DNA from: a phage
Sequence record: PZ476263.1
DNA length: 64,000 nt
Direction: 5' to 3' (one strand)
Made by a program: the position numbers and the translations under genes. Positions within the stretch are counted from its first letter, which is position 1. Every line of letters starts with the position of its first letter. The notes under the pieces were generated by a model. That model was not told the origin of the DNA. It ran no database searches and worked only from the letters and a program-made list of their open reading frames with translations. Below are positions 1 to 64,000 of this stretch, piece after piece.

Positions 1-9630: not shown

Positions 9631-10145
9631 AACCTCTCTCTTAATTTATCTCTGATATTATTAAGTCCTTCATTAAGCTTGGGCAATTCTGTCACAATAC
9701 CAGGGAAGAGTACATCAAAGAAATTCACTTCTTCCAATGTCGGACGACTCATGTCTTCAAAGAAGTCTTCTACCCTAATAAAATCTGTCCAAACTTTTGC
9801 TCTTCGTACTGCCAAGTGAACAGGTGTTCCATCAGAGAAGATCATCCAAGATATGCGAACATCATCAGTCTTAGGCTTAGGCAGTGTCGATATACAGAAC
9901 CGAGGCTTGTCTCTTAGGTTTGTCGAGGTCTGGCCCCAAAAACTCCCACGACCATACTGAAATTTGAACTTTACCTTCCCCACTTTCTGGGTGGTCTTCA
10001 TATCCCTGCGGAAGTCATGACCTTCTGTATATACAAGGTTCCGAATGTATTGATGTCGGCTACGGATGTGGCTCCATTGGGACCACTCCATAGATAGACG
10101 ATTCATTATACCCCTGAAATTTCTGAAATCAATCTCCGTTATCAT
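9621..10145 (-). CDS. hypothetical protein, FFEDP...FP family member
   Basis: Motif VEDFFEDMSRPTLEEVNFFDVLFPGI. Confidence 0.5.
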   Translation of the reverse strand: MITEIDFRNFRGIMNRLSMEWSQWSHIRSRHQYIRNLVYTEGHDFRRDMKTTQKVGKVKFKFQYGRGSFWGQTSTNLRDKPRFCISTLPKPKTDDVRISWMIFSDGTPVHLAVRRAKVWTDFIRVEDFFEDMSRPTLEEVNFFDVLFPGIVTELPKLNEGLNNIRDKLRERFCG

Positions 10146-10389
10146 CTTCTTCTTTATCCTCAGCTACTGTAGTCTTTGGTGGCTCTGCCCCAACAATTTC
10201 AAATTTGGCAACACCCAGTACAACAACATGCCCCAGTGAGGATACTCCTGTCCAAGCTGTGCCGTTCTTTTTAGTGCGGTCACCAGTGATATCACAGAAA
10301 TCATTCTTCATCTCTGTAGCTTCGTATACTTTACCCTTTTGAAATACGTCTGTAAAGTCTTTAATTACATTTACACATTTGATTTCCAC
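10129..10389 (-). CDS. hypothetical protein
   Basis: ORF track, 86 aa. Confidence 0.4.
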   Translation of the reverse strand: MEIKCVNVIKDFTDVFQKGKVYEATEMKNDFCDITGDRTKKNGTAWTGVSSLGHVVVLGVAKFEIVGAEPPKTTVAEDKEEDDNGD

Positions 10390-10398
10390 AATCTCTCC

Positions 10399-10683
10399 TC
10401 ACCCTATTGAAAAGTTAACTACCAGTTCTCGCCTTTGTATATGAGATTTCTCGATAGCAATGTTTTTATAAAAATCTAAAACTTCGTGTAATCTTATAGC
10501 TCTCATCTTCAACTCATCGCTGAATAAGCCTCTATCCTTAGTTAACCAAGCAATTTCGTTAGCCTCTTCTTCAAGAGACGAGTCCTCAAAAATACCTTTT
10601 ATACTCAGGCGATCAATTGTTGAACAAATTGCTTCAAATTCGTACCAGTTCATATCTTCAATTTCCAATTTAGCAATCCTCAT
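10399..10683 (-). CDS. hypothetical protein
   Basis: ORF track, 94 aa. Confidence 0.45.
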   Translation of the reverse strand: MRIAKLEIEDMNWYEFEAICSTIDRLSIKGIFEDSSLEEEANEIAWLTKDRGLFSDELKMRAIRLHEVLDFYKNIAIEKSHIQRRELVVNFSIG

Positions 10684-10804
10684 CTTTATTTGAACGTTTT
10701 AATCGAATTTAAGGCCCCTAGAAGCCACGTAGGATTAAATTTAAAGAGAGGATGATAAATCACCTTACCTATCTTTAAACTTCGTCAGAGGCTTTCTGAG
10801 AGCG

Positions 10805-11068
10805 TTATAGACCGAGAGCTTCCATTTCGTACTTTAAACCTTGCAGCGTACCATTAAAAATAACAGGTTTGCCCTCGACAGGTTGATTGATAAAAACCTG
10901 ATTAGTGACTTCATCAATGTAAGTTAATTCTTCTTTTATCAACGGCTCTTCAAAGACTTGCTTGTTGATCCCTGGAAGAACCATAAGGACAGCCATTGTC
11001 GCATCAGATCCAAATCCACATTCAACTGCTTTATCTTCTTCTCGGTTGTAAATCCAAATAGTTACCAT
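10805..11068 (-). CDS. hypothetical protein
   Basis: ORF track, 87 aa. Confidence 0.45.
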   Translation of the reverse strand: MVTIWIYNREEDKAVECGFGSDATMAVLMVLPGINKQVFEEPLIKEELTYIDEVTNQVFINQPVEGKPVIFNGTLQGLKYEMEALGL

Positions 11069-11358
11069 TCGATATCTCCTGCGATATTTTTAATTTTCTG
11101 AATTGCAGCCTCGCGATGTTGATTAGATAAAGAAAAATCTCGAATCACCATGTTGCCACTCAATTTTGTTTTACAGACATTAACAAAATTCTGTGCACAA
11201 TTCAAGGCTTCTTTTGCTTCTTCTGGATAAGCGATCTCGAACAATCTCCATTCATGCTCTAATTTTTCTTCGGATGTTTCTAGACATTCAAAGAAGTCTT
11301 CACGCAGTTTCTTTGGGAGGTAGTAAACTGCAAAACCTACGTAACGAAGGCTACTCAT
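11062..11358 (-). CDS. hypothetical protein, FFEDP...FP family member
   Basis: Motif REDFFECLETSEEKLEHEWRLFEIAYPEEA; start moved to internal Met (MSSLRYV) that forms an ATGA overlap with the upstream small ORF. Confidence 0.45.
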   Translation of the reverse strand: MSSLRYVGFAVYYLPKKLREDFFECLETSEEKLEHEWRLFEIAYPEEAKEALNCAQNFVNVCKTKLSGNMVIRDFSLSNQHREAAIQKIKNIAGDIEW

Positions 11359-11510
11359 CGGATATACCTTACAGCAGCAATCCCCAGCAATGCACCAGCA
11401 ATACACGATACAAATAGACTATCCATGACTGTAATGCCTGATAGGCCACATACTGTTGCGATAATAACAGAACCTGCATTAATGAACGCTACACGTTTTA
11501 CGGTTTTCAT
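11355..11510 (-). CDS. hypothetical small membrane protein (51 aa)
   Basis: Hand-translated MKTVKRVAFINAGSVIIATVCGLSGITVMDSLFVSCIAGALLGIAAVRYIR; hydrophobic; ATGA overlaps on both sides. Confidence 0.35.
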   Translation of the reverse strand: MKTVKRVAFINAGSVIIATVCGLSGITVMDSLFVSCIAGALLGIAAVRYIR

Positions 11511-11857
11511 TTTATTTCCTCATTAGTTTTGTAAAATTCTTTTTCTGCTTGCAATTCCATCCATGCAGACTTCCAAGCGCTCTTTATTCTCTTTGCAACT
11601 TCTGGGAATGATACATCCAAAAGCATAAACTCGTCAAGAGAAATTTTCAAAGGGTCTTCAAAGAAGTCTAAAATTTCTTTATCGACAGCGACCGCAAATG
11701 TAATACCTTTGTACCCTAAGTTAGTGGTCTTGTATGAATTATTAAACGCACCGCCGTATTTTGTTTCCAGCATATCAAGAATACTTTGCTTAGATGTTGT
11801 TACTGTACCGTTCAACATAGAAGGCGAAGCCTGTATACTATTGTTATAAAGTGTCAT
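11507..11857 (-). CDS. hypothetical protein, FFEDP...FP family member
   Basis: Motif ILDFFEDPLKISLDEFMLLDVSFPEVA. Confidence 0.5.
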   Translation of the reverse strand: MTLYNNSIQASPSMLNGTVTTSKQSILDMLETKYGGAFNNSYKTTNLGYKGITFAVAVDKEILDFFEDPLKISLDEFMLLDVSFPEVAKRIKSAWKSAWMELQAEKEFYKTNEEIK

Positions 11858-12300
11858 TTTCCATACATCTCCAAAAGTTTATGTTCCGCTTCATCTAAGA
11901 AGTATCCCATCTTCTCTATATGTACGCAAATTTCTGGGTACAGAGTCTTGAACATCTCATACTCGGAATCTTCAATTTCATTTGGATCCAAAAAGATATC
12001 TTCTAGTGCCACACGAACAGTCTTTCGAACCTCAGAGAAGTAATCGATATAGATCAGACGATTTTGCTTTTCCATGCAACTACGCCATTGCAGAGCGCAA
12101 GTGGAGAAAGCTGCATGAATACGTATATCATTACTTGTTTTTGGTCGTAAGAAAGATGCCTTCATTCCCGACTCAGGACTAGGCTCCTCTATCGTTAATG
12201 CTCCGTTTCCATTACCAAAAGCTTTCTTTCTCAGGTTGTGATTCATTGCTTTCTCAATGGACCAATCACGGATCAGACGTTCTAAAGTTTGTTTACTCAA
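11854..12300 (-). CDS. hypothetical protein, FFEDP...FP family member
   Basis: Motif DIFLDPNEIEDSEYEMFKTLYPEI. Confidence 0.5.
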   Translation of the reverse strand: MSKQTLERLIRDWSIEKAMNHNLRKKAFGNGNGALTIEEPSPESGMKASFLRPKTSNDIRIHAAFSTCALQWRSCMEKQNRLIYIDYFSEVRKTVRVALEDIFLDPNEIEDSEYEMFKTLYPEICVHIEKMGYFLDEAEHKLLEMYGK

Positions 12301-12842
12301 AATGGAATCTCCTCAATAATTTTCATAACAATCGTACCGTTTAATCTAGCCTTCTCCAATGCTCGGAAAGTAGGGAAGAAATCTTTATTCATATCCACAA
12401 GGATAAAATCATCACCGTAAACCATTTCAAAGAAGTCGAGTTCTTGATCTGTTGGGTGAGTTGCATTCTCAAACATTTCATCGATAACCAGTGTTGGCTC
12501 ATTTACCCGAAGAAGCTTTGAGCTAGTTTCTGAAATTTCCAGTATTGTAAGCTGCTCCGAGAAAACTGTCAAGTATTTTAAATCACCTGTTTTCTGATCT
12601 AAGTGAACCTGCATATAGTTCCTGTTTCTGCCCCAAGCCGAGATCTGAGGAAGCAACTCAAAAGATGCACGATTGCCGATCTCTTTACCTTGCTTAACCT
12701 TCTCTTCAATAAATTGGAAGAGTGGTTGGTGCTTAAGCCAATGATTCCAACCTATCCAACGTGCACCGCGACCATAATTATCCAGAATTGCCTTTTGAAT
12801 GTTACGATTACTCATAAAACCCCCAATAAAAAAGCCAGCCAC
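12297..12842 (-). CDS. hypothetical protein, FFEDP...FP family member
   Basis: Motif FENATHPTDQELDFFEMVYGDDF. Confidence 0.5.
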   Translation of the reverse strand: MAGFFIGGFMSNRNIQKAILDNYGRGARWIGWNHWLKHQPLFQFIEEKVKQGKEIGNRASFELLPQISAWGRNRNYMQVHLDQKTGDLKYLTVFSEQLTILEISETSSKLLRVNEPTLVIDEMFENATHPTDQELDFFEMVYGDDFILVDMNKDFFPTFRALEKARLNGTIVMKIIEEIPF

Positions 12843-12862
12843 CTTTCAGTGACTGGCTAGAA

Positions 12863-13339
12863 TCAGCTACTAATCACCACGAATAGGGTAATTATAGCGT
12901 ATACAATTGCGATTGCAAGAAAAACTTTACTAATTGGGTCATCGGTTAATCTCTTGATCCTCCCAAAGAATGTTGCTTTGGCTTTGTGCTCCCTCTCCAT
13001 CTTGTGAATCAAGACGATAAGGGAGTTTATATGAAGTTCGTCAGCACCTTGTGCGAAGGGTGTGTACTTGAATGTACCTTCTGAGTTCGCCATAAAGCTG
13101 CTGTGATACTTTTTGCCATCATAACTTTCGATGATAAGACCATCCTTAATCACCCGATAACTGACAGAACGGAATTTATCATAAAAAACATATGACCTAA
13201 AACCTTCAGAGTCGGGAGAACTTTTTCTGACATAGCCGTCGAAAAATTCCAATCTCTTTCCAGAATTAAGTTCCATGTTGTCAGCTAACATAGGGAGTTG
13301 ATTTACGTATGTGTAGAACATATGGATCACCCCTTCCAC
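12863..13339 (-). CDS. hypothetical protein with C-terminal transmembrane anchor
   Basis: 158 aa; C-terminal hydrophobic VFLAIAIVYAIITLFVVISS. Confidence 0.45.
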   Translation of the reverse strand: MEGVIHMFYTYVNQLPMLADNMELNSGKRLEFFDGYVRKSSPDSEGFRSYVFYDKFRSVSYRVIKDGLIIESYDGKKYHSSFMANSEGTFKYTPFAQGADELHINSLIVLIHKMEREHKAKATFFGRIKRLTDDPISKVFLAIAIVYAIITLFVVISS

Positions 13340-13517
13340 TAAGCTGGGGTCATTTTATCATATTATGAAAAAATACAACAGAGAAGATCACTATGTTTTA
13401 TCATATTGTGAATTTTTACAACATTCGTGTTAAAGTGGTATTAATTAAAATAAATAGATTTTAATACATAGAAAATACCTATGAACCAGATCTGATCCAT
13501 AGGCATTACATTTTTAT

Positions 13518-14102
13518 TCATTTTCGAAGAGAAGCTTTCTCTAAAACTAAGGATGTTCGAGGTTCAGCCAATCCTGTGCCATAAACATACCAATCACCGC
13601 TCAAATTTTGCCTTGCACCATAGGAACCGAGTTCAACTCCTCTGTATTTAACATCGTAACCGCCGTTTTCAGATACGATGACCATGTTATCAAAATCTAA
13701 ACCTAAGTGATTCAGGAGTTGAGTCATTTCTCTTGCCATATCTAAGCTCTCCATATTTCCTGACTTCTTATCCTTTGTGGGCTGGTAAAGCTCAAGTTTC
13801 AAAAATACATTTTGATGAATATCGTCAAGCTCGGCCTCGTCACGATAGCAAGGTGTCAGTGCCTGTAATTTTCCAGCAGGTAGGATTCCATCTTTTTCAA
13901 GCTGTAAAAAAGATTGCTCGGCGGAAGCAACAGCGCTTTTGCCGTTTGGCTGTTTAATTCTACCATCTTTAACGTCATCAGGGCAAGTTTTGGACATCAC
14001 ATCTTCATCAACATAACCTGGGACAGTTGTTTTTTCAAACCCTCTCTGCTCCCAAAAGTAAGAGGCTTCAAAAATAACCGCTAAACTAATTGGACTGTTC
14101 AT
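13518..14102 (-). CDS. seryl-tRNA-synthetase-like class II catalytic core fragment (truncated)
   Basis: TPCYRDEAELDD...FLKLELY matches class II motif 2 (SerRS TPCFRSEAGS...), and YGTGLAEPRTSLVL matches motif 3 (SerRS GSGLAVGRTLVA); only 194 aa, no tRNA-binding arm. Recalled motifs, not searched. Confidence 0.5.
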   Translation of the reverse strand: MNSPISLAVIFEASYFWEQRGFEKTTVPGYVDEDVMSKTCPDDVKDGRIKQPNGKSAVASAEQSFLQLEKDGILPAGKLQALTPCYRDEAELDDIHQNVFLKLELYQPTKDKKSGNMESLDMAREMTQLLNHLGLDFDNMVIVSENGGYDVKYRGVELGSYGARQNLSGDWYVYGTGLAEPRTSLVLEKASLRK

Positions 14103-14111
14103 GTTATCTCC

Positions 14112-14618
14112 TTAGCGTTTACCGTTTTCAAATGCACGTTTGGTTATAGATGACATTTTGATCAGATCGTCTAATGTCACACCCTCATGGCTACTTTTTA
14201 GATAGCCTTCAATTGCACCGATCAAATCAGAAAGCTCTACCAGCTCCATGATCTTGCATCCTTGACTTTTGGCATCCAGTAATTCTTGAACCTCTTCAAG
14301 AATTTTTTCTGCTGTACCATATTGATGCTTTTCAATTTTAGCAAGATGATAACCGACAGATTTAGGATTTCGAGTGCTCGCTTCGAAGTTTCCACCAGCA
14401 ACATACCAATTCTTGTTGATAGTTACTATAAAAACTCCAATATCTTTTACATTGATACAGCTATAATCTTCACATGCCGACTTTGTTGTTTCAAATGGAT
14501 AATTGTCATCAACGCCTTTTTCTGCGACGAGATTCAACTTCAATCCGTGCATATCGAGCACACCGTTACGTCGTGCAACTTCCAGCAGATCTCGGTATTT
14601 GATTTGTTTATTTTTCAT
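14112..14618 (-). CDS. hypothetical protein
   Basis: ORF track, 168 aa. Confidence 0.45.
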   Translation of the reverse strand: MKNKQIKYRDLLEVARRNGVLDMHGLKLNLVAEKGVDDNYPFETTKSACEDYSCINVKDIGVFIVTINKNWYVAGGNFEASTRNPKSVGYHLAKIEKHQYGTAEKILEEVQELLDAKSQGCKIMELVELSDLIGAIEGYLKSSHEGVTLDDLIKMSSITKRAFENGKR

Positions 14619-14644
14619 TTTATCCTCTTTTTTTTTTGTTTAGA

Positions 14645-15130
14645 CTATGAAGCAGGCATACACCCCAACATTCTCCAACAATAATACCTTGTATTTTTAT
14701 CATGGTCAATATGATTTACGGGTCCTATCCTATTGCAACCGCAACATTTTTTCTCCTCTCTTAGATAATCTATGCTACAAGAGTGTGGGTGGTCGAAAGC
14801 ATCTCTCATCTCGAAACATAATTCAAGAAGCCACTTGAACCTCTTGGGGTAAGCAACTGAAAGCAATTCAAGTTCTTGAAAAGTAGGATTAACTGGGTCT
14901 TCAAAAAAGTCAAGCATGTCTTCATAAAGTATAACATTCTTAACTTTACCATTCTCAATTTCATAGGAGAAATCTTCTGTTAACCTTACCGTAACCTCTT
15001 TTACAAATAATTTATCTTCCTCATTTCTTCCCAGGTGGTCTTCGATCCATTTTATAACGAAGAATCTGCTTCTTTGAACATCCATGTTCAAAATTTCAAG
15101 CATATCTTCAATGCTTAAAGGTCTTTCCAT
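14645..15130 (-). CDS. hypothetical protein, FFEDP...FP family member with Cys/His-rich C-terminus
   Basis: Motif MLDFFEDPVNPTFQELELLSVAYP plus C-terminal CCGCNRIGPVNHIDHDKNTRYYCW. Confidence 0.5.
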   Translation of the reverse strand: MERPLSIEDMLEILNMDVQRSRFFVIKWIEDHLGRNEEDKLFVKEVTVRLTEDFSYEIENGKVKNVILYEDMLDFFEDPVNPTFQELELLSVAYPKRFKWLLELCFEMRDAFDHPHSCSIDYLREEKKCCGCNRIGPVNHIDHDKNTRYYCWRMLGCMPAS

Positions 15131-16242
15131 ACCTGATCCTGTGCCTTTATAATCAAAGCCTCCGCAATTTTCAAATCACTTCGTTTAGGCAACTTTGTAG
15201 TCTTGTACAATTCACCACGGATCTCATTATCTTTCTTTTCTGCCCATTCAACAATCTCTTCGTAAGTTTTTGCACCGTTACGAATAGATAGTAGCTCTTC
15301 TGCATCTGGTCGCTTAACAATCACGTTACCAGTTCGAAGAATTTCTTCACCCATACGAAGAAGTCGTACAAGATGCATTGCATGTTTTGTGTCAAAACCG
15401 TACTTAACTTCAAGCTCGTGACGTTTTGCATTCCGGTTCTCTACCCATGTCCAATAATTACGATGTTTCTCTTTAGCTAAGTTGTGTTCTTGACGAAGAT
15501 ACTTAACGATAAACAGCGGACAGGTTGTTTTAACATCATCTCCGATTTTGTCGTATTCGAGAGCACGGATTGAACCATCCGGATTAAACATTGATGCACT
15601 TTCGAAATATGTCGACACAACACCATAAATATCTCCACCATAAGGGACCAACGTACAAAAATCATTCATGTTTCGTAATTTACGCGTGAAGACTTCATGG
15701 CTCATAACAGGATCGGATTGTAAATAACTTTGTACCAGTCGCATATAATCAAACTGGGTGGGCATTTCTTTCGGTTGCGGGTTGTTAATATGCTTATTGT
15801 GACCCTTGATCCGTTTTAACTGAGCCATAGCATAACCGCTGAAACGAAAAGCAACATTACTGTTCAACAGTTTGTGGAGATTCTCTTTAATGCCAAACCA
15901 AGCCTCATGCTCGTACAAAGTGGATTCTTTGTCTGTGAATCCTAATTCAATGATGTTTGGATTCATTTCTTTAAAAAGCGTCATGAATGTACCAAGTTCA
16001 TAAACCTTACCATCCTCTTCACCCTCAATGTTTAATTCGGTGACTGTTTTGAAAGGTGTACGAACAATATTTTCTTTTGCCACGAAGATCCCACGGATGT
16101 CTACATCACTTCCTTCCATGTTAGTCCCATAAGCATGTGATCCCGATAATGTCAGAAGAAGAACCTTCGCCACGTCTGGATGTTTTTCCAGTTTCTCTAC
16201 GATGCTTTTTACCTTTCCAGCACTCACAACAGAATTTGCCAT
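15115..16242 (-). CDS. nucleotidyltransferase-fold protein (Pol-beta-like GS...DxD)
   Basis: N-terminal LSGSHAYGTNMEGSDVDIRGIF fits the G-S-x(9-13)-D-x-D minimal nucleotidyltransferase signature; 375 aa; substrate unknown. Confidence 0.5.
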   Translation of the reverse strand: MANSVVSAGKVKSIVEKLEKHPDVAKVLLLTLSGSHAYGTNMEGSDVDIRGIFVAKENIVRTPFKTVTELNIEGEEDGKVYELGTFMTLFKEMNPNIIELGFTDKESTLYEHEAWFGIKENLHKLLNSNVAFRFSGYAMAQLKRIKGHNKHINNPQPKEMPTQFDYMRLVQSYLQSDPVMSHEVFTRKLRNMNDFCTLVPYGGDIYGVVSTYFESASMFNPDGSIRALEYDKIGDDVKTTCPLFIVKYLRQEHNLAKEKHRNYWTWVENRNAKRHELEVKYGFDTKHAMHLVRLLRMGEEILRTGNVIVKRPDAEELLSIRNGAKTYEEIVEWAEKKDNEIRGELYKTTKLPKRSDLKIAEALIIKAQDQVWKDL

Positions 16243-16332
16243 TTATCCTCCAATCATTCTTATCACAGAGGCCAACCCAGTTGGCCTGTTTTATTTTTAT
16301 AAAGTATACGCAACTAGTGCAATCTTTTTTAC

Positions 16333-16722
16333 TTATAGGCATTGTACACCATAAAGAATCAACATAGCCACCATTGCGAGTACGTAAGTTAAGCTCAGAT
16401 AAATTTGATAACCTTTGATTGTTACTTCTTTTTCAAAAGATCGGTAGTTGCTATAAATAACACCCACCCAATGAACGGCTAAAATTGCATATCCCAGATC
16501 CGAACGTGCCCAATCTGCAAGTGAGTAACTACAATACATTGCCAGACCAGATAGAAACAGTCCAAAAATAATATTCATGGGACTTCGCTCTTTTACTTTC
16601 ACGACTTGATTTTCTAACTCTTTTGATTTTACTTTGTAATAACAACTCACTAAAACTTGGACAATTGCCCCGAGAATAAAGAAAGCAAGCAGAGCTACAT
16701 ATTGTGAAGTTGGTGCAGTCAT
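16333..16722 (-). CDS. hypothetical integral membrane protein
   Basis: 129 aa with several hydrophobic segments. Confidence 0.45.
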   Translation of the reverse strand: MTAPTSQYVALLAFFILGAIVQVLVSCYYKVKSKELENQVVKVKERSPMNIIFGLFLSGLAMYCSYSLADWARSDLGYAILAVHWVGVIYSNYRSFEKEVTIKGYQIYLSLTYVLAMVAMLILYGVQCL

Positions 16723-17108
16723 TAAATATCCCCTTCTAAAATATCGTTGATAAGATCTAAAATTTCAAGTTCTGAATTACCGTTGGACAAAATCATATTG
16801 AGTCTTTGCACAACTCCGTCTCTAAACATCACATGATTAATTTCCCCTTTACCTCTTAAACTACTCACCATCTGTTTGTATCGGATGTGTTCAGTATATT
16901 CTTCTTTAGACATCGTTGTCAATGCATTTCTGCTGTTTCTTAAAAATACTTTTCCAGTATCCCAATCAAACCCTTGCCGGACGTAATCAACCGTAACAGC
17001 TGAGTTAGCTCCTATGGTTACTGTCCCGCTCTCAACAGGGATAACCACTTCAAAGTCTTCATTCACCGTACCTAACAGATCTCTCAATTCTCTTACTTTC
17101 ATAGTCAC
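16722..17108 (-). CDS. hypothetical protein
   Basis: ORF track, 128 aa; stop/start overlap. Confidence 0.45.
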   Translation of the reverse strand: MTMKVRELRDLLGTVNEDFEVVIPVESGTVTIGANSAVTVDYVRQGFDWDTGKVFLRNSRNALTTMSKEEYTEHIRYKQMVSSLRGKGEINHVMFRDGVVQRLNMILSNGNSELEILDLINDILEGDI

Positions 17109-17542
17109 CCCTTCAATTTCATCTTTTTAAATTCATATACAAACCTTTTTTCTTGTGGTGTAAGTTCTTCATTTCCGATAACCTCACCCTCCTTGTTTAC
17201 ATAGGTGTTCCAAAGCTTCTCTGGCAAAACAAAAGCGATTGCGGTAAGAGCGCCGTTCAATGCATGTTGTTCCTCATGAAAATATGTAAAGGGGATTTCA
17301 TCGGCAATAGGTAAAATAAATTCATCAGTAAAATCATACATTGCCTTCTGATACCCACCATTCAATAAAATCATAGTTTCATCTTTAGTTACCCACTGCT
17401 TCATTAATTTAACTCGGCAGTCGTCAGGATCAACATTTGTTGAATAATTGTGTACCAGCCGACATGCTGCATGGGCTGCTTGGATACCTGCCTGAATACC
17501 AGAAATGTATTGGTTAACAATCACGTACATACGGCTCTTCAT
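17105..17542 (-). CDS. PTH2-like peptidyl-tRNA hydrolase (tentative)
   Basis: MYVIVNQYISGIQAGIQAAHAA resembles the PTH2 core (V-x-V-x-D/N-L-x-M-G-K-G-K-I-A-A-Q-C-S-H-A-A); recalled. Confidence 0.4.
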   Translation of the reverse strand: MKSRMYVIVNQYISGIQAGIQAAHAACRLVHNYSTNVDPDDCRVKLMKQWVTKDETMILLNGGYQKAMYDFTDEFILPIADEIPFTYFHEEQHALNGALTAIAFVLPEKLWNTYVNKEGEVIGNEELTPQEKRFVYEFKKMKLKG

Positions 17543-17553
17543 TTCACCTCCTC

Positions 17554-17898
17554 TTACTTAACACCAAAAAGTCGTTTAGAAAAACTGCCAGACTTAAACA
17601 AATAGTTGAACAAAACTATCAAAGAGTAAATAGTCCATACAAAAACATAAGTGAAAACTAAAAATCCCCAAGTGAAAGGCCAAAATAATGCATAACCTAC
17701 AGATTTAAACAGTAGAACATTATAATCGCTTTCCGTCAACTGGTCCTCTTTTAATTCTTTAAAGGCAACGATCGGTTCACCTGGTGGCATGATCAATTGG
17801 AAACCTTTTAGGCGTGCACGTACTAGAGCGATATAAAACACATTCAAAAATAATGCAATGGCAAAATAAGCCGTAACATACGTGGTGATATCATTCAT
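17554..17898 (-). CDS. hypothetical membrane protein
   Basis: 114 aa, two or three hydrophobic helices. Confidence 0.4.
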   Translation of the reverse strand: MNDITTYVTAYFAIALFLNVFYIALVRARLKGFQLIMPPGEPIVAFKELKEDQLTESDYNVLLFKSVGYALFWPFTWGFLVFTYVFVWTIYSLIVLFNYLFKSGSFSKRLFGVK

Positions 17899-17908
17899 AT
17901 TCTTTCCC

Positions 17909-18235
17909 TCAATTATCTTTCATGTTAAATATTTTTCTTGCTAATTTTTCATTACCGATAGTAATTTGCCATAACCGGATTAGAAGAGTTAGCGCACAAA
18001 CTATCAGGTAGAACAAAATCAAGAAGGCCCACCCGAAAGGCCAAAATACTGCCATCACTAGCCACCCAATCATCAAGGCATTCCAATTAATCCTCCCCCT
18101 ATTTAAAGGGTCCAATAGATTACCACCATTCTTTGCAGGTAAAGGTATATAAAACCCACATTGCCGTAATTTTATTAAAATGAACCACACACCTGCACTT
18201 ATAATAACCCCTAAAAAATAAACTAATATGCTCAT
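17909..18235 (-). CDS. hypothetical membrane protein
   Basis: 108 aa, hydrophobic; similar architecture to 17554..17898. Confidence 0.4.
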   Translation of the reverse strand: MSILVYFLGVIISAGVWFILIKLRQCGFYIPLPAKNGGNLLDPLNRGRINWNALMIGWLVMAVFWPFGWAFLILFYLIVCALTLLIRLWQITIGNEKLARKIFNMKDN

Positions 18236-19506
18236 ATTTCTTTCTCCTCCTCTTCTTTCAGTTTTAATTTTATCTCGGCAAGTGCCTTCTTAACATAACC
18301 TACTTTGAGGTCCCTTACTTTTGAACGAATAACTTCTGGTCGTCCTTTGAATTTTTCAGCGATATCTTTACTCTCTTCAGAGATAGCTACACTGTTTTGA
18401 GTAATCCCTGCCAGTGCTGAATATAATACTTCAACAGAGTCGTACTTGTCAAACATTTTTTCTTCCCCACGTCCTCGTGCATCACAAAGACAAGCCTCTG
18501 CAAACTTCCCAAAAAATTCTTGGTCTTTTTCTCCACGTAGCCGATAGATAAGGTCATACACGGAGGTTGCTTTCATATCTTTGATTCTATGCATACGTGT
18601 ATGTTCTTCGGTCACAATCATGGCAAGCTTTTTCCAACTATTTGGAACACCCATACGATCACAAAGTTCTTCAACAATCGGAACTCCGTATTGTTCATGA
18701 CCATGAAGCTTTTTATCTCTCCAATAAATACTCTTCCCTAGGTCATGACAAAGAACAGCCCACTTAACATCCGGCGGTGACATGATCTTTTGAGCGTAGT
18801 CCAAACACAAAAAGGTATGGATCAGTGCGTCACCTTCTGGATGGTGTTTCTTCGGCTGCTCAACATAATGAAGATTGAACAGCTCAGGAAATTCACCAAG
18901 TCCTGTCAAGAAGCGGAACATAAGGCTAGGCTTATTCTTCTCAGAGTTATCCATGAGACATTTATTAATCTCTGCCCACTTGCGTTCTTTTGGTAGGTAC
19001 TTAACTTGAGCATATCCATTAAAACATGCAGTTAAAGTATCAGGGTGGATACTGAAATCATCACCATATCGAGCATATAACCTTGCAAGTCGATAAATAC
19101 GCAAAGGGTCTTCTTGGAATGCAGTTTTGGAAACACACCGCAAAGATTTTTGCTTTAGGTGCTCAATACCTCCAAATGGATCAATATACTCACCTGTTTC
19201 GAGGTCTTTTGCAATAGCGTTGATAGTTAGGTCGCGTCTTTCCAAATCTTGTTCGATAGTCACATCTGGAGAAAACACAACTTCGAAATCATGATAGCCA
19301 GGTCCTGTTGATTTTTCAGTACGGGCCAGTGCATATTCTTCTTTTGTTAACGGATCAAGGTATACAGGAAACGCCGCCCCCACTTTTGTAAATCCCTTTG
19401 CGATCATTTCTTCATGGGTTGAGCCGACGACAACATAATCTCGGTCTTTACTTTCAACACCCAGAATCTCGTCACGTACTGCACCACCAACTAAATAGAT
19501 TTTCAT
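18232..19506 (-). CDS. tRNA nucleotidyltransferase (CCA-adding enzyme) with HD domain
   Basis: N-terminal LVGGAVRDEILG (GGxVRD head motif), internal RRDLTINA, and HD-domain motif CHDLGK. Confidence 0.7.
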   Translation of the reverse strand: MKIYLVGGAVRDEILGVESKDRDYVVVGSTHEEMIAKGFTKVGAAFPVYLDPLTKEEYALARTEKSTGPGYHDFEVVFSPDVTIEQDLERRDLTINAIAKDLETGEYIDPFGGIEHLKQKSLRCVSKTAFQEDPLRIYRLARLYARYGDDFSIHPDTLTACFNGYAQVKYLPKERKWAEINKCLMDNSEKNKPSLMFRFLTGLGEFPELFNLHYVEQPKKHHPEGDALIHTFLCLDYAQKIMSPPDVKWAVLCHDLGKSIYWRDKKLHGHEQYGVPIVEELCDRMGVPNSWKKLAMIVTEEHTRMHRIKDMKATSVYDLIYRLRGEKDQEFFGKFAEACLCDARGRGEEKMFDKYDSVEVLYSALAGITQNSVAISEESKDIAEKFKGRPEVIRSKVRDLKVGYVKKALAEIKLKLKEEEEKEI

Positions 19507-19835
19507 ACTTTTTCCCCTCTTAAATTTACAGACCAGTCATCTACTTGATTTTTCCAGTCATCGTTTAATCTTCTAACCACTTTTTCACCACGTATGTACA
19601 TTAACAGATCCACAGGGTGCTTGTCAATAAAAGACACTTCATATTTTGGGTCATAACTCATGGAGAGCATTCGGATGATCCGGCTATGTTCTAAAGCCCC
19701 ATCTTCCTTTTCTACACTGATAACCTCATACCCTTCCCATGATTCTTTTATGTATATGATTCTACAAGCTACATCGTAGCCTCTTAACTCACCACGAGAA
19801 CTGAACACAGGTTTATATATTAAATGATATTTCAT
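19503..19835 (-). CDS. hypothetical protein
   Basis: ORF track, 110 aa. Confidence 0.45.
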   Translation of the reverse strand: MKYHLIYKPVFSSRGELRGYDVACRIIYIKESWEGYEVISVEKEDGALEHSRIIRMLSMSYDPKYEVSFIDKHPVDLLMYIRGEKVVRRLNDDWKNQVDDWSVNLRGEKV

Positions 19836-19887
19836 GTTGTCTCCTCATTTGATGAAATCATTATACACCATCATAAAAATAAAGCAA

Positions 19888-19918
19888 CAAAAAAGGCCAC
19901 CCGAAGGTGACCTTTAAA
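19888..19918 (-). terminator. rho-independent terminator
   Basis: Minus-strand hairpin aggtcacc-ttcg-ggtggcct followed by TTTTTT, immediately after the stop of 19920..20429. Confidence 0.55.
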
Positions 19919-19919
19919 T

Positions 19920-20429
19920 TTAAGGATTTACCCAATAGAAGGGCTTATCCAATCCTAGTTTTCCCTGCTTATCCCAAACGAAATAGGCATAAGCTGCACC
20001 ATCTGTTTTACCGTTATCGGTAAACGATGGACGCTTTGAAAGAGTGATCAAGTGATCCACCGGATACTTTTTCCAAAACTCAACTCGCTTTGTACTCTCA
20101 AGAAAACCTAAACGAAGTAACATGATAATCACATCAGCATCTTCATGTGCTTTCTCTACAAACTCCTGAGCCAAACAGTAAGGAGGGTTCGTAATAATGC
20201 AATCTACACGATTGTATTTTGTAGAAAGGTAATCAACACCTTCACGAATCTCTCCCCACGCAGAACCGATAGGTAATTCATTGTAGAATCTTCCAGATGC
20301 TCGGCAAGGTTCCAGATATGTCCAGTCATTTCTAATCGGTACGATATCTAAAAGGCAATCAACTGCCCACTCCGGAGTTTCATAAAGATCATATGCATTT
20401 CGTTCTGCTTTCGGCTTCAACGCTGCCAT
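19920..20429 (-). CDS. small N6-adenine-type methyltransferase (NPPY motif)
   Basis: CIITNPPY motif IV of amino-methyltransferases; 169 aa; DNA versus RNA target unresolved. Confidence 0.45.
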   Translation of the reverse strand: MAALKPKAERNAYDLYETPEWAVDCLLDIVPIRNDWTYLEPCRASGRFYNELPIGSAWGEIREGVDYLSTKYNRVDCIITNPPYCLAQEFVEKAHEDADVIIMLLRLGFLESTKRVEFWKKYPVDHLITLSKRPSFTDNGKTDGAAYAYFVWDKQGKLGLDKPFYWVNP

Positions 20430-21280
20430 TACTGATTAACCCCCTTTTTGATTTCAGTGATAAGAGTATCGATAGCTTCTTCCCAATTCAACTCATTCAG
20501 CTGAAGACCAAAACACTCCCCGATCTCATCGATCTCTTCTAAAGTGTACTCATTGAAGTCTTTAGGGTTAATGTCGAAAATGTTGAAGGCTTTTGTATAT
20601 CCGCAGTCCAGTTCAATTGTAAACGAACCTTCGAGAGATCCTTCTTTTTCTTCAGTAACTTCAGGACTCGGTTCGACTGCCGTTTCAACTTGTGACTCCT
20701 CCTGTTCCTCGACTTCAATCTGTTTTTTAATGATCTTGTCTTCTTGTTCAAGACGTGCTTGCATTTCTTCATGATCGAAATAGATTTCACCAGACCGTTC
20801 AAACAGCTCGGCAATTTCTTCAGGTGTCATGATGTTTTCATACATCGGCAGATATTTCTTTTTAAACAGTTTACGATAAAAATCTGTACGTGTCACCAAA
20901 TGGGCCATATCACCACCAAAACCCAACTGAACGTTGTGGAACATGTAATAAGAACCTGGACGACAGATTCGAACATGCCCTGCTAAGAAAATACCCGTTG
21001 CAGCACTTGCAACTTCACCGATCCCGTGGGTAACCACTGTTGCTTTACTTTCAGAGATGGCTGCGATGTACATGTCTTCTACATTACACAAACCGCCGCA
21101 GGATGTTACATAAAGATTAATAATGTCACCTTCCGGCGCTGTACGGATCAGGTCTACAACTTCGACATGTTGATTTGGTGAATCACCCAACTCAGTTACA
21201 TACACACGCCATTCAGTAGAGGTATGTGGAGTTGCCCAAATGTTACTCTTTTGCGGTAAAGTCATTTCCATCTCAGACAT
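20429..21280 (-). CDS. ClpP-like (S14) serine peptidase domain protein with acidic C-terminal extension
   Basis: HGIGEVASAATGIFLAG (Ser region) and YYMFHNVQLGFGG (His region) resemble the ClpP catalytic core; C-terminal ~120 aa are Glu-rich. Confidence 0.45.
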   Translation of the reverse strand: MSEMEMTLPQKSNIWATPHTSTEWRVYVTELGDSPNQHVEVVDLIRTAPEGDIINLYVTSCGGLCNVEDMYIAAISESKATVVTHGIGEVASAATGIFLAGHVRICRPGSYYMFHNVQLGFGGDMAHLVTRTDFYRKLFKKKYLPMYENIMTPEEIAELFERSGEIYFDHEEMQARLEQEDKIIKKQIEVEEQEESQVETAVEPSPEVTEEKEGSLEGSFTIELDCGYTKAFNIFDINPKDFNEYTLEEIDEIGECFGLQLNELNWEEAIDTLITEIKKGVNQ

Positions 21281-21281
21281 A

Positions 21282-21767
21282 TTAAATACCTCGCTCGTTA
21301 AGTAAATTACGGATGTTCGGTGCGTTTTGTATTACCCATTCTACTACAACAGAATGATCAGAGTCAACAATTACTTCGTGGTGACGCTTAAACATATCAA
21401 GAATCTTTTCTGCTTCTTTAACGTAACGTACTGCACGATCAACAAGAATCAGTTCATCCTTATCTTCTTGAGATACAGGGCATAACTCAGAAGGCACTGT
21501 TATTTCAGAAAGATGATTTACCAGCTCATCCCGATTACTGAACATAATGTCGACTTCTTGACTGATCGGGTAGGATCCGAATGTTAAGATTTTATCCAGC
21601 CAACTTTTATTTTCCTGCTTAAGAAGACGAGCGTCTTTAATTTTGTAACGCAGAGAAATAAACACCTGATTTGCGAGTCGCTCTAGTCGTTCAATTTCTA
21701 GAATACCGCAATTTTTTAACATCATCAATTTACGATGCTCGACTGTACCAAACATACCTTTATCCAC
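21282..21767 (-). CDS. hypothetical protein
   Basis: ORF track, 161 aa. Confidence 0.45.
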   Translation of the reverse strand: MDKGMFGTVEHRKLMMLKNCGILEIERLERLANQVFISLRYKIKDARLLKQENKSWLDKILTFGSYPISQEVDIMFSNRDELVNHLSEITVPSELCPVSQEDKDELILVDRAVRYVKEAEKILDMFKRHHEVIVDSDHSVVVEWVIQNAPNIRNLLNERGI

Positions 21768-21776
21768 TAAAACCCC

Positions 21777-22127
21777 CTAGATCGCAACTAAATATTTAAA
21801 TGTACCATTCTCTCGACTTAATTCAAAAATAACATAGAACCAAACATCATGCCCTGATTCGTTTTCGACTAATACGCGATCACCTTGTTTTAATTCTATT
21901 CCTGAAATGTACTCTTGAGATTCTGTAAAATAACGCCAACGAGACATTTCTTTAAACGAACAGATTAGTTCGCATTTCCCATCTACTGACCAAAGATCTT
22001 GGTTTACCCAATTACCAACCACAAACTCATTAGACTTCTTATACTTACCCAAGGAGTACACTGAATTTAATCGTTTAGCCTTTTCTGATTCCACGTTTAT
22101 TCTCCATGTTTTGTAAGAATGTTTCAA
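21777..22127 (-). CDS. hypothetical protein
   Basis: ORF track, 116 aa; overlaps the end of the upstream gene, so the true start may be internal. Confidence 0.4.
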   Translation of the reverse strand: MKHSYKTWRINVESEKAKRLNSVYSLGKYKKSNEFVVGNWVNQDLWSVDGKCELICSFKEMSRWRYFTESQEYISGIELKQGDRVLVENESGHDVWFYVIFELSRENGTFKYLVAI

Positions 22128-22698
22128 GGACGGACAAGTTCTCTTCTTTCCACAGATTCAGAGTACGTATCCCATGCTTTTTAGCCATATTCACTGCGGA
22201 GGCTGTTCCGCCTAAAGCGTTACCGCTTCTTGTTTCTTTAGCGTAGTATATAACAAACTTACTCGATGTCAAGTAAGCATTTGACAAATCTGCACCAAAT
22301 ACTTGGTGAATATTACGCTCATGCAATTTTCTAGCTCCTTGACTCAACCTCTCCCAGCCACCATGTACTTCTTTAACCCATTCCCATCGCATCTCTTTCA
22401 TTTCAGGATTTAATTTGTCCAAGGTATCTAAATCGATATTGTAAATATCGAGAAGTCCTTCACCACCTTTAAAATTTTTCCAAGGTACATAAATTTCAGC
22501 TATTGTTTTTGGTGATTGGGTCATATTGCAATCCTTATGGTATCTTTGAGCACCCCTTTGAAATGCTGCATCTGCACCATTTGCTCCACCGGATCTCAAT
22601 ACTAAGCCAATCCTTGCTAAACGATAACCTGTATCCTCCATTATGTCAATTACATTTGGAGGTGTTTCTCTTGACCCTATTCCTGTATAAGCTGCCAT
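22075..22698 (-). CDS. hypothetical protein, possibly DprA/SLOG-like Rossmann fold
   Basis: N-terminal YTGIGSRETP...RSGGANGADAA resembles DprA/Smf-type nucleotide-binding motifs; weak. Confidence 0.4.
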   Translation of the reverse strand: MAAYTGIGSRETPPNVIDIMEDTGYRLARIGLVLRSGGANGADAAFQRGAQRYHKDCNMTQSPKTIAEIYVPWKNFKGGEGLLDIYNIDLDTLDKLNPEMKEMRWEWVKEVHGGWERLSQGARKLHERNIHQVFGADLSNAYLTSSKFVIYYAKETRSGNALGGTASAVNMAKKHGIRTLNLWKEENLSVLETFLQNMENKRGIRKG

Positions 22699-23169
22699 TT
22701 AATCAACCTCCCAACCATATGAAGTTTTTCTCCATAACCTCTGATTATCAGATCCACGGAATTTCTTCTCAGTGGGATTATCTTTTTCAAACTTACCGTC
22801 TATTATTACATCTGTCAAAATTTTAATTTCTTCAGGTATGTTTTCAAAAGTGTATCCCGTCCATAAATAAATATCTTTCGAACCTCCAAACTTCTTCCTT
22901 ACCGAATTTAAAATATCAATAACAAATTCGATATTTTCTGAGTCGAGAGGCTCACCACCCAAAACTGAAAGACCTTTAATGAATGGTCGGGATAAGTCTG
23001 CAAGTAATTTTTCCTGGTCCTCTTCTGTATATAACTTACCGGAAGTATAGGACCAGAATTTTTTATTAAAACATCCCTTGCATTTGTGGCTACACCCACT
23101 AACCCATAAAGACGTTCTAACCCCATCCCCATTTATGAGGTCTGTGTTTTCGTAGCCACAAATATTCAC
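22699..23169 (-). CDS. nrdG: anaerobic ribonucleotide reductase activating protein
   Basis: VSGCSHKCKGCFNK radical-SAM-type Cys cluster; 156 aa; immediately downstream of nrdD with a 4-nt overlap. Confidence 0.7.
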   Translation of the reverse strand: MNICGYENTDLINGDGVRTSLWVSGCSHKCKGCFNKKFWSYTSGKLYTEEDQEKLLADLSRPFIKGLSVLGGEPLDSENIEFVIDILNSVRKKFGGSKDIYLWTGYTFENIPEEIKILTDVIIDGKFEKDNPTEKKFRGSDNQRLWRKTSYGWEVD

Positions 23170-25253
23170 CGATGCTTCTCCCTTTGTAAGACTTCTTGCA
23201 TTTTACCTTTATTATAAGGTCTTGAGTTAGGTGCTGACAAATATCCAGATACCCGTCGAATCACCGATATCGTCCCTTCTTCATTGTTTCCACAACACGG
23301 ACATTCAAATCCTTTAGCTGTAGCATTGAACTCCCCAGAGAAATTACATTTAAAACACTGGTCTACTGGTTGGTTAATCCCGAAGTAAGGAATAGTATCA
23401 TAGCCGTAATCGATCAAAGTTTCAAGAGCTTCCATATTATTTTTCAAATTTGGAGTCTCCACGTAGCCAATATTGCCACCGCTACTGATTGTCGCAAAAC
23501 CTTTCTCATAATTCCACTTGCTGAAAGGATCAGACAGTTCCCAAACAGGTAAATGAAAAGAGTTCGTCAGGTAATCCCTGTTCATTTCTTCAGGGAACTT
23601 CTCTTTCAGTTTTGTAGCGAAACGATAGCATAAGCTTTCAGCAGGCGTACCGTACAGACTAAAAGATAAACGAGAACGCTCTTTAAACTCATCACATTTT
23701 AACTTCATATGATTAAGTACCATAATCGCCAACGTTTTATCAAGATCTCCGGTTACAATCTTTATAGCTTCTGCAAGACCGACGTAACCTATACTAATTG
23801 AGGCATACCCATCATAAAACAACTTACCGATCTTTTCTTCAGGCTCTAATCGGGAAAGTGCACCCTCTACAAAAAGTGTTGGGTTCTGCCCTGCTTTTAC
23901 ATCCTTTAAGCGATCAACCCGAACCATTTGAGCTTCATATGCCTTTTCCATATGCTTATCTAACGATTCATAAAAATCACAGCCGATAGTTTTAGATTCT
24001 GCTGCAATTAAAGGTAGGTTTATTGAAACAACCCCCAAATTAAAACGTCCGTCGTATTTTTCTCCGTTATCTGTCGTAAATTTTGACAGGAAGCTCCTAC
24101 ATCCCATGCTTGTTACCTTACCTTCTGTAGAACCCGTAACTTCTTTATTTAAAGGAACCGAAATAAAATCAGGATAGATTCTTTCAACACAACAATCCAT
24201 CGCCAACTTCTTAAGATCGTAGTTCGGATCTTCAGGTTTCATGTTCACACCATCTTGAAGGAAGAAAACTACCTTCGGAAAAACAGGTGTTACACGATCC
24301 TTTCCCAAGCCCCCAACATGAACCTTAAAATAGTTCTTAGTTATCATCCTACCAAAAACAGAAGTGTCTAAACCCAGACTAATAGTTATAAAAGGAGATT
24401 GACCGTTAACACTCATCAACGTATTTACTTGATACAACAATGTTTGCATCGCATCGTAAACGTCACGATCCGTCATTTCCATTGCTTTATCTTTATCTAC
24501 CACTCCGATATCTTCGAGTAGTTTTACGTTCTTCTTATAACTCATTTCTGCGTATTGCTTAAGCCCTTCATCGATATGGGCACAAGTTTGTCCACCATAC
24601 TGACTAGAGGCAACAGCTTGGATTATCTGGGTAAGTACAGTTGTTGCAACACCGATAGATTTAGGCTTTTCAATCTTTGCATTACCAATCTTAAATCCAT
24701 TTTCCAACATGTCGCGATAATTAACAAGGCAACAGTTTGTCAGTGGACTGATCAGGTAATCCAAATCATGAATGTGACCGTAACCATCATTGTGCCAAGC
24801 TGCAAGGTCTTTCGGTAAGATCTGACTTGTTGCTACATGCTTACTTAGGATACCTGCTAAAAGATCACGATGACTATTTACCAAGTTCGCTGGCTTGTTT
24901 GCATTTTCTCTCGTAAACTCTTCTGCGGATTGATCAAGAAATCCAGAGATATCTGAATAAAGTTTACCTTTACCTTCTCGATAGCTATCACGATCATGTC
25001 GATATTCAATATATTTTCGTGCAGCATCACGAGTCACCTTTGAACTCATCATGATATTCTCTACAGCTGTATGAATACTTTCTACAGAGATTGTATCATT
25101 ACCTTCTAATGACTTAACCACTTTTGCTGTAACGTTATTTGAAATCTTTTCATTTTTGATTTCACCTGCTGAAAAAAGAGCGGCCTCCACTGCCGCTTTA
25201 ATTTTCAAACTATCAAATGCTTCCTTGCAACCATCCCTTTTTATAACATTCAC
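23166..25253 (-). CDS. nrdD: anaerobic ribonucleoside-triphosphate reductase
   Basis: 695 aa; N-terminal MNVIKRDGCKEAFD, C-terminal Zn ribbon CFKCNFSGEF...CPCCGN and glycyl-radical tail RRVSGYL, closely matching recalled E. coli NrdD. Confidence 0.8.
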   Translation of the reverse strand: MNVIKRDGCKEAFDSLKIKAAVEAALFSAGEIKNEKISNNVTAKVVKSLEGNDTISVESIHTAVENIMMSSKVTRDAARKYIEYRHDRDSYREGKGKLYSDISGFLDQSAEEFTRENANKPANLVNSHRDLLAGILSKHVATSQILPKDLAAWHNDGYGHIHDLDYLISPLTNCCLVNYRDMLENGFKIGNAKIEKPKSIGVATTVLTQIIQAVASSQYGGQTCAHIDEGLKQYAEMSYKKNVKLLEDIGVVDKDKAMEMTDRDVYDAMQTLLYQVNTLMSVNGQSPFITISLGLDTSVFGRMITKNYFKVHVGGLGKDRVTPVFPKVVFFLQDGVNMKPEDPNYDLKKLAMDCCVERIYPDFISVPLNKEVTGSTEGKVTSMGCRSFLSKFTTDNGEKYDGRFNLGVVSINLPLIAAESKTIGCDFYESLDKHMEKAYEAQMVRVDRLKDVKAGQNPTLFVEGALSRLEPEEKIGKLFYDGYASISIGYVGLAEAIKIVTGDLDKTLAIMVLNHMKLKCDEFKERSRLSFSLYGTPAESLCYRFATKLKEKFPEEMNRDYLTNSFHLPVWELSDPFSKWNYEKGFATISSGGNIGYVETPNLKNNMEALETLIDYGYDTIPYFGINQPVDQCFKCNFSGEFNATAKGFECPCCGNNEEGTISVIRRVSGYLSAPNSRPYNKGKMQEVLQREKHR

Positions 25254-25255
25254 TA

Positions 25256-25999
25256 TTAACGACCTCCAAGATCTCGTTCACGAGCTTTAACAACTGCCTT
25301 ACAGAATCCACCACGAACAATCTCATCACTTGTGGTTTCAACGAAATCTGCAAAATCAAACAGATTGTGTCGGTCGATAAATTCAATCGCCCATTCCAAC
25401 CCTGTCTCCCGATTACGCATATCATTCTGAGAAATATCGCCCAAACAAACCAGTTTTGAACCTTCTGCAAGTCGAGTCATGATCGTGTATGCTGTATCTT
25501 CATCGGTGTTTTGGAATTCATCAATGATAACAACCGCATTTTCAAAAGAACGACCACGAATATACTCCAAAGGCACAAACTCAATGTTACCACAACCAAC
25601 CTGAGTCTCAAAGAATCCATGACCATATCGTTGTTGGATAACTTGAATCATAGGCTGAAGATAAGGTTCGAATTTTTCTCGAACTGTACCAGGCAGCAAA
25701 CCTAAGCTATTCCCCATTCCCAATGTAGGGCGAGAAAGAACGATCTTGTCAATCTTGCCCTGCTTTAACCAATCAATAACGGTACTCATAATAATAAACG
25801 TCTTACCTGTACCAGCCGGAGCATTCACGAACACTGCATCCTTAGTATTTACAAGAGATAACAGTTTTTCTTGAAAGCGGTTTTTCGGTCGGACTGGTTT
25901 TTTCAACTCTTCAAAAGCTTTCGGTGCTACTTGACGGCCTTTTACTCGTTTCTCTTCACGGCGTTCCTGACGAGATTTACGGTTTGTATGACGTTGCAT
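25256..25999 (-). CDS. phoH: PhoH-like ATPase
   Basis: Walker A VNAPAGTGKTF and Walker B VVIIDEFQN in a PhoH-like arrangement. Confidence 0.7.
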   Translation of the reverse strand: MQRHTNRKSRQERREEKRVKGRQVAPKAFEELKKPVRPKNRFQEKLLSLVNTKDAVFVNAPAGTGKTFIIMSTVIDWLKQGKIDKIVLSRPTLGMGNSLGLLPGTVREKFEPYLQPMIQVIQQRYGHGFFETQVGCGNIEFVPLEYIRGRSFENAVVIIDEFQNTDEDTAYTIMTRLAEGSKLVCLGDISQNDMRNRETGLEWAIEFIDRHNLFDFADFVETTSDEIVRGGFCKAVVKARERDLGGR

Positions 26000-26017
26000 A
26001 ATAAGTACCTCTCTAGG

Positions 26018-26404
26018 TTAAGGATAAGTTTTTGAAGGGAGTTGGAAATGTGGACCATCTTTAAAAGATTTCCAGTCACCACCCCATTCGATCTGTATAT
26101 TCAACTCCTTTGCTGCATTCTTCATTGCTTCTGCCACTGGGTAGTAATATTTCCAATCCCAAGTAACAGAGCCGTTAACCAAAGGCCACAGGTCAACTGC
26201 GTGTCCGGTAAGATGACGACTGTTCATCGTTTTACTCTTCCCTTCCGCTACATATTTACGCTGTGTTTCTATTGTACGTAATCCTTCCCCCACTGTAAAG
26301 TCAATTTCGCTTTTTTCTATCGCCAATTTGACAACTTTAACGAGGTCAGGATGAACGCCCTTAAGGCGTTCAAGACTGCGTGTACCTAATTTAAATCCCA
26401 TCAA
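26018..26404 (-). CDS. endolysin, L-alanyl-D-glutamate peptidase (T5-type, M15-like)
   Basis: 128 aa; SRHLTGHAVDL and WGGDW motifs and overall similarity to recalled T5 endolysin. Confidence 0.65.
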   Translation of the reverse strand: MMGFKLGTRSLERLKGVHPDLVKVVKLAIEKSEIDFTVGEGLRTIETQRKYVAEGKSKTMNSRHLTGHAVDLWPLVNGSVTWDWKYYYPVAEAMKNAAKELNIQIEWGGDWKSFKDGPHFQLPSKTYP

Positions 26405-26409
26405 ATCTC

Positions 26410-26820
26410 CTAGTGAGTTACTTTAGTTTTTACAAATCCAAGGTTCAAATTATCTTGGATCTCTTGAAGCCCAACTGCCATTTTCAGTTGAACTTCATTG
26501 ATCGCTGCCATATAGTCCAGTTCATCAGAGAATCGTTGAAGATGCTCTGTGGATAAAGAATCCATATTTTCAGCGATACAATTCTGCATTTCTTTTTCAT
26601 ATTCTTCTGAAGTCAAAGTTTCAACCACACGACTTTGGAATTTGATCTTTTCCATATCTTCTTCAGTCTTATCTTCAATGCCCTTCAGGAAGTCGAGGGT
26701 CATCACCGCAATCTCAATATTCGGAGCAGTAGCTTGTTCTGTTACTGCACGGGCGATCTTGTGGAGAAGTTTTTCACGTACAGTCAGTTCGGATTCGATT
26801 TTTGCATTTACATCAGTCAT
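26410..26820 (-). CDS. hypothetical protein
   Basis: ORF track, 136 aa, helical/acidic. Confidence 0.45.
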   Translation of the reverse strand: MTDVNAKIESELTVREKLLHKIARAVTEQATAPNIEIAVMTLDFLKGIEDKTEEDMEKIKFQSRVVETLTSEEYEKEMQNCIAENMDSLSTEHLQRFSDELDYMAAINEVQLKMAVGLQEIQDNLNLGFVKTKVTH

Positions 26821-27110
26821 TATAAGTCTCCCAGGTCATCTTCAGTGAAATCAACGTTTACATTACTTGGCAAATTCAAAGCTACCAACTCAGTATAGCC
26901 ACCCACATACTTATTGTCAATAATAATTTGAGGTACAGTACGAGGCGGAAACTTAGTATGTTCCGTAACTTCAACAACCATACGTTCCAAGTTCTTAGGG
27001 TTTGCCGCAACATCAATATATTCAAAATCGTAAGCCTTGTTATGTAACAGTTCTTTAGCACGATCACAATATGGGCAGTTAGGCTTTCCAAAAACTACAA
27101 TACTCATCAC
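26820..27110 (-). CDS. glutaredoxin
   Basis: CPYC active site near the N-terminus and TVPQIIIDNKYVGG motif; 96 aa. Confidence 0.65.
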   Translation of the reverse strand: MMSIVVFGKPNCPYCDRAKELLHNKAYDFEYIDVAANPKNLERMVVEVTEHTKFPPRTVPQIIIDNKYVGGYTELVALNLPSNVNVDFTEDDLGDL

Positions 27111-27137
27111 TCAATCTCCTTTAATACACTGATGTTA

Positions 27138-27344
27138 TTATTTCACTTGCTTAAATGTCGCAAGAACTTCTGAATCCAGATCGTAATAATCTTTTCGAAC
27201 TTTCAAGTCTTCATTGAGTGCCCAAGGAATGTCTGTACCCTCTTCATGAACATATTCATAACCCGTAGAACTTTTATAAATTTTTCCAGGTACAAAAACG
27301 AAATCTTTGTTTGCAGTTACACACTCTACATTAATATCTAACAT
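27138..27344 (-). CDS. hypothetical protein
   Basis: ORF track, 68 aa. Confidence 0.4.
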   Translation of the reverse strand: MLDINVECVTANKDFVFVPGKIYKSSTGYEYVHEEGTDIPWALNEDLKVRKDYYDLDSEVLATFKQVK

Positions 27345-27391
27345 TATTCAACTCCTTAAGTAAAGGGCCTTACGGCCCTTATTGATTCTAA

Positions 27392-28489
27392 TCACAGTTC
27401 CATATCAAAGTCGTTTGCACTTACGGATGCATCAACCTGTCCTGACAGATATTGACCATTCTCCAGTTCCTGTGGTGTAACCTGAACATTTTTAGTGTTC
27501 AGATGGCTATTCGTCCAAGGGATCGGGTTTTTCAGTGGTTTGTCTGAGAAACTGCTCAATCCAGCTGCTCGCATACGTTCATCTGCCATATAATCAACAT
27601 ATTGCCACAGAATTTCTTTATTCAGACCAACCATAGACCCGTCTTTAAAGAGGTACTCTGCCCAATCACGCTCTTGTTGACGTGCCTGTAAGAATAAATC
27701 TTCTGCTTCTTCTTTGGAATCTTCGGCTACACGCGCCATAAGATCACCTTCCCCGCCATTCTGCATTTCTTTCAGGATATACTGCGTCCCTGACATATGA
27801 AGAGCTTCATCACGGGCGATCAGTTCGATGATGTTTGTATTGCCTGTCATCAAAGAACGCTCACCGAATGCAAAAGAACAGGCGAAGCTAACATAAAAAC
27901 GAATCGCTTCCAATGCGTTAATGCTGTGCATACAAAGATAAAGCGCTCGTGCGTGAGTATATTCGCAAACTGGCAGACCTAATGCATATCGGCAGTTAAT
28001 CTCAAATAACTCATCATACAACTTCGTTACTGCCTCTGCTCGCTGGAGAATCTCCGGCGTTTTCATAATATCATCAAGAATCGCAGAAGGATCACTAAAT
28101 ACATTTCGAATAATGTGTGTATAGGATCGACTATGGATTGTCTCACTGAAACCCCAAGTCTCGATCCATGTTTCCAAAGCTGGATCAGATACAATTGGGA
28201 GTAATACAGCGTTCGGACCACGCCCCTGAACGGAGTCCAACAACGTTTGGTATTTAAGGTTGCTAATAAAAATGTGTTTTTCATGATCAGGAAGTCCCAT
28301 AAAGTCAATACGGTCACGAGAAACATCGATTTCTTCTGGTCGCCAGAAAAACGCCAATTGTTTTTCAGTCAACTTTTCAAATTTACGATGCTTTTGTTTA
28401 TCATAACGAGAAACGTTAACACTCTCACCAAAGAACATAGGTTGTTTCATAAAATCAAACTGGTTTTTATTAAAAGTCGTGTAACTCAC
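27392..28489 (-). CDS. nrdB: ribonucleotide reductase class Ia beta subunit
   Basis: 365 aa; near-collinear with recalled E. coli NrdB (MxYTTF..., FWRPEE(I/V)DVSRD, iron ligands in [12 protein letters not shown] and IARDEALH). Confidence 0.8.
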
Positions 28490-28548
28490 TATTCTCTCCT
28501 CTCTTCTCTTTCATTATGTGAATCATTATACAGATTATTTTAAAAGAA

Positions 28549-28917
28549 TCAATAATTATTTCTCAAAATTTGAATTCTTTTTGAAGCGAAAAACTCTTTA
28601 GCTCCCATAAACTTTTCAGCAGCTGAAGGATTGCTTGTATGAACAAACAGAAGCGTATCGTACAGTATTGGCTTTCCAAATGCAAGTTTTTCTTCCAAGT
28701 ATTCGAAACAACGATAACCTTCTAAAGAGTCTTCTCCGAGATCGTTATCAAAATGCCATTCTTTCACGTATCGATACATCTTATCTTTTCTGTCCATAAA
28801 CTTAAAAAATTCGTCAGAGTTTTTTAGCCAGACTGCATCTTCTTGATCATAATCTTTAGGATCTCTTAAATCATCAAGCCAAATTTTCATATGTCCTCCT
28901 GTTTTTGATAAGTACAC
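28549..28917 (-). CDS. hypothetical protein
   Basis: ORF track, 122 aa. Confidence 0.45.
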   Translation of the reverse strand: MYLSKTGGHMKIWLDDLRDPKDYDQEDAVWLKNSDEFFKFMDRKDKMYRYVKEWHFDNDLGEDSLEGYRCFEYLEEKLAFGKPILYDTLLFVHTSNPSAAEKFMGAKEFFASKRIQILRNNY

Positions 28918-28944
28918 TATACCAGTATATTAAAATTACGTCAA

Positions 28945-28976
28945 CAAAAAACCGCCCCGAAGGGCGGTTTATTTTT
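28945..28976. terminator. bidirectional rho-independent terminator
   Basis: Hairpin aaccgccc-cgaa-gggcggtt flanked by T/A runs on both strands; downstream of nrdA. Confidence 0.5.
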
Positions 28977-29166
28977 AATTATATTTTAATAGTATTCTCA
29001 ACATATCCTTGGCGATTGTCTTATTGTCTCGACAACCTGCAAGATTGTTTCTTATTGCAGCTGAGTAAACTTCTCCAGCCGAACCAGGGAACTTTTTACC
29101 AAAAACCTTTGCTGATTTTTCAAATTGCCAACGATGTAAAATAAACCACTTGATAGTTAATAGCAT
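28975..29166 (-). CDS. hypothetical small protein (uncertain)
   Basis: ORF track, 63 aa; sits between the terminator and nrdA and may not be translated. Confidence 0.25.
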   Translation of the reverse strand: MLLTIKWFILHRWQFEKSAKVFGKKFPGSAGEVYSAAIRNNLAGCRDNKTIAKDMLRILLKYN

Positions 29167-29211
29167 TCACTCTCCTTAAAAGCTCCCTAAAAAGGGGGCC
29201 TGTTTTACCAA

Positions 29212-31470
29212 TCACAACTTGCAAGCACCTGACTCACAACCTTCGTCTTCTTCATCTTCACCATCACGAGTTTCCTGATAGTAAACAGTCTTGATTCCGA
29301 ATTTATAAGCATACATCAGGTCACGCAGAACAACCTTAATCGGTAATTTACCGTCTGGGAAATCCCAAGGTTTGTAGAACGTGTTCGTAGAGATCGATTG
29401 GTCAATAAATTTCTGAATGATTGCCATCAAATTAAGATAAGCAGTCGGACCATTCATTTCCCATTTATACTCATAAACTACGCCTTCTTCACCCAACCCA
29501 GGAACCAGTGTTGGCAACATACCCGCCGGAGACTTTTTGTAAGTTACCGGACCACGAGGAGGTTCGATACCGTTCGTCGAGTTAGTGATCTGACTTGAAG
29601 TCTCACAAGGCATCATTGTAGACAGTGTGGAGTTACGAAGACCGTGCAATGCAATGTCTAAACGTAAAGCTTCCCAATCCTGTTTCAATTCTGCCGTATG
29701 CAGCTGATCAACTTCCTTCTTGTAACGGTCGATTGGTAAAATGCCTTTCGAATACGTCGTCTGATCAAACCATTCACAAGCCCCACGTTCTTTCGCCAGC
29801 TGGACAGATGCTTTAAGCAGATAATACTGGAAAGCTTCTGCCAATTCATGGACTGCATTCGCTGCTTCTTTAGAACTGTATTTTAAACCACGCTTAGCCA
29901 AGTAGTAGGCCAAGTTAGTCCAACCAACACCTAATGTACGACGAAGCTTAGTTTTCTCTGCTGCCAGTACCGGATAGTTCTGATAGTCAAGAAGGTTATC
30001 AAGAGCACGGACTGTAACCATGATCGGTGCTTCGAGGTCTTCTAACTTCTCAATTTTACCTAAGTTGATTGCAGAAAGTGTACATAGTGCAACTTCGCCA
30101 TCGTCTTTCGGATCCTTAATGTTGTTGATCGGGTGAGTAGGTAACGCGATCTCCATACACAGGTTAGACTGCTTAATTGGTGCAACAGAAGAAATAAACG
30201 GACTGTTCGTATTACAATGGTCTACGTTTTGAATGTAGATTCGACCAGTCTGACTACGCTCCTGAGCCAATCGGCTAAATGCATCAACCGCTTCCAGTTC
30301 TTTACGTGGAACCTTAGGATCCGATTCAAGTTTTTCGTACAGCTCTGCAAATTTATCCTGATCTTCGAAGAAGAATTTATACAGGTCACCATTCGCTACG
30401 TTCGGGTGGAAGAAACTAATTTTTCCACCTTTCTGAAGACGAGTATACAGGAACTTGTTAATCTGTACACCATAATCAACATGTCGAGCACGGGTACTTT
30501 CTGTTCCTCGGTTATTCTTCATAACGATCAGGTTTTCAAAGTCCCAATGCCACATCGGATAGAAGTAGTTAGCCGAAGCTTTACGAAGACCACCTTGAGA
30601 TGCCCAACCTAAAGATTCTTGATACATTCGAACAATCCCGACTGTACCTGCATGTTTCACTTCACCACCACGAATCGGAGCGTCCTGACCACGAATAGCA
30701 CCAAAGTTCAGACCAATCCCCGCACGTTGAGCTGCATACTTACCTTGCGCTTCAACGGCTGCAAAGATTTGGTTAATATCGTCACCAGACTCGATCAGTA
30801 CGCAAGAACTGAACTGACGAGTTGGAGTACGAACACCGCCCATAATCGGAGTTGGCAACGAAACCTTCATCTGAGACACAGAGTTATAAAGATCTGCAAT
30901 TCGCTCCAGTCGTACAGATTTGTTTTCTTTACTCATCAGACCCATAGCAATCAACATAAGCGCCGTCTGAGGAGATTCATAAATTTCACCAGTTACACGA
31001 TCCTTAACCAGATATTTATCTTCATACTGACGCATAGCTGCATAAGTATAATCATAATCACGATCATGATCGATAACAGTATCTAAAAATTCAATCTCTT
31101 CTTTCGTATAATCACGAATAAGATGCTCGTCATATTTACCTTTTGCAACCGTAGTCAACAAATGTTGATACAGAGGCGTTGGTTCAAATCCACCGTATGC
31201 CATTTTACGCAGTTTAAACAAAAGCAGTCGAGCCGCTGGATACTGGTAATTTGGATTTTGAATACTAATTAAGTCCGCAGCAGATTTGATCAAAGTATCG
31301 TGAATCGAATCTGTTTCAACACCATCATACATCTGGATCTGAGCTTTCATCAAAATGTCAGAAGGACTTACATCATTAACACCTTCACAAGACCAAAATA
31401 CTACACGGTTAATTTTTTCAGCGTCAAATTTCTCTACAGTGCCATTACGTTTGCGAACATTGATACTCAA
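29212..31470 (-). CDS. nrdA: ribonucleotide reductase class Ia alpha subunit
   Basis: 752 aa; N-terminal ATP-cone (VxKRNG...E...I), IQMYDGVETDSIHDTLIKSAADLIS and later segments collinear with recalled E. coli NrdA. Confidence 0.85.
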   Translation of the reverse strand: MSINVRKRNGTVEKFDAEKINRVVFWSCEGVNDVSPSDILMKAQIQMYDGVETDSIHDTLIKSAADLISIQNPNYQYPAARLLLFKLRKMAYGGFEPTPLYQHLLTTVAKGKYDEHLIRDYTKEEIEFLDTVIDHDRDYDYTYAAMRQYEDKYLVKDRVTGEIYESPQTALMLIAMGLMSKENKSVRLERIADLYNSVSQMKVSLPTPIMGGVRTPTRQFSSCVLIESGDDINQIFAAVEAQGKYAAQRAGIGLNFGAIRGQDAPIRGGEVKHAGTVGIVRMYQESLGWASQGGLRKASANYFYPMWHWDFENLIVMKNNRGTESTRARHVDYGVQINKFLYTRLQKGGKISFFHPNVANGDLYKFFFEDQDKFAELYEKLESDPKVPRKELEAVDAFSRLAQERSQTGRIYIQNVDHCNTNSPFISSVAPIKQSNLCMEIALPTHPINNIKDPKDDGEVALCTLSAINLGKIEKLEDLEAPIMVTVRALDNLLDYQNYPVLAAEKTKLRRTLGVGWTNLAYYLAKRGLKYSSKEAANAVHELAEAFQYYLLKASVQLAKERGACEWFDQTTYSKGILPIDRYKKEVDQLHTAELKQDWEALRLDIALHGLRNSTLSTMMPCETSSQITNSTNGIEPPRGPVTYKKSPAGMLPTLVPGLGEEGVVYEYKWEMNGPTAYLNLMAIIQKFIDQSISTNTFYKPWDFPDGKLPIKVVLRDLMYAYKFGIKTVYYQETRDGEDEEDEGCESGACKL

Positions 31471-31482
31471 CTTTATTTCTCC

Positions 31483-31731
31483 TTATTTAGATTCAGCTTT
31501 AGATGCAGTCTTAGTGTTAGCTACTTCATATTTTTCTACGTTTTCAAGAGTAGGCTCACCAAGTCGTACTGTTAGTCCTGTGTACTGGTCATGATAAGTG
31601 TCGTCATAACCAAAAGAGTCGTCTACAAGGTCATTAAATTGTAACCAACCCAGATATTCATGCTTACTTGCGAAACCACGTTGAAACCATTTTGTATTTT
31701 CATCAGGAACGTTAACTTTACCTTTTGCCAT
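31483..31731 (-). CDS. hypothetical protein
   Basis: ORF track, 82 aa. Confidence 0.4.
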   Translation of the reverse strand: MAKGKVNVPDENTKWFQRGFASKHEYLGWLQFNDLVDDSFGYDDTYHDQYTGLTVRLGEPTLENVEKYEVANTKTASKAESK

Positions 31732-31743
31732 TTATTATTCCCC

Positions 31744-32220
31744 TTATTTAGTCAGACTTTCGATATTGAATTCAGGAAGATCCATAACAATTGTTTCAGA
31801 GCGATCTTCTTTTCGTGTATACTTACGGGTATTTACTTTTTCTACCACTGGGATATCGAAATCCAAGGAGTTAACAAAAGCTGTTCCGATTGAAGAACTC
31901 ACATCCAGAATATCCATCTTTTCATAAATATCAACTAACGGGAATTCAGATTTGTCACGAAGACGGCCCGAAAACACCGTTGTCTCTCGACACATGTAAG
32001 GTTTATCAATACAACGAACATTTACACGATTAATTCGGTCAATCTGACAAGGCTTATATTCTCCAGTTTCTTCATTAAGAATAGATACTTGGAATCCGAT
32101 TAGGTGAAGAACTTTACGAAGCGTTTTATCATCCTTTGGATCAAACTTCATGATTTTTGCACATTCCAGAATGAAATCCAGAGTTACTGCACCGTATTTA
32201 ACTTCTTTCTTAAAACCCAT
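31744..32220 (-). CDS. hypothetical protein
   Basis: ORF track, 158 aa. Confidence 0.45.
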   Translation of the reverse strand: MGFKKEVKYGAVTLDFILECAKIMKFDPKDDKTLRKVLHLIGFQVSILNEETGEYKPCQIDRINRVNVRCIDKPYMCRETTVFSGRLRDKSEFPLVDIYEKMDILDVSSSIGTAFVNSLDFDIPVVEKVNTRKYTRKEDRSETIVMDLPEFNIESLTK

Positions 32221-32307
32221 AATTTTCTCCTCGACAACTCTTTAAAAGAGGGAGCTAATTGCTCCCATTCCTCGTATAATATAAAATTAACTAACCAATG
32301 TCAAACA

Positions 32308-33345
32308 TTATTTTGCAACATTTCCAGGAATTAGTTGTCGATGCTGGACAAAACCTTTCAAGTTACCACTCCAGAAATTACCATCACGATCTACATGGGT
32401 AATTCCTTCTTCCCAACTGGCAGGATCCCAAGCCACATTCACCATTGGAACATTAGGGATAAAATCTTCCTCTGTTTCAGCGATCTCTTTAGCTTGGTGT
32501 TCAAAAGGAGACGCGTGTACCTTTTTACCACCCACAAGTCGAGAATAAATATCTAAAGCTTTATCTTTTGTACTGTCAAGTCGGCGATAACTTACCTGAC
32601 CGCAGCAAGAAGAGGAAATTCGTAAAGCCTCTTCTTCACTAAGCATAACGGGCTTGCCATCCTCATCCTCTACATAATAACCAGAGAATACGAAACAGTC
32701 ATCACCACACAATCCAATATTTTCGTAAGCATGTTCAACATATGGAGTATGCCAAACACCCTTTTCCAATTTTTCTGGATGAGAAGCATCATACGCTTCT
32801 TTCATTTTCTTTGCAAGAACTTCGATTGTTGGATCTGCATCTGCATCTACACGCAACCAGAAGAAATTTTCAAACTCTGTTGCTGTAACTACCGTCTTCA
32901 TCATTTGAAAAGGTTCGATCAGTCGGTTAGCAATTTGCTTATGATATCCTGCCGTTTCAAATCGTTCAGCCCATTCCGATGCAGACTCTGCCGCTTTAAC
33001 CCAAGCTTCTCGGCCTGTACAGAAAAGATTGTGAGCCAGACCATCTTCACCATCAACCCAATCATACCAAACTTTACCGTCGTGTTCCACACCATGATCT
33101 TGCATACCTGGTTTGTTAGCCCCAAATCGAACAGGCATTGCTGTGTTATTACGAACAAGCTCAATCATCTTCTTGATCGGAACTGCACGAGAAGACATTG
33201 CGTTTCGACTAAACAGTCGATGGGTCATCAACTCAGAATGAATAAAACGAGGATACGTCAATTCAAAAGTTGTGATTCGAGAATTTGTTACCGTACCAAT
33301 AGAGTCTGCAATAATTTTAACTTCAATTTGATTCAGCTTGTCCAC
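32308..33345 (-). CDS. thyX: flavin-dependent thymidylate synthase (ThyX-like, tentative)
   Basis: ThyX-like signature HSELMTHRLFSRNAMSSRA (H-R-x-x-S-x(4)-S-x-R); 345 aa is longer than typical ThyX. Confidence 0.5.
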   Translation of the reverse strand: MDKLNQIEVKIIADSIGTVTNSRITTFELTYPRFIHSELMTHRLFSRNAMSSRAVPIKKMIELVRNNTAMPVRFGANKPGMQDHGVEHDGKVWYDWVDGEDGLAHNLFCTGREAWVKAAESASEWAERFETAGYHKQIANRLIEPFQMMKTVVTATEFENFFWLRVDADADPTIEVLAKKMKEAYDASHPEKLEKGVWHTPYVEHAYENIGLCGDDCFVFSGYYVEDEDGKPVMLSEEEALRISSSCCGQVSYRRLDSTKDKALDIYSRLVGGKKVHASPFEHQAKEIAETEEDFIPNVPMVNVAWDPASWEEGITHVDRDGNFWSGNLKGFVQHRQLIPGNVAK

Positions 33346-33348
33346 TTA

Positions 33349-33576
33349 TTACTCCTTATTCTTTTCTTTAAGTACATTCAAATTATATGGTAGATAGCCT
33401 TCTAATTCTAACCAATCACCTTTTTCATTAATATATTCTAAAGATTCAATCTTGTCACCCTTTTTCTTTAGAACATTTAAAACTTGATCAACATCAAGAG
33501 AGTTATCGGAAAGCTGAAGTTTATCATCAACATACATACCTTCCCAATCATACCCTCGGAATATTACAATTTTCAT
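33349..33576 (-). CDS. hypothetical protein
   Basis: ORF track, 75 aa. Confidence 0.4.
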   Translation of the reverse strand: MKIVIFRGYDWEGMYVDDKLQLSDNSLDVDQVLNVLKKKGDKIESLEYINEKGDWLELEGYLPYNLNVLKEKNKE

Positions 33577-33758
33577 TTTAATCTCCGTATCTTATAATCA
33601 ACTGTCACATTATGCATGACTTTAAGGTACATGTCAAACACTTCTTTGCACATATCACTTCTTACCCTGAAGGAAGCAAGAATGCTTCCATTTTCAGATG
33701 ATAAGATCTCTACATACTCTCCGTACTTAACAATCCATCTTCCCTTTCCACACTTCAT
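33573..33758 (-). CDS. hypothetical protein
   Basis: ORF track, 61 aa. Confidence 0.35.
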   Translation of the reverse strand: MKCGKGRWIVKYGEYVEILSSENGSILASFRVRSDMCKEVFDMYLKVMHNVTVDYKIRRLK

Positions 33759-34372
33759 TGCCCCTTCCCTAAAATAAAGTCACGAATACGAAGCCAACAC
33801 ATGGTTTCCAAGTCATATTGGCAACGAGGCTCTTCTTTCTGTGTAAAAGGAGTATCGTATTTAATCTTAACAACATGATCACCAAATTGATTCAAGAATT
33901 CATTACGGTCATCGATAATGTAAGAACCTGCAACACCCGCCTTATATTTAGTAGCATAAAAACCACAACCGTCTGTTCCGCCATCAAGGTCCAACAACGG
34001 GAAATGACGTTTTAAGAAACGTACCTTACTGGAGAAGTGACCCTTCTTGCAATAAGAGACGAATCGAATCGGATGACCAGCATTATACAGATCCGTAATC
34101 GCTTGTACAGCATTTTCTATAGGCAGCATCTTATCATATAAGAAAGGATCTTCCCAATAATCATACGGCTGAATCATCTTCTTACATCGGTCAGGGAAAT
34201 AAACAGAAAGGTTATAATCAAAGTACCCCTTCTCTTCAAGATCCTTGTTCATCATCTCAGCATTTGGTTCGGTTCCATAAACCTCCGTCATCCACTTCAT
34301 CCAAGGCCAGCCAGACTCTACGATAGTAAGATCAACATCAATGATGATCGCTGGTTTATTCATAATCGGCAT
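33755..34372 (-). CDS. HAD-family 5'(3')-deoxyribonucleotidase-like hydrolase
   Basis: N-terminal IIDVDLT (DxD nucleophile motif of HAD phosphatases); 205 aa. Confidence 0.5.
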   Translation of the reverse strand: MPIMNKPAIIIDVDLTIVESGWPWMKWMTEVYGTEPNAEMMNKDLEEKGYFDYNLSVYFPDRCKKMIQPYDYWEDPFLYDKMLPIENAVQAITDLYNAGHPIRFVSYCKKGHFSSKVRFLKRHFPLLDLDGGTDGCGFYATKYKAGVAGSYIIDDRNEFLNQFGDHVVKIKYDTPFTQKEEPRCQYDLETMCWLRIRDFILGKGQ

Positions 34373-34373
34373 A

Positions 34374-35003
34374 TTATTCCCCTTTGCTGGTCAGTTTAAT
34401 AATTTTACGTGCAGTTCCGCTAAGATCACCATTCACATTTTCAACTTCGAAGTAATTAAACTTCAGAGATGGGTCAAAATCTTCAGGAGAAAGATATCGA
34501 CGGGAATCCCCATCAAAATTCAGATACTCACCAGTCTCTTGATTTTTACGCGTTAGTTTGATCAAGTTAAAATTCCCTTTTGCAGCATTAATAACAGGAA
34601 CCGCTTCATCGGGGAAACCACCATCCGAAATAACAAAAGTAACATTGTAATCCGGCAAAGATTGTTCGATATCTACTAATTTTTTAGATAATGCGTCACC
34701 AAAAACAGATTCACCGAAGACTGGTTTTACTACATCTTCCGAAATGTGGATCAACCAGTTTCGTGCGGAAACTTGTTTACCTGCAACAATAAAATACGGC
34801 TGTGGAACTTCTTTATAATCACGATGATAAAGAGCATTCCAAAGTTCACGATTAATACCTGCTGTACGAATTGCGATATCGAACAACATCTCTTTAAATT
34901 CTACATGAATTCCAATTTCCTTCCCATGGAGATTCAAACAGATTTCTTCTGCTAATGCATCTTTACCAGACATTGCAGGACCGTTCAGATTGATAACTTT
35001 CAT
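34374..35003 (-). CDS. deoxynucleoside monophosphate kinase (T4 gp1-like)
   Basis: MKVINLNGPAMSGKDALAEEI parallels the recalled T4 gp1 N-terminus MKLIFLSGVKRSGKDT. Confidence 0.55.
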   Translation of the reverse strand: MKVINLNGPAMSGKDALAEEICLNLHGKEIGIHVEFKEMLFDIAIRTAGINRELWNALYHRDYKEVPQPYFIVAGKQVSARNWLIHISEDVVKPVFGESVFGDALSKKLVDIEQSLPDYNVTFVISDGGFPDEAVPVINAAKGNFNLIKLTRKNQETGEYLNFDGDSRRYLSPEDFDPSLKFNYFEVENVNGDLSGTARKIIKLTSKGE

Positions 35004-35093
35004 TTCTTCTCTCCTCTCTGTTGTTTAGATAAGACGTATACTACTCACTTTTAATCTTTAAGTCAATATACTTTATTAAATATTTTCACTTAA

Positions 35094-35120
35094 AGAAAAA
35101 CCGCCCCGAAGGGCGGTTAA
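35094..35120 (-). terminator. rho-independent terminator
   Basis: Hairpin aaccgccccgaagggcggtt (same stem as at 28950) with a T-run on the minus strand, just after the stop of 35128..36174. Confidence 0.5.
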
Positions 35121-35127
35121 ATCATTT

Positions 35128-36174
35128 TTAGCTTACGATATTTGCAAGCAGTTGTGCACGTTTTTCTTTCGGCAACAAGTTGACACGTCCACGGCGCTGC
35201 TGGCCTGTTTTCTTGTTACGATAACGAACGTATTTACCGAGGTTTGTATAATGGAAGCCATCTTCAACCCATTCAGACATGTCCACCAGATCGTCAGTGT
35301 ACAGATCGAAGTTCGGAAGTCGATTGTCCCAAGCCATAAGGATTTCATAAAGCTCCTGGTTAGAAAGAACATCGTACATGTTGTAGTCTTTCATTTCATC
35401 CCAAGCTTCCATATTACCTTTTAAGCATTCTGCCCAAAGCTTATGACCTGCAAACTTACCATGCTTTGATTTCTTATATTTACTACACAGCTTATCTGTC
35501 AGATATTCCAGTTTGTTGGAAGTAAATGCAAATGTTGCTTTTGCAATTTGTAGAGTGTCGATCATTCGATAATTCGAAGGCTTATCATAACCATTCAAAA
35601 TAAATCGTGCATTGATCTTCTTCATATCAAATTTCTTAATGTTGTGACCAACAACCACATCAGCATCGTCTAGCAGCGACCAAAGATCAGGCATTAATGT
35701 TGCATCGCTCTCTGATTCATAATTTTCACGAATATCACGATAGATGATCTCTTCTGAATCTGCCCATTTCGCAACGAAGGACATGATATACCAATCCGAC
35801 TGCAACTGATTAAGGCCAATGTTGTTATTCCAAAGGCTCCAGCAATGACCCAGTAGAGGCGCTGTCTCGATATCAATAAACAAGATTCGGGCACGATTAT
35901 AAGAGAATTTACGATTATGGTCTTGCAGTTTAAAGTCCACAGTGTTCTTAGCTGTGGCTGCAAACGCTTCTTGATCCGCCATGAATCGATCATATTCAGA
36001 AAGAAGATCTTGAACTGAACTTACACCCTGTTTTTCAACTTCTCGACGCAACATATTTCGAACTGTAGATTCTTGAGATTCTTTACCCAACTGTCGGGCA
36101 ACTTCACGTTGAGACATACCGTGCTTCATCAGATCCAGAACTTGCTCAACAGTAAAAGTTACTTTATTAGACAT
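35128..36174 (-). CDS. DEDD-family 3'-5' exonuclease with N-terminal HTH
   Basis: Exo I ILFIDIETAP, Exo II VVVGHNIKKFD, Exo III YNMYDVL; N-terminal HTH-like MSQREVARQLG. Confidence 0.55.
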   Translation of the reverse strand: MSNKVTFTVEQVLDLMKHGMSQREVARQLGKESQESTVRNMLRREVEKQGVSSVQDLLSEYDRFMADQEAFAATAKNTVDFKLQDHNRKFSYNRARILFIDIETAPLLGHCWSLWNNNIGLNQLQSDWYIMSFVAKWADSEEIIYRDIRENYESESDATLMPDLWSLLDDADVVVGHNIKKFDMKKINARFILNGYDKPSNYRMIDTLQIAKATFAFTSNKLEYLTDKLCSKYKKSKHGKFAGHKLWAECLKGNMEAWDEMKDYNMYDVLSNQELYEILMAWDNRLPNFDLYTDDLVDMSEWVEDGFHYTNLGKYVRYRNKKTGQQRRGRVNLLPKEKRAQLLANIVS

Positions 36175-36184
36175 TTATTACTCC

Positions 36185-36409
36185 TTATTTTGAAAATTCG
36201 ATAATATCTACAACAGCGAAGTCGCGGATTTCTTGTTTGTCTGCATCATATGCACGTAGGAACCACTGAGGACCTTTATGGTAAGGACTTTCCCCGTACC
36301 ACATGGTTGGCGCACCTAAAACTGTGCGATAACCACACTCTCCTTTCCAATTCTTATAAAAGAATCGAATAGCCGGACAATCAATTCCCGACAAAAGTTT
36401 TTCGCTCAT
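36185..36409 (-). CDS. hypothetical protein
   Basis: ORF track, 74 aa. Confidence 0.4.
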   Translation of the reverse strand: MSEKLLSGIDCPAIRFFYKNWKGECGYRTVLGAPTMWYGESPYHKGPQWFLRAYDADKQEIRDFAVVDIIEFSK

Positions 36410-36971
36410 ACAAATAACTCTCCTCCAGCTCTTTTATGAATGCCTTCACATAAATCTCAATCATTGTGCTCTTATCGAGATTTTCATCAATAACTACGCC
36501 GTATCTTTCTAAACCGTTTCGAGCTATTGTTTCCTTTTTTATCCGCTTAAGATATTTTTTCAAATCTGCGACAATCTCTCCGTGAAATTTATTCAATGAA
36601 TAATCTCTTTCAAGATAATCAGCCATTCTACGCAAGACTTCACTCATTGTCAAGGATGTTTTATCTTCCATGTGCTTAGACCAAAGCTTTTGCACACCAC
36701 CTTCAAAAAGGTTTATTGTGCTCCCGATAACACCCCTGACTTTACCATCAAAGTGGTCATGGTCAAGACAAGGTTTTTCCATAACCTCCCCCAGTATAGC
36801 ACAAACTCCCTGTTGGTCAAGTAAAATTTCATCACGATATTTGGAAATTTCTTTAGAACCACTTACCCAAATTTCCTTATTCAGTTTTACACGTATCGGT
36901 TTAGTTGCCTTATCCTTTGCTACGAATAATGGCTTCTTGGACCGCCTCTTCCTCGATCTGCGTGCTTGCAT
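36381..36971 (-). CDS. recombination endonuclease VII-like (T4 gp49 family)
   Basis: PCLDHDHFDGKVRGVIGSTINLFEG parallels recalled T4 endo VII HLDHDHELNGPKAGKVRGLLCNLCNAAEG. Confidence 0.55.
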   Translation of the reverse strand: MQARRSRKRRSKKPLFVAKDKATKPIRVKLNKEIWVSGSKEISKYRDEILLDQQGVCAILGEVMEKPCLDHDHFDGKVRGVIGSTINLFEGGVQKLWSKHMEDKTSLTMSEVLRRMADYLERDYSLNKFHGEIVADLKKYLKRIKKETIARNGLERYGVVIDENLDKSTMIEIYVKAFIKELEESYLYERKTFVGN

Positions 36972-37572
36972 TAATTCCCTCCAAAGCCAGAGCCATTAAA
37001 AACTCCCCGTGTGTAGGAGCTTCAGGATCATCAAAGTATTGATCCATACCTTTTCGATAAAGACTTACAGGGAAATTTATATTTTCAAACAAACTATGGC
37101 CTGTGTGATCCTTATACTTGCTTGAAACACCCTCTTCAATATCTTCCAAAATGCCTCTTCCAAATTTTGAAGAGTTCAGGGCTATACGGATAAGGAAAGA
37201 ATCCTTACCTTCCTTTTTAACATTGTTCTTTATAATGCCTTCCAATGCGTGCTTATCATTTATTGCTTTTAATCCAAGCCGAGTTACGATCATTTCATCA
37301 AAATATTTTCCTTTGAGATGATTCCAGAATGACCATTGAGAGGTACAGATACTTGAGATAGTAATCTCCTTCCCACCTTGATAATCAAAAACTTTTAAAT
37401 CATACCCACCATAAGCCCTTTCGGCTTCATAACCAATATCTTCAAGAGACTTCTTTAAACGTGGGATGATATGCCCACGCTCAATAGTATTCCAGCAAAT
37501 TATTACTTTATTTACCTTTTTAAGTTTAATATCCGTTTCGCTCAAGATAACACCTCCCGATAAGAAAAGCAT
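36910..37572 (-). CDS. hypothetical protein
   Basis: ORF track, 220 aa. Confidence 0.45.
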   Translation of the reverse strand: MLFLSGGVILSETDIKLKKVNKVIICWNTIERGHIIPRLKKSLEDIGYEAERAYGGYDLKVFDYQGGKEITISSICTSQWSFWNHLKGKYFDEMIVTRLGLKAINDKHALEGIIKNNVKKEGKDSFLIRIALNSSKFGRGILEDIEEGVSSKYKDHTGHSLFENINFPVSLYRKGMDQYFDDPEAPTHGEFLMALALEGINASTQIEEEAVQEAIIRSKG

Positions 37573-38104
37573 CTGCTAAATCTGTCGCACCACCATTCTT
37601 TCCACTTTTGGTATACCCTTTTAGGAAATCTGGTTGAAGACTTTCACAGACCTTCATCATTTCATCTTTGCCCATTTTGATCTTGACCATCTTCGTCCCT
37701 TTATCATTCATGACCTCCTGCTCTTCACCTGGCAACTTATCACGCGCCCAAGATTTAACCGAAGTTGGTGCAACAGTATGTATGTTTTGCATAGTATACC
37801 CAGAACGGAGCAGTGTCAACTGAATACAGAAAAATAATCCTGCGAGATCTCTCGTTGCATTGCCTGCGGATCCGAAACTAAGAGATTCAAGTACAATATG
37901 CTCAACTTCAAATGATACACAAAGTTCAAGGATACGTCCAGAGATATATTCCATCTGCTCAGCTGGATTTTCAAAATACATTTGCCAATCTTTCGCATTG
38001 GACGACCCTGTAGTCTTCATAACTTCCTTAAAGATCGGTTCACCATTATCAAAAATTACACAAGCGCAGGATGCCATACTCTGATCAATCGATAATAGTT
38101 TCAT
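37526..38104 (-). CDS. RuvC-like Holliday junction resolvase (tentative)
   Basis: MKLLSIDQSMASCACVIF resembles the RuvC N-terminal (I-L-G-I-D-P-G) catalytic segment; start set to internal Met. Confidence 0.45.
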   Translation of the reverse strand: MKLLSIDQSMASCACVIFDNGEPIFKEVMKTTGSSNAKDWQMYFENPAEQMEYISGRILELCVSFEVEHIVLESLSFGSAGNATRDLAGLFFCIQLTLLRSGYTMQNIHTVAPTSVKSWARDKLPGEEQEVMNDKGTKMVKIKMGKDEMMKVCESLQPDFLKGYTKSGKNGGATDLADAFLIGRCYLERNGY

Positions 38105-38411
38105 CTTCTTCTCCTTTTGTCTCTTCGTCAAGGTAATGGTATTGATCAATCAGAAAAACATAGTTTTTAATTTCACCATCCATATAGACCATGAAGGTAA
38201 CGTATTTCTCGTCGTAGAATGGATCTCCTACAACATAGACCTGACATACCTTATCGATACGATTATCGTACCATTGCACTCGCCAAGGCTCTTCGATCAT
38301 AGTCCAAGGACCTTCTACCTTGTAAATCTGGCGACCAGCGCCAGTTACGATAGAGGAGCGGATCTTATCCGCTTCCATTACATCATCAAAGCTTTTAGAA
38401 AAATCTGACAT
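38085..38411 (-). CDS. hypothetical protein
   Basis: ORF track, 108 aa. Confidence 0.4.
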   Translation of the reverse strand: MSDFSKSFDDVMEADKIRSSIVTGAGRQIYKVEGPWTMIEEPWRVQWYDNRIDKVCQVYVVGDPFYDEKYVTFMVYMDGEIKNYVFLIDQYHYLDEETKGEEDETIID

Positions 38412-39520
38412 TAAATCCCCACACGTTTCAGAGTAGATGCTAAAGTTGTCTTATCATTTTCTGTACGCTTCATATACACGCATTGGAAAATAATAGATGC
38501 CCATTGTCCCGCTGAATATTTACGTGGAATACCCATATGATCAACGTATTCAACACCGTCAGGGAACCAAGTTTTATACTGATCAATGATCGCCATCCAC
38601 ATCGATTTTTCATCAACACAAGGAGAAATAACCTGGAAAGCAGAAGTCTCACCAAATCGAATACCCTCAAATGTCTGATAAGGCTTAACGTTATCCGCAG
38701 AATCCCCAAACAACATTTGGTAACCGAAGAATTTTTTACCCCAACCTTTCACTTTTCCTGATTCCATCCAAATATCCCCCATAGAATCATCAATAAGCCA
38801 AAGCTCAGGATGCTTCCAACTACGTTCAGTAGGATCACGCATTGTATTAAAAAGCAGTGACGGAACCTGTACCTGATCCTTATCAAAGGATGCCACAATA
38901 TGACTGAACTTACCAGTCTTTTTGTAATTTAAATATCCCTTGTATCCAAGCATAGAAAGGTAATCATCTGCCTCGATACCATCGATAACGATAGCCCCAT
39001 ACTTTTTCTGCACATATCGTCGAGTTTCTCCAAGCAGCAAAGGACGAAGAGAATCTTCACGGTTACCTTTATAGATCTCCGGTGTAGGCAATGCCAATCG
39101 GAAGTTACCGCTCCCGCCGAGAACACCAAGGCCGTTTGACGATCCAACGTGCTCAAGTAATGCGTTGATCTTTACTTTCAAGAGATGCAGACAGTTCTCT
39201 ACTGGCTCTGGAGTTTGCTTCTCTATAATTTCAAAGTCATCACGGGTCCAAGGTTTAAATTCCTTACCTTTTGCCACGGCTTTCGCTTCCATGTTGATAT
39301 TCTGATCTTTAAGCCAACCACCAACGACATTTTTCTGTCGGCCCCAAAACTCTGTTTTGTTCTTAAATTCCTTTTCTCGTCCCGTACCTTTATGCCGTGC
39401 AATGATCGTTCGTTTTTCTGCACCTGCGGCAGCTACGAAACACGTTTGATCGAGGTCTAAAGCAACAACAACGTTGTCTTCAACAATGCCTGACCAATCT
39501 TCAACTAATGGATAACCCAT
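38411..39520 (-). CDS. 5'-3' exonuclease / flap endonuclease (T5 D15 / T4 RNase H-like)
   Basis: VVALDLDQ N-terminal acidic cluster and GIEADDYLSMLG (EADD motif); 369 aa. Confidence 0.55.
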   Translation of the reverse strand: MGYPLVEDWSGIVEDNVVVALDLDQTCFVAAAGAEKRTIIARHKGTGREKEFKNKTEFWGRQKNVVGGWLKDQNINMEAKAVAKGKEFKPWTRDDFEIIEKQTPEPVENCLHLLKVKINALLEHVGSSNGLGVLGGSGNFRLALPTPEIYKGNREDSLRPLLLGETRRYVQKKYGAIVIDGIEADDYLSMLGYKGYLNYKKTGKFSHIVASFDKDQVQVPSLLFNTMRDPTERSWKHPELWLIDDSMGDIWMESGKVKGWGKKFFGYQMLFGDSADNVKPYQTFEGIRFGETSAFQVISPCVDEKSMWMAIIDQYKTWFPDGVEYVDHMGIPRKYSAGQWASIIFQCVYMKRTENDKTTLASTLKRVGI

Positions 39521-39700
39521 TTAATCCTCCTTAAGAAATTTTTGCAATACCTTGATAATTTTTTCGCAGCAATCTTTTTCACTAACAATGATCACGTCTG
39601 TTGAATCACCATCATTTTGTAGGATGCTGACATACTTATGACCATTCGGACTTTTTCTTATTTCAATTCGAGTATCACCATAATCTTCATATTCAAACAT
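39521..39700 (-). CDS. hypothetical small protein (59 aa)
   Basis: Hand-translated MFEYEDYGDTRIEIRKSPNGHKYVSILQNDGDSTDVIIVSEKDCCEKIIKVLQKFLKED; fills the gap between two genes. Confidence 0.35.
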   Translation of the reverse strand: MFEYEDYGDTRIEIRKSPNGHKYVSILQNDGDSTDVIIVSEKDCCEKIIKVLQKFLKED

Positions 39701-40209
39701 TAAAACGCCTCCCCATAATCTTCATCATCTTGTTTAGCCTCTGGACGCTTAAATTTAAAATCCGTCCCCATGTATTCGGCAAGATAATCAATATTTAAAG
39801 ACCACTCTTTTTGACTACGCTCTCGCCATACATCAAATTCAGACTTCAAATATTCAATTGCTTCTTCACGAGTGATCCCATTAACTTTCATAAACTGACG
39901 GATCGCTCGTTCAAGTTTACCGTTCTTTTCAGCAAGACCTGGATGATGGAATTCATGACAAGGTGGACAAAGACACATCAAACCAACAAGCTTAACTTCA
40001 TCATTCTCGAATATCCAATCCTCATGACATTCTACCGGATGTTTACGTCCATTGCCACCCTGACCACCACAAATTTGACAGTGATGGTTGTGCTCTGCAT
40101 AACATTTTCGACGAACCTTGTCCCAACCTGCTTGCGTAAGATAAGAACGAAGGTTAGTATTCCAAGCTGTCTTTGGAATTACACAAATCTTGTGCTTAAT
40201 ATTTTTCAT
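39700..40209 (-). CDS. HNH-type zinc-finger nuclease-like protein
   Basis: HHCQICGG...ECHEDW...CLCPPCHEFHH Cys/His pattern. Confidence 0.45.
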   Translation of the reverse strand: MKNIKHKICVIPKTAWNTNLRSYLTQAGWDKVRRKCYAEHNHHCQICGGQGGNGRKHPVECHEDWIFENDEVKLVGLMCLCPPCHEFHHPGLAEKNGKLERAIRQFMKVNGITREEAIEYLKSEFDVWRERSQKEWSLNIDYLAEYMGTDFKFKRPEAKQDDEDYGEAF

Positions 40210-40421
40210 CAGACTTTACCCTCTTGTTTCTTGAATACGATAATGAATAACCCAAAAAGATAGAACAAAGAAACCACTAAAGACGTTACCATCGTGAATC
40301 CAATAGCATCCCGAGCATCATACCCGATACTTAATAAACTGTCAACCAAAACTGAAGGGAAGTAGTAAAGTGATGTTGTTACTATGAAAATGTAAGCTGT
40401 CATGATTGATAAGAATTTCAT
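40209..40421 (-). CDS. hypothetical small membrane protein
   Basis: 70 aa, two hydrophobic helices. Confidence 0.4.
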   Translation of the reverse strand: MKFLSIMTAYIFIVTTSLYYFPSVLVDSLLSIGYDARDAIGFTMVTSLVVSLFYLFGLFIIVFKKQEGKV

Positions 40422-40430
40422 TTTATGTCC

Positions 40431-40772
40431 TCACTTGTTAACTATTGCAAGCATGTTACGCGGCATCTTGATAATGCATGAATCTTCCATATTGAACTGA
40501 TCAAGATAGTCAGATAAAACACAGTAGTGATGCCAATCATAATCACCAAAGAAGATTTCAATCTTTGTGATACGATCAATAACAGGATTATCGCCAACAA
40601 CCTTTTCTAAAAGCAACCCTTCAAAAATATATTCCTTATCTTTGTAAAATGTACAAAGCTTTGATGGGATGTTCATTGCCCAGCGATCACGATTTTCTGA
40701 GTTTTCAAATCTGAACAATCCAACATCTTCAACCATATCAACTGCACGAATTTCAAGAATGATTTCTTTCAT
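40431..40772 (-). CDS. hypothetical protein
   Basis: ORF track, 113 aa. Confidence 0.45.
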   Translation of the reverse strand: MKEIILEIRAVDMVEDVGLFRFENSENRDRWAMNIPSKLCTFYKDKEYIFEGLLLEKVVGDNPVIDRITKIEIFFGDYDWHHYCVLSDYLDQFNMEDSCIIKMPRNMLAIVNK

Positions 40773-41245
40773 TAGTAAAGGTCCTCAGAGTAAAGTTCTT
40801 TCCTGTCCTTAACGACTTCAGGATCGACTTGATTAGCATATGTTGCAATAATCATTGCTTCTTCACGAGTCCAATAATTTGAGTATTGGTCGATAAATCC
40901 TTGGTCGTCACCACAAACATGGCGCGACACAAGTTTACCACTAACTTGATCAATAACTTCAGCCATATCTTTAGAATAATGACGAGCACCAGGAATAACT
41001 AGTGCACCACCATCTTTTAATTTAAAACGATTAGCTGCACAAACAATTATTCGTTGAAACTTCCGATCTTCGTACCAATGAGCGATCTGCCAACAGATTT
41101 CAGGAACATTGTTCAACACATCCTCTTCAGTATATTTAGTAAAATCACCATAAGAATTCAATTTTGCAGCCAAACTTTCTGGAGTCTCGCGTTGCAATGC
41201 TTTATCCAGCAAGGCCAAACGTTCTTCAAATGTTAACTTGGTCAT
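40772..41245 (-). CDS. hypothetical protein
   Basis: ORF track, 157 aa. Confidence 0.45.
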
Positions 41246-41443
41246 TTAGTTTCTCCAATAGATATTTTTGAATTTTTGCATTTTCCAAAGAACTTCAAAA
41301 TACGGCATTGCATAATAAGATATACCATCTTTTGTATACTCTCCGCAGGTACTAAAGCCTTCGGGATATTTTTTAAAGATGTTACCCTTTCTGATCTCTT
41401 CTTCAAGCCACTCAGGATCCGCCCTCAAAAGTTTAAAGTACAT
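41246..41443 (-). CDS. hypothetical protein
   Basis: ORF track, 65 aa. Confidence 0.4.
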   Translation of the reverse strand: MYFKLLRADPEWLEEEIRKGNIFKKYPEGFSTCGEYTKDGISYYAMPYFEVLWKMQKFKNIYWRN

Positions 41444-41454
41444 AGTTCGTCTCC

Positions 41455-41658
41455 TTATCGTTTAATATACTTGGAAGGACATGATCCTGCAAGTGATTTT
41501 CTGACTTCTGCGGAATTTCTTCCATCCGAATAAACACATACCTTTTTATTACCGTCACGATACTCATCTTCTAGGCTCAAGGTTTGAGATCCCTTGCAAT
41601 TGCCAACAAAAAACAATGTCATTGTTGAAACCACTAAAGCAGCTGCTATGTTTTTCAT
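41455..41658 (-). CDS. hypothetical small secreted protein
   Basis: 67 aa; N-terminal signal-like MKNIAAALVVSTMTLFFVGNC. Confidence 0.4.
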   Translation of the reverse strand: MKNIAAALVVSTMTLFFVGNCKGSQTLSLEDEYRDGNKKVCVYSDGRNSAEVRKSLAGSCPSKYIKR

Positions 41659-41725
41659 TTACCCTCTCCTCTTTGATTTGATGGATACATCATATTATAA
41701 AACAAACCTCGTGTCAACACATAAA

Positions 41726-41753
41726 AACAAAAAACCACCCCAAAGGGTGGTCT
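41726..41753 (-). terminator. rho-independent terminator
   Basis: Hairpin accaccc-caaa-gggtggt followed by TTTTTT on the minus strand, just after the stop of 41764..42030. Confidence 0.5.
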
Positions 41754-41763
41754 ATTTTAAAAA

Positions 41764-42030
41764 TCATTCAGTGTAATTTACGTTCTCTTCGTTATCCTGA
41801 ATGTTATCTTTTCGTGGGTTTGGTGTCAGATCCAAATGTGCCAACTTAGTGCCTTCAGGTAAATCATTTAAGCTGTATTCCACATTAACCAGTTGACCCG
41901 TCAGTTCATCCATTTTGTTAGAGATGTAAGCTGCAATTGAACGGCCTTCAAGAGTCGCCAGGTATTTCAGTTTCTGATAAGTAGTGTCGTTGAAATCAAT
42001 ATGCATTTTTATCCCCTTTATTATTTTCAT
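41764..42030 (-). CDS. hypothetical protein
   Basis: ORF track, 88 aa. Confidence 0.4.
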   Translation of the reverse strand: MKIIKGIKMHIDFNDTTYQKLKYLATLEGRSIAAYISNKMDELTGQLVNVEYSLNDLPEGTKLAHLDLTPNPRKDNIQDNEENVNYTE

Positions 42031-42064
42031 TATGCCCCTATCTAAAGGGGCTTGTTAACAATTC

Positions 42065-42295
42065 TTAAGCTAAACGAACATCTTCTGGCGTTGTGTAGAA
42101 ACCATCAACAACTTCCGAGGTTTGAGTTGTAAAGTCAACGATCACATCTTCTTGACCATATTCATTTTCCAAACCAACCACGATACCTTTGTCACCGATG
42201 TTAACACCTGCCAAAAAATATTCATTGTAAATATTTTCTACGTCAGTAGGATCGAAAATTACTTCATCACCCAGTTTCAATTCGCTAAATTGCAT
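42065..42295 (-). CDS. hypothetical protein
   Basis: ORF track, 76 aa. Confidence 0.4.
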   Translation of the reverse strand: MQFSELKLGDEVIFDPTDVENIYNEYFLAGVNIGDKGIVVGLENEYGQEDVIVDFTTQTSEVVDGFYTTPEDVRLA

Positions 42296-42657
42296 TATTC
42301 GTTGTCCTCTTCAACATCATCTTCTTCAAGATTTGCAGGATTGCTACGTCCCATCAGCAGATCAAGTTCATTGAGTTGTTCAATCTTATCTTCCAGTTCA
42401 GCACGTTTCTTCTCGGCTGCATCCTGCTTGTCGTATTCACCATTAATCAGAGTACGCAGATACTTAGGATCAATGTTCAAGTCTTCTTTAGTGATTGCAA
42501 GAATATCTTTCAGGTCTTGAGCTGCATCTTTTTGACGACGAATTGCTTCGACACCTTCTTGAATGATATTAGCCAGGCGTTTACGAGCTTCTACGTCAGA
42601 CGGCAGGGTTTTCAGCAGTTCGATTTTAGATTTAGCCATTTTTAATTTCTCCTTCAT
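42295..42657 (-). CDS. hypothetical coiled-coil protein
   Basis: 120 aa, charged and helical. Confidence 0.45.
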   Translation of the reverse strand: MKEKLKMAKSKIELLKTLPSDVEARKRLANIIQEGVEAIRRQKDAAQDLKDILAITKEDLNIDPKYLRTLINGEYDKQDAAEKKRAELEDKIEQLNELDLLMGRSNPANLEEDDVEEDNE

Positions 42658-42702
42658 TGATTAATATAAGTTAATTATACAGATTATTTAAAACAAGTCA
42701 AC

Positions 42703-43062
42703 TTAATTTTTAAAAGTTTTTTCGATCAGGGCGATAGCTTCTTTCCAGTTAGTTTCATCAACACGAAGACTCATATAATGCTGTTCCGTGTTGTCAACCA
42801 CTTCTTCAGTAACTTCTTCAAAGAATTTAAATTCTTCAGGAAGGATCTCAAAATAATCACCGCCTCCTGAATATGCCCTTTTTATGCTGCCGTTTGGAAA
42901 AACAACTGAACAAACACTACCGTAATCATCTACTAATTCCAAAACTTCGAATTGACCACCATTGTATGCAATCTTTTGAATAAGATCCTCGTTGTGAACT
43001 GAAGCATTTTTAAAATCACGAATAGTGTCGACCTTAAGTTTATATTTCTTTCCGATTTTCAT
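42703..43062 (-). CDS. hypothetical protein
   Basis: ORF track, 119 aa. Confidence 0.45.
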   Translation of the reverse strand: MKIGKKYKLKVDTIRDFKNASVHNEDLIQKIAYNGGQFEVLELVDDYGSVCSVVFPNGSIKRAYSGGGDYFEILPEEFKFFEEVTEEVVDNTEQHYMSLRVDETNWKEAIALIEKTFKN

Positions 43063-43130
43063 CTTCGTTTCCTCTCTTGGTTAAGTGAGGCCATTATGCC
43101 TCACTATTGATACCTTGTCAAATCTTTATT

Positions 43131-43463
43131 TTAAAATTCTTTAAACAAGATCTGCAAGATTGGAACTTCCAATCCTAGCTCGTCAAAGTTAATATCTGAC
43201 ATAAATACCGGAATTGTTCGAGTAATGAAAGAATCCCCGCCTGTATGGACTTTGAGTACCAACATCCCTTTGTACCCCGCCTTAAATTCTTGAACAAATG
43301 GACTTAAAGCACTTACGTAGATAACATGTTTCCCATCTGCAAATTTCTTGTAACGAGTACCTTTTGCCAGACCAGAGATCGGAATACCATCAAAAGTGAT
43401 TGTCGTCATTGTTGGATCGTATGCAATAATCGGACTTGGTTTACTTTGTGATTCTGTGCTCAT
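43131..43463 (-). CDS. hypothetical protein
   Basis: ORF track, 110 aa. Confidence 0.45.
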   Translation of the reverse strand: MSTESQSKPSPIIAYDPTMTTITFDGIPISGLAKGTRYKKFADGKHVIYVSALSPFVQEFKAGYKGMLVLKVHTGGDSFITRTIPVFMSDINFDELGLEVPILQILFKEF

Positions 43464-43476
43464 ATATTATCTCCTC

Positions 43477-43653
43477 TTATCGAACAAACATCTTGCCTTG
43501 GTCACAATAACCATTCTTGATCCCACGCGGCGCACTCAATTCTTTAAGTGCAACACCACCACACTTACAAACTGTACTTTCACGTTCAGATATTTTACGA
43601 TTCTGATCGAACTCTTCACCACACTTAGTGCATTTATAATTATACAGCGGCAT
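43477..43653 (-). CDS. small zinc-ribbon protein (CxxC...CxC)
   Basis: Hand-translated 58-aa ORF MPLYNYKCTKCGEEFDQNRKISERESTVCKCGG...; not in the ORF track. Confidence 0.4.
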   Translation of the reverse strand: MPLYNYKCTKCGEEFDQNRKISERESTVCKCGGVALKELSAPRGIKNGYCDQGKMFVR

Positions 43654-43656
43654 TAC

Positions 43657-44457
43657 TTAAAAACCTCCCAGCTTTGCTTCAAAATATGTCAGCGGCTTCA
43701 TGATCTTGCCATTGCAATCTTTCCAGACTACACGATTAACACCGTTGACTTTCACAACATTACCTTTAACACCAGTATATCGACCCTTGTTACGTTTTTC
43801 AATAAGATCAGATTCCAGTTGAATCATCTCTTCAAGAGCTACATCATTCTCACTGAAATAGAAGTGCTGCTTGTAAAATTCCTTGTTGAATTCTTCAACT
43901 GTAGGAATCTTAGAATCATTAGAGTCAAGGACTTCTTCAAGTGCATCAATATAATCGAAATTAAATTTACGCATGATCTCAATTGTGTTTCGAACAACGC
44001 CGTTCGCCAGTTGTTGTCCAACATAATAAGTAAGAATGCTTAAGTTGTCAAAGATGTCTGAATTTTTCTCTGTGACGTAAGGAAAAATATCATATGGTCC
44101 ATCTTTATAAGTTTCATGCAAGCTTCGAGTTTGAAAATCTGCATAAACAGAAACAACGAAAAGATCACACAGTGCATCAATGACTTCTTTACGATTATTT
44201 TTACTAATGCCGAGTTCGTAAAGCTCATTATATTCTTCTTCTACAAGCTCCCACTGAAAGAGAAGCTCGGATGTGGATAGGGCGTGTTTACCACGCGCTG
44301 CAAAATTCCAATCAATAACACGCTGTGCACATTGAGAAACTTTTTCATTTTCGTCAATCTTTAACAGACTGCTAACAAATTCTTTCTCTTTAGTGTTCAT
44401 TTCTAGGAAATCAAACATCATACTCTCCTCTTTCTTAAGTGCAGGGCCATTATACAT
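43657..44457 (-). CDS. hypothetical protein
   Basis: ORF track, 266 aa. Confidence 0.45.
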   Translation of the reverse strand: MYNGPALKKEESMMFDFLEMNTKEKEFVSSLLKIDENEKVSQCAQRVIDWNFAARGKHALSTSELLFQWELVEEEYNELYELGISKNNRKEVIDALCDLFVVSVYADFQTRSLHETYKDGPYDIFPYVTEKNSDIFDNLSILTYYVGQQLANGVVRNTIEIMRKFNFDYIDALEEVLDSNDSKIPTVEEFNKEFYKQHFYFSENDVALEEMIQLESDLIEKRNKGRYTGVKGNVVKVNGVNRVVWKDCNGKIMKPLTYFEAKLGGF

Positions 44458-44472
44458 GACCCTTTCAATAAA

Positions 44473-44952
44473 TCAATAGTTATTGTAAATATCTTTCGCT
44501 TCTTCTCGTCGAGAATCCATAAGGATCTTTTCTTTAGCCAAAGAATCTTTTTTCAACTTGGCTTTCTTGTCAGATACCTTTTTCTTGATTGCATAGTACA
44601 ATACATCTCTTTCAACGTGGTTCATCCATTCGAGATCACCATTTACAAACAAAGTATCTCTCAAAACACCAGGCCACCTCTCAAAATATGTAACCCTGCT
44701 AGGATTCATAGAATCCACCAAAGTAAATTCCACTTCCCATGTATCAGGTGCATCATCATCTGAGTCTGGATTATCCGTGTAATAACCTGTGTGGATCGTG
44801 AACCAGCCAAGGTCATTGCGAATAGATCCGATTATCTTATCAGCAGGTGCTTTAACCATAATGTACTCGTAAACTTTGCAAATCACAATGTAAATCAGTA
44901 CAAATCCGATAGTAATGAAGATCCCTACAAAATCTGACAAAAACTCAATCAT
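44473..44952 (-). CDS. hypothetical protein with N-terminal transmembrane helix
   Basis: 159 aa; N-terminal hydrophobic IFITIGFVLIYIVICKVY. Confidence 0.45.
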   Translation of the reverse strand: MIEFLSDFVGIFITIGFVLIYIVICKVYEYIMVKAPADKIIGSIRNDLGWFTIHTGYYTDNPDSDDDAPDTWEVEFTLVDSMNPSRVTYFERWPGVLRDTLFVNGDLEWMNHVERDVLYYAIKKKVSDKKAKLKKDSLAKEKILMDSRREEAKDIYNNY

Positions 44953-46322
44953 TTCTTAGTCCTCTTAACCAGCGCTCGTAATGTCTCAAGAAGAGAATCG
45001 GCATGTTCAATAACTTCACCAAGGGTATTCGCTTTAGTCTTATCATGACGGATCTCAACGAACTTATAATTTAGTCGTGGTAAAAACAGAGACTTAAGAT
45101 CCTTATTCTCAGCATCTGTAATATCATTTGCCTTGATCGTGATAATCTGACCAATAAAATATTCCGGTGCTTTCTTACGTAAAGCGTCTGTCAGTCCTGA
45201 ACCTACACCAACTTCCAAAAGACCATCTCGTGTACGGCAAACAAGAGAACCGACAAGCGAAGGATCTTTTTTGTGAGGTAAGGTAGCAACAACCTCAAGA
45301 TCCACGTCGAATTCGTTCTTCAGCTTAATACCTTTCTTAGTCTTATTGTCACCCCAAGGCATGTTTGCCTCTTTCAAGACCGTACCTTCCTTCTTCTGTT
45401 GACGCATCTCGATGAAGTGGTCAATAGCCTCTTCAAGACTATCGATCTGACGACCACGGATCATCTTTAAATGAGAAGACTCATCCACATAGTTGACAAT
45501 ATTTTCAACCTGCTTACGGCGGTCTTTATATTTTTTCTTAGACTTACGTGCAATATACTCGTCCATAGAAACAACATCCCAAACAACCAAGCGTACCAAA
45601 TTAGGATCAATATTTTCAGGATCCTGGTTCAGATAGCCGTTACCGATCTCTCGTGGCTGAACTCCGTGTGGATAAGACAGATCAATAACTAAACCTTCCC
45701 CGTGCATAACAAAAGGACCATCAGAATTGGCTTTTTCTTTCAGGTTTTGCTCAAGTGAAGGAATACACCGGAAATTAAGCTCTTTCCCTGATCGTGAACG
45801 ATAAATGATCTGTTCAGGCCAAACCATAATGTCTGCATAAAGTCCGTCCATCTTCTCGTCGGAGAAAGCGCCCTCATAATCAAACTTGATCAACAGATCC
45901 TCTTTAAAAAGCGTATAACTTTGGTAAGGTGGCTCTGTGATCAGACCTTTCCACACCTTGTTTGTAAGAGTGGTCTGTACACCACAGTCGAGATCACGAT
46001 TTATAACTTTTAACAGAGTTTCCGGCTCAGAGCAAAGCTGAACAGTGTTGATCATTTCTTCACGGGCTGCATAGCCTGTAATTTTTCGACCGCAAACAAA
46101 TTTAACCAGATATCGGATCGAGTCAACAAGACTGTTATTGCCTTGGTGGAATGTTGATTCCATGACTTTCAAGCCACGGACATAAAAATTCAACTCTTTG
46201 GAATAGGTGACTTGGAATACATATTCCAGATCTTTATTATCTCGATTTGCGACCAAGATTGCTTCTTTCTCTTTTGTGGATCGGGTTGCTGCCAGTTGAT
46301 TGATAATATCTGTTACTTTCAT
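44949..46322 (-). CDS. ATP-dependent DNA ligase (T4-like)
   Basis: N-terminus MKVTDIINQLAATRSTKEKEAIL parallels recalled T4 ligase MILKILNEIASIGSTKQKQAIL; adenylation motif EKMDGLYADIMV (KxDG); C-terminal EIRHDKTKANT. Start set to internal Met. Confidence 0.65.
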   Translation of the reverse strand: MKVTDIINQLAATRSTKEKEAILVANRDNKDLEYVFQVTYSKELNFYVRGLKVMESTFHQGNNSLVDSIRYLVKFVCGRKITGYAAREEMINTVQLCSEPETLLKVINRDLDCGVQTTLTNKVWKGLITEPPYQSYTLFKEDLLIKFDYEGAFSDEKMDGLYADIMVWPEQIIYRSRSGKELNFRCIPSLEQNLKEKANSDGPFVMHGEGLVIDLSYPHGVQPREIGNGYLNQDPENIDPNLVRLVVWDVVSMDEYIARKSKKKYKDRRKQVENIVNYVDESSHLKMIRGRQIDSLEEAIDHFIEMRQQKKEGTVLKEANMPWGDNKTKKGIKLKNEFDVDLEVVATLPHKKDPSLVGSLVCRTRDGLLEVGVGSGLTDALRKKAPEYFIGQIITIKANDITDAENKDLKSLFLPRLNYKFVEIRHDKTKANTLGEVIEHADSLLETLRALVKRTKK

Positions 46323-46332
46323 TTTGTCTCCT

Positions 46333-46656
46333 TTATTTTTTAATAACTCGAAGTCTTTTCGCCAACACCCAAGTCCCGCCTTGACTTTCAGGACGATTGA
46401 ACATTTCGATACCTTCCACTTCAACTTCATACCATTTGCGTATTTCTCCCGACTTGAGATTCATACTCAAATGTGGTGCATGAGGTTTCAATGTGCAATG
46501 CCAACCTGGTCTTATTGCAAACCCCCGTGTCGGGTGGTTCTCCGCCTCCATCCAAACATCTGGCTCAATCACCAATTTACGATTGATAAATAATGGTCCT
46601 ATTGTACCATCCTTTCTTACTCGAAACAACTTATATGCTTTGATCTTTTTAATCAT
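46333..46656 (-). CDS. hypothetical protein
   Basis: ORF track, 107 aa. Confidence 0.45.
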   Translation of the reverse strand: MIKKIKAYKLFRVRKDGTIGPLFINRKLVIEPDVWMEAENHPTRGFAIRPGWHCTLKPHAPHLSMNLKSGEIRKWYEVEVEGIEMFNRPESQGGTWVLAKRLRVIKK

Positions 46657-46881
46657 TTAGTTTTTCCTTTTGAGTTTTCCACACAAAGGGCCTTCTTTAT
46701 AATCAGGATTCTCTTCGAAGAATTCCTCATTCTTTAATAGCATAGCGATCATACTTTTACGCAATGTTGAAGATGCCTTCATACCACGATACCAAGCGTC
46801 AAACCAACTCTTTTTAAGTGGGCTTTTATACATCTTAGTAAAGTATTGAGGATGACTTTCATGACTGATCTTGATTCTCAT
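46657..46881 (-). CDS. hypothetical protein
   Basis: ORF track, 74 aa. Confidence 0.4.
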   Translation of the reverse strand: MRIKISHESHPQYFTKMYKSPLKKSWFDAWYRGMKASSTLRKSMIAMLLKNEEFFEENPDYKEGPLCGKLKRKN

Positions 46882-47189
46882 TATACATCACCTGTTGACC
46901 AAAGCAAGTAAAATTTTTCAGGGATAAAATAAAAATCTTCCACAGTACCATCCTCTCTGTTTATGTCTTCATGATAACGACACTTAACCGAATAAACACC
47001 AGGTTTCATTGCCTTAAGATCGTGCTTAGTCATACTCTCAAGAAAGTTATTTTCAAGCAAGGAAGGTGCGATATTTGGTTGTTTAATGATGCACGACTCT
47101 CCGCCGATACCTATTGCAACAATAAACTCGGCATTGTAAGGTGAATCATATACAGGTTTATCACTTTTATTTTTAAGGCAATTGATCAT
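46881..47189 (-). CDS. hypothetical protein
   Basis: ORF track ORF trimmed to internal Met (MINCLKNK) to remove overlap with the upstream gene. Confidence 0.4.
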   Translation of the reverse strand: MINCLKNKSDKPVYDSPYNAEFIVAIGIGGESCIIKQPNIAPSLLENNFLESMTKHDLKAMKPGVYSVKCRYHEDINREDGTVEDFYFIPEKFYLLWSTGDV

Positions 47190-47208
47190 TCCTGCATTAA
47201 GCCATGTT

Positions 47209-47577
47209 TCAGACAGACTTTTTCTTTTTGACGACACGTTTCTTCTCCTTAACCTGTTCAACAGGTTTTCTCTTAGGCTTAGGTTTTGGTTTGTACGGTT
47301 CCTCAGGCTTCTGGTAAAGCCCAAGAACAACTCTTTCTATTGCACTCATAGGAACGGTAGTCATCTTACGTCTCTCTGCGTCAGGGAGCTGTAATTCCCA
47401 CACACCCAACCAATAAGTTAAATCATCTATACGTTCCTGAACCCAAGGGTCTGGTTTCGGAATAGTTAAGAGTCTAACCAACTCTTCTTCGCATGTCAAT
47501 AGACATTCTTTAAGTTTTTCAATAGGTGTATTGAAAACAAAAGCAGTCTTATCAAAAGGCTTCTTCTCTTCTACCAT
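47209..47577 (-). CDS. hypothetical protein with Lys/Pro-rich C-terminus
   Basis: Start set to internal Met (MVEEKKPF) forming an ATGA overlap with the upstream stop; C-terminal KPKPKPKRKP. Confidence 0.4.
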   Translation of the reverse strand: MVEEKKPFDKTAFVFNTPIEKLKECLLTCEEELVRLLTIPKPDPWVQERIDDLTYWLGVWELQLPDAERRKMTTVPMSAIERVVLGLYQKPEEPYKPKPKPKRKPVEQVKEKKRVVKKKKSV

Positions 47578-47807
47578 TACTCCCCCTTTTCTTCTTCCCA
47601 ACCATATTTTCTCATACGCTCTTTGTATTGAGGCCACTTCTTCTCAATCACAGCCTGTGTAATCTCCGCATCCATAGAGACATGAACGTATTCACTATAA
47701 AGCTCGTCAATGTGCTCTACAAGGTCATCGCGTCCCTCTGAACGCAAGAATGCACGGACAGTTGCAATCTTTCGCCCAAGGAGGCACTCTTTGCACTCAC
47801 AAGTCAT
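47577..47807 (-). CDS. hypothetical protein
   Basis: ORF track, 76 aa. Confidence 0.4.
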   Translation of the reverse strand: MTCECKECLLGRKIATVRAFLRSEGRDDLVEHIDELYSEYVHVSMDAEITQAVIEKKWPQYKERMRKYGWEEEKGE

Positions 47808-48106
47808 TCCCCCTCCTTATTTAAAATTAACATATGTTTAAATTTATTTTTTCTTGCATAGATCAAGAGACTCATATCCACACAAGCGATCCTGTCCTTA
47901 TCCCCTGCACAAACCAGAATGAAGTTATCACCGTCTTGTTCCACATTCACAACTTCGAGGTCTGTGTCATGCTTCTCAAGGAGCTTTTCAAGCCAATCAA
48001 ACTGATAGTTTAAATCCACAAGCCATTTATAGTACCGAGGCTTGCTCTGTGCCTTATAGATCTCCTCCATCTTCTCAATAACGTTATCACACATAGTCAA
48101 AGACAT
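47804..48106 (-). CDS. hypothetical protein
   Basis: ORF track, 100 aa. Confidence 0.45.
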   Translation of the reverse strand: MSLTMCDNVIEKMEEIYKAQSKPRYYKWLVDLNYQFDWLEKLLEKHDTDLEVVNVEQDGDNFILVCAGDKDRIACVDMSLLIYARKNKFKHMLILNKEGE

Positions 48107-48122
48107 TTCTTATCTCCCTTTG

Positions 48123-48281
48123 TTATTTATTGTTCTTACGGTCTTTACCAATATCTTGATTGAGGTATCTCACAAGAGAGCAACCCAACCAAATAACGGA
48201 TACCACAAATCCAATCACACATACAGTGTGAAACTCTACAGAGTTCATCCCAAAAGCCACAATGTCGTTAGTACACTCCAT
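48123..48281 (-). CDS. hypothetical small membrane protein (52 aa)
   Basis: Hand-translated MECTNDIVAFGMNSVEFHTVCVIGFVVSVIWLGCSLVRYL...; ATGA overlap with upstream stop. Confidence 0.35.
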   Translation of the reverse strand: MECTNDIVAFGMNSVEFHTVCVIGFVVSVIWLGCSLVRYLNQDIGKDRKNNK

Positions 48282-55341: not shown

Positions 55342-56420
55342 TAGAATACATGATGTCTCGTCTTCGTTCCAGTTCTTCTTACCCTTCACGAATGGTAATT
55401 AGTTGTAACCCTGATCCTGATCATTATCTTCGTAAGATGGTTGATTGGTATCTCGATAAGGATGGTTATCCTGATCCTACAAAGGATGGAGTCATTCGAT
55501 ATTTCGTTCGAGTTGATGACCAATACATGTGGGGCGAATCAGTAGAAGAGCTTAAGAAGCGGTACGGTAAGAAATGTAAGCCTGTTTCTTTTACATTTAT
55601 ATCTTCTACTATTTACGATAACCCACCAATGCTTATTAACAACCCAGACTATCTAGCACAGCTGGAAGGTCTTAATGAGGTTGACAGAGCAAGACTGTTA
55701 CACGGCAACTGGGATGCACGTCCTCAGGGTGCTAACTATTTTAAACGTTCTTTTCTTAAAGAGGTTGATGTTCTTCCTTTAGGTGTAGATAAGGTTAGAT
55801 CATACGATAAAGCAGGAACTGAACGTTCTACAGGTAATAAAACACCTGACTTTACAGCCGGAATCGGTGTGGCGAGAGATCAGGACGGAATTTATTATCT
55901 TTTTGGCGATTATTGTGAAGAGTTTGTTGATGAAGGTGATTGGTCTACTGGCAACCTTGGTAGGTTCTGTAAGAAAGCTGGTGAACGAGATACGATCATT
56001 ATGAAACAAGCAATTCATGACGGTGATGATGTTAGAATAATATTCCCTGTTGACCCTGGTCAAGCGGGTATTGCTGAATTCACTACATCTTCCCGAGAAT
56101 TATTAAATCAAGGATTCATTGTTGAGAAAGACCCAACTCCTGGTAACAAGAAGAAGCTTGTACGCTTCTCTCCGTTTGCTAACCTTGCTCAGAACGGATT
56201 TGTTAGGATTGTTAAAAAGTCTTTCCCTTTGGATACCTATGAAGCATTAATGAAAGAGCTTGAATCTTTCAATGGTGAAAGGTCAACAGGGACACGTAAA
56301 GATGACTGGGTGGATGCTATCTCAACCGGAATAAATTTCCTTGAGAAAACAGAAATAGTCAGGGCTGTTACAATACCACGACCTTCTGCCCCAACACTTT
56401 ATTCGAAGTATCGACGATAA
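55342..56420 (+). CDS. terminase large subunit, exon 3 (remaining ATPase and nuclease domains)
   Basis: Continues in phase (L)EYMMSRLRSSSSYPSRMVISCNPDPDHY…; 359 codons to TAA at 56418-20; immediately upstream of the portal gene. Confidence 0.65.
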
Positions 56421-56429
56421 CCGAGGGGA

Positions 56430-57962
56430 ATGATTTTGAAAAATAAGAAAAGTCGTAAAACTAATGTTCGCAAAGCAACTAGCGAAGAATTAAATGTTTC
56501 TCGTCTTCGTATGAGTGAACAAGGTACTTTTGCACTGGCTAAGGTTCAGATCGAAACTGAACGAATGAAAGCCGAAGAAATTAAATGGCCTCAGCTTATC
56601 GGTACTGTTGAAGCTATGAAGCAAGATGCTACGGTAGCGACTGGCCTTGATATGCTGTATACTTTCGTAGAAAAAGCATTTAAGGATTTTAAAGTTATTC
56701 CTGGTAAATCAAAAGAATCACAGGATGCTGCCGACTTTATCACTTATTGTTTGAAGAATATGGAAGGACAAACTCTTCGCCAGTTTGCTCGTGATGCTGC
56801 AACATTTAATGAATACGGAATCTCCGTAGTAGAAAAAGTTTATACGCAGATCCTTACTGGTGAATATGCTGGCAAGTTTAAAATTAAAAATCTTGCTTTC
56901 CGACCACAAGCGTCTTTAAGTCGTAAAAATCCTCTCGTATATAGCGATGACGGTTCTAGAGTAATTGGCGTTAAACAGACCCTTACTTCTTTCAAGAATT
57001 ACACAAATAGCGTATTGGGCAATAGTTCTGGATTTATTGGTTCTCGCAACGGTGATGATGTTATCATTCCTGCAAACAAGGTTATGATCATGACCACTGG
57101 CGGATCTTCGTCTCAGGCACTAGGCGTTTCACCTCTGGTTGCTTGCTATCGACCTTGGCGTGAAAAGGTTCTGATTGAAAACTTAGAAGTTGTTGGTGCT
57201 ACAAAAGATATGGGCGGTGTTATCGAATTAAAGATACCTTCTTCCATACTTAACAAAGCTGCAATTGACCCATCAAGCTACGAAGCTGAAATGGTTCAGG
57301 GTCTAATGGCTGACGCAGCCAACGCCCACTCTGGTGAGCAATCTTTCTTTATGCTGCCTTCTGACACTAAAGATAACGCTCCTTTATACTCAATGTCTCT
57401 GAAAGGCATTGACGGTATGGGTAAACAGTACAGCACTCGTGACCTTATCAGTGATCGTAAGAAATCAATCCTTGATCGTTTGGGAGCAGGATTCCTTAAC
57501 GTGGGTAATGATGATGCTGGTTCTTATAATCTGTCTGAGTCTAAGCAAACAATCCACACTCAATTTGTACAACGTGTAAATGAAATTATTGCTGAAGCAT
57601 TAAATGAGAATTTACTCCCTCAGCTTCTGGCATTAAATGGTATTCGCCTTGAACAAAAAGAAATGCCTTTCATTAAATTCGGTCAGATTGTTGACACAGA
57701 TATGGAAGGATTCTCCAAAGCTGTACAGCGTATGGGTGCTGTAGGTTATCTGCCTAAGACTCCAGAAGTAATCAATAAGATCCTTGACGTACTTGGAATT
57801 GATTATCAGTTGGCAGAAGATATTTCTCAAGAAGACCTTATGTTGCTTCTTGGAGATAATACCAGTCGTTCAGGTGATGGCTTTGCGCCAGGTTCGACAG
57901 GAAACGGGACTGGAAAGATTAGTGCTTCAAGAGACAATTCAATTTCTAACTTAGAAAATTGA
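56430..57962 (+). CDS. portal protein
   Basis: 510 aa; position directly after the terminase and before the scaffold/capsid genes; size typical of portals. Confidence 0.6.
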   Translation: MILKNKKSRKTNVRKATSEELNVSRLRMSEQGTFALAKVQIETERMKAEEIKWPQLIGTVEAMKQDATVATGLDMLYTFVEKAFKDFKVIPGKSKESQDAADFITYCLKNMEGQTLRQFARDAATFNEYGISVVEKVYTQILTGEYAGKFKIKNLAFRPQASLSRKNPLVYSDDGSRVIGVKQTLTSFKNYTNSVLGNSSGFIGSRNGDDVIIPANKVMIMTTGGSSSQALGVSPLVACYRPWREKVLIENLEVVGATKDMGGVIELKIPSSILNKAAIDPSSYEAEMVQGLMADAANAHSGEQSFFMLPSDTKDNAPLYSMSLKGIDGMGKQYSTRDLISDRKKSILDRLGAGFLNVGNDDAGSYNLSESKQTIHTQFVQRVNEIIAEALNENLLPQLLALNGIRLEQKEMPFIKFGQIVDTDMEGFSKAVQRMGAVGYLPKTPEVINKILDVLGIDYQLAEDISQEDLMLLLGDNTSRSGDGFAPGSTGNGTGKISASRDNSISNLEN

Positions 57963-58028
57963 TCTTTGCTTTAAATCAATCTCTTGCAAAACGTATCGTT
58001 CAGTGTTAAAATAAATATCACGGGAGCA

Positions 58029-58601
58029 ATGATGGAAAACATTACTATCTCCGACCTTCCTTCACATACCTATCTGTCTCGAATTCAAAAGAGTCGGGCT
58101 GTGAAAAAGGCCAATGAGCTACTTGAAAAGGGCTTCAATAAGGAAGCCTCTATATCAGGAGCCATTGGCTCCGTTCTTATTCAAAAATCCAATCAGCAAG
58201 AAGAAATGATTTCTTATGAAATTATTTACGAACCTGATACTCCTGACCTGCATGGTCAGTGGATGAGTAAAGAAACATTAGTTAAGGCGCAACAGGATTT
58301 CAAAAAGGCTCAAGAAATAGGGGCCGTAACTGAAAACCTTTATCACTTGGTTGATACCGAAGCATTCAAGATCGTAGATCATTGGATTCAGCCAGAATTT
58401 GATGTAACTGTCGCTGCGACAGGTGAAGTCATTAAAGCAGGATCTTGGGTAGCAAAAGTTCAATATACACCTGAAGCATGGGAATTGAAAAAGGCTGGCA
58501 TCGTCGGCGGATTATCTCTTCAATGTGGCGGGATGTTGAATGAAGAAACAAATGAGCTATCCGATCTTGATTTCAGTATCGCATTGGAAGAGGAAGAATA
58601 A
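58029..58601 (+). CDS. head morphogenesis protein (possible prohead protease)
   Basis: Between portal and scaffold; start at internal Met after gggag; acidic C-terminal tail; function by position only. Confidence 0.35.
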   Translation: MMENITISDLPSHTYLSRIQKSRAVKKANELLEKGFNKEASISGAIGSVLIQKSNQQEEMISYEIIYEPDTPDLHGQWMSKETLVKAQQDFKKAQEIGAVTENLYHLVDTEAFKIVDHWIQPEFDVTVAATGEVIKAGSWVAKVQYTPEAWELKKAGIVGGLSLQCGGMLNEETNELSDLDFSIALEEEE

Positions 58602-59686
58602 TGATTAAGACGTTGATAGAGAAAGGACGCAAGATTAAATCTCGCGGAATTGCTCTAACTCACAAAGACCAAGGTTACAGTGCTAATAATCGTCCTGTAA
58701 GCCTTCTCACCAAATCTGATATTGACCCGAATAAATTGACGGTTGATATTATCAAAACTTTAGAGCAAGTTCAGGTAACCCTGAGCATGGAAGAATTTCT
58801 TCGTAGATTCTTCGGTCTGTGGTCAGACGATGCTGAATTACTCGCAAAGATTCTGGGTTTTAAAACTGAATTTGAAGAGTATGTAGAAAATACAGACGAT
58901 CCTGATACATACGAAGAAGCTTATATTAAGCGTCATCAAGAATATATTGAAGAAAAGCTTACCACACTTTCAATTATCAACAAAGCAAAAGAAGGTGCTG
59001 ACCTTTCACTGTTGGAACGCTACGAACTAATTAAGACTCGTAAGCAATTCGAAGAAGGTTGTGCTGAACTGAATCTTGATTTTGGTGATACATCAACCTT
59101 ACGCAAGCCAGAAATTGATAAGGTAGAGAAATCTGCTGAATCTAAACCTGCAAGCTCCGCTGGAGCTACCACAACCATTAAGGAGACTCCTGTGGAAAAA
59201 GAAGTAGACGTGACTAAGTCTAAGCAATTCATTGACCTTATGAAAGCCAATGAAGCGCTGATGGCACAAGTACAGGGTATGCAAGAGACTTTCCTTGCTG
59301 CTCAAGATATCGTTAAAGCTCAAGCTGTTGCTAAACGTGAAATTGCAATCAACAAAGCTGCAAGCTTTGCATTTGTTGCTGAAGAACAGCGTGAAGCAGT
59401 TGCTGATCTGATTGAAGACCCAGCTAAAGCTACTGTTGTTGCTGTACTGGAAAAAGCCGCCGCCTCCCTGAAAGAAAAAGATGAAGCACTGGCAGCTAAA
59501 GACGCAGAAATCGAAGAGATCAAAAAATCCTTCGCTAATGGTGAAGAAACTGGTGCTGATGGTCAACTGACTGAAGTTGCTAAAGGTGCTGAAGATGCTC
59601 AAGCTCGCTTGAATCGTATTATCGCAGACCGCGCTGCTGAAATTGCTAAAGCTGCAAGTGGCACTTCTGAATTTATTAACGTCTAA
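58601..59686 (+). CDS. scaffolding protein
   Basis: 361 aa, strongly alpha-helical/coiled-coil and Ala/Glu/Lys-rich; upstream of decoration and capsid genes. Confidence 0.5.
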   Translation: MIKTLIEKGRKIKSRGIALTHKDQGYSANNRPVSLLTKSDIDPNKLTVDIIKTLEQVQVTLSMEEFLRRFFGLWSDDAELLAKILGFKTEFEEYVENTDDPDTYEEAYIKRHQEYIEEKLTTLSIINKAKEGADLSLLERYELIKTRKQFEEGCAELNLDFGDTSTLRKPEIDKVEKSAESKPASSAGATTTIKETPVEKEVDVTKSKQFIDLMKANEALMAQVQGMQETFLAAQDIVKAQAVAKREIAINKAASFAFVAEEQREAVADLIEDPAKATVVAVLEKAAASLKEKDEALAAKDAEIEEIKKSFANGEETGADGQLTEVAKGAEDAQARLNRIIADRAAEIAKAASGTSEFINV

Positions 59687-59706
59687 TTATCGAGGAAACA
59701 AATAGA

Positions 59707-60132
59707 ATGGCTAAAGCACACGTTGTAACTCTTGAAGGGAACTATTCCGATATCGTACTGGGCCGTGTTGTTGCATTTGGTGACACGGGTTGGAACTTTG
59801 AAGAAGTAGATATGGCATACACCGCTGACCTAGTGGCTGGCCTGCTGGTAGCTGCCGATGGTACTCCGGCTGCGGCTGCTGCTGATGTATACGGTGTTCT
59901 GGTTGACCGTAAAGTCCTGCCTGGTGTTACTAAGCATGATGGTGCAACCCCTATGGCTGGTGAAACCCTGCCTATGACTATCGCTGTTCGTGGTCTGACC
60001 CTGAACGCAACTAAACTGGTTTACGCTGATGGTAGCCCAATTGACGACGCTGGTAAGCTGGCTCTGTCTAAAGCTGGTAACCAAGTAACTGATCGTGTAG
60101 TAGCTACCGAATTCCTCGGCGCTATCCTGTAA
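59707..60132 (+). CDS. head decoration / small capsid protein (tentative)
   Basis: 141 aa, Gly/Ala/Val-rich, immediately upstream of the major capsid gene; host-optimal codon usage. Confidence 0.4.
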   Translation: MAKAHVVTLEGNYSDIVLGRVVAFGDTGWNFEEVDMAYTADLVAGLLVAADGTPAAAAADVYGVLVDRKVLPGVTKHDGATPMAGETLPMTIAVRGLTLNATKLVYADGSPIDDAGKLALSKAGNQVTDRVVATEFLGAIL

Positions 60133-60155
60133 TTATTTCGAAGGAGACATTTTAA

Positions 60156-61151
60156 ATGCAAAACGGTGATTTTCAAATTCTGGATTATACTGGCCTGATT
60201 CAAACCCTGCCGCGTGTTGATACCCTGCTGCAAAGCATGAATCTGTTCACTGAGAACTTTGGTCGTACTACTATCGCTAAAATCGAACGTCGTGATGACG
60301 GTGCTGGTCAGATCAATGCTGTTCAGCGTGGTAGCGTTCGTCAGCACCTGGGTAATGATCGTAAAAAGATCGCAAACCTGAACATCCCGTTCTTCCCTCT
60401 GGACCGTTCTATTGACCGTGCTGATATCCAGAACTTCCGTGAATTCGGTACGGATAATGCTCCGGCAACCGTAGAAGCTGAAGTTGCTCGTCACCTGGCT
60501 CGTATTCGTCGTAGCCATGCGGCACTGAAATCCAAAGCAATGTATGCTGCACTGAAGGGTACTTCTTGGTCCCCGAACGATCCGGTTTGTGATTACGACT
60601 ACTACGATGTTTGGGGTGTTACCCAGCAGACCGCCGATATCGACTTCACCGCTCTGGCGGTTGACCCGATTGAAGTTATCGAAGCTGAAGCTCGTGCTCA
60701 CATCATCGATTACGCTGGCGACAGTGGTGACAACTACGAAATCGTAGTTATGGCATCCCGTCAGTGGTTCTCTGCACTGATCGCTCACCCGCAGGTAACT
60801 GGTGCTTACTCTCAGTATCCGTCTACTCAGGAAGTTCTGCGTCGTCGTCTGGGTGGCAATGCTAACAACCGTATCTTCGAACACAAGAACGTGCTGTTCA
60901 TCGAAGATATTTCCGGTAACATCCCAGCTGGTGAAGCTTATATCTTCCCTCGTGGCATCGACCGTATGTTTGAAATCTACTACGCGCCGAGCGACACTCT
61001 GGAAGGTGCTAACCAAGTTGCACAGGAACTGTATGTATTCTTCAAAGAATCTCAGTACCTGCGTGAAGCTAAGATCGAATCTGAAACTTCCTTCCTGACA
61101 GTTAACAACCGCCCTGAGCTGGTAGTTAAGTCAACTGGTAAGTTTGAATAA
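60156..61151 (+). CDS. major capsid protein
   Basis: 331 aa; position after scaffold; strong SD aaggagac; host-optimal codons; followed by a strong terminator. Confidence 0.65.
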   Translation: MQNGDFQILDYTGLIQTLPRVDTLLQSMNLFTENFGRTTIAKIERRDDGAGQINAVQRGSVRQHLGNDRKKIANLNIPFFPLDRSIDRADIQNFREFGTDNAPATVEAEVARHLARIRRSHAALKSKAMYAALKGTSWSPNDPVCDYDYYDVWGVTQQTADIDFTALAVDPIEVIEAEARAHIIDYAGDSGDNYEIVVMASRQWFSALIAHPQVTGAYSQYPSTQEVLRRRLGGNANNRIFEHKNVLFIEDISGNIPAGEAYIFPRGIDRMFEIYYAPSDTLEGANQVAQELYVFFKESQYLREAKIESETSFLTVNNRPELVVKSTGKFE

Positions 61152-61167
61152 TTTTAATAACTATCTT

Positions 61168-61196
61168 AAAGGTCACCTTCGGGTGGCCTTTTTTAT
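61168..61196 (+). terminator. rho-independent terminator
   Basis: Hairpin aaaggtcacc-ttcg-ggtggcctt followed by tttttatt. Confidence 0.6.
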
Positions 61197-61275
61197 TATG
61201 CCTGTACATTTTGGATAAAATAGTGTACTATTATAAGATAGGCCCTTAATATAATCAATGACGAAGGAGTTATTA

Positions 61276-61887
61276 ATGTCTAAATCAACTCACTTAGAAA
61301 TCTTTCGAAGTGAATATCACATGCTCAAATTCTTTGGGGAATATCTTGAAAAGTTAGATGTTAATACATCTGCTCGATTGGGAGCTTTCCTTTATAGTTA
61401 TGACGGAAACTTAGTTCTGGCCCGTGGCCTTTATGATTTTCTTTCTCAAATGGAAAAAATGACTGCCTTGGGTATTGATGTTAAATCATCTACTCAGAAA
61501 GGTACTAGCTTCTTGGTATTTTTTAAAGAAAAACCAAAAGCCCCTGAAAAATTCCGTCAAGATGTTAAAAAGATTGAAGCTTTGAAAGAAGCAATTGTAG
61601 TAGCTACTCCAGCTAAAACTATGGAGGAGACTATCCTTGTTTCTACGAAAGTAGAAGAAGAGGGTAAATCTGAAGAGACTGTGGAAGTAGAAGAAAAAGT
61701 TGTTAAGTCTTCTCGTAGTCAAGAAGAAAAAGCAGAGATCTTAGCAAAAGCGGAAGAACTTCGTGATGACAGTAAGAAAGCTGCTGCAAAAGCTGCACTC
61801 GAAGCTTTCGGTATGGAACACGGTGTTTCTCTGAGCAAAGGTAAAACCTTTGATGCGATGTTGGAAGATTTAGCTGCTGCACTTTAA
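61276..61887 (+). CDS. hypothetical structural-module protein
   Basis: Start at Met after aaggag; 203 aa; Lys/Glu-rich C-terminal half. Confidence 0.45.
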   Translation: MSKSTHLEIFRSEYHMLKFFGEYLEKLDVNTSARLGAFLYSYDGNLVLARGLYDFLSQMEKMTALGIDVKSSTQKGTSFLVFFKEKPKAPEKFRQDVKKIEALKEAIVVATPAKTMEETILVSTKVEEEGKSEETVEVEEKVVKSSRSQEEKAEILAKAEELRDDSKKAAAKAALEAFGMEHGVSLSKGKTFDAMLEDLAAAL

Positions 61888-61940
61888 TCCCGCCTCAAGC
61901 CCCTACTCTGGGGCTTAAATTCCTAGGAGAAATTTAATAA

Positions 61941-64000
61941 ATGTCTGAATACAATGATAAGGTCGTAGAGGCTTTTGTTACTGCCCCAGATCCTGTCGTT
62001 ACTACCAGTGGTGGTGGAGTTATTTTTAACGGTATTGAAACTCGTGATACCGTTTCTACCACTTTGGTTGGTGATGGTACTGTAACTGCGCCTCTTCAAG
62101 CACAAATTCGTGTTTCTCGTCGAGCAGGTAACGCCCTTCAGGTAGTTCAAACTGAAAGTGAACAAGGTCTGTTTGCATCGGCAGGCGAAGCTAAAGTTTC
62201 CGTATCTGCTGTCAACGTTGCAAAATATGTTACAGCTGAAGAAGCTGCAAGTCAAGGTGATGCTGCACTGGAAGGTGTTTTAGTAGAACCTGTTCACTTA
62301 ACCACCACAGCAGCAACATCTGGATTACAGATCAGTGCAGATCCTCTGACTGGTAAAAAATCTCGAATCGGTCTTGTTGTTTCACCTGCTGCCACTAACG
62401 CACTGTCTTTAGAAGAAGATGGTTTGTCTGTTAAAGTGTCTCCAGCTATTGATAACAACATTCAAGTTCGTGAAGGTGCTCTGTATGTTCCTCCGAGCAA
62501 TGCAGAAGTATCTCCTGATTCCGACAACAAGCTTGAATTACGTTCCAATGGTCTTTATGTTGCCACTGTAAAAGGTGACAAAGGCGACCAGGGTGAACAA
62601 GGCCCAGCGGGTCCTCAAGGTGAAGTAGGTCCAGAAGGTCCGCAAGGTCCGGCTGGAGAGAAGGGTGACCAAGGTGAACAAGGACCTCAAGGTGACAAAG
62701 GGGATCAGGGCGTAGCTGGTCCAGCAGGTCCACAAGGTGCTCGTGGTCCAGAAGGTCCTCGTGGTGAAACTGGCTTGGGCATTAATGTTCTGAGTTCTTT
62801 AGACTCGGAAGATCAGTTGCCTTCTGTTGTTGATTTACAGAATGGTGATACCTATGTAATCGGACAAAACTTCTTTACTGTCATCACTGAAGGTGGTGTA
62901 AAACAGTGGAGAAATATTGGTAACTTCGCAGGCCCAGAAGGTCAATCTGCATTTGAAGTTGCTGAGACTGCTGGATTTGTTGGTACTGTAGATGATTGGT
63001 TAGCAAGTCTTCGCGGTGCTGATGGTATCGGTCTTCAGCTTCTTGGCGCTCTGCGTCGTGTGGAAGACTTACCGGAAGAAGGCAACCGACAAGGCGATGC
63101 TTATATCATTCAGGAACAAATGTATGTTTGGACTGGTGATGTAGATCGTTGGCAGATTGTAGGTCAGATTGGCCCAGAAGGTCGTTCTGCTTATCAGGTT
63201 TGGTTGGCGAATGGCAATACTGGATCACAAGTTGACTTCCTTAACTCACTCAAGGGTGAAAAGGGAGATACGGGTGAGCAAGGTCCTCAGGGGGAAAGGG
63301 GCGAAGACGGTAAAAACGCAAACGCAATCAACATCCTTGGTAGTGTAGCTGATGAAGCTTCTCTTCCAGAAGGCGCTGATGCAGGTGATGCCTACCTTAT
63401 TGGGACTAACGTCTTTGTATCAGACGGCGCTGGTAACTGGGAAAATTTGGGATCTTTCCAAGGCCCACAAGGTGATCAGGGTGTTAAAGGTGACAAAGGC
63501 GATAAGGGAGACAAGGGCGATAAAGGTGATAAAGGTGATGACAACTACACCATTGCTGTTGCTAACGGTTTCGTCGGATCTGTAACTGAATACCTTGCGT
63601 CCATTAAGGGTGAGAAAGGTGATGTAGGTGCAACTGGTCCCCGTGGTCTTACTGGTCCACAGGGTGAACAGGGTCCCGTCGGTGCTGGTCTGAATATTCT
63701 CGGATCTTTCGAGGATGAGTCTGAACTGCCAACTTCTGGAATTACCGAAGGTGATGCCTACCTGATCCAAGGATTCCTTTATATCTTTACTGGAGGTTCT
63801 TTTAAGAACGTTGGTGAAGTTAAGGGTCCTAAAGGAGATCAGGGCGATGTAGGACCTGCGGGTCCACAGGGTGAGCAGGGTATTGCGGGACCACAAGGCC
63901 AGCAAGGTTTAGTTGGACCTGCGGGTCCTCAAGGCGAGACTGGTCCACAAGGCCCAGAAGGTCCAGAAGGTCCTCAAGGTCCTCAAGGAGCGCAGGGTGA
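61941..64000 (+). CDS. collagen-like repeat fibre protein (partial, continues beyond window)
   Basis: SD ctaggag; long Gly-X-Y tracts (GDKGDQGEQGPAGPQGEVGPEGPQGPAGEKG…) alternating with repeated ~50-aa globular modules (…GDAYLIG…); no stop before 64000. Confidence 0.6.
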   Translation, partial: MSEYNDKVVEAFVTAPDPVVTTSGGGVIFNGIETRDTVSTTLVGDGTVTAPLQAQIRVSRRAGNALQVVQTESEQGLFASAGEAKVSVSAVNVAKYVTAEEAASQGDAALEGVLVEPVHLTTTAATSGLQISADPLTGKKSRIGLVVSPAATNALSLEEDGLSVKVSPAIDNNIQVREGALYVPPSNAEVSPDSDNKLELRSNGLYVATVKGDKGDQGEQGPAGPQGEVGPEGPQGPAGEKGDQGEQGPQGDKGDQGVAGPAGPQGARGPEGPRGETGLGINVLSSLDSEDQLPSVVDLQNGDTYVIGQNFFTVITEGGVKQWRNIGNFAGPEGQSAFEVAETAGFVGTVDDWLASLRGADGIGLQLLGALRRVEDLPEEGNRQGDAYIIQEQMYVWTGDVDRWQIVGQIGPEGRSAYQVWLANGNTGSQVDFLNSLKGEKGDTGEQGPQGERGEDGKNANAINILGSVADEASLPEGADAGDAYLIGTNVFVSDGAGNWENLGSFQGPQGDQGVKGDKGDKGDKGDKGDKGDDNYTIAVANGFVGSVTEYLASIKGEKGDVGATGPRGLTGPQGEQGPVGAGLNILGSFEDESELPTSGITEGDAYLIQGFLYIFTGGSFKNVGEVKGPKGDQGDVGPAGPQGEQGIAGPQGQQGLVGPAGPQGETGPQGPEGPEGPQGPQGAQG

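Follow-up and report, generated by a model that had tools for sequence, protein, structure and literature searches.

A phage gene block combining a putative tRNA-end maintenance set with a minimal synthetase-like core and its HisE/MazG-like partner

Background

The classic reversal of tRNA-targeting nucleases requires an end-healing kinase/phosphatase and an RNA ligase. In canonical class II aminoacyl-tRNA synthetases the motif-2 loop contacts the acceptor stem, and PylRS catalytic domains bind tRNA. The substrate of HisE is a base-substituted ATP.

The phage RNA-repair components that have been listed are RlaP, CCA-adding enzymes, Thg1 and PTH2, the last of which has been recorded previously in large phages (PMC7824862). 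As shown for the bacterial protein, RlaP extends damaged RNA 3'-OH ends by one to two NMP (PMC12776372). Its usual neighbours are RNA ligases, and it has been proposed to put back the nucleotide that RloC-type nucleases take off (PMC12776372, PMC7824862). Antiphage toxins that attack the acceptor end, and whose action is reversed by a phage hydrolase, have also been documented (PMC11559606).

Organization of the gene block

The window analysed here is a 64-kb stretch of phage DNA. Within it, eleven genes run in one direction from 19835 to 13518, with spacings of -16 to +26 nt and a single 90-nt exception, and they are flanked by two terminator-like hairpins.

19892-19915, minus strand: terminator-like hairpin, 10-bp stem plus T-run, upstream of the block
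19503-19835, minus strand: 110-aa protein (phrog_12008), first gene of the block; its stop overlaps the start of the CCA gene by 4 nt
18232-19506, minus strand: class II CCA-adding tRNA nucleotidyltransferase with C-terminal HD phosphohydrolase domain, 424 aa
17909-18235, minus strand: small membrane protein, 108 aa (phrog_17692), paralogue of the 17554-17898 gene
17554-17898, minus strand: small membrane protein, 114 aa (phrog_17692)
17105-17542, minus strand: PTH2-fold protein, 145 aa (phrog_3668 'hydrolase')
16722-17108, minus strand: 128-aa protein (phrog_12566)
16333-16722, minus strand: membrane protein, 129 aa (phrog_12739)
15115-16242, minus strand: RlaP-family Pol-beta nucleotidyltransferase, 375 aa, GS...DVD motif
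14645-15130, minus strand: 161-aa protein (phrog_12113) with Cys/His-rich C-terminus; 16-nt overlap with the RlaP stop
14112-14618, minus strand: 168-aa protein, HisE/MazG-like domain (phrog_6408) at residues ~88-168
13518-14102, minus strand: minimal class II aminoacyl-tRNA-synthetase-like core, SerRS-type, 194 aa (phrog_4806)
13474-13507, minus strand: terminator-like hairpin, 15 bp, 11 nt past the stop of the synthetase-like gene

A first-pass annotation had placed a cluster of four tRNA-related enzymes at 13518-19506. All four ORFs lie there on the minus strand, and the family guesses made for them (CCA-adding enzyme with HD domain, SerRS-like protein, PTH2-like protein and GS…DxD nucleotidyltransferase) hold up in profile or fold matches. 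Escherichia phage UPEC06 has a syntenic block, in which the phrog_12008 gene also lies upstream of the CCA gene. Thus, the clustering is real and conserved, rather than a matter of chance neighbours. The downstream hairpin likely marks the end of the gene unit and the upstream one likely ends a preceding methyltransferase/ClpP unit, although the terminator scan exceeds expectation only about twofold (10 hairpins observed versus 5.3 expected from shuffling). The block is probably co-transcribed as a single unit of a Vequintavirinae-like myovirus. It is set within a nucleotide-metabolism region that includes NrdD, NrdAB, ThyX, a dNMP kinase and a 5'-nucleotidase.

The phage tRNA genes, which the first-pass annotation had grouped with these enzymes, are located 32 kb away in the other transcription direction, and therefore have no physical association with the block. 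All five of the confidently called tRNA genes encode CCA.

We consider the block to be, with moderate confidence, an assembly of units that are each conserved on their own: a set comprising the CCA, PTH2-fold and RlaP genes that would act on tRNA ends, and an independent pair comprising the synthetase-like core and its HisE/MazG-like neighbour. For all proteins of the block, we infer the catalytic activities and the host-defence links described below.

The CCA, PTH2-fold and RlaP genes

The CCA enzyme carries, in order, the motifs GGAVRD (residues 7-12), DRD, RRD, EDPLR and CHDLGK. It matches PF01743 (E 2e-19), the HD family PF01966 (E 9e-7), NF008137 'multifunctional CCA addition/repair protein' (E 3e-112) and phrog_2244 (E 3e-130). 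The 375-aa nucleotidyltransferase matches PF10127 RlaP with an E-value of 6e-16 (59 bits, cut-off 23) and phrog_388 with an E-value of 9e-78. The PTH2 candidate reaches only E 0.014 against the Pfam PTH2 family (16 bits, under the 23-bit cut-off). Its AlphaFold model has a pLDDT of 93.5, and the eight top PDB matches found with Foldseek are all members of the PTH2 family (1xty at E 2e-5; TM 0.6-0.7). As modelled, the protein has the PTH2 fold. The catalytic lysine of canonical PTH2 is apparently replaced by Q or H across the phage family, whose members are acidic (median pI 5.0). The protein is a candidate aminoacyl- or peptidyl-tRNA ester hydrolase whose active site has diverged.

In Rheinheimera phage Barba8S and Vibrio phage TDDLMA the CCA gene overlaps or directly adjoins the PTH2-fold gene, and two small genes separate them in PVP-SE1, where RlaP is also present. 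Among 80 viral loci carrying a PTH2-fold gene, CCA, RlaP and Thg1 are found within 3 kb in 15, 12 and 12 loci, respectively. At least one of the three is present at this distance in 28 loci, and all are absent in the other 52. Thus, the association of CCA, PTH2-fold and RlaP genes, and of Thg1 in other phages, is a recurrent one across several phage lineages. Such neighbourhoods are good support for all three proteins acting at the ends of tRNA or RNA, and their co-occurrence fits tRNA-end repair or recycling. The idea of a tRNA maintenance or repair module put forward in the first-pass annotation therefore stands for these three genes, but does not extend to the synthetase-like core.

We propose that the three enzymes form a set that would keep tRNA ends usable in infection. 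By analogy with E. coli Cca, the CCA enzyme would rebuild a lost 3'-CCA, while its HD domain would clear 2',3'-cyclic or 3'-phosphate ends. RlaP, if it behaves like the bacterial protein, would add one or two nucleotides at damaged RNA 3'-OH ends. The fold and neighbourhood of the PTH2-fold protein suggest that it may free tRNA 3' ends of a bound acyl, aminoacyl or peptidyl moiety, which would make the tRNA available again for use or repair. The target of the set is likely to be acceptor-end damage or blockage such as exonucleolytic trimming, extension, acylation or phosphorylation by toxins.

All ORFs of at least 200 aa in the window were assigned by family scan (20429-21280 by synteny), and there is no RNA ligase, polynucleotide kinase/phosphatase or RtcB among them. 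The absence of a ligase and kinase leaves the earlier proposal that the block could counter tRNA-targeting nucleases unsupported for anticodon nucleases, and makes acceptor-end damage a better fit than cleaved anticodon loops. Repair is favoured over maturation, since the tRNA genes of the phage come with CCA already encoded.

A possible, though rather doubtful, alternative is that the tRNA-end enzymes are housekeeping boosters. Heavy phage translation would cause more peptidyl-tRNA drop-off and 3'-end turnover, and the phage would simply top up host Cca and Pth. The enzymes do correspond to host housekeeping activities, the phage has tRNAs of its own, and family scans reveal no defence-specific domains in the block. 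However, Cca and Pth are already provided by the host, and the enzymes recurrently found alongside, RlaP and Thg1, act on damaged or truncated RNA ends (PMC12776372), which suggests injury rather than routine turnover. Such a boosting function and tRNA-end repair are not mutually exclusive.

The synthetase-like core and its partner

The SerRS-like core carries motifs 1-3, of which the first-pass annotation had noted only the last two, plus a SAEQSF (TAE-like) motif. It lacks a tRNA-binding domain: the SerRS arm is missing, as that annotation had also noted, and so is any anticodon-binding domain. It had been called truncated, but the family ranges from 175 to 200 aa in length, such that 194 aa is a native length and the gene is complete. 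The protein is a complete class II synthetase core whose closest relative is SerRS. Every ATP-, Mg- and serine-contacting SerRS position is kept and the catalytic arginines are invariant. Judging from these residues, the most likely product of the core is seryl-adenylate or an adenylate of another amino acid that is similarly small. Its best Foldseek matches are PylRS catalytic domains. The family is acidic (median pI 4.9, net charge -10), as is the 12-residue motif-2 loop (net charge -4), and most members have no appended domain. CcrPW gp446 carries a helix-hairpin-helix (HhH) domain resembling the RNA-polymerase alpha-CTD (PF03118, E 8e-6), and some other members have zinc-ribbon-like tails.

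The HisE/MazG-like domain of the adjoining 14112-14618 protein had been overlooked previously. This domain has an invariant EExxE...ExxD signature (E22, E23, E26, E42 and D45) and is preceded by an N-terminal extension of ~87 aa that is lineage-specific. PF01503 is matched by 24 of 30 members of the partner family, and the best PDB match is HisE (2a7w). With the metal-binding acids kept, the partner is predicted to be an NTP alpha-beta pyrophosphohydrolase. We also considered a carrier protein, which was rejected because the serine of 'ELSDL' is often alanine.

A same-strand HisE/MazG-like gene (domain of ~80 aa) accompanies the core in 78 of 80 viral loci. The distance is at most 150 nt in 59 of these 78 loci and at most 1 kb in all but one. 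No other neighbour family occurs in more than 9 of the 80 loci, and CCA, RlaP and PTH2-like genes are found within 10 kb in only 8, 8 and 6, which argues against including the core in the tRNA-repair set. The two genes are adjacent in phi92, CcrPW, KARL-1, UPEC06 and a 1.04-Mb contig. Fusions occur in Ma-LMM01 (gp131) and among the best 150 representative clusters, at least 9 of which contain one. This frequent fusion suggests that the two proteins act as a complex in one pathway. In phi92-type loci, a YqeY/GatB-like gene adjoins the pair. So far the pair is known from phage or phage-like contigs only, and we found no description of it in the searchable literature. On these genomic grounds, it appears to be an independent two-enzyme module, very widespread in phages and separate from the tRNA-end set.

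We lean slightly towards a nucleotide or other small molecule, rather than a normal tRNA, as the acceptor of the activated amino acid. The YqeY/GatB-like neighbour, the HhH domain and the zinc-ribbon-like tails hint instead at a polynucleotide substrate. It is somewhat unlikely that the core is a true tRNA-charging minimal synthetase whose RNA-binding domains are appended or act in trans, and whose partner acts on a translation-linked nucleotide such as an alarmone. If so, the pair would serve to maintain tRNA charging and to dampen the starvation response of the host. The retained catalytic and serine-contacting positions, the resemblance to tRNA-binding PylRS domains and the hints listed above are all in favour of this function, as are the presence of tRNA genes within 10 kb in 28 of 80 core loci and of an RlaP, CCA or PTH2-like gene nearby in 16. 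The acidity of the family and of its motif-2 loop argues against it, as does the lack of appended domains in most members, and we know of no tRNA-charging role for an obligatory fused NTP pyrophosphohydrolase.

A specific role in nucleotide metabolism, as opposed to translation, is unlikely. Here the pyrophosphohydrolase would make or consume a (d)NMP or (d)NTP and the core would ligate an amino acid to the nucleotide, yielding a modified nucleotide or a signal mimic. T4 dCTPase with dCMP hydroxymethylase, and MazZ with PurZ in Z-genome phages, follow a parallel logic. Obligatory pairing and frequent fusion are typical of consecutive pathway steps, and the similarity of the partner to HisE with its modified-ATP substrate, the acidic surfaces and the surrounding nucleotide-metabolism genes are likewise consistent with this role. 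However, the module is found across phages of widely differing DNA chemistries and hosts, its links to HhH, zinc-ribbon and YqeY elements suggest a polynucleotide substrate, and to our knowledge there is no aminoacyl-nucleotide product of such kind.

A single pathway in which all four enzymes undo host anticodon-nuclease cuts (PrrC/RloC, PARIS or retron type), with the core recharging the repaired tRNA, is improbable. Although each of the four belongs to a tRNA-related fold or family, the block has a syntenic counterpart in UPEC06 and RlaP may restore the nucleotide removed by RloC-type nucleases (PMC12776372, PMC7824862), the end-healing and ligation enzymes are missing from the window's ORFs of at least 200 aa, the core associates with the MazG-like gene rather than with the other three, and it combines an acidic motif-2 loop with the absence of the SerRS arm and of any anticodon-binding domain.

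Chance juxtaposition of unrelated accessory genes in a hyperplastic early region, with 'tRNA-like' labels but no common function, is very improbable: the block does include six membrane or unknown-function proteins and the two units are apart in most lineages, but the tight gene coupling, the repeated CCA/PTH2-fold adjacency in unrelated phages and the tRNA-end enzymes near 28 of 80 PTH2-fold genes largely refute it for each unit taken separately, while the joining of one unit to the other may be a matter of chance. Taken as a whole, a tRNA-end set beside an independent core and HisE/MazG-like pair is probably the best explanation of the locus.

Comparison with known systems

The CCA enzyme resembles the E. 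coli-type multifunctional enzyme (NF008137) from end to end, with a GGxVRD/DxD, RRD and EDxxR head followed by the HD domain. It differs in scoring 375 bits, below the equivalog cut-off of 451, and in being phage-encoded and coupled with a PTH2-fold gene in several phage lineages. The nucleotidyltransferase shares with the RlaP family (PF10127, which includes T4 NrdC.11) an N-terminal GS...DxD domain above the Pfam threshold, a helical C-terminal region and a comparable total length. However, the Pfam match covers only profile positions 10-140 of 249, the gene is accompanied by CCA and PTH2-fold genes, and there is no RNA ligase among the ORFs of at least 200 aa in the 64-kb window. With archaeal and eukaryotic PTH2 (PF01981; S. 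solfataricus Pth2 1xty, human Bit1 1q7s) the phage protein has in common the fold (Foldseek probability 1.0), a Q..HA helix motif and a conserved acidic residue past the central strand. It differs in its 11-16% sequence identity, its score under the Pfam cut-off, an additional C-terminal helix, its acidity and the Q or H at the lysine position.

Compared with the SerRS catalytic domain, the phage core has no N-terminal coiled-coil arm, has all insertions trimmed (~190 versus ~300 aa), has a short and acidic motif-2 loop and is accompanied by an obligatory HisE/MazG-like partner. It scores 21 bits on the serS model, whose cut-off is 302. The class II synthetase paralogues that do not act on tRNA, namely the amino acid:[carrier protein] ligases (Bll0957, 3mey), HisZ, AsnA and EpmA/GenX, are larger (~275-380 aa) and have no NTP pyrophosphohydrolase partner, and unlike HisZ the phage core has invariant catalytic arginines. 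The partner shares with HisE (PF01503) and MazG an all-alpha domain of ~80 aa and the EExxE...ExxD metal-binding acids. It scores just below the Pfam cut-off (20.9 versus 21.3 bits), is always linked or fused with a class II core, not with HisI, and has invariant GYH and T..AF..G.R motifs of its own.

Organization of the gene block

Eleven co-directional genes extend from position 19835 to 13518 on the minus strand of the window, which comes from the genome of a large, Vequintavirinae-related myovirus. Four gene pairs in this block have overlapping stop and start codons, and the intergenic gaps are no longer than 26 nt except for one of 90 nt. The same gene order is found in Escherichia phage UPEC06. 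The closest phages in GenBank (UPEC06, A73 and A5-4) share approximately 81% nucleotide identity over only about 500 bases of a 7-kb query. The block resides in a long minus-strand stretch that is rich in genes for nucleotide metabolism (NrdD, PhoH, NrdA/B, ThyX, a 5'-nucleotidase, a dNMP kinase and DNA ligase) and that also carries genes for a DNA methyltransferase and a ClpP-like protease, which were named via synteny with UPEC06. Structural genes and five tRNA genes occupy the plus strand from about 51 kb onward.

The first-pass annotation had read four ORFs in this block, together with the phage tRNA genes, as an apparent tRNA maintenance or repair module that could counter tRNA-targeting nucleases. 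Each of these ORFs is indeed found where it was predicted to be. They are listed here with one additional gene and with the two terminator-like hairpins that bracket the block, both of which we consider suggestive because the terminator scan of the window yielded only about twice the shuffled expectation.

19915-19892, minus strand, terminator-like hairpin just upstream of the block
18232-19506, minus strand, class II CCA-adding enzyme with an HD domain
17105-17542, minus strand, protein with a predicted PTH2 fold
15115-16242, minus strand, RlaP-family nucleotidyltransferase
14112-14618, minus strand, protein with a HisE/MazG-like C-terminal domain
13518-14102, minus strand, synthetase-like class II core of 194 amino acids
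13507-13474, minus strand, terminator-like hairpin 11 nt downstream of the block

Several small proteins encoded around and within the block (11062-11406, 11507-11857, 11854-12300, 12297-12842 and 14645-15130, all on the minus strand) share a C-terminal motif of the form F(F/L)EDP..P(T/S)..E(L/F)..L...(Y/F)P. Two of them are matched by phrog_21419, and together these proteins look like a paralogous family.

Genes associated with tRNA and RNA ends

Profile searches identify the product of 18232-19506 as a CCA-adding enzyme of class II that also has an HD domain. The PolyA_pol head domain (PF01743) scores 70.7 bits against a cut-off of 23 (E 2e-19), and the C-terminal HD phosphohydrolase domain (PF01966) scores 29.7 bits against a cut-off of 22 (E 9e-7). 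Its translation carries GGAVRD, DRD, RRD and EDPLR, corresponding to what we take to be the catalytic and templating motifs of CCA enzymes (GGxVRD, DxD, RRD and EDxxR), as well as the HD motif CHDLGK. There is also a match to phrog_2244 (E 3e-130), and solved CCA enzymes match the head and neck at about 1e-16. The score for NF008137 (375.5 bits, E 3e-112) is under the equivalog cut-off of 451, and by this profile the protein is a homologue below equivalog level.

The ORF at 15115-16242 exceeds the Pfam gathering score for RlaP (PF10127; 59.4 bits versus 23) and is matched by phrog_388 from end to end. It contains the nucleotidyltransferase motif GS...DVD (LSGSHAYGTNMEGSDVDIRG in the translation). 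According to a 2025 preprint, damaged RNA molecules with a 3'-OH are extended by bacterial RlaP with one or two nucleotides, and the enzyme can restore the chargeability of repaired tRNA; the addition of 1-2 NMP to an RNA 3'-OH has been demonstrated for the Pseudomonas enzyme only (PMC12776372).

A Cys-rich ORF of 73 amino acids (CxxC...C...CxxC; 16121-16342, minus strand) runs in a different frame across the start of the RlaP gene. An ORF resembling it is located at the same place in one of the fetched viral loci (L009, 7700-8011), and the window ORF may encode a real small zinc-binding protein.

The product of 17105-17542 matches the Pfam PTH2 family only weakly (PF01981; 16 bits, E 0.014) and does not reach the gathering score of 23. 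With 42 homologues as input, AlphaFold gave a model with a pLDDT of 93.5, whose best eight PDB matches are all PTH2 members (E 2e-5 to 7e-4). From this model, the protein is predicted to have the PTH2 alpha/beta fold. The reference for its active site was the catalytic Lys and Asp described for Pth2 from S. solfataricus. The alignment registers given by HMMER and hhalign differ, and no conserved Lys is present at the canonical position in any of them. An hhalign comparison with human PTRH2, for which an approximate query sequence was used, gave a probability of 1.7% in a register that conflicts with that of HMMER. An invariant Glu (E90) may replace the catalytic Asp in this acidic protein and its family.

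In Rheinheimera phage Barba8S and in Vibrio phage TDDLMA, the gene for the PTH2-fold protein overlaps or abuts one for a tRNA nucleotidyltransferase, and in PVP-SE1 the two are separated by two small genes, with an RlaP gene also located downstream. Among 80 viral loci that carry the PTH2-fold gene, a CCA enzyme is encoded within 3 kb of it in 15, RlaP in 12 and a Thg1-like 3'-5' polymerase (PF04446, E 1e-26) in another 12. At least one of the three is present in 28 loci, 11 of which have both CCA and RlaP genes as in the window. All three neighbours act on tRNA or RNA termini. The Thg1 pairing (for example L105:12538-13296) provides an alternative partner for the same hydrolase, namely a tRNA 5'-end repair enzyme, and none of the 12 loci concerned has a CCA or RlaP gene nearby.

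Together, the CCA enzyme, the PTH2-fold protein and RlaP would keep tRNA ends usable, where the roles of the individual proteins are inferred from their families. One type of damage that might be relevant is cleavage by tRNA-targeting nucleases, as proposed in the first-pass annotation. However, the classic route for the repair of anticodon-nuclease cuts is unsupported within the window, since its ORFs of at least 200 amino acids include no RNA ligase, polynucleotide kinase or RtcB. A better fit for the enzyme set is injury to the acceptor end, the part of the tRNA that antiphage toxins described in recent work attack. Specifically, toxSAS enzymes pyrophosphorylate the tRNA 3'-CCA end, which is undone by a phage hydrolase, and GNAT toxins acetylate aminoacyl-tRNA (PMC11559606). 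MenT toxins, which we group here with AbiE, lengthen the acceptor end. The three genes offer a concrete and testable case for the idea of phage tRNA repair.

A second possibility is that the CCA enzyme serves to mature the tRNAs of the phage. We reject this possibility and favour a role in repair because all five confident phage tRNA genes encode CCA. A sixth, tRNA-like sequence at 50967-51045 (plus strand) is recognized by Rfam (35.8 bits) but not by ARAGORN. It lacks an encoded 3'-CCA, which all five confident genes have, and it may be a degenerate, intron-bearing or otherwise unusual tRNA that would need CCA addition.

A minimal synthetase-like core

The protein encoded at 13518-14102 has a class II catalytic fold in which motifs 1, 2 and 3 are all present. 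Its model has a pLDDT of 95, and PylRS catalytic domains rank first among the Foldseek matches. In the family alignment, motif 1 reads GFxxxxVP, in which the proline is invariant, motif 2 reads TPCYRDE...FLKLE and motif 3 reads GTGLAEPR, and an invariant SAEQSF aligns with the 'TAE' motif of SerRS. The residues S60/E62, R87/E89, F100, E104, E157/S160, T176 and R182 are invariant in the family, and we take these to match all positions through which T. thermophilus SerRS contacts ATP, magnesium and the side chain of serine.

This core had been described in the first-pass annotation as truncated, which does not agree with the length of its relatives. Members range from 175 to 200 amino acids across more than 1,400 representative clusters (50% identity), and thus the size of about 190 amino acids is a native minimal architecture rather than the remnant of a broken gene or a truncated pseudogene.

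The N-terminal coiled-coil arm with which SerRS binds the long variable arm of tRNA-Ser is absent from 13518-14102, which starts about 15 residues before motif 1, and the score for the serS equivalog TIGR00414 is 21.2 bits against a cut-off of 301.65. We therefore reject an assignment of the core as a SerRS. An amino acid:[carrier protein] ligase of the Bll0957 type was also considered and rejected, since the conserved neighbour is a HisE/MazG-like domain and not a carrier protein. The HisRS/HisZ label given by PHROG and GenBank was discarded because this is not the closest family by structure or sequence.

Some family members carry additional domains. CcrPW gp446 (L007:3752-4606) has an N-terminal helix-hairpin-helix domain resembling the RNA polymerase alpha-CTD (PF03118, E 8e-6), and other members (P0179, P0114 and P0068) have C-terminal, Cys-rich tails that are zinc-ribbon-like.

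Association of the core with a MazG-like domain

The gene at 14112-14618, directly upstream of the synthetase-like gene, encodes a C-terminal helical domain of 80 amino acids (phrog_6408) with a weak match to HisE/PRA-PH. The window domain scores 20.9 bits against PF01503, for which the cut-off is 21.3, and 24 of 30 members of its family match PF01503 at E <= 0.1. Residues E22, E23, E26, E42 and D45 are invariant in these 30 sequences and constitute an EExxE...ExxD metal site, which aligns with the same motif in the best PDB match of the family, HisE 2a7w. The domain could be mistaken for an acyl carrier protein owing to its 'ELSDL' sequence. This identity was rejected because many members (including those of CcrPW and Ma-LMM01) have Ala or Thr in place of the serine to which phosphopantetheine would be attached, whereas the EExxE/ExxD acids are invariant.

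In several unrelated phages, namely phi92 (gp197 then gp196), Caulobacter phage CcrPW (gp447 then gp446), Acinetobacter phage KARL-1 and UPEC06, the MazG-like domain is encoded ahead of the synthetase-like gene or very near it. In Microcystis phage Ma-LMM01 the two form a single protein, gp131, with the MazG-like domain at the C-terminal end. In a sample of 80 viral-contig loci that encode the synthetase-like protein, 78 have the MazG-like domain, always on the same strand. The two lie within 150 nt of each other in 59 loci and within 1 kb in all but one, and either gene order occurs. Fusions are present in at least 9 of the 150 best representative clusters. Unbiased clustering of same-strand neighbours within 4 kb revealed no third constant partner, the next family being present in only 9 of the 80 loci.

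By comparison, few of the 80 loci encode a CCA enzyme (8), RlaP (8) or a PTH2-like protein (6) at a distance of up to 10 kb from the synthetase-like gene. Thus, the proposal of one tRNA repair module is partly supported: its tRNA/RNA-end set stands for the CCA enzyme, RlaP and the PTH2-fold protein, but the synthetase-like core is seldom near these genes and the anticodon-nuclease route lacks support. At least one tRNA gene is present within 10 kb in 28 of the 80 loci with no clear isotype signal, a raw count that we do not weigh as evidence.

Two other neighbour families (L017:12490-12963 and L014:10443-10895), each found in 7 of the 80 loci, resemble, as judged by eye, proteins of the NADAR/YbiA and DUF4326 types, both associated with ADP-ribose processing. 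On a metagenomic contig of 1.04 Mb (L169:7751-9611), which may be from a very large phage or a cellular genome, the MazG-like and synthetase-like genes overlap. The end of this pair overlaps by 4 nt with a gene on the opposite strand for an R2K-type ATP-grasp protein (PF14243).

Possible functions of the pair

Because every catalytic position is conserved, the core is expected to form an aminoacyl-adenylate, and the likeliest amino acid is serine or one that is similarly small. Likewise, the invariant metal site points to alpha-beta cleavage of an NTP-type substrate by the MazG-like partner, and the frequent fusions argue that the two proteins act together.

Several characteristics speak against a normal tRNA as the acceptor of the activated amino acid. 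The core has neither the arm nor an anticodon-binding domain, its family has a median pI of 4.9 and a net charge of -10, and its motif-2 loop spans just 12 residues, which together carry a net charge of -4. In favour of a polynucleotide acceptor, a YqeY/GatB-like gene adjoins the pair in phi92-type loci, some members carry the helix-hairpin-helix domain or zinc-ribbon-like tails, and the pair is sometimes found near RNA-repair genes. Phages are known to pair pyrophosphohydrolases with modifying enzymes, and by analogy with the logic of such pairs we lean slightly towards a nucleotide or other small molecule as the acceptor.

Our tentative proposal, which we consider somewhat more apt to fail than to hold, is that the pair constitutes a previously undescribed two-enzyme system. 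Its natural core of about 180 amino acids would activate an amino acid and pass it to a non-canonical acceptor, either a nucleotide or a tRNA/RNA end that is recognized in a new manner, and the pyrophosphohydrolase would process the nucleotide substrate or product. If true, a new function would be added to those of synthetase paralogues, and few natural class II catalytic cores known to us would be as small.

Other features of the window

Three successive genes at 3923-7208 (minus strand) encode proteins of 380, 416 and 328 amino acids, each with RCC1-like beta-propeller repeats (PF25390/PF00415). The 266-aa protein encoded at 43657-44457 (minus strand), adjoining the DNA ligase gene, matches the phage 'nucleotide pyrophosphohydrolase' family phrog_671 (E 8e-18). 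It is the second protein of a pyrophosphohydrolase family in the window and is unrelated to the MazG-like domain.

A group I intron (RF00028, 78.7 bits, E 2.5e-18) is located at 54986-55290 on the plus strand. The terminase gene appears to be split by this self-splicing intron because it directly precedes an ORF (55293-56420) whose match to a terminase large subunit profile is confined to the C-terminal part (positions 279-624 of 642).

Comparison with known systems

No description of the pair formed by the core and the MazG-like domain was found in the searchable literature, and it has so far been seen only on phage or phage-like contigs. Mom tRNA-dependent DNA modification was set aside as a parallel, since it concerns an unrelated GNAT enzyme. 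We consider the more valuable result to be this large family of minimal synthetase cores that is locked to a small pyrophosphohydrolase, and the pair is the part worth experimental follow-up. Knowledge of its chemistry would bear on the minimal size of a functional class II synthetase and on the use by phages of activated amino acids outside normal translation, and it would correct the widespread annotation of these genes as histidyl or seryl tRNA synthetases.

The genes for the CCA enzyme, RlaP and the PTH2-fold protein add new members to known kinds, and those of relatives already bear such annotations. RlaP, CCA-adding enzymes, Thg1 and PTH2 are counted among the RNA-repair components of phages in a comparative study of jumbo phages (PMC7824862). 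The window enzyme shares with bacterial Cca the PF01743 head, the motifs and the C-terminal HD domain, although it does not reach the NF008137 equivalog score. The RlaP family takes its name from a genomic association with RNA ligase, whereas there is no ligase among the scanned ORFs of the window. Finally, the synthetase-like core differs from SerRS in the missing arm and in a serS score far below the cut-off, whereas its likeness to that enzyme lies in the predicted first half-reaction.

Follow-up and report, generated by a model that had tools for sequence, protein, structure and literature searches.

A gene on the minus strand of the phage DNA analysed here (sequence record PZ476263.1; 64,000 nucleotides, hereafter the window) encodes a protein that resembles the catalytic core of a seryl-tRNA synthetase (SerRS), and directly upstream of it lies a gene for a conserved MazG/HisE-like protein, a partner that is a new point on this core family. 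It is tentatively proposed that the core is a competent, probably dimeric adenylate-forming enzyme, that it makes up one half of an obligate phage module with its partner, and that the module serves an amino-acid/nucleotide pathway with an acceptor other than tRNASer. The constant pairing of the two genes points to such a two-enzyme pathway instead of a tRNA synthetase, and as a mechanism the pathway appears the most parsimonious.

The core gene and its surroundings

Features of the module and its surroundings, in window coordinates, with key residues of the core:

13474..13507, minus strand: terminator-like hairpin with a 15-bp stem (consensus scan, pattern match only)
13518..14102, minus strand: minimal class II (SerRS-derived) aminoacyl-adenylate-forming catalytic core, ATG start, 194 aa
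14103..14111, minus strand: junction between partner gene and core gene, 9 nt, sequence read directly
14112..14366, minus strand: C-terminal MazG/HisE-like all-alpha NTP pyrophosphohydrolase domain of the partner, about 83 aa (residues ~86-168)
14367..14618, minus strand: extra N-terminal domain of the partner, about 85 aa, lineage-specific, no Pfam or PHROG match
15115-16242: RlaP RNA-repair-type nucleotidyltransferase, upstream of the core in the same operon block
18232-19506: CCA-adding enzyme, upstream of the core in the same operon block
Core key residues: motif 1 P28; TxE motif S60-A-E62; D150; E157-x-G-S160; R164; T176
Core motif 2: T83-P-C-Y-R87-D-E89 ... H96 ... F100-x-K102-x-E104
Core motif 3: G177-L-A-E-P-R182

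The open reading frame at 13518..14102 named in the original prediction is real, and its translation contains the two strings quoted, TPCYRDEAEL (residues 83-92) and YGTGLAEPRTSLVL (residues 174-187). The partner gene (14112..14618, minus strand; 168 aa) lies 9 nt upstream, and the minus strand across the junction reads ...CGC TAA GGAGATAAC ATG; a Shine-Dalgarno sequence, AAGGAG, overlaps the TAA stop codon of the partner and stands 6 nt before the ATG of the core. This 9-nt layout indicates that translation of the two genes is probably coupled. The terminator-like hairpin, located 10 nt past the core stop codon, appears to mark the end of a long minus-strand operon. The block that contains the core gene is composed mostly of small uncharacterised ORFs, as is usual for early or accessory regions of phages, and no RNA elements were found near the module by Rfam.

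Relationship to seryl-tRNA synthetase

When the profile of the core family was aligned to E. coli SerRS with hhalign, 189 columns were aligned with a probability of 94.8% and E = 1.2e-8, core residues 1-194 corresponding to SerRS residues 165-409; judged from sequence, the resemblance is far beyond chance, and the minimal SerRS-like catalytic domain that had been predicted is borne out. A PDB search with the same profile placed SerRS 2dq3 first (4.4e-5). In NCBIfam serS was the sole aminoacyl-tRNA synthetase (aaRS) match (E 1e-4), at 21.2 bits for TIGR00414 against a cutoff of 301.65, and in BFVD a giant-virus SerRS came next after members of the core family itself. The single sequence from the window gave no Pfam match and only marginal PylRS matches in the PDB. 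Identity to bacterial, eukaryotic and Pyrococcus-archaeal SerRS structures is 18-23%, compared with 12% to M. barkeri SerRS and 8% to Bll0957. The AF2 model (pLDDT 94.8) has the antiparallel beta-sheet fold of class II enzymes, as had been foreseen.

The core thus aligns along its full length to the catalytic domain of bacterial/eukaryotic-type SerRS (TIGR00414, PF00587 core), and it shares with this group the TxE motif, the motif-2 pattern fRxE...F.K.E, the E-x-x-S motif, the Thr/Ser that precedes the motif-3 Arg by six residues and the G-[ST]-G-L-A-x-x-R signature. It differs in size, with 194 aa against about 430: nothing in it matches SerRS residues 1-164, so that the coiled-coil arm is absent, the C-terminal tail is missing too, and alignment gaps show at least seven loops or inter-element segments of the catalytic domain to be shorter in the core, the motif-2 loop by 6 residues. 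It also differs in having a MazG-like gene as a regular partner and a His (H96) where the motif-2 loop of SerRS has Arg, a trait shared with class IIb/IIc enzymes. By neither its arm nor its TIGR00414 score would the core be classed as a canonical SerRS. Because of H96, and because family members match the Pfam families tRNA-synt_2 and tRNA-synt_2d more often than tRNA-synt_2b, SerRS ancestry is favoured over other assignments but not to their exclusion.

Conservation was counted over 257 representatives of the family. The motif-2 and motif-3 arginines on which the original prediction depended, R87 and R182, align with those of SerRS and are found, like F100, in 257/257 sequences. Almost as constant are S60, E62, E104, E157, S160 and T176 (256-257/257 each) and P28 of motif 1 (254/257), followed by H96 (237/257) and E89 (224/257, with Asp in another 27). 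In the hhalign alignment S60/E62 correspond to T237/E239 of the E. coli TxE motif, R87/E89 to R268/E270, H96 to R283, F100 to F287, E104 to E291, E157/S160 to the E-I-S-S motif, T176 to S391 and R182 to the motif-3 Arg, while T39-x-P41 falls on the GTGQLP motif and R164 on QARR. The serine-pocket residues of canonical SerRS (TxE, the Glu after motif 2, E-x-x-S and the Thr/Ser six before the motif-3 Arg) are all matched, at positions S60/E62, E104, E157/S160 and T176, whose functional roles we take to be those known in SerRS. The only conserved Cys in the family is C85 of the bacterial-type TPC motif; there is no second one. As far as sequence can tell, then, the active site is intact and the core is apparently a fully active enzyme, with serine as its probable substrate on account of the profile alignment of the pocket residues to SerRS.

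The partner and its linkage to the core

The partner carries the motifs G-Y-H, K, E-E-x-x-E, E-L-S-D and T-K-R-A-F-x-N-G-x-R. Its MazG/HisE-like domain matches PHROG 6408 at E 2e-37 and scores 20.7 bits against the 21.3-bit cutoff of Pfam PRA-PH, a family matched at E <= 0.1 by 51 of 67 members of the partner family, one of which reaches 22.0 bits. Y6, H7, K21, E24, E25, E28, E44 and D47 are invariant in the alignment of these 67 sequences, and the domain has the EExxE...ExxD metal-binding signature of all-alpha NTP pyrophosphohydrolases. Its best PDB matches are the MazG-like 1vmg and the HisE structures 2a7w, 1yvw and 1yxb, and the alignments to 1vmg and 2a7w span the metal-binding motifs; structure prediction from one sequence gave a pLDDT of 38. 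In most loci the partner is 80-90 aa long. Phage phi92 and most other phages have a partner without the N-terminal extension; that of UPEC06 also has one, likened to the window extension by length alone. The Ser of the ELSD motif lies outside the conserved columns and is Ala in CcrPW and LMM01, and for this lack of conservation a carrier-protein role of the partner was rejected.

A MazG-like domain was located within 1.5 kb of the core, on the same strand, in 83 of 86 phage loci: adjacent upstream in 48, adjacent downstream in 20, close by in 14 and fused in 1. In the 14 close-by loci the distance is 0.1-1.3 kb, with at most about one gene between. The two genes may stand in either order. Among loci from MAGs 17/19 have the partner, fused in 6 of them, and fused core-partner forms account for 9 of the 257 core representatives; P0243 and Ma-LMM01 gp131 are examples of natural fusions. 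The linkage is also seen from the other side: in a sample obtained by a protein search with the partner and 8 contig look-ups, a core gene stood beside 7/7 partner genes. The original prediction makes no mention of this partner (14112-14618), which in other phages is fused to the core and which provides the decisive context.

Apart from the partner, any one gene family is shared by about 10 of the 86 loci at most, and genes lying between separated cores and partners are mutually unrelated, with the exception of a 3-His cupin, a frequent but optional third member of the module. The cupin-like domain has no Pfam match and no meaningful PDB sequence match; it matches PHROG 4784 (unknown function) and, weakly, the ‘cysteine dioxygenase’ family phrog_4786 (E 1.5e-5). 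Neither PurZ nor DatZ genes were seen in core neighbourhoods. PADLOC was applied to the core, the partner, a cupin fusion and the LMM01 fusion and matched none of them. In the accessible text of the Aravind-lab phage surveys, rV5-type MazG is placed in a sirtuin/RNA-ligase neighbourhood; no such neighbourhood was found in the window, where 10-18 kb was covered in full together with ten larger ORFs (3.9-6.3 kb and 18-28.5 kb). No description of an aaRS-like/MazG pair was found in the literature consulted, the accessible text of these surveys included.

The core family corresponds to PHROG 4806; clustering at 50% identity divides it into ~1,600 clusters, and it is all but confined to phages. Its carriers are hundreds of unrelated large phages, including rV5-like, phi92-like, T4-like, phiCbK-like, cyanophage and jumbo phages. 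The label of PHROG 4806 varies between “histidyl” and “seryl” tRNA synthetase. The histidyl label is backed by no sequence match: searches for HisRS/HisZ affinity and for a linked HisG homolog found neither, and the sequence matches go to SerRS.

A possible amino-acid/nucleotide pathway

The most likely activity of the module is tRNA-independent adenylation of serine, or of a serine-like amino acid, coupled to a nucleotide substrate. The core would bind ATP together with a small alpha-amino acid, for which L-serine or a near isostere is the likeliest candidate, would form the aminoacyl-AMP and would hand the aminoacyl group to an acceptor other than canonically recognised tRNASer. Because a minimal SerRS-like core is kept intact without the tRNA-binding arm, a non-canonical and probably non-tRNA acceptor is plausible. 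The partner, for its part, would cut the alpha-beta phosphate linkage of a (modified) nucleoside triphosphate. It might thereby provide a (d)NMP as the recipient or the companion of the activated amino acid, like MazZ giving dGMP to PurZ, or it might hydrolyse an aminoacylated or modified NTP released by the ligase and render the step irreversible, like HisE after HisG/HisZ. Catalysis by the core, its physical association with the partner and the use of a nucleotide as acceptor or co-substrate are putative. All-alpha NTPases are common among phage genes, and the role of one beside the core could be indirect.

With still more doubt, the core, the partner and, where present, the 3-His cupin might form an unrecognised phage pathway that joins serine or a related amino acid covalently to a nucleotide. 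Against a nucleotide pathway of either kind, we know of no amino-acid DNA modification reported from the well-studied carriers phi92 and the T4-like Acinetobacter phages.

Alternative explanations

The alternative that survives best, although it is unlikely, is that the core serylates RNA 3' ends, i.e. the acceptor stems of host, phage or repaired tRNAs or of tRNA-like molecules, dispensing with recognition of the variable arm and anticodon. The core would then belong to a phage kit for tRNA maintenance or counter-defence, and the partner would handle a nucleotide by-product, an alarmone such as (p)ppGpp or a blocked terminus. Some of the genomic context speaks for a link to tRNA: tRNA genes occur within +/-6 kb of the core in 15 of 60 loci, two of them inside tRNA arrays, the CCA-adding enzyme and RlaP share the operon block of the core, a PTH2-like hydrolase family is found in 7 of the 86 loci, and a YqeY/GatB-like gene lies directly downstream of the module in phi92. 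Elements of SerRS beyond the ATP site, T39-x-P41 and R164, are also retained. On the other hand, the arm that SerRS needs for tRNASer is gone and the motif-2 loop, which contacts the acceptor stem, is shortened; 45/60 neighbourhoods have no tRNA genes, and the RNA-related neighbours are lineage-specific, each in at most 10 of 86 loci, the NTPase being the only universally linked gene. To our knowledge, MazG/HisE enzymes of the all-alpha type act on free nucleotides and not on RNA ends.

An improbable alternative is that the core is a sensor or regulatory subunit, comparable to HisZ or to the HisRS-like domain of GCN2, which binds an amino acid and/or ATP and controls the partner allosterically. 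The partner would in that case be the real effector and would, for example, deplete or sanitise the NTP pool according to amino-acid status. The obligate pairing and the fusion of the core with an enzyme domain are consistent with this, and HisZ is an established case of a class II core with control over an enzyme that handles nucleotides, in a HisE-containing pathway (PMC9437257). HisZ, however, has no adenylation activity (PMC9437257), whereas the adenylation residues of the core (Arg and Glu in motif 2, Arg in motif 3, the Phe that stacks and the Glu that binds Mg) are near-invariant in the 257 representatives, and by sequence the family matches SerRS, not HisRS/HisZ. Such invariance of the catalytic residues places this explanation low; catalysis accounts for it better than ligand sensing.

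Some thiol dioxygenases act on N-terminal cysteines of proteins, and the weak resemblance of the optional cupin to such enzymes would suit a third explanation, held to be about as improbable as the second, in which the core is a ligase that modifies macromolecules. [quoted passage not shown] These ligases, Bll0957, Bll6282 and Atu2573 (Mocibob et al. 2010, summarised in PMC9437257), resemble the core in being class II cores without a tRNA-binding domain, for which a dimer is expected, and in having a small gene adjoining; the small helical partner next to the core superficially recalls this layout. They differ in deriving from zinc-dependent SerRS of the methanogen type and in acylating the phosphopantetheine arm of a carrier protein (PMC9437257). 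The core has no zinc triad (Cys/Glu/Cys) and is closer to SerRS than to Bll0957 by the identities given above; no carrier protein or PPTase recurs near it in the 86 loci, and its partner is NTP pyrophosphohydrolase-like, with the metal-binding acids of MazG kept and no phosphopantetheine-attachment serine. Of the two possibilities raised in the original prediction, membership of the aa:CP ligases therefore falls, while a SerRS-derived enzyme with a non-tRNA acceptor retains its plausibility. The suggestion of a decoy, a non-productive SerRS look-alike that would sequester tRNA, a mimic of the aminoacyl-adenylate, or a toxin or inhibitor aimed at SerRS, draws on the small size of the core, its lack of a tRNA arm and its setting among small uncharacterised ORFs (context only), and is very improbable because the whole catalytic set, beyond mere binding residues, is under near-absolute conservation in a family of ~1,600 clusters, in addition to which the core is obligately coupled to an enzyme and PADLOC assigns it to none of the known defence or anti-defence models.

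Relation to known systems

The preferred reading, an adenylate-forming core paired with a nucleotide-cleaving partner, has parallels in logic elsewhere. In histidine biosynthesis the steps of HisG/HisZ and then HisE form a precedent pathway, in which a paralog of the class II aaRS core is tied to a transformation of ATP and to a HisE-type all-alpha pyrophosphohydrolase; PRA-PH (HisE) is likewise the best Pfam match of the partner. The difference is that HisZ does not catalyse adenylation and acts as a regulator of HisG, whereas the core has an intact, SerRS-like active site and no linked HisG. In phages with Z-genomes (2-aminoadenine), the MazZ-PurZ(-DatZ) system uses a MazG-like (d)NTP pyrophosphohydrolase to feed an NMP to an ATP-dependent enzyme that ligates aspartate to the nucleotide. 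PurZ is an adenylosuccinate-synthetase homolog and not a class II aaRS, so that the analogy is one of logic only.

GluQRS/YadB is a precedent for a synthetase relative consisting of the core only. Together with PoxA/EpmA and AsnA it belongs to the catalytic-domain-only relatives that form an adenylate and then use a non-canonical acceptor: a modified tRNA base, a lysine of EF-P and ammonia are the acceptors among these three (PMC9437257). Their parents are GluRS of class I and LysRS and AspRS of class IIb, while that of the core is SerRS; and they are cellular proteins of about 300 aa with no MazG-like partner, unlike the phage-restricted core.

Biological significance

Hundreds of phage genomes carry the label “histidyl” or “seryl tRNA synthetase” for a gene that is neither, and such labels are no evidence of a translation gene in these phages. 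A widespread, phage-restricted module of two and sometimes three parts implies a function under strong selection in the metabolism of nucleotides, of tRNA or of counter-defence, which is open to direct tests because the two proteins are small and soluble. A class II core of ~180 aa that occurs in nature with all catalytic residues comes near the “urzyme”-scale constructs of the debate on synthetase origins and would show how small the class II fold can become; if the proposal is true, no active class II synthetase-type enzyme known from nature would be smaller than the core, at 175-200 aa. The product of the pathway could in that case be the precursor of a new nucleic-acid modification, or a free aminoacyl-nucleotide, which would imitate or block either the 3' end of aminoacyl-tRNA or an immune signal of the host.

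Gene and operon setting

The aaRS-like core gene starts with ATG and encodes 194 amino acids, in which both strings quoted by the original prediction were found, the SerRS-motif-2-like TPCYRDEAEL at residues 83–92 and YGTGLAEPRTSLVL at residues 174–187. It follows its upstream neighbour after 9 nt, with a Shine-Dalgarno sequence (AAGGAG) overlapping the stop codon of that gene, and a terminator-like hairpin is located 3' of its own stop codon. It is the last gene of a long minus-strand block that also codes for ribonucleotide reductases and a PhoH-like protein, besides the two nucleotidyltransferases listed below. The source is a large myovirus, a distant relative of the Vequintavirinae; the closest DNA match (~80% identity, Escherichia phages A73 and UPEC06) is confined to one flanking gene, and identity of the core protein to GenBank phages is 50% or less throughout.

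Features of the window
13518–14102, minus strand: aaRS-like core
14112–14618: upstream gene, 168 aa, whose C-terminal domain of ~83 aa is the MazG/HisE-like partner
15115–16242, minus strand: RlaP-family ('RNA repair pathway') nucleotidyltransferase, same block
18232–19506, minus strand: CCA-adding tRNA nucleotidyltransferase, same block
17105–17542: phrog_3668 'hydrolase', with a G-I-Q..A-H motif judged by eye to resemble PTH2-type peptidyl-tRNA hydrolases
9621–10145, 11507–11857, 11854–12300, 12297–12842 and 14645–15130, all minus strand: small paralogous ORFs
50967–52824, plus strand: tRNA cluster (Met, Tyr, Gly, Gln, Pro; ARAGORN)
50967–51045: sixth tRNA-like match, weak (35.8 bits), from Rfam only, with no ARAGORN call
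54986–55290, plus strand: group I catalytic intron (Rfam RF00028, 78.7 bits, full-length model match)

The small ORFs (116–181 aa), arrayed on both sides of the module, are diverged paralogues sharing a motif of ~30–50 aa (F-F-E-D-P..P-T..E-L..L in two; pairwise BLASTP E 1e-5 to 7e-3), and related families also recur in rV5-like loci. The window has no tRNA-Ser.

A SerRS-type catalytic core

The core belongs to the class II synthetase catalytic superfamily and is most probably a SerRS derivative, the SerRS-like catalytic core originally predicted being borne out by sequence profiles and by an AlphaFold2 model. The window protein had no match in a Pfam search, gave a full-length match to PHROG 4806 (E 3e-55) and matched NCBIfam serS weakly; among 57 aligned homologues, Pfam recognized tRNA-synt_2 in 23, tRNA-synt_2d in 15 and tRNA-synt_2b in four. 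In a PDB search with the family profile, SerRS came top (2dq3, 4.4e-5), followed by PylRS, and hhalign aligned residues 1–194 of the family with residues 165–409 of E. coli SerRS (probability 94.8%, E 1.2e-8). The alignment-based AlphaFold2 model is confident (pLDDT 94.8, pTM 0.90). In structure comparison SerRS leads narrowly over PylRS (16.6), HisRS (16.4) and the amino-acid:carrier-protein ligase Bll0957 (16.4, at 8% identity), with HisZ (15.8), AsnA (13.7) and PoxA/GenX (13.5) placed lower; among viral models, giant-virus SerRS is the first match outside the family. H96 and the Pfam matches give the family both class IIb and class IIc features, and SerRS is the best assignment, with several other class II families coming close. 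Architecture and score rule out a genuine SerRS, and membership of the serS equivalog, the carrier-protein ligases and HisRS/HisZ was in each case rejected.

The core retains an intact SerRS-type adenylation site of class II, as mapped by the hhalign alignment.

Table. Core residues and their counterparts in E. coli SerRS
P28: motif-1 Pro
T39-x-P41: GTGQLP, SerRS-specific motif
S60-A-E62: T237-A-E239, TxE motif
R87, E89: R268, E270, motif 2
H96: R283, motif-2 loop
F100: F287, adenine-stacking Phe
E104: E291, Glu after motif 2
E157-x-x-S160: E-I-S-S, Mg/Ser-binding element
R164: QARR, SerRS-specific motif
T176: S391, Thr/Ser six residues before the motif-3 Arg
R182: motif-3 Arg

Throughout 257 representatives S60, E62, R87, F100, S160, T176, P181 and R182 are invariant, and 256 keep C85, K102, E104, D150 and E157. 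In SerRS the equivalent residues bind the phosphates and adenine of ATP, the Mg2+ ions, and both the alpha-amino group and the hydroxyl of serine, which makes serine, by alignment, the leading candidate substrate. The tRNA-recognition elements of SerRS have been lost: nothing in the core corresponds to the coiled-coil tRNA arm or to SerRS residues 1–164, and the motif-2 loop is six residues shorter than in E. coli SerRS. Within the catalytic domain, the remaining alignment gaps are likewise confined to loops and inter-element segments.

Linkage to a MazG/HisE-like partner

The core is obligately linked, or fused, to what its sequence predicts to be an apparently active NTP pyrophosphohydrolase. 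Eight residues are invariant among 67 partner domains (Y6, H7, K21, E24, E25, E28, E44, D47), forming the EExxE...ExxD metal-binding signature and Lys of the all-alpha NTP pyrophosphohydrolases, which include MazG, HisE and dimeric dUTPases. Pfam matches (PRA-PH in 51/67, MazG in 6/67) lie around or just below the gathering threshold, and the top PDB sequence matches, MazG-like SSO3215 (1vmg) and three HisE structures, cover the catalytic motifs; these profiles point to the all-alpha fold, and gp197 of phi92 is annotated with a MazG-type fold.

Partner homologues adjoin the aaRS-like gene in phi92 (gp197/gp196), Vibrio phage 2.275.O, Caulobacter phage CcrPW, Acinetobacter phage PhT2 and UPEC06, and Microcystis phage Ma-LMM01 carries the domain as a C-terminal fusion to the aaRS-like protein (gp131). 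Among 86 phage loci (6 from GenBank and 80 from IMG/VR, a few being near-duplicates), 83 have a partner within 1.5 kb on the same strand: 48 adjacent upstream, 20 adjacent downstream, 14 close by (0.1–1.3 kb away, at most a gene or so in between) and one fused. Only 19 aaRS-like loci occur in 185,579 species genomes, all in MAGs; 17 have the partner, fused in six. Fusions of aaRS-N::MazG-C type account for 9/257 core representatives. The partner subfamily (1,728 clusters) is similar in size to the core family, and all seven partner genes sampled reciprocally, which were high-scoring homologues on long contigs with DNA available, share an operon with an aaRS-like gene; for an eighth, on a contig without available DNA, a 185-aa gene stands at the expected position. 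Every other neighbour family was confined to about 10 or fewer of the 86 neighbourhoods. Variable gene order and recurrent fusion argue for functional coupling rather than mere inherited synteny, and the coupling is probably physical.

Other extensions exist: CcrPW gp446 (L004:3752–4606, plus strand) carries an ~85-aa N-terminal helical domain, and in several metagenomic members (P0068, P0085, P0114, P0137) a Cys-rich, zinc-ribbon-like C-terminal tail replaces the MazG-like domain.

A frequent third member, a domain of ~190 aa, occurs at 9/86 phage, 1/19 MAG and 4/7 reciprocal loci. It is part of the MazG-like protein at some of these loci; at others a separate gene encodes it, placed between the other two or next to them, and every gene order is seen. 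Its invariant H56, H58 and H130 (HxH...H) and its matches to PHROG 4784 (unknown function) and, weakly, to the 'cysteine dioxygenase' PHROG 4786 would fit a metal centre of the 3-His cupin kind. The domain matched nothing in Pfam or among PDB sequences, and no copy is present in the window.

Distribution

The core family is phage-restricted and very widely distributed, with ~1,600 clusters at 50% identity, usually of 175–200 aa, and members in 275 GenBank phage genomes from Escherichia, Acinetobacter, Caulobacter, Pectobacterium, Microcystis, Vibrio and other hosts. The following genes were observed near the module elsewhere.

L113:771–1952, plus strand (ENA metagenome contig k141_1407040): 393-aa truncated ThrRS/ProRS-type class II synthetase (PF00587), directly upstream of an aaRS-like/cupin/MazG-like operon
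L038:11010–11084, plus strand (jumbo-phage locus): predicted amber-suppressor-type tRNA, anticodon CTA ('tRNA-Pyl' per ARAGORN)
L042:393–468, minus strand (jumbo-phage locus): tRNA-like gene, aberrant two-base anticodon call
L107:3835–4611, minus strand (1.04-Mb metagenomic contig): R2K-family ATP-grasp peptide ligase (PF14243), adjacent to and convergent with the module

The L113 operon is flanked by DHFR and a thymidylate-synthase-family protein of unusual length (440 aa), which gives the module a nucleotide-metabolism context there.

Possible function

We tentatively propose, at somewhat less than even confidence, that seryl(-like) adenylation serves an acceptor other than tRNASer in a nucleotide-linked pathway with the partner. 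The core, probably a dimer via motif 1, would make seryl-AMP or a close analogue and pass the acyl group to that acceptor. To our knowledge, the characterized relatives of the partner all split the alpha-beta bond of free nucleoside triphosphates or of PR-ATP, so that in the simplest reading the pathway would consume or produce a nucleotide. The partner might supply an NMP, after the logic of MazZ-PurZ, or hydrolyse a modified NTP that the ligase produces, after that of HisG/HisZ-HisE; the cupin, if present, could then carry out an additional conversion of the amino-acid or the nucleotide part.

Arm-less aminoacylation of tRNA or RNA 3' ends seems unlikely: tRNA genes near 25% of loci, the CCA-adding and RlaP genes of the window's lineage and a YqeY/GatB-like gene next to the phi92 module speak for it, but the core lacks tRNA-recognition elements and the RNA-related neighbours are lineage-specific. 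A HisZ-like sensor subunit governing the NTPase is improbable, as HisZ is without adenylation activity (PMC9437257) and the catalytic residues of the core are invariant. Aminoacylation of a protein or carrier, of PoxA or carrier-protein-ligase type, is given equally little weight, since carrier, zinc triad and conserved attachment Ser are all lacking. A decoy is very improbable indeed.

The gene itself is not new, since its family is already in databases (PHROG 4806; phi92 gp196, 'putative seryl-tRNA synthetase'). In the accessible literature we found no recognition of the minimal, catalytically intact core, and no description of its obligate MazG/HisE-like partner and recurrent fusions, of the cupin as third member or of the phage restriction of the family. 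As a way to new chemistry, the core and its partner have a potential that is real, if unproven.

Follow-up and report, generated by a model that had tools for sequence, protein, structure and literature searches.

The open reading frame at positions 15115..16242 (minus strand, stop codon included) of the phage DNA analysed here encodes a 375-aa nucleotidyltransferase which, judging from its sequence, is a member of the RlaP family (PF10127 / phrog_388) and belongs to a phage-type subgroup whose C-terminal half has diverged from that of canonical RlaP. With modest confidence, we consider the best explanation of its function to be the repair of tRNA or RNA 3′ ends in cooperation with a CCA-adding enzyme. 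The enzyme class is already known, since the RlaP family has been named, predicted to act in phage RNA repair and characterised in bacteria, and orthologs of the present protein have been deposited; thus, the gene is no discovery in itself. A modest novelty lies in two features: the C-terminal module of the phage type, which includes an insert, and a persistent linkage to genes of a CCA-adding enzyme and a PTH2-like protein without a ligase, a linkage that suggests a role in tRNA 3′-tail repair. In the accessible literature, outside which the founding RlaP paper lies, we found no such role described for RlaP, a CCA-adding enzyme and a PTH2-like protein. The sequence analysed is a 64-kb stretch, hereafter the window, and roughly 80 kb more of the genome of this phage lies outside it.

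Gene and genomic setting

Reading of the sequence showed that the RlaP-type open reading frame starts with an ATG codon, about 5 nt downstream of a strong Shine-Dalgarno sequence, GGAGGA (16247..16253, minus strand). It shares its final 16 nt with the gene that follows, as is usual where phage genes are transcribed together. The peptide LSGSHAYGTNMEGSDVDIRGIF, quoted in the preliminary description of this region, corresponds to residues 32-53 of the encoded protein. The open reading frame is a real gene and not a chance frame, because the best homolog in a protein search was recovered with E = 1e-234 and because 5929 representatives of 50%-identity clusters match it at E <= 1e-3.

The gene is part of a long run of minus-strand genes for nucleotide metabolism and accessory functions, whose members include NrdA/B, NrdD, PhoH, ClpP-like, ThyX-like, an ATP-dependent DNA ligase and endonuclease VII. 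The source phage is related to the Vequintavirinae (rV5-like myoviruses) and carries only five tRNAs. At the DNA level, it is 81-83% identical to E. coli Vequintavirinae phages over a short stretch only. Annotated orthologs of the RlaP-type protein are found in Vequintavirinae phages at 65-71% identity, and the closest protein among GenBank phages is that of Escherichia phage A7_1 (70.7%).

Assignment to the RlaP family

The Pfam model PF10127 (RlaP), described as 'RNA repair pathway DNA polymerase beta family', matches the protein with 59.4 bits against a gathering cut-off of 23 (E 5.7e-16), over profile positions 10-140 of 249 only. PHROG 388, annotated as 'nucleotidyltransferase', is matched over the full length of the protein (E 9e-78). 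In a 90%-clustered database, the protein has 3592 matches, and PF10127 was present in every full-length one. No Pfam match was obtained to PF01743, the head domain of class II CCA-adding enzymes and poly(A) polymerases, and the matches to NTP_transf_2 and Polbeta were sub-threshold.

In a profile-profile comparison (hhalign) against 120 canonical RlaPs, the phage-type family was aligned with a probability of 97.5% and E 6e-12 over 226 columns; with smaller alignments, the N-terminal nucleotidyltransferase domain gave a probability of 93.7% in the same comparison. The convincing part of the alignment to canonical RlaP is confined to the N-terminal 105-150 residues, and the C-terminal half alone reached a probability of 13.5%, which is not significant. 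The substrate specificity of the phage-type enzyme may therefore differ from that of canonical RlaP.

Three proteins bridge the two groups. P0197, a short phage-type form of 264 aa, matches Pfam RlaP positions 23-227 of 249; in P0204, a single protein, a phage-type RlaP is joined to the C-terminal side of a canonical RlaP; and NrdC.11 of phage T4 gives the same Pfam pattern as the present protein, with a match in the N-terminal half only. Based on these bridges and on the N-terminal profile match, the membership in PF10127 is supported. Among the top representatives, five phage-type RlaPs are fused to a C-terminal RNase_T domain (DEDD 3′-5′ exonuclease), and one is fused to an APS-kinase domain. 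The fusion to a 3′-5′ exonuclease argues for a nucleic-acid 3′ end as the common substrate.

Active site and predicted structure

The preliminary description had recognised a Pol-beta-type nucleotidyltransferase from its G-S…D-x-D signature, and this holds: G34-S35, D46-x-D48 and D77 are intact, and their equivalents in the profile alignment with canonical RlaP are G32-S33, D44, D46 and D77. Conservation was counted across 126 aligned representatives of 50%-identity clusters, about 120 of which cover each site. G34 and S35 are kept in 119/119 aligned representatives, and the site of the third carboxylate, D77, is occupied by D in 112 representatives and by E in 8. Whether homologs lack the catalytic Asp residues, a finding that had been named in advance as grounds for giving up the enzyme reading, was checked in the same alignment; D46 is kept in 118 of 120 representatives and D48 in 119 of 120, and the reading survives. 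Because these residues are conserved in homologs, the sequence data indicate that this is a family of active enzymes.

An AlphaFold2 model of the protein, calculated with a 40-sequence alignment as input, reached a pLDDT of 91.6. Based on this model and on the profiles, the Pol-beta nucleotidyltransferase core, which carries the signature and accounts for the alignment to canonical RlaP, comprises about residues 24-111 (15910..16173, minus strand). It is followed by linker helices with a conserved F-S-G-Y-A-x-x-Q-L-K-R-I-K-G-H motif, located by the model and the alignment at about residues 113-157 (15772..15906, minus strand). Next, the model and the alignments place a beta-rich inserted subdomain at about residues 160-250 (15493..15765, minus strand), which is variable among homologs and missing in short forms such as P0197. 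The C-terminal helical bundle, about residues 251-375 (15118..15492, minus strand), has a HEPN-like fold according to the model and a fold search. The region of about 300 aa that follows the motif had been described as helical, which is correct for the linker helices and the C-terminal bundle; nevertheless, that description overlooked the beta-rich insert.

The near-invariant residues of the bundle are W266, R270, N271, R274, E278, D284, K286, H287, H290, R293, E300, R311, D313, R321 and G323, and this cluster probably lines the cleft for the NTP and the RNA. We also considered a HEPN RNase motif (R-x4-6-H) in the bundle; the spacing of R270 and H275 fits, but H275 is not conserved, and the candidate was rejected. 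Searches of PDB sequences with the single protein and with the 40-sequence profile gave nothing meaningful, and the crystal structure of the Pseudomonas fluorescens RlaP was absent from these matches and from those obtained by fold. The closest solved structures by fold are kanamycin nucleotidyltransferase ANT(4′) and Hailong HalB, and the Foldseek match to ANT(4′)/KNTase had E 2.4e-3, TMq 0.23 and 13% identity.

Gene neighbourhood

About 2 kb upstream of the RlaP-type gene, on the same strand, the window contains a gene for a CCA-adding tRNA nucleotidyltransferase (18232..19506, minus strand) of 424 aa, with a PolyA_pol head domain (PF01743) and an HD domain. Between the two lies a gene for a 145-aa 'hydrolase' (phrog_3668; 17105..17542, minus strand) with a weak similarity to PTH2 that is below threshold (E 0.014). 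Eight of 24 homologs of this 'hydrolase' match PF01981 (PTH2), the strongest of them at E 2.5e-4, and PTH2 is the only family that recurs; a profile search of the PDB gave no match. Based on these sequence similarities, we tentatively regard the product as a PTH2-like peptidyl-tRNA hydrolase.

In 10 of 12 lineages examined, a CCA-adding gene lies upstream of the RlaP-type gene, on the same strand and no more than about 3.5 kb away, namely, in the window, A7_1, CR9, CB7, GEC_vB_MG, Vibrio phage D148 and the metagenomic L015, L017, L019 and L020. The linkage is missing in L021 and in the jumbo phage SE_PL. It persists down to an RlaP identity of 41% (D148), with L015, L017, L019 and L020 at 47-49%, and the number of intervening genes, which differ among lineages, ranges from 0 to 5. 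Shared phage ancestry rather than selection may account for part of this linkage. The 'hydrolase' gene is near the nucleotidyltransferase gene in 8 of the 12 lineages; CB7 is without it, and in L019 it has moved to the other side.

Further genes for RNA-end enzymes were found in some of the relatives. The D148 cluster also holds Thg1 (PF04446, E 1e-28), an Rnl1-type RNA ligase (PF09511, E 1e-13) and Pnkp; in L019, a complete PseT-like Pnkp is encoded 2.6 kb downstream; and in L015, an AAA_33 kinase and a metallophosphoesterase adjoin the RlaP-type/CCA pair. The association with RNA ligase that gave the RlaP family its name is present in D148 and was not found in the window or in CB7. Using T4 RnlA, RnlB and PseT and E. 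coli RtcB and RtcA as tblastn queries, we obtained no match with E < 0.5, whether the 64-kb window or the whole CB7 genome (142.8 kb) was searched, and the CB7 annotation lists no RNA ligase, Pnkp, RtcB or RtcA gene. The sole ligase gene of the window (44949..46430) was considered as an RNA-repair partner and rejected, as its product is an ATP-dependent DNA ligase of the T4 Dnl-like type.

Biochemistry of RlaP enzymes and proposed role in tRNA 3′-tail repair

The activity of RlaP was described in a December 2025 preprint for the enzymes of Pseudomonas fluorescens and P. aeruginosa (PfRlaP and PaRlaP), which, among E. coli macromolecules, label RNA only (10.64898/2025.12.29.696909). In vitro, these enzymes extend an RNA 3′-OH by one or two NMPs, using all four NTPs with little specificity and also accepting dATP, while DNA, protein and RNA with a 3′-phosphate end are not substrates; the reaction is Mn2+-dependent, with a preference for Mn2+ or Co2+ (10.64898/2025.12.29.696909). 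Many E. coli RNAs were extended in vitro, including rRNA-sized and tRNA-sized species. The two enzymes act preferentially on the 5′ half of a nicked-tRNA mimic and partly rescue the aminoacylation of a tRNA without one anticodon-loop nucleotide, and the crystal structure of PfRlaP showed that its last helix packs back on the nucleotidyltransferase domain (10.64898/2025.12.29.696909). By analogy, the phage-type enzyme would share this chemistry: a template-independent reaction in which D46, D48 and D77 bind two metal ions and one or a few NMPs are added to an RNA 3′-OH.

The repair of tRNA or RNA 3′ ends proposed above combines this chemistry with the gene neighbourhood. The linkage to a CCA-adding enzyme, to a PTH2-like gene and, in one relative, to Thg1, Rnl1 and Pnkp points to tRNA ends; tRNA 3′ tails would be the substrate, and the order of steps given here is inferred. 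What CCA-adding enzymes can rebuild is limited to C74-C75-A76, and the tRNA must still end at N73; thus, alone they cannot restore a tRNA that has been trimmed into the discriminator position. By adding one or two nucleotides, RlaP would bring such truncated tRNAs within reach of the CCA enzyme. The trigger would be host nucleases that trim tRNAs beyond CCA into the discriminator position. The trimmed end would then be cleaned by the HD domain of the CCA enzyme or by another phosphoesterase, RlaP would re-add the missing nucleotide or nucleotides and, lastly, the CCA enzyme would rebuild CCA. Yakunin et al. reportedly showed in 2004, in J Biol Chem, that the HD domain of the E. coli CCA enzyme acts as a 2′,3′-cyclic phosphodiesterase and as a phosphatase, activities that could supply the 3′-OH that RlaP requires.

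Within this scheme, the restoration of the discriminator base by the phage-type RlaP is a specific idea that we put forward only tentatively. Against it, with low NTP specificity and non-templated addition, only some of the tRNAs would regain the correct discriminator base. We are similarly doubtful about a broader proposal, in which RlaP, the CCA enzyme and the PTH2-like hydrolase could form a ligase-independent module for tRNA 3′ tails that serves counter-defence and is unlike the repair of anticodon loops by Pnkp and Rnl. In such a module, the PTH2-like enzyme would free the acceptor end, and the truncating enzymes would be immune nucleases acting on acceptor ends, of the Cas12a3 type or the HEPN-toxin type. 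In 2020, Songailiene et al. reportedly found that a HEPN toxin takes off 4 nt. The immune nuclease Cas12a3 shortens many tRNAs by cutting 2-4 nt before their 3′ end, as far as the discriminator base (PMC12851939), and the existence of such nucleases is also part of the rationale for the repair scheme as a whole.

In mid-sized enterobacterial myoviruses, the companions of the RlaP-type enzymes are a CCA-adding enzyme and a PTH2-like protein, not an RNA ligase. If RlaP does widen the repair capacity of the CCA enzyme, it would represent a phage answer to immune nucleases that clip tRNA 3′ tails, and a concrete role would be available for a family of uncharacterised phage proteins that numbers several thousand, T4 NrdC.11 among them.

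Alternative explanations

The classical role predicted for RlaP is to refill the nucleotides of the anticodon loop after cleavage by 'smart' anticodon nucleases (RloC-like) and before sealing by an RNA ligase. In jumbo phages, RlaP is the most prevalent nucleotidyltransferase and is distributed like RNA ligases, and the restoration of lost nucleotides before ligation has been predicted for RlaP of both bacteria and jumbo phages (PMC7824862); the same role was put forward in the preprint on the Pseudomonas enzymes (10.64898/2025.12.29.696909). We consider it unlikely for the present protein. It is weakened by the tblastn searches, which returned no RNA ligase, PseT, RtcB or RtcA in the window or in CB7, and by the DNA-ligase type of the window's sole ligase. 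Also against it, the host RtcB needs a 3′-phosphate, and the products of RlaP are without one. Nevertheless, this rival keeps its standing because of the genome portion outside the window and because D148 encodes Rnl1 and Pnkp, with Rnl1 and/or Pnkp genes near the RlaP-type gene in both D148 and L019. A general tailing of RNA 3′ ends, in which short non-templated tails affect the decay or stability of host or phage RNAs, would be in line with the many E. coli RNAs extended by the family in vitro; however, the conserved partners are repair and maintenance enzymes (CCA-adding, Pnkp, Thg1, Rnl1) and not decay factors. A related reading is an extension of CCA ends that shuts off host translation, as in MenT toxins, whose extension of CCA ends reportedly blocks aminoacylation (PMC10435456, PMC11162799). 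Such a blocking activity sits poorly with a phage that has so few tRNAs of its own and depends on those of the host, and we regard general tailing and MenT-like extension, taken together, as improbable.

The acceptor might also be something other than RNA, with the protein acting as a synthase of signalling oligonucleotides (CD-NTase/HalB-like), as an ANT/KNTase-like adenylyltransferase or as an MNT-like AMPylase that neutralises host HEPN toxins. This reading appears very improbable. What speaks for it is a structural resemblance that is generic for the fold, with 11-16% identity and TMq of 0.25 or less, and for ANT(4′)/KNTase there was no PDB sequence match. The NCBIfam model NF047752 (MntA, the MNT antitoxin of type VII toxin-antitoxin systems) scored 17.9 bits against a cut-off of 60; the PADLOC and Pfam models of CD-NTase, HalB and other defence nucleotidyltransferases were not matched, with no significant PADLOC match of any kind; and no specific match supported a nucleotide sponge. 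In addition, the bacterial RlaPs left proteins and DNA unmodified, and the gene context and exonuclease fusions point to RNA ends. The preliminary description had listed a signalling-nucleotide synthase or sponge and small-molecule adenylylation beside RNA or tRNA 3′ tailing, leaving the substrate as one that could not be chosen from sequence alone. With the PF10127 score well above its cut-off and the tailing of RNA by two RlaPs in vitro, a choice can be made: RNA or tRNA 3′ tailing is favoured by the family match, by the family chemistry and by the linkage to tRNA enzymes, and the other candidates on that list find no support.

Comparison with known systems

The bacterial RlaPs of P. fluorescens and P. 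aeruginosa, encoded in rtcB-rlaP-rtcA operons, have the same G-S / D-x-D / D signature as the phage protein and, judging from the AlphaFold2 model, apparently the same overall plan, in which an N-terminal nucleotidyltransferase domain is followed by a C-terminal helical domain. In contrast, the phage protein is about 110 residues longer, with the beta-rich insert, has an invariant motif of its own type, R-N-x-x-R…G-x-D-x-K-H-x-x-H-x-x-R, and is encoded with a CCA-adding enzyme rather than with RtcB or another RNA ligase.

The closest known genes are those of PHROG 388, such as Cronobacter phage CR9 gp211, Pectobacterium phage CB7_175 and Escherichia phage A7_1 gene 25. These are orthologs, 65-71% identical along their entire length and with their genes in the same order; they show no substantive difference from the present gene and are annotated only as 'nucleotidyltransferase' or 'hypothetical protein'. 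ANT(4′) and Hailong HalB share with the phage protein an architecture in which a minimal nucleotidyltransferase domain is followed by a helical (HEPN-like) substrate-binding domain.

T4 NrdC.11 has been counted as a member of the RlaP family (10.64898/2025.12.29.696909). It is about 20-26% identical to the present protein and, in a global alignment, has in common with it the G-S and D-x-D motifs as well as K286, H290, R293, E300 and G323. T4 has Rnl1, Rnl2 and Pnkp and is not known to encode a CCA-adding enzyme. The nrdC.11 gene sits in a fragment of the T4 genome that can be deleted in the laboratory, a dispensability that fits an accessory role and is silent on the substrate.

Domain architectures of the RlaP homologs

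The homolog P0204, of 631 aa, combines both RlaP types in one polypeptide: a canonical RlaP at residues 15-241 (Pfam E-value 1e-94) and, C-terminal to it, a phage-type one at residues 289-616. The phage type is the subgroup with a divergent C-terminal half to which the window protein belongs. Since both types are present in a single chain, canonical and phage-type RlaPs may have complementary, non-redundant roles.

Extra domains were found fused to P0147, P0150, P0180, P0233, P0241 and P0223. Among the representatives listed, five phage-type RlaPs carry an RNase_T domain (DEDD 3'-5' exonuclease) at their C-terminus. In P0223, a phage-type RlaP is joined to an APS-kinase domain (E-value 4e-60); APS kinase phosphorylates the 3'-OH of a ribose. 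In the preprint on the RlaPs of P. fluorescens and P. aeruginosa, the missing step ahead of RtcB ligation is assigned to an undiscovered RNA 3'-kinase (10.64898/2025.12.29.696909).

In the 699-aa homolog P0121, an intein-like insertion of ~325 aa interrupts the most conserved motif, between GYD and TKHAMHLVR, a site that corresponds to D284 and T285 of the window protein (about nt 15388-15393). The insertion starts with Cys, ends with HGN followed by Thr, and contains LAGLIDADG-like motifs. Among the representatives listed, such insertions were observed in P0121 and about 8 of 150 proteins; further homologs have an interruption around residues 153-190. Functionally critical sites are the usual location of inteins.

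Genomic context of the NTase gene

Upstream of the NTase gene, a gene at 18232..19506 (-) encodes a CCA-adding tRNA nucleotidyltransferase of 424 aa that includes an HD phosphohydrolase domain. Most relatives conserve this gene, likewise upstream of their RlaP-type gene. Between them, at 17105..17542 (-), lies a 145-aa "hydrolase" (phrog_3668) with weak, sub-threshold similarity to PTH2 (peptidyl-tRNA hydrolase); it occurs near the RlaP-type gene in 8 of the 12 lineages examined, on either side. The 90-nt gap separating the NTase gene from the upstream membrane-protein gene contains a GC-rich hairpin, AGGCCAAC-CCA-GTTGGCCT (16269..16287), which resembles a terminator in the plus-strand reading but not on the coding (minus) strand.

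In Vibrio phage D148, a compact tRNA-repair island (locus coordinates 1586-10996) comprises a CCA-adding enzyme, a PTH2-like gene, an RlaP-type NTase, a Thg1-like 3'-5' polymerase, an Rnl1-type RNA ligase and Pnkp, all six on the same strand within 9.4 kb.

Directly 3' of the NTase gene are two small conserved genes (14112..14618 and 14645..15130, both on the minus strand). One has a MazG/PRA-PH-like C-terminal domain scoring 19.4 bits, slightly under the cut-off. The other shares 16 nt with the end of the NTase ORF and encodes a 161-aa protein with a Cys/His-rich C-terminus (CCGC...HIDHD...C), whose sole family match is phrog_12113. The next protein (13518..14102, minus strand; phrog_4806), common to phages A7_1, CR9 and CB7 and the metagenomic contig L020, is annotated as "histidyl tRNA synthetase". 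Pfam gave no match for this protein, and its similarity to PylRS, in the class II catalytic core, is only weak (E-values 0.06-0.4); its 194 aa are far below the size of a complete synthetase.

Other features of the window

A cluster of five tRNAs (Met-CAT, Tyr-GTA, Gly-TCC, Gln-TTG and Pro-TGG) is located at 51065..52824 (+). In the related phage CB7, tRNA-Tyr is the only tRNA annotated. The coding strand and the GC skew switch at ~48-49 kb. Three consecutive ORFs (380, 416 and 328 aa; 3923..7208, minus strand) contain RCC1-like beta-propeller repeats.

What the first reader, a model, noticed from the sequence alone, without database searches (positions are those of the whole stretch)
20429..21280. 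ClpP-like serine peptidase with acidic C-terminal extension encoded in the early region
The Ser and His regions (GEVASAATG; YYMFHNVQLGFGG) resemble ClpP, but the gene lies far from the head module on the opposite strand and has a ~120-aa Glu-rich tail. It may be a prohead protease encoded remotely, or an early protease acting on host proteins.
Basis: partly seen in the sequence, partly recalled or inferred. Interest (0 to 1): 0.5.

Follow-up and report, generated by a model that had tools for sequence, protein, structure and literature searches.

The report
Phage ClpP-like peptidase, not head protease
This gene encodes a probably active ClpP-type protein-cutting enzyme of a family annotated in more than a thousand large phage genomes but never functionally explained; it is almost certainly not the capsid-maturation protease, and its acidic "tail" is really a flexible linker carrying a small conserved domain.

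Summary

Ser92 and His115 are invariant in 155 family representatives. The third triad position is Glu165, which is Asp or Glu in 144 of 155.

The window is a Vequintavirinae-like myovirus. Its head module, about 35 kb away on the other strand, has its own S78_2/XkdF-type prohead protease (57984-58601). That protein, not the ClpP-like one, is found in virions of the closest relatives. The "remote prohead protease" reading is therefore disfavoured.

Residues that form the ClpX/ClpA docking pocket in E. coli ClpP are mostly polar here, and the ClpP N-terminal gate has no counterpart. The usual label "ATP-dependent" is doubtful.

The tail has three parts: a long helix, a poorly conserved Glu-rich linker, and a conserved, strongly acidic 65-aa domain under purifying selection.

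No function has been reported; a 2023 paper calls the T5-like homologue's function unknown. This is a new member of a known, uncharacterised family, of modest interest.

The parts
20429..21280 (-). ClpP-like peptidase gene, 283 aa plus stop. Its start lies 1 nt after the stop of the upstream ORF, and its stop overlaps the ATG of the downstream methyltransferase gene.
   Evidence: ORF list and sequence. Pfam CLP_protease. PHROG 5410 E=2e-74.
21289..21292 (-). Shine-Dalgarno-like GAGG, 8 nt upstream of the ATG.
   Evidence: Read directly from the sequence.
20774..21220 (-). ClpP-fold catalytic core, residues 21-169, including the handle helix at 125-147.
21005..21007 (-). Codon of Ser92, the predicted nucleophile (aligns to E. 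coli ClpP Ser97).
   Evidence: Invariant in 155 of 155 representatives. hhalign alignment.
20936..20938 (-). Codon of His115 (aligns to ClpP His122).
   Evidence: Invariant in 155 of 155 representatives. hhalign alignment.
20786..20788 (-). Codon of Glu165, at the position of ClpP Asp171, the third triad member.
   Evidence: MAFFT alignment with E. coli ClpP; the family has Asp 86, Glu 58, Gln 7 at this column. The phmmer alignment places it two residues away, so this assignment is less certain than those for Ser and His.
20678..20773 (-). Long helix, residues 170-201. It continues the last ClpP helix outward and is Glu/Lys-rich.
   Evidence: Secondary structure of the model. dN/dS 0.15.
20630..20677 (-). 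Acidic flexible linker, residues 202-217, variable in length and sequence among relatives.
   Evidence: pLDDT below 50 at 209-215. Insertions and deletions in the alignment. dN/dS 0.22.
20432..20629 (-). Conserved acidic C-terminal domain, residues 218-283, with a beta hairpin followed by three helices. Net charge is -11 over residues 219-283.
   Evidence: pLDDT 94-98. Found in 27 of 155 representatives by iterated HMM. dN/dS 0.06. Charge survey across members.
19920..20429 (-). Downstream co-oriented DNA methyltransferase gene, start overlapping the peptidase stop (probably translationally coupled).
   Evidence: PHROG 799 E=5.5e-67. The same arrangement occurs in all Vequintavirinae-like loci examined.
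19892..19915 (-). Terminator-like hairpin followed by a T run, probably the end of the transcription unit.
   Evidence: Consensus scan only.
21282..21767 (-). Upstream 161-aa ORF of unknown function (phrog_7224), conserved immediately 5' of the peptidase gene within Vequintavirinae only.
   Evidence: PHROG hit. BLASTP among neighbours of different lineages.
57984..58601 (+). Comparator, not part of the feature: the head module's own prohead protease (Peptidase_S78_2 / XkdF type).
   Evidence: Pfam E=1.9e-15. PHROG 3017 and 1530. The orthologue is detected in W70 and CB7 virions.

Best explanation
The gene encodes a catalytically competent ClpP-fold serine peptidase (Ser92-His115-Glu165, with the Gly62-Gly63 motif) of a phage-specific family, PHROG 5410/1827. 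This family is usually annotated "ATP-dependent Clp protease" in Vequintavirinae, T5-like phages, ICP1 and many marine phages.

Shown: fold, catalytic residues, family membership, gene context, and the existence of a separate prohead protease.

Inferred:
1. It is made together with the replication, nucleotide-metabolism and tRNA-related genes, in a unit ending at the terminator after the methyltransferase gene, and it acts in the cytoplasm rather than in the prohead.
2. Because it keeps the ClpP handle helix, it probably assembles into ClpP-like rings.
3. Because the hydrophobic pocket that receives the IGF/IGL loops of ClpX/ClpA is replaced by polar residues, and the ClpP N-terminal gate and helix A have no counterpart, it probably works without the host Clp unfoldases.
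4. The helix, acidic linker and acidic 65-aa domain emerge where ClpP's C-terminus lies, on the apical face. They would act as tethered arms that bind a basic partner or substrate and bring it to the ring. The substrates are unknown.
For: Family and fold:
- Pfam CLP_protease 30.8 bits against a cutoff of 20.2.
- PHROG 5410 E=2e-74 and PHROG 1827 E=3e-36.
- 1131 phage records carry a relative.

Catalysis:
- Ser92, His115 and Gly62-Gly63 are invariant in 155 representatives.
- The Asp171-equivalent position is Asp or Glu in 144 of 155.

Not the head protease:
- An S78_2 protease sits in the head module.
- Virion proteomes of W70 and CB7 contain that protease; the ClpP-like protein is not among the 28 W70 virion proteins.

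Loss of the ATPase docking surface:
- E. coli ClpP L48, Y60, F82, I90, M92 and L114 correspond to D43, N55, E77, H85, I87 and R107.
- The family majority at these positions is D, H/N/E, E, H, E and S.
- hhalign supports this register, and its alignment starts only at ClpP residue 24.
- No AAA+ unfoldase was found among the 10 window ORFs scanned against Pfam, eight of them the largest without an assignment.

C-terminal domain is functional:
- dN/dS 0.06 for the domain against 0.22 for the linker.
- It is conserved across 27 representatives.
- It is acidic throughout the family, median net charge -5 and -10 to -14 in close relatives.

Context:
- Tight operon packing and a terminator after the methyltransferase gene.
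- Synteny conserved in 18 Vequintavirinae-like loci.
Against: - There is no biochemical, expression or genetic evidence for any member. The only statement found is that the function of the BF23 (T5-like) homologue is "currently unknown" (PMC10644984).
- That homologue was detected at low intensity in purified virions. This does not fit a purely cytoplasmic role, although it may be contamination.
- Ring assembly, gate state and ATPase independence are inferred from one monomer model and from alignments. No multimer prediction or coordinate inspection was possible.
- The Glu165 assignment rests on MAFFT. The phmmer pairwise alignment put Ser163 opposite Asp171, and hhalign did not reach that region.
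- The binding role of the C-terminal domain is conjecture. No homologue of the domain outside this family was found.
Confidence: 0.5

Rival explanations
1. It is an alternative proteolytic core for the host unfoldases ClpX, ClpA or another AAA+ partner, as the usual annotation "ATP-dependent Clp protease proteolytic subunit" implies. It would redirect host ATP-dependent proteolysis during infection.
For: - The closest solved structures are genuine ClpP.
- The handle helix needed for double rings is present.
- Tyr57 is retained at the position of pocket residue Tyr62.
Against: - Most docking-pocket positions are polar or charged in the query and in the family.
- The N-terminal axial loops and helix A are not aligned.
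- NCBIfam ClpP equivalog models score 20-25 bits against cutoffs of 228-251.
- The C-terminal arms would occupy the apical face where the ATPase docks. This last point is inference.
Confidence: 0.15
2. It is a remotely encoded second head protease, or a protease-scaffold fusion in the manner of lambda gpC/Nu3. The Glu-rich helix and C-terminal domain would target it into the procapsid.
For: - After its own family, the next-best PHROG matches are "head maturation protease" families: phrog_1684 E=1.6e-15 and phrog_94 E=3e-11.
- NCBIfam Clp_rel_HeadMat is the top hit, though weak.
- Acidic helical regions ending in a small C-terminal binding domain are typical of scaffolding proteins (general knowledge).
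- The BF23 homologue was seen in virions at low intensity.
- No obvious scaffolding gene was identified in the head module.
Against: - A dedicated S78_2 protease occupies the canonical slot next to the portal and is the one found in virions of W70 and CB7.
- The ClpP-like protein is absent from the W70 list of 28 virion proteins.
- The gene sits among nucleotide-metabolism genes on the opposite strand, in a block conserved across lineages.
- T5-like homologues lack the C-terminal domain, and T5 heads are matured by a different protease.
- Clp_rel_HeadMat scores 27 bits against a cutoff of 120.
- No in-frame internal start with a ribosome-binding site precedes the tail (read).
Confidence: 0.1
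3. It is a packaged or ejected protease, carried in small amounts in the virion and acting on host proteins at the start of the next infection.
For: The BF23 Clp protease (ORF45) was detected in purified virions with 3 peptides (PMC10644984).
Against: - It was not detected in the W70 virion list, and no Clp term occurs in the passage of the CB7 virion table shown by the search.
- The BF23 signal is among the weakest in that table, and the non-structural dihydrofolate reductase gave a stronger signal in the same preparation, so carry-over is plausible.
Confidence: 0.05
4. It is a catalytically inert ClpP-like scaffold, or a subunit that co-assembles with and poisons host ClpP.
For: - Asp is replaced by Glu at the third triad position in this clade.
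- Inactive ClpR-type paralogues exist in other systems (general knowledge).
Against: - Ser, His and the Gly-Gly motif are invariant across 155 diverged representatives, and dN/dS of the core is 0.04. This pattern is expected for an active enzyme.
- Identity to E. coli ClpP is only about 20%, which makes mixed rings unlikely.
Confidence: 0.04

Closest known systems
"ATP-dependent Clp protease" genes of large virulent phages (PHROG 5410 and PHROG 1827): Vequintavirinae (for example Pectobacterium phage PcCB7V, Klebsiella phage KB57, Escherichia phage A7_1), T5/BF23 ORF45, and Vibrio phage ICP1 "ClpP".
   Same: - Same family: PHROG 5410 E=2e-74 over the full length.
- 58% identity to the A7_1 protein and 43% to the PcCB7V protein, both including the C-terminal domain.
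- Identical gene order in Vequintavirinae-like loci.
- 25-30% identity over the catalytic core to the T5-like and ICP1 proteins.
   Different: - There is no close relative in the GenBank phage collection searched: all matches are below 60% identity.
- T5-like proteins (about 200 aa) lack the C-terminal domain and end in a short acidic tail.
- ICP1 and KLEP7 have longer, different extensions whose extreme C-termini carry a similar helix-loop-helix motif by eye.
- None has a demonstrated function.
Bacterial ClpP (MEROPS S14, Pfam PF00574), for example E. coli ClpP.
   Same: - Ser-His nucleophile pair and Gly-Gly motif in register.
- An acidic residue at the Asp171 position.
   Different: - About 20% identity.
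- Glu in place of Asp at the third triad position.
- No counterpart of the N-terminal axial loops and helix A.
- IGF-loop docking pocket mostly polar.
- A 114-aa C-terminal extension.
- Far below the NCBIfam ClpP cutoffs.
ClpP-related phage head maturation proteases (NCBIfam NF045542; PHROG 1684, 94, 26628).
   Same: ClpP/crotonase-clan serine protease domain encoded by a phage. These are the next-best profile matches after the protein's own family.
   Different: - Not in the head module.
- Scores 27 bits against a cutoff of 120.
- The phage has a different protease (S78_2) in the head-protease slot.
SppA (S49) and NfeD ClpP-class proteases.
   Different: SppA uses a Ser-Lys dyad and is membrane-associated (general knowledge). 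Here His115 is invariant. No signal peptide or membrane segment is evident by eye in the sequence; no predictor was run.

Membership tests
ClpP / peptidase S14 (Pfam PF00574) | Sequence match above the curated Pfam gathering score. | tested here: met
   30.8 bits against a cutoff of 20.2, residues 52-131. All 51 long family members tested also match.
ClpP / peptidase S14 (Pfam PF00574) | ClpP fold with handle helix. | tested here: met
   [not shown]
ClpP / peptidase S14 (Pfam PF00574) | Ser-His-Asp catalytic triad. | tested here: met
   Ser92 and His115 are invariant. The third position is Glu165 here and Asp or Glu in 144 of 155 representatives. The Glu assignment rests on MAFFT only.
Canonical bacterial ClpP (NCBIfam ClpP equivalog/subfamily models) | Score above the curated cutoff. 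| tested here: not met
   13-25 bits against cutoffs of 228-347.
Canonical bacterial ClpP (functional partner of ClpX/ClpA) | Hydrophobic apical pocket for IGF/IGL loops (E. coli L48, F49, Y60, Y62, F82, I90, M92, F112, L114). | tested here: not met
   The query has D43, L44, N55, Y57, E77, H85, I87, I105 and R107. The family majority is polar at 6 of these 9 positions. The register is supported by hhalign. The pocket residue list is from memory of published ClpP-ADEP and ClpX work.
Canonical bacterial ClpP (functional partner of ClpX/ClpA) | N-terminal axial loops and helix A that gate the pore. | tested here: not met
   The hhalign alignment begins at ClpP residue 24. Model residues 1-22 have no regular structure.
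Canonical bacterial ClpP | Heptameric rings stacked into a tetradecamer. | not testable with these tools
   Only a monomer model could be made.
ClpP-related head maturation protease (NF045542) | Score above the curated cutoff. | tested here: not met
   27.1 bits against a cutoff of 120.
ClpP-related head maturation protease (NF045542) | Gene located in the head module next to portal, scaffold or capsid genes. | tested here: not met
   The gene is about 35 kb from the head module, on the other strand. The slot next to the portal is occupied by an S78_2 protease.
ClpP-related head maturation protease (NF045542) | Processes capsid or scaffold proteins. | not testable with these tools
   Indirect only: the protein is absent from the W70 virion protein list, and no Clp term occurs in the CB7 table passage shown.
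Phage 'ATP-dependent protease' family PHROG 5410 | Full-length profile match including the C-terminal domain. | tested here: met
   E=2e-74, residues 10-280 on profile positions 15-309 of 323.
SAP / HeH / Rho_N helix-extended-helix domains (considered for residues 245-283) | Significant profile match and a basic, nucleic-acid-binding surface. | tested here: not met
   Rho_N is hit by 3 of 26 members, best E=0.004, and SAP by 1. The PDB profile search gives Rho E=0.18. hhalign against the E. coli Rho N-terminus gives probability 0.5%. The domain has net charge -11.

The most novel reading that the evidence does not exclude
The family may be a self-sufficient, unfoldase-independent ClpP ring. 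In this reading, the apical surface that normally docks ClpX/ClpA has been replaced by seven covalently tethered acidic domains, possibly nucleic-acid-mimicking. These would capture basic host proteins (nucleoid-associated, ribosomal or defence proteins) and feed them to the chamber, giving a host-takeover or counter-defence protease built into one polypeptide. The recurrent placement 0.8-5 kb downstream of PhoH and near the endolysin gene in several unrelated phage groups could then reflect a shared functional module.
Probability: 0.12. Interest if true: 0.7.

Novelty: new member of a known kind. Interest (0 to 1): 0.3.

Why it matters
ClpP-like genes outside the head module are annotated in over a thousand large virulent phages, including the model phages T5 and ICP1, and none has an assigned role. 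Two points from this analysis make the problem more tractable. First, the family probably cannot dock the host Clp ATPases. Second, one subfamily carries a conserved acidic domain on a flexible arm. Together they give a concrete bait for substrate trapping (an S92A mutant plus the C-terminal domain) and caution against the inherited label "ATP-dependent". For this window specifically the result is ordinary: a diverged orthologue in a conserved gene block.

Tried and rejected
1. SAP/HeH/Rho_N identity for the last two helices. The motif looked similar by eye, but all sequence tests were non-significant. The domain is strongly acidic, which argues against nucleic-acid binding.

2. Searching for the C-terminal domain outside this family. 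The search for homologous proteins with alignment A4 returned nothing. Pfam on the 73-aa fragment found nothing.

3. PhoH as a dedicated partner ATPase.
- For: PhoH lies 0.8-5 kb upstream on the same strand in Vequintavirinae-like loci, ICP1, phiPsa381 and KLEP7, and is the adjacent gene in V22.
- Against: T5-like phages keep PhoH more than 20 kb away, and PhoH occurs in 3496 phage records against 1131 for the peptidase.
- The linkage is more simply inherited synteny.

4. A conserved partner encoded by the ORF immediately upstream. Homologues are detectable only within Vequintavirinae.

5. A nested internal start producing a free tail protein, as in lambda C/Nu3. No in-frame start codon follows the AGGAGG at residues 194-196 (read).

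6. Fused domains elsewhere in the family as functional clues. The only informative extra domain with a strong score among 51 long members was a single inorganic pyrophosphatase fusion; the other single-member hits were weak.

7. Broad locus retrieval. Alignments A3 and A5 were too diverse for the search for related loci, and P0020 gave no loci.

8. Literature on function. Nothing was found beyond annotation and the BF23 virion detection.
Full report
**1. Observation**

- GAGG lies 8 nt upstream of the start.
- The start is 1 nt after the stop of the upstream ORF.
- The stop overlaps the ATG of the next gene.

Both quoted motifs are present, at residues 88-96 and 111-123.

The similarity to ClpP is well beyond chance.
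- Pfam CLP_protease scores 30.8 bits against a gathering cutoff of 20.2.
- PHROG 5410, "ATP-dependent protease", gives E=2e-74 over the full length.
- Solved ClpP chains are the best PDB sequence hits.

A first AlphaFold model from 5 sequences was mediocre (pLDDT 65). A second, from a 70-sequence alignment, reached pLDDT 91.9.
- Its best PDB matches by Foldseek are all ClpP: E about 1e-8, TM 0.72 normalised to the target, rmsd 2.4 A over 160 columns.

**2. Catalytic residues**

An exhaustive profile search found 4955 representatives at E<=1e-3 and 21 at E<=1e-30. I aligned the best 155 with E. coli ClpP.

| Query residue | ClpP equivalent | Conservation in 155 representatives |
|---|---|---|
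| Ser92 | Ser97 | 155/155 |
| His115 | His122 | 155/155 |
| Gly62-Gly63 | Gly67-Gly68 | 155/155 |
| Glu165 | Asp171 | Asp 86, Glu 58, Gln 7 |

hhalign of the family profile against E. coli ClpP confirms the register up to residue 131 (probability 97.5%, E=8.7e-12). It does not reach the Asp171 region. A pairwise phmmer alignment placed Ser163 opposite the Asp. The Glu165 assignment is therefore likely but less secure than Ser and His.

The invariance, together with dN/dS of about 0.04 for the core against an 80%-identical relative (L009), indicates an active enzyme.

**3. What the tail is**

Residues 170-283 are 22.8% Glu with net charge -23. They resolve into three parts.
- A long helix, 170-201.
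- A low-confidence linker, 202-217, that varies in length and sequence among relatives. Residues 178-218 are 34% Glu.
- A confidently folded domain, 218-283, with a beta hairpin and three helices.

An iterated HMM finds this domain in 27 of the 155 representatives.

Selection differs among the parts when compared with L009 (synonymous sites are near saturation, so values are approximate).

| Region | dN/dS |
|---|---|
| Catalytic core | 0.04 |
| C-terminal domain | 0.06 |
| Long helix | 0.15 |
| Linker | 0.22 |

The domain is acidic throughout the family: net -11 here, median -5, and -10 to -14 in close relatives.

Shorter homologues also end in acidic tails, as in T5, phiPsa381 and PK-3. ICP1 and KLEP7 have long acidic extensions ending in a similar helix-loop-helix motif by eye.

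I tested whether the last two helices are a SAP/HeH/Rho_N motif. The hits were consistent in kind but not significant.
- Pfam Rho_N in 3 of 26 members, best E=0.004.
- PDB profile search, Rho E=0.18.
- hhalign against the E. coli Rho N-terminus, probability 0.5%.

The acidity argues against nucleic-acid binding. No homologue of the domain was found outside the family.

**4. Genome context**

The window belongs to a Vequintavirinae-like (rV5 / Certrevirus / Septuagintavirus) myovirus.
- The best phage matches are Escherichia phage A7_1 (58% aa) and Pectobacterium phage PcCB7V (43%).
- An 80%-identical protein lies on a 57-kb Logan contig with the same gene order.

The gene sits in the long minus-strand cluster of nucleotide-metabolism and replication genes: RNR, NrdD/NrdG, ThyX, DNA ligase, RNase H-like.

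One block recurs in all 18 Vequintavirinae-like loci examined. In order:
- M15 endolysin
- PhoH
- NrdD/NrdG (in some loci only)
- SLOG/DprA-like protein
- two small ORFs
- the ClpP-like gene
- DNA methyltransferase
- CCA-adding enzyme, a few genes further on

A terminator-like hairpin follows the methyltransferase gene at 19915-19892. "Early" is an inference from this context. No expression data were found.

**5. Is it the prohead protease?**

The head module lies at 55.3-61.9 kb on the plus strand. It contains TerL, portal (56430-57962), a 205-aa protein (57984-58601), a 361-aa protein, a decoration protein and the MCP.

The 205-aa protein matches Pfam Peptidase_S78_2, the XkdF type (E=1.9e-15), and PHROG 3017 and 1530.
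- In phage W70, a close relative, the phrog_1530 protein is annotated as the capsid maturation protease and was detected in purified virions. None of the 28 virion proteins is the ClpP-like protein (PMC11370258).
- In CB7, the corresponding "prohead core protein protease" was detected. No Clp term occurs in the passage of the virion table that the search returned (PMC7344957).

T5-like phages carry a homologue of the ClpP-like protein in addition to their characterised prohead protease. The BF23 paper states that the function of this Clp protease is "currently unknown" (PMC10644984).

The same paper detected the Clp protease at low intensity in virions. That is the only observation favouring a virion or head role.

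I therefore rate the remote-prohead-protease reading at about 0.1.

**6. Does it work with host Clp ATPases?**

The standard annotation implies that it does. The residues that line the IGF/IGL docking pocket of E. coli ClpP map as follows (register supported; the pocket list itself is from memory of published work).

| E. coli ClpP | Query | Family majority |
|---|---|---|
| L48 | D43 | D |
| F49 | L44 | T/L |
| Y60 | N55 | H/N/E |
| Y62 | Y57 | Y/H |
| F82 | E77 | E |
| I90 | H85 | H |
| M92 | I87 | E |
| F112 | I105 | I/V |
| L114 | R107 | S |

The family is polar or charged at most of these positions. ClpP's N-terminal loops and helix A have no aligned counterpart. NCBIfam ClpP models score 13-25 bits against cutoffs above 200. 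No AAA+ unfoldase was found among the 10 window ORFs scanned against Pfam, although only 64 kb of a roughly 140-kb genome is visible.

I infer that the enzyme probably acts without ClpX or ClpA. This step is inferred, not shown.

**7. Proposed mechanism (inferred)**

The protein is a ClpP-like ring; the handle helix at 125-147 is retained. It is made with the replication-phase genes.

Its C-termini emerge on the apical face, as ClpP C-termini do. They carry flexible acidic arms ending in a small conserved acidic domain that binds a basic partner or substrate.

The targets are unknown. They could be host proteins, phage proteins or peptides.

**8. Other leads followed**

PhoH lies 0.8-5 kb upstream on the same strand in Vequintavirinae-like loci, ICP1, phiPsa381 and KLEP7, and is the adjacent gene in V22. 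An endolysin gene is adjacent or close in T5-like phages, Vibrio phage D51, KB57 and this window.

Two facts weaken a functional link to PhoH.
- T5-like phages keep PhoH more than 20 kb away from the peptidase gene.
- PhoH is three times more widespread than the peptidase: 3496 phage records against 1131.

Inherited synteny is the simpler explanation. The ORF immediately upstream is conserved only within Vequintavirinae. Domain fusions elsewhere in the family were uninformative.

**9. Verdict**

- The gene is a diverged orthologue within a large family that is already annotated and functionally uncharacterised.
- The new descriptive points are the loss of the ATPase docking pocket and the conserved acidic C-terminal domain.
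- Novelty: new member of a known kind. Interest: 0.3.

Noticed in passing
window 53696-56420 (+): The large terminase gene appears to be split. A 118-aa ORF with the Walker A motif lies at 53696-54052. It is followed by an HNH endonuclease ORF (54148-54825) and an Rfam group I intron (RF00028, 54986-55290, 78.7 bits, E=2.5e-18). The C-terminal TerL part at 55293-56420 matches only positions 279-624 of the 642-position TerL profile.
   Followed up: partly
window 18232-26404 (-); loci L001, L003, L004, L006, L007, L009-L024: A conserved block runs M15 endolysin, PhoH, (NrdD/NrdG), SLOG/DprA-like, two small ORFs, ClpP-like peptidase, DNA methyltransferase, then CCA-adding enzyme. PhoH is also 0.8-1.7 kb upstream of the ClpP-like gene in ICP1, phiPsa381 and KLEP7, and adjacent in Alteromonas phage V22. 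It is more than 20 kb away in T5-like phages, where an endolysin gene follows the peptidase gene instead.
   Followed up: partly
window 3923-7208 (-): There are three consecutive RCC1-like repeat proteins of 380, 416 and 328 aa. The corresponding proteins are virion components in phage W70 (PMC11370258).
   Followed up: no
window 61258-61887 (+): A 209-aa protein just after the major capsid gene has a weak C-terminal match to PHROG 1051, "minor head protein inhibitor of protease" (E=5.5e-5, residues 165-209). This could be relevant to regulation of the S78_2 prohead protease.
   Followed up: no
window 50967-52824 (+): A tRNA cluster holds Met, Tyr, Gly, Gln and Pro by ARAGORN, plus one weaker Rfam tRNA hit at 50967-51045. 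It lies at the strand-switch region between the early and late gene blocks.
   Followed up: no
window 22075-22698 (-): A 207-aa SLOG/DprA-like protein (PHROG 768, E=2.6e-62) is conserved between PhoH and the peptidase gene in Vequintavirinae. It shows a weak BLASTP similarity (E=2.5e-4) between its PcCB7V orthologue and the T5-like protein annotated as dNMP kinase, which sits directly upstream of the T5 ClpP-like gene.
   Followed up: no
protein P0001 (Logan assemblies): A protein differing from the window's peptidase by one residue (L128M) occurs on three short public contigs, so this or a nearly identical phage has been sequenced in metagenomes.
   Followed up: no
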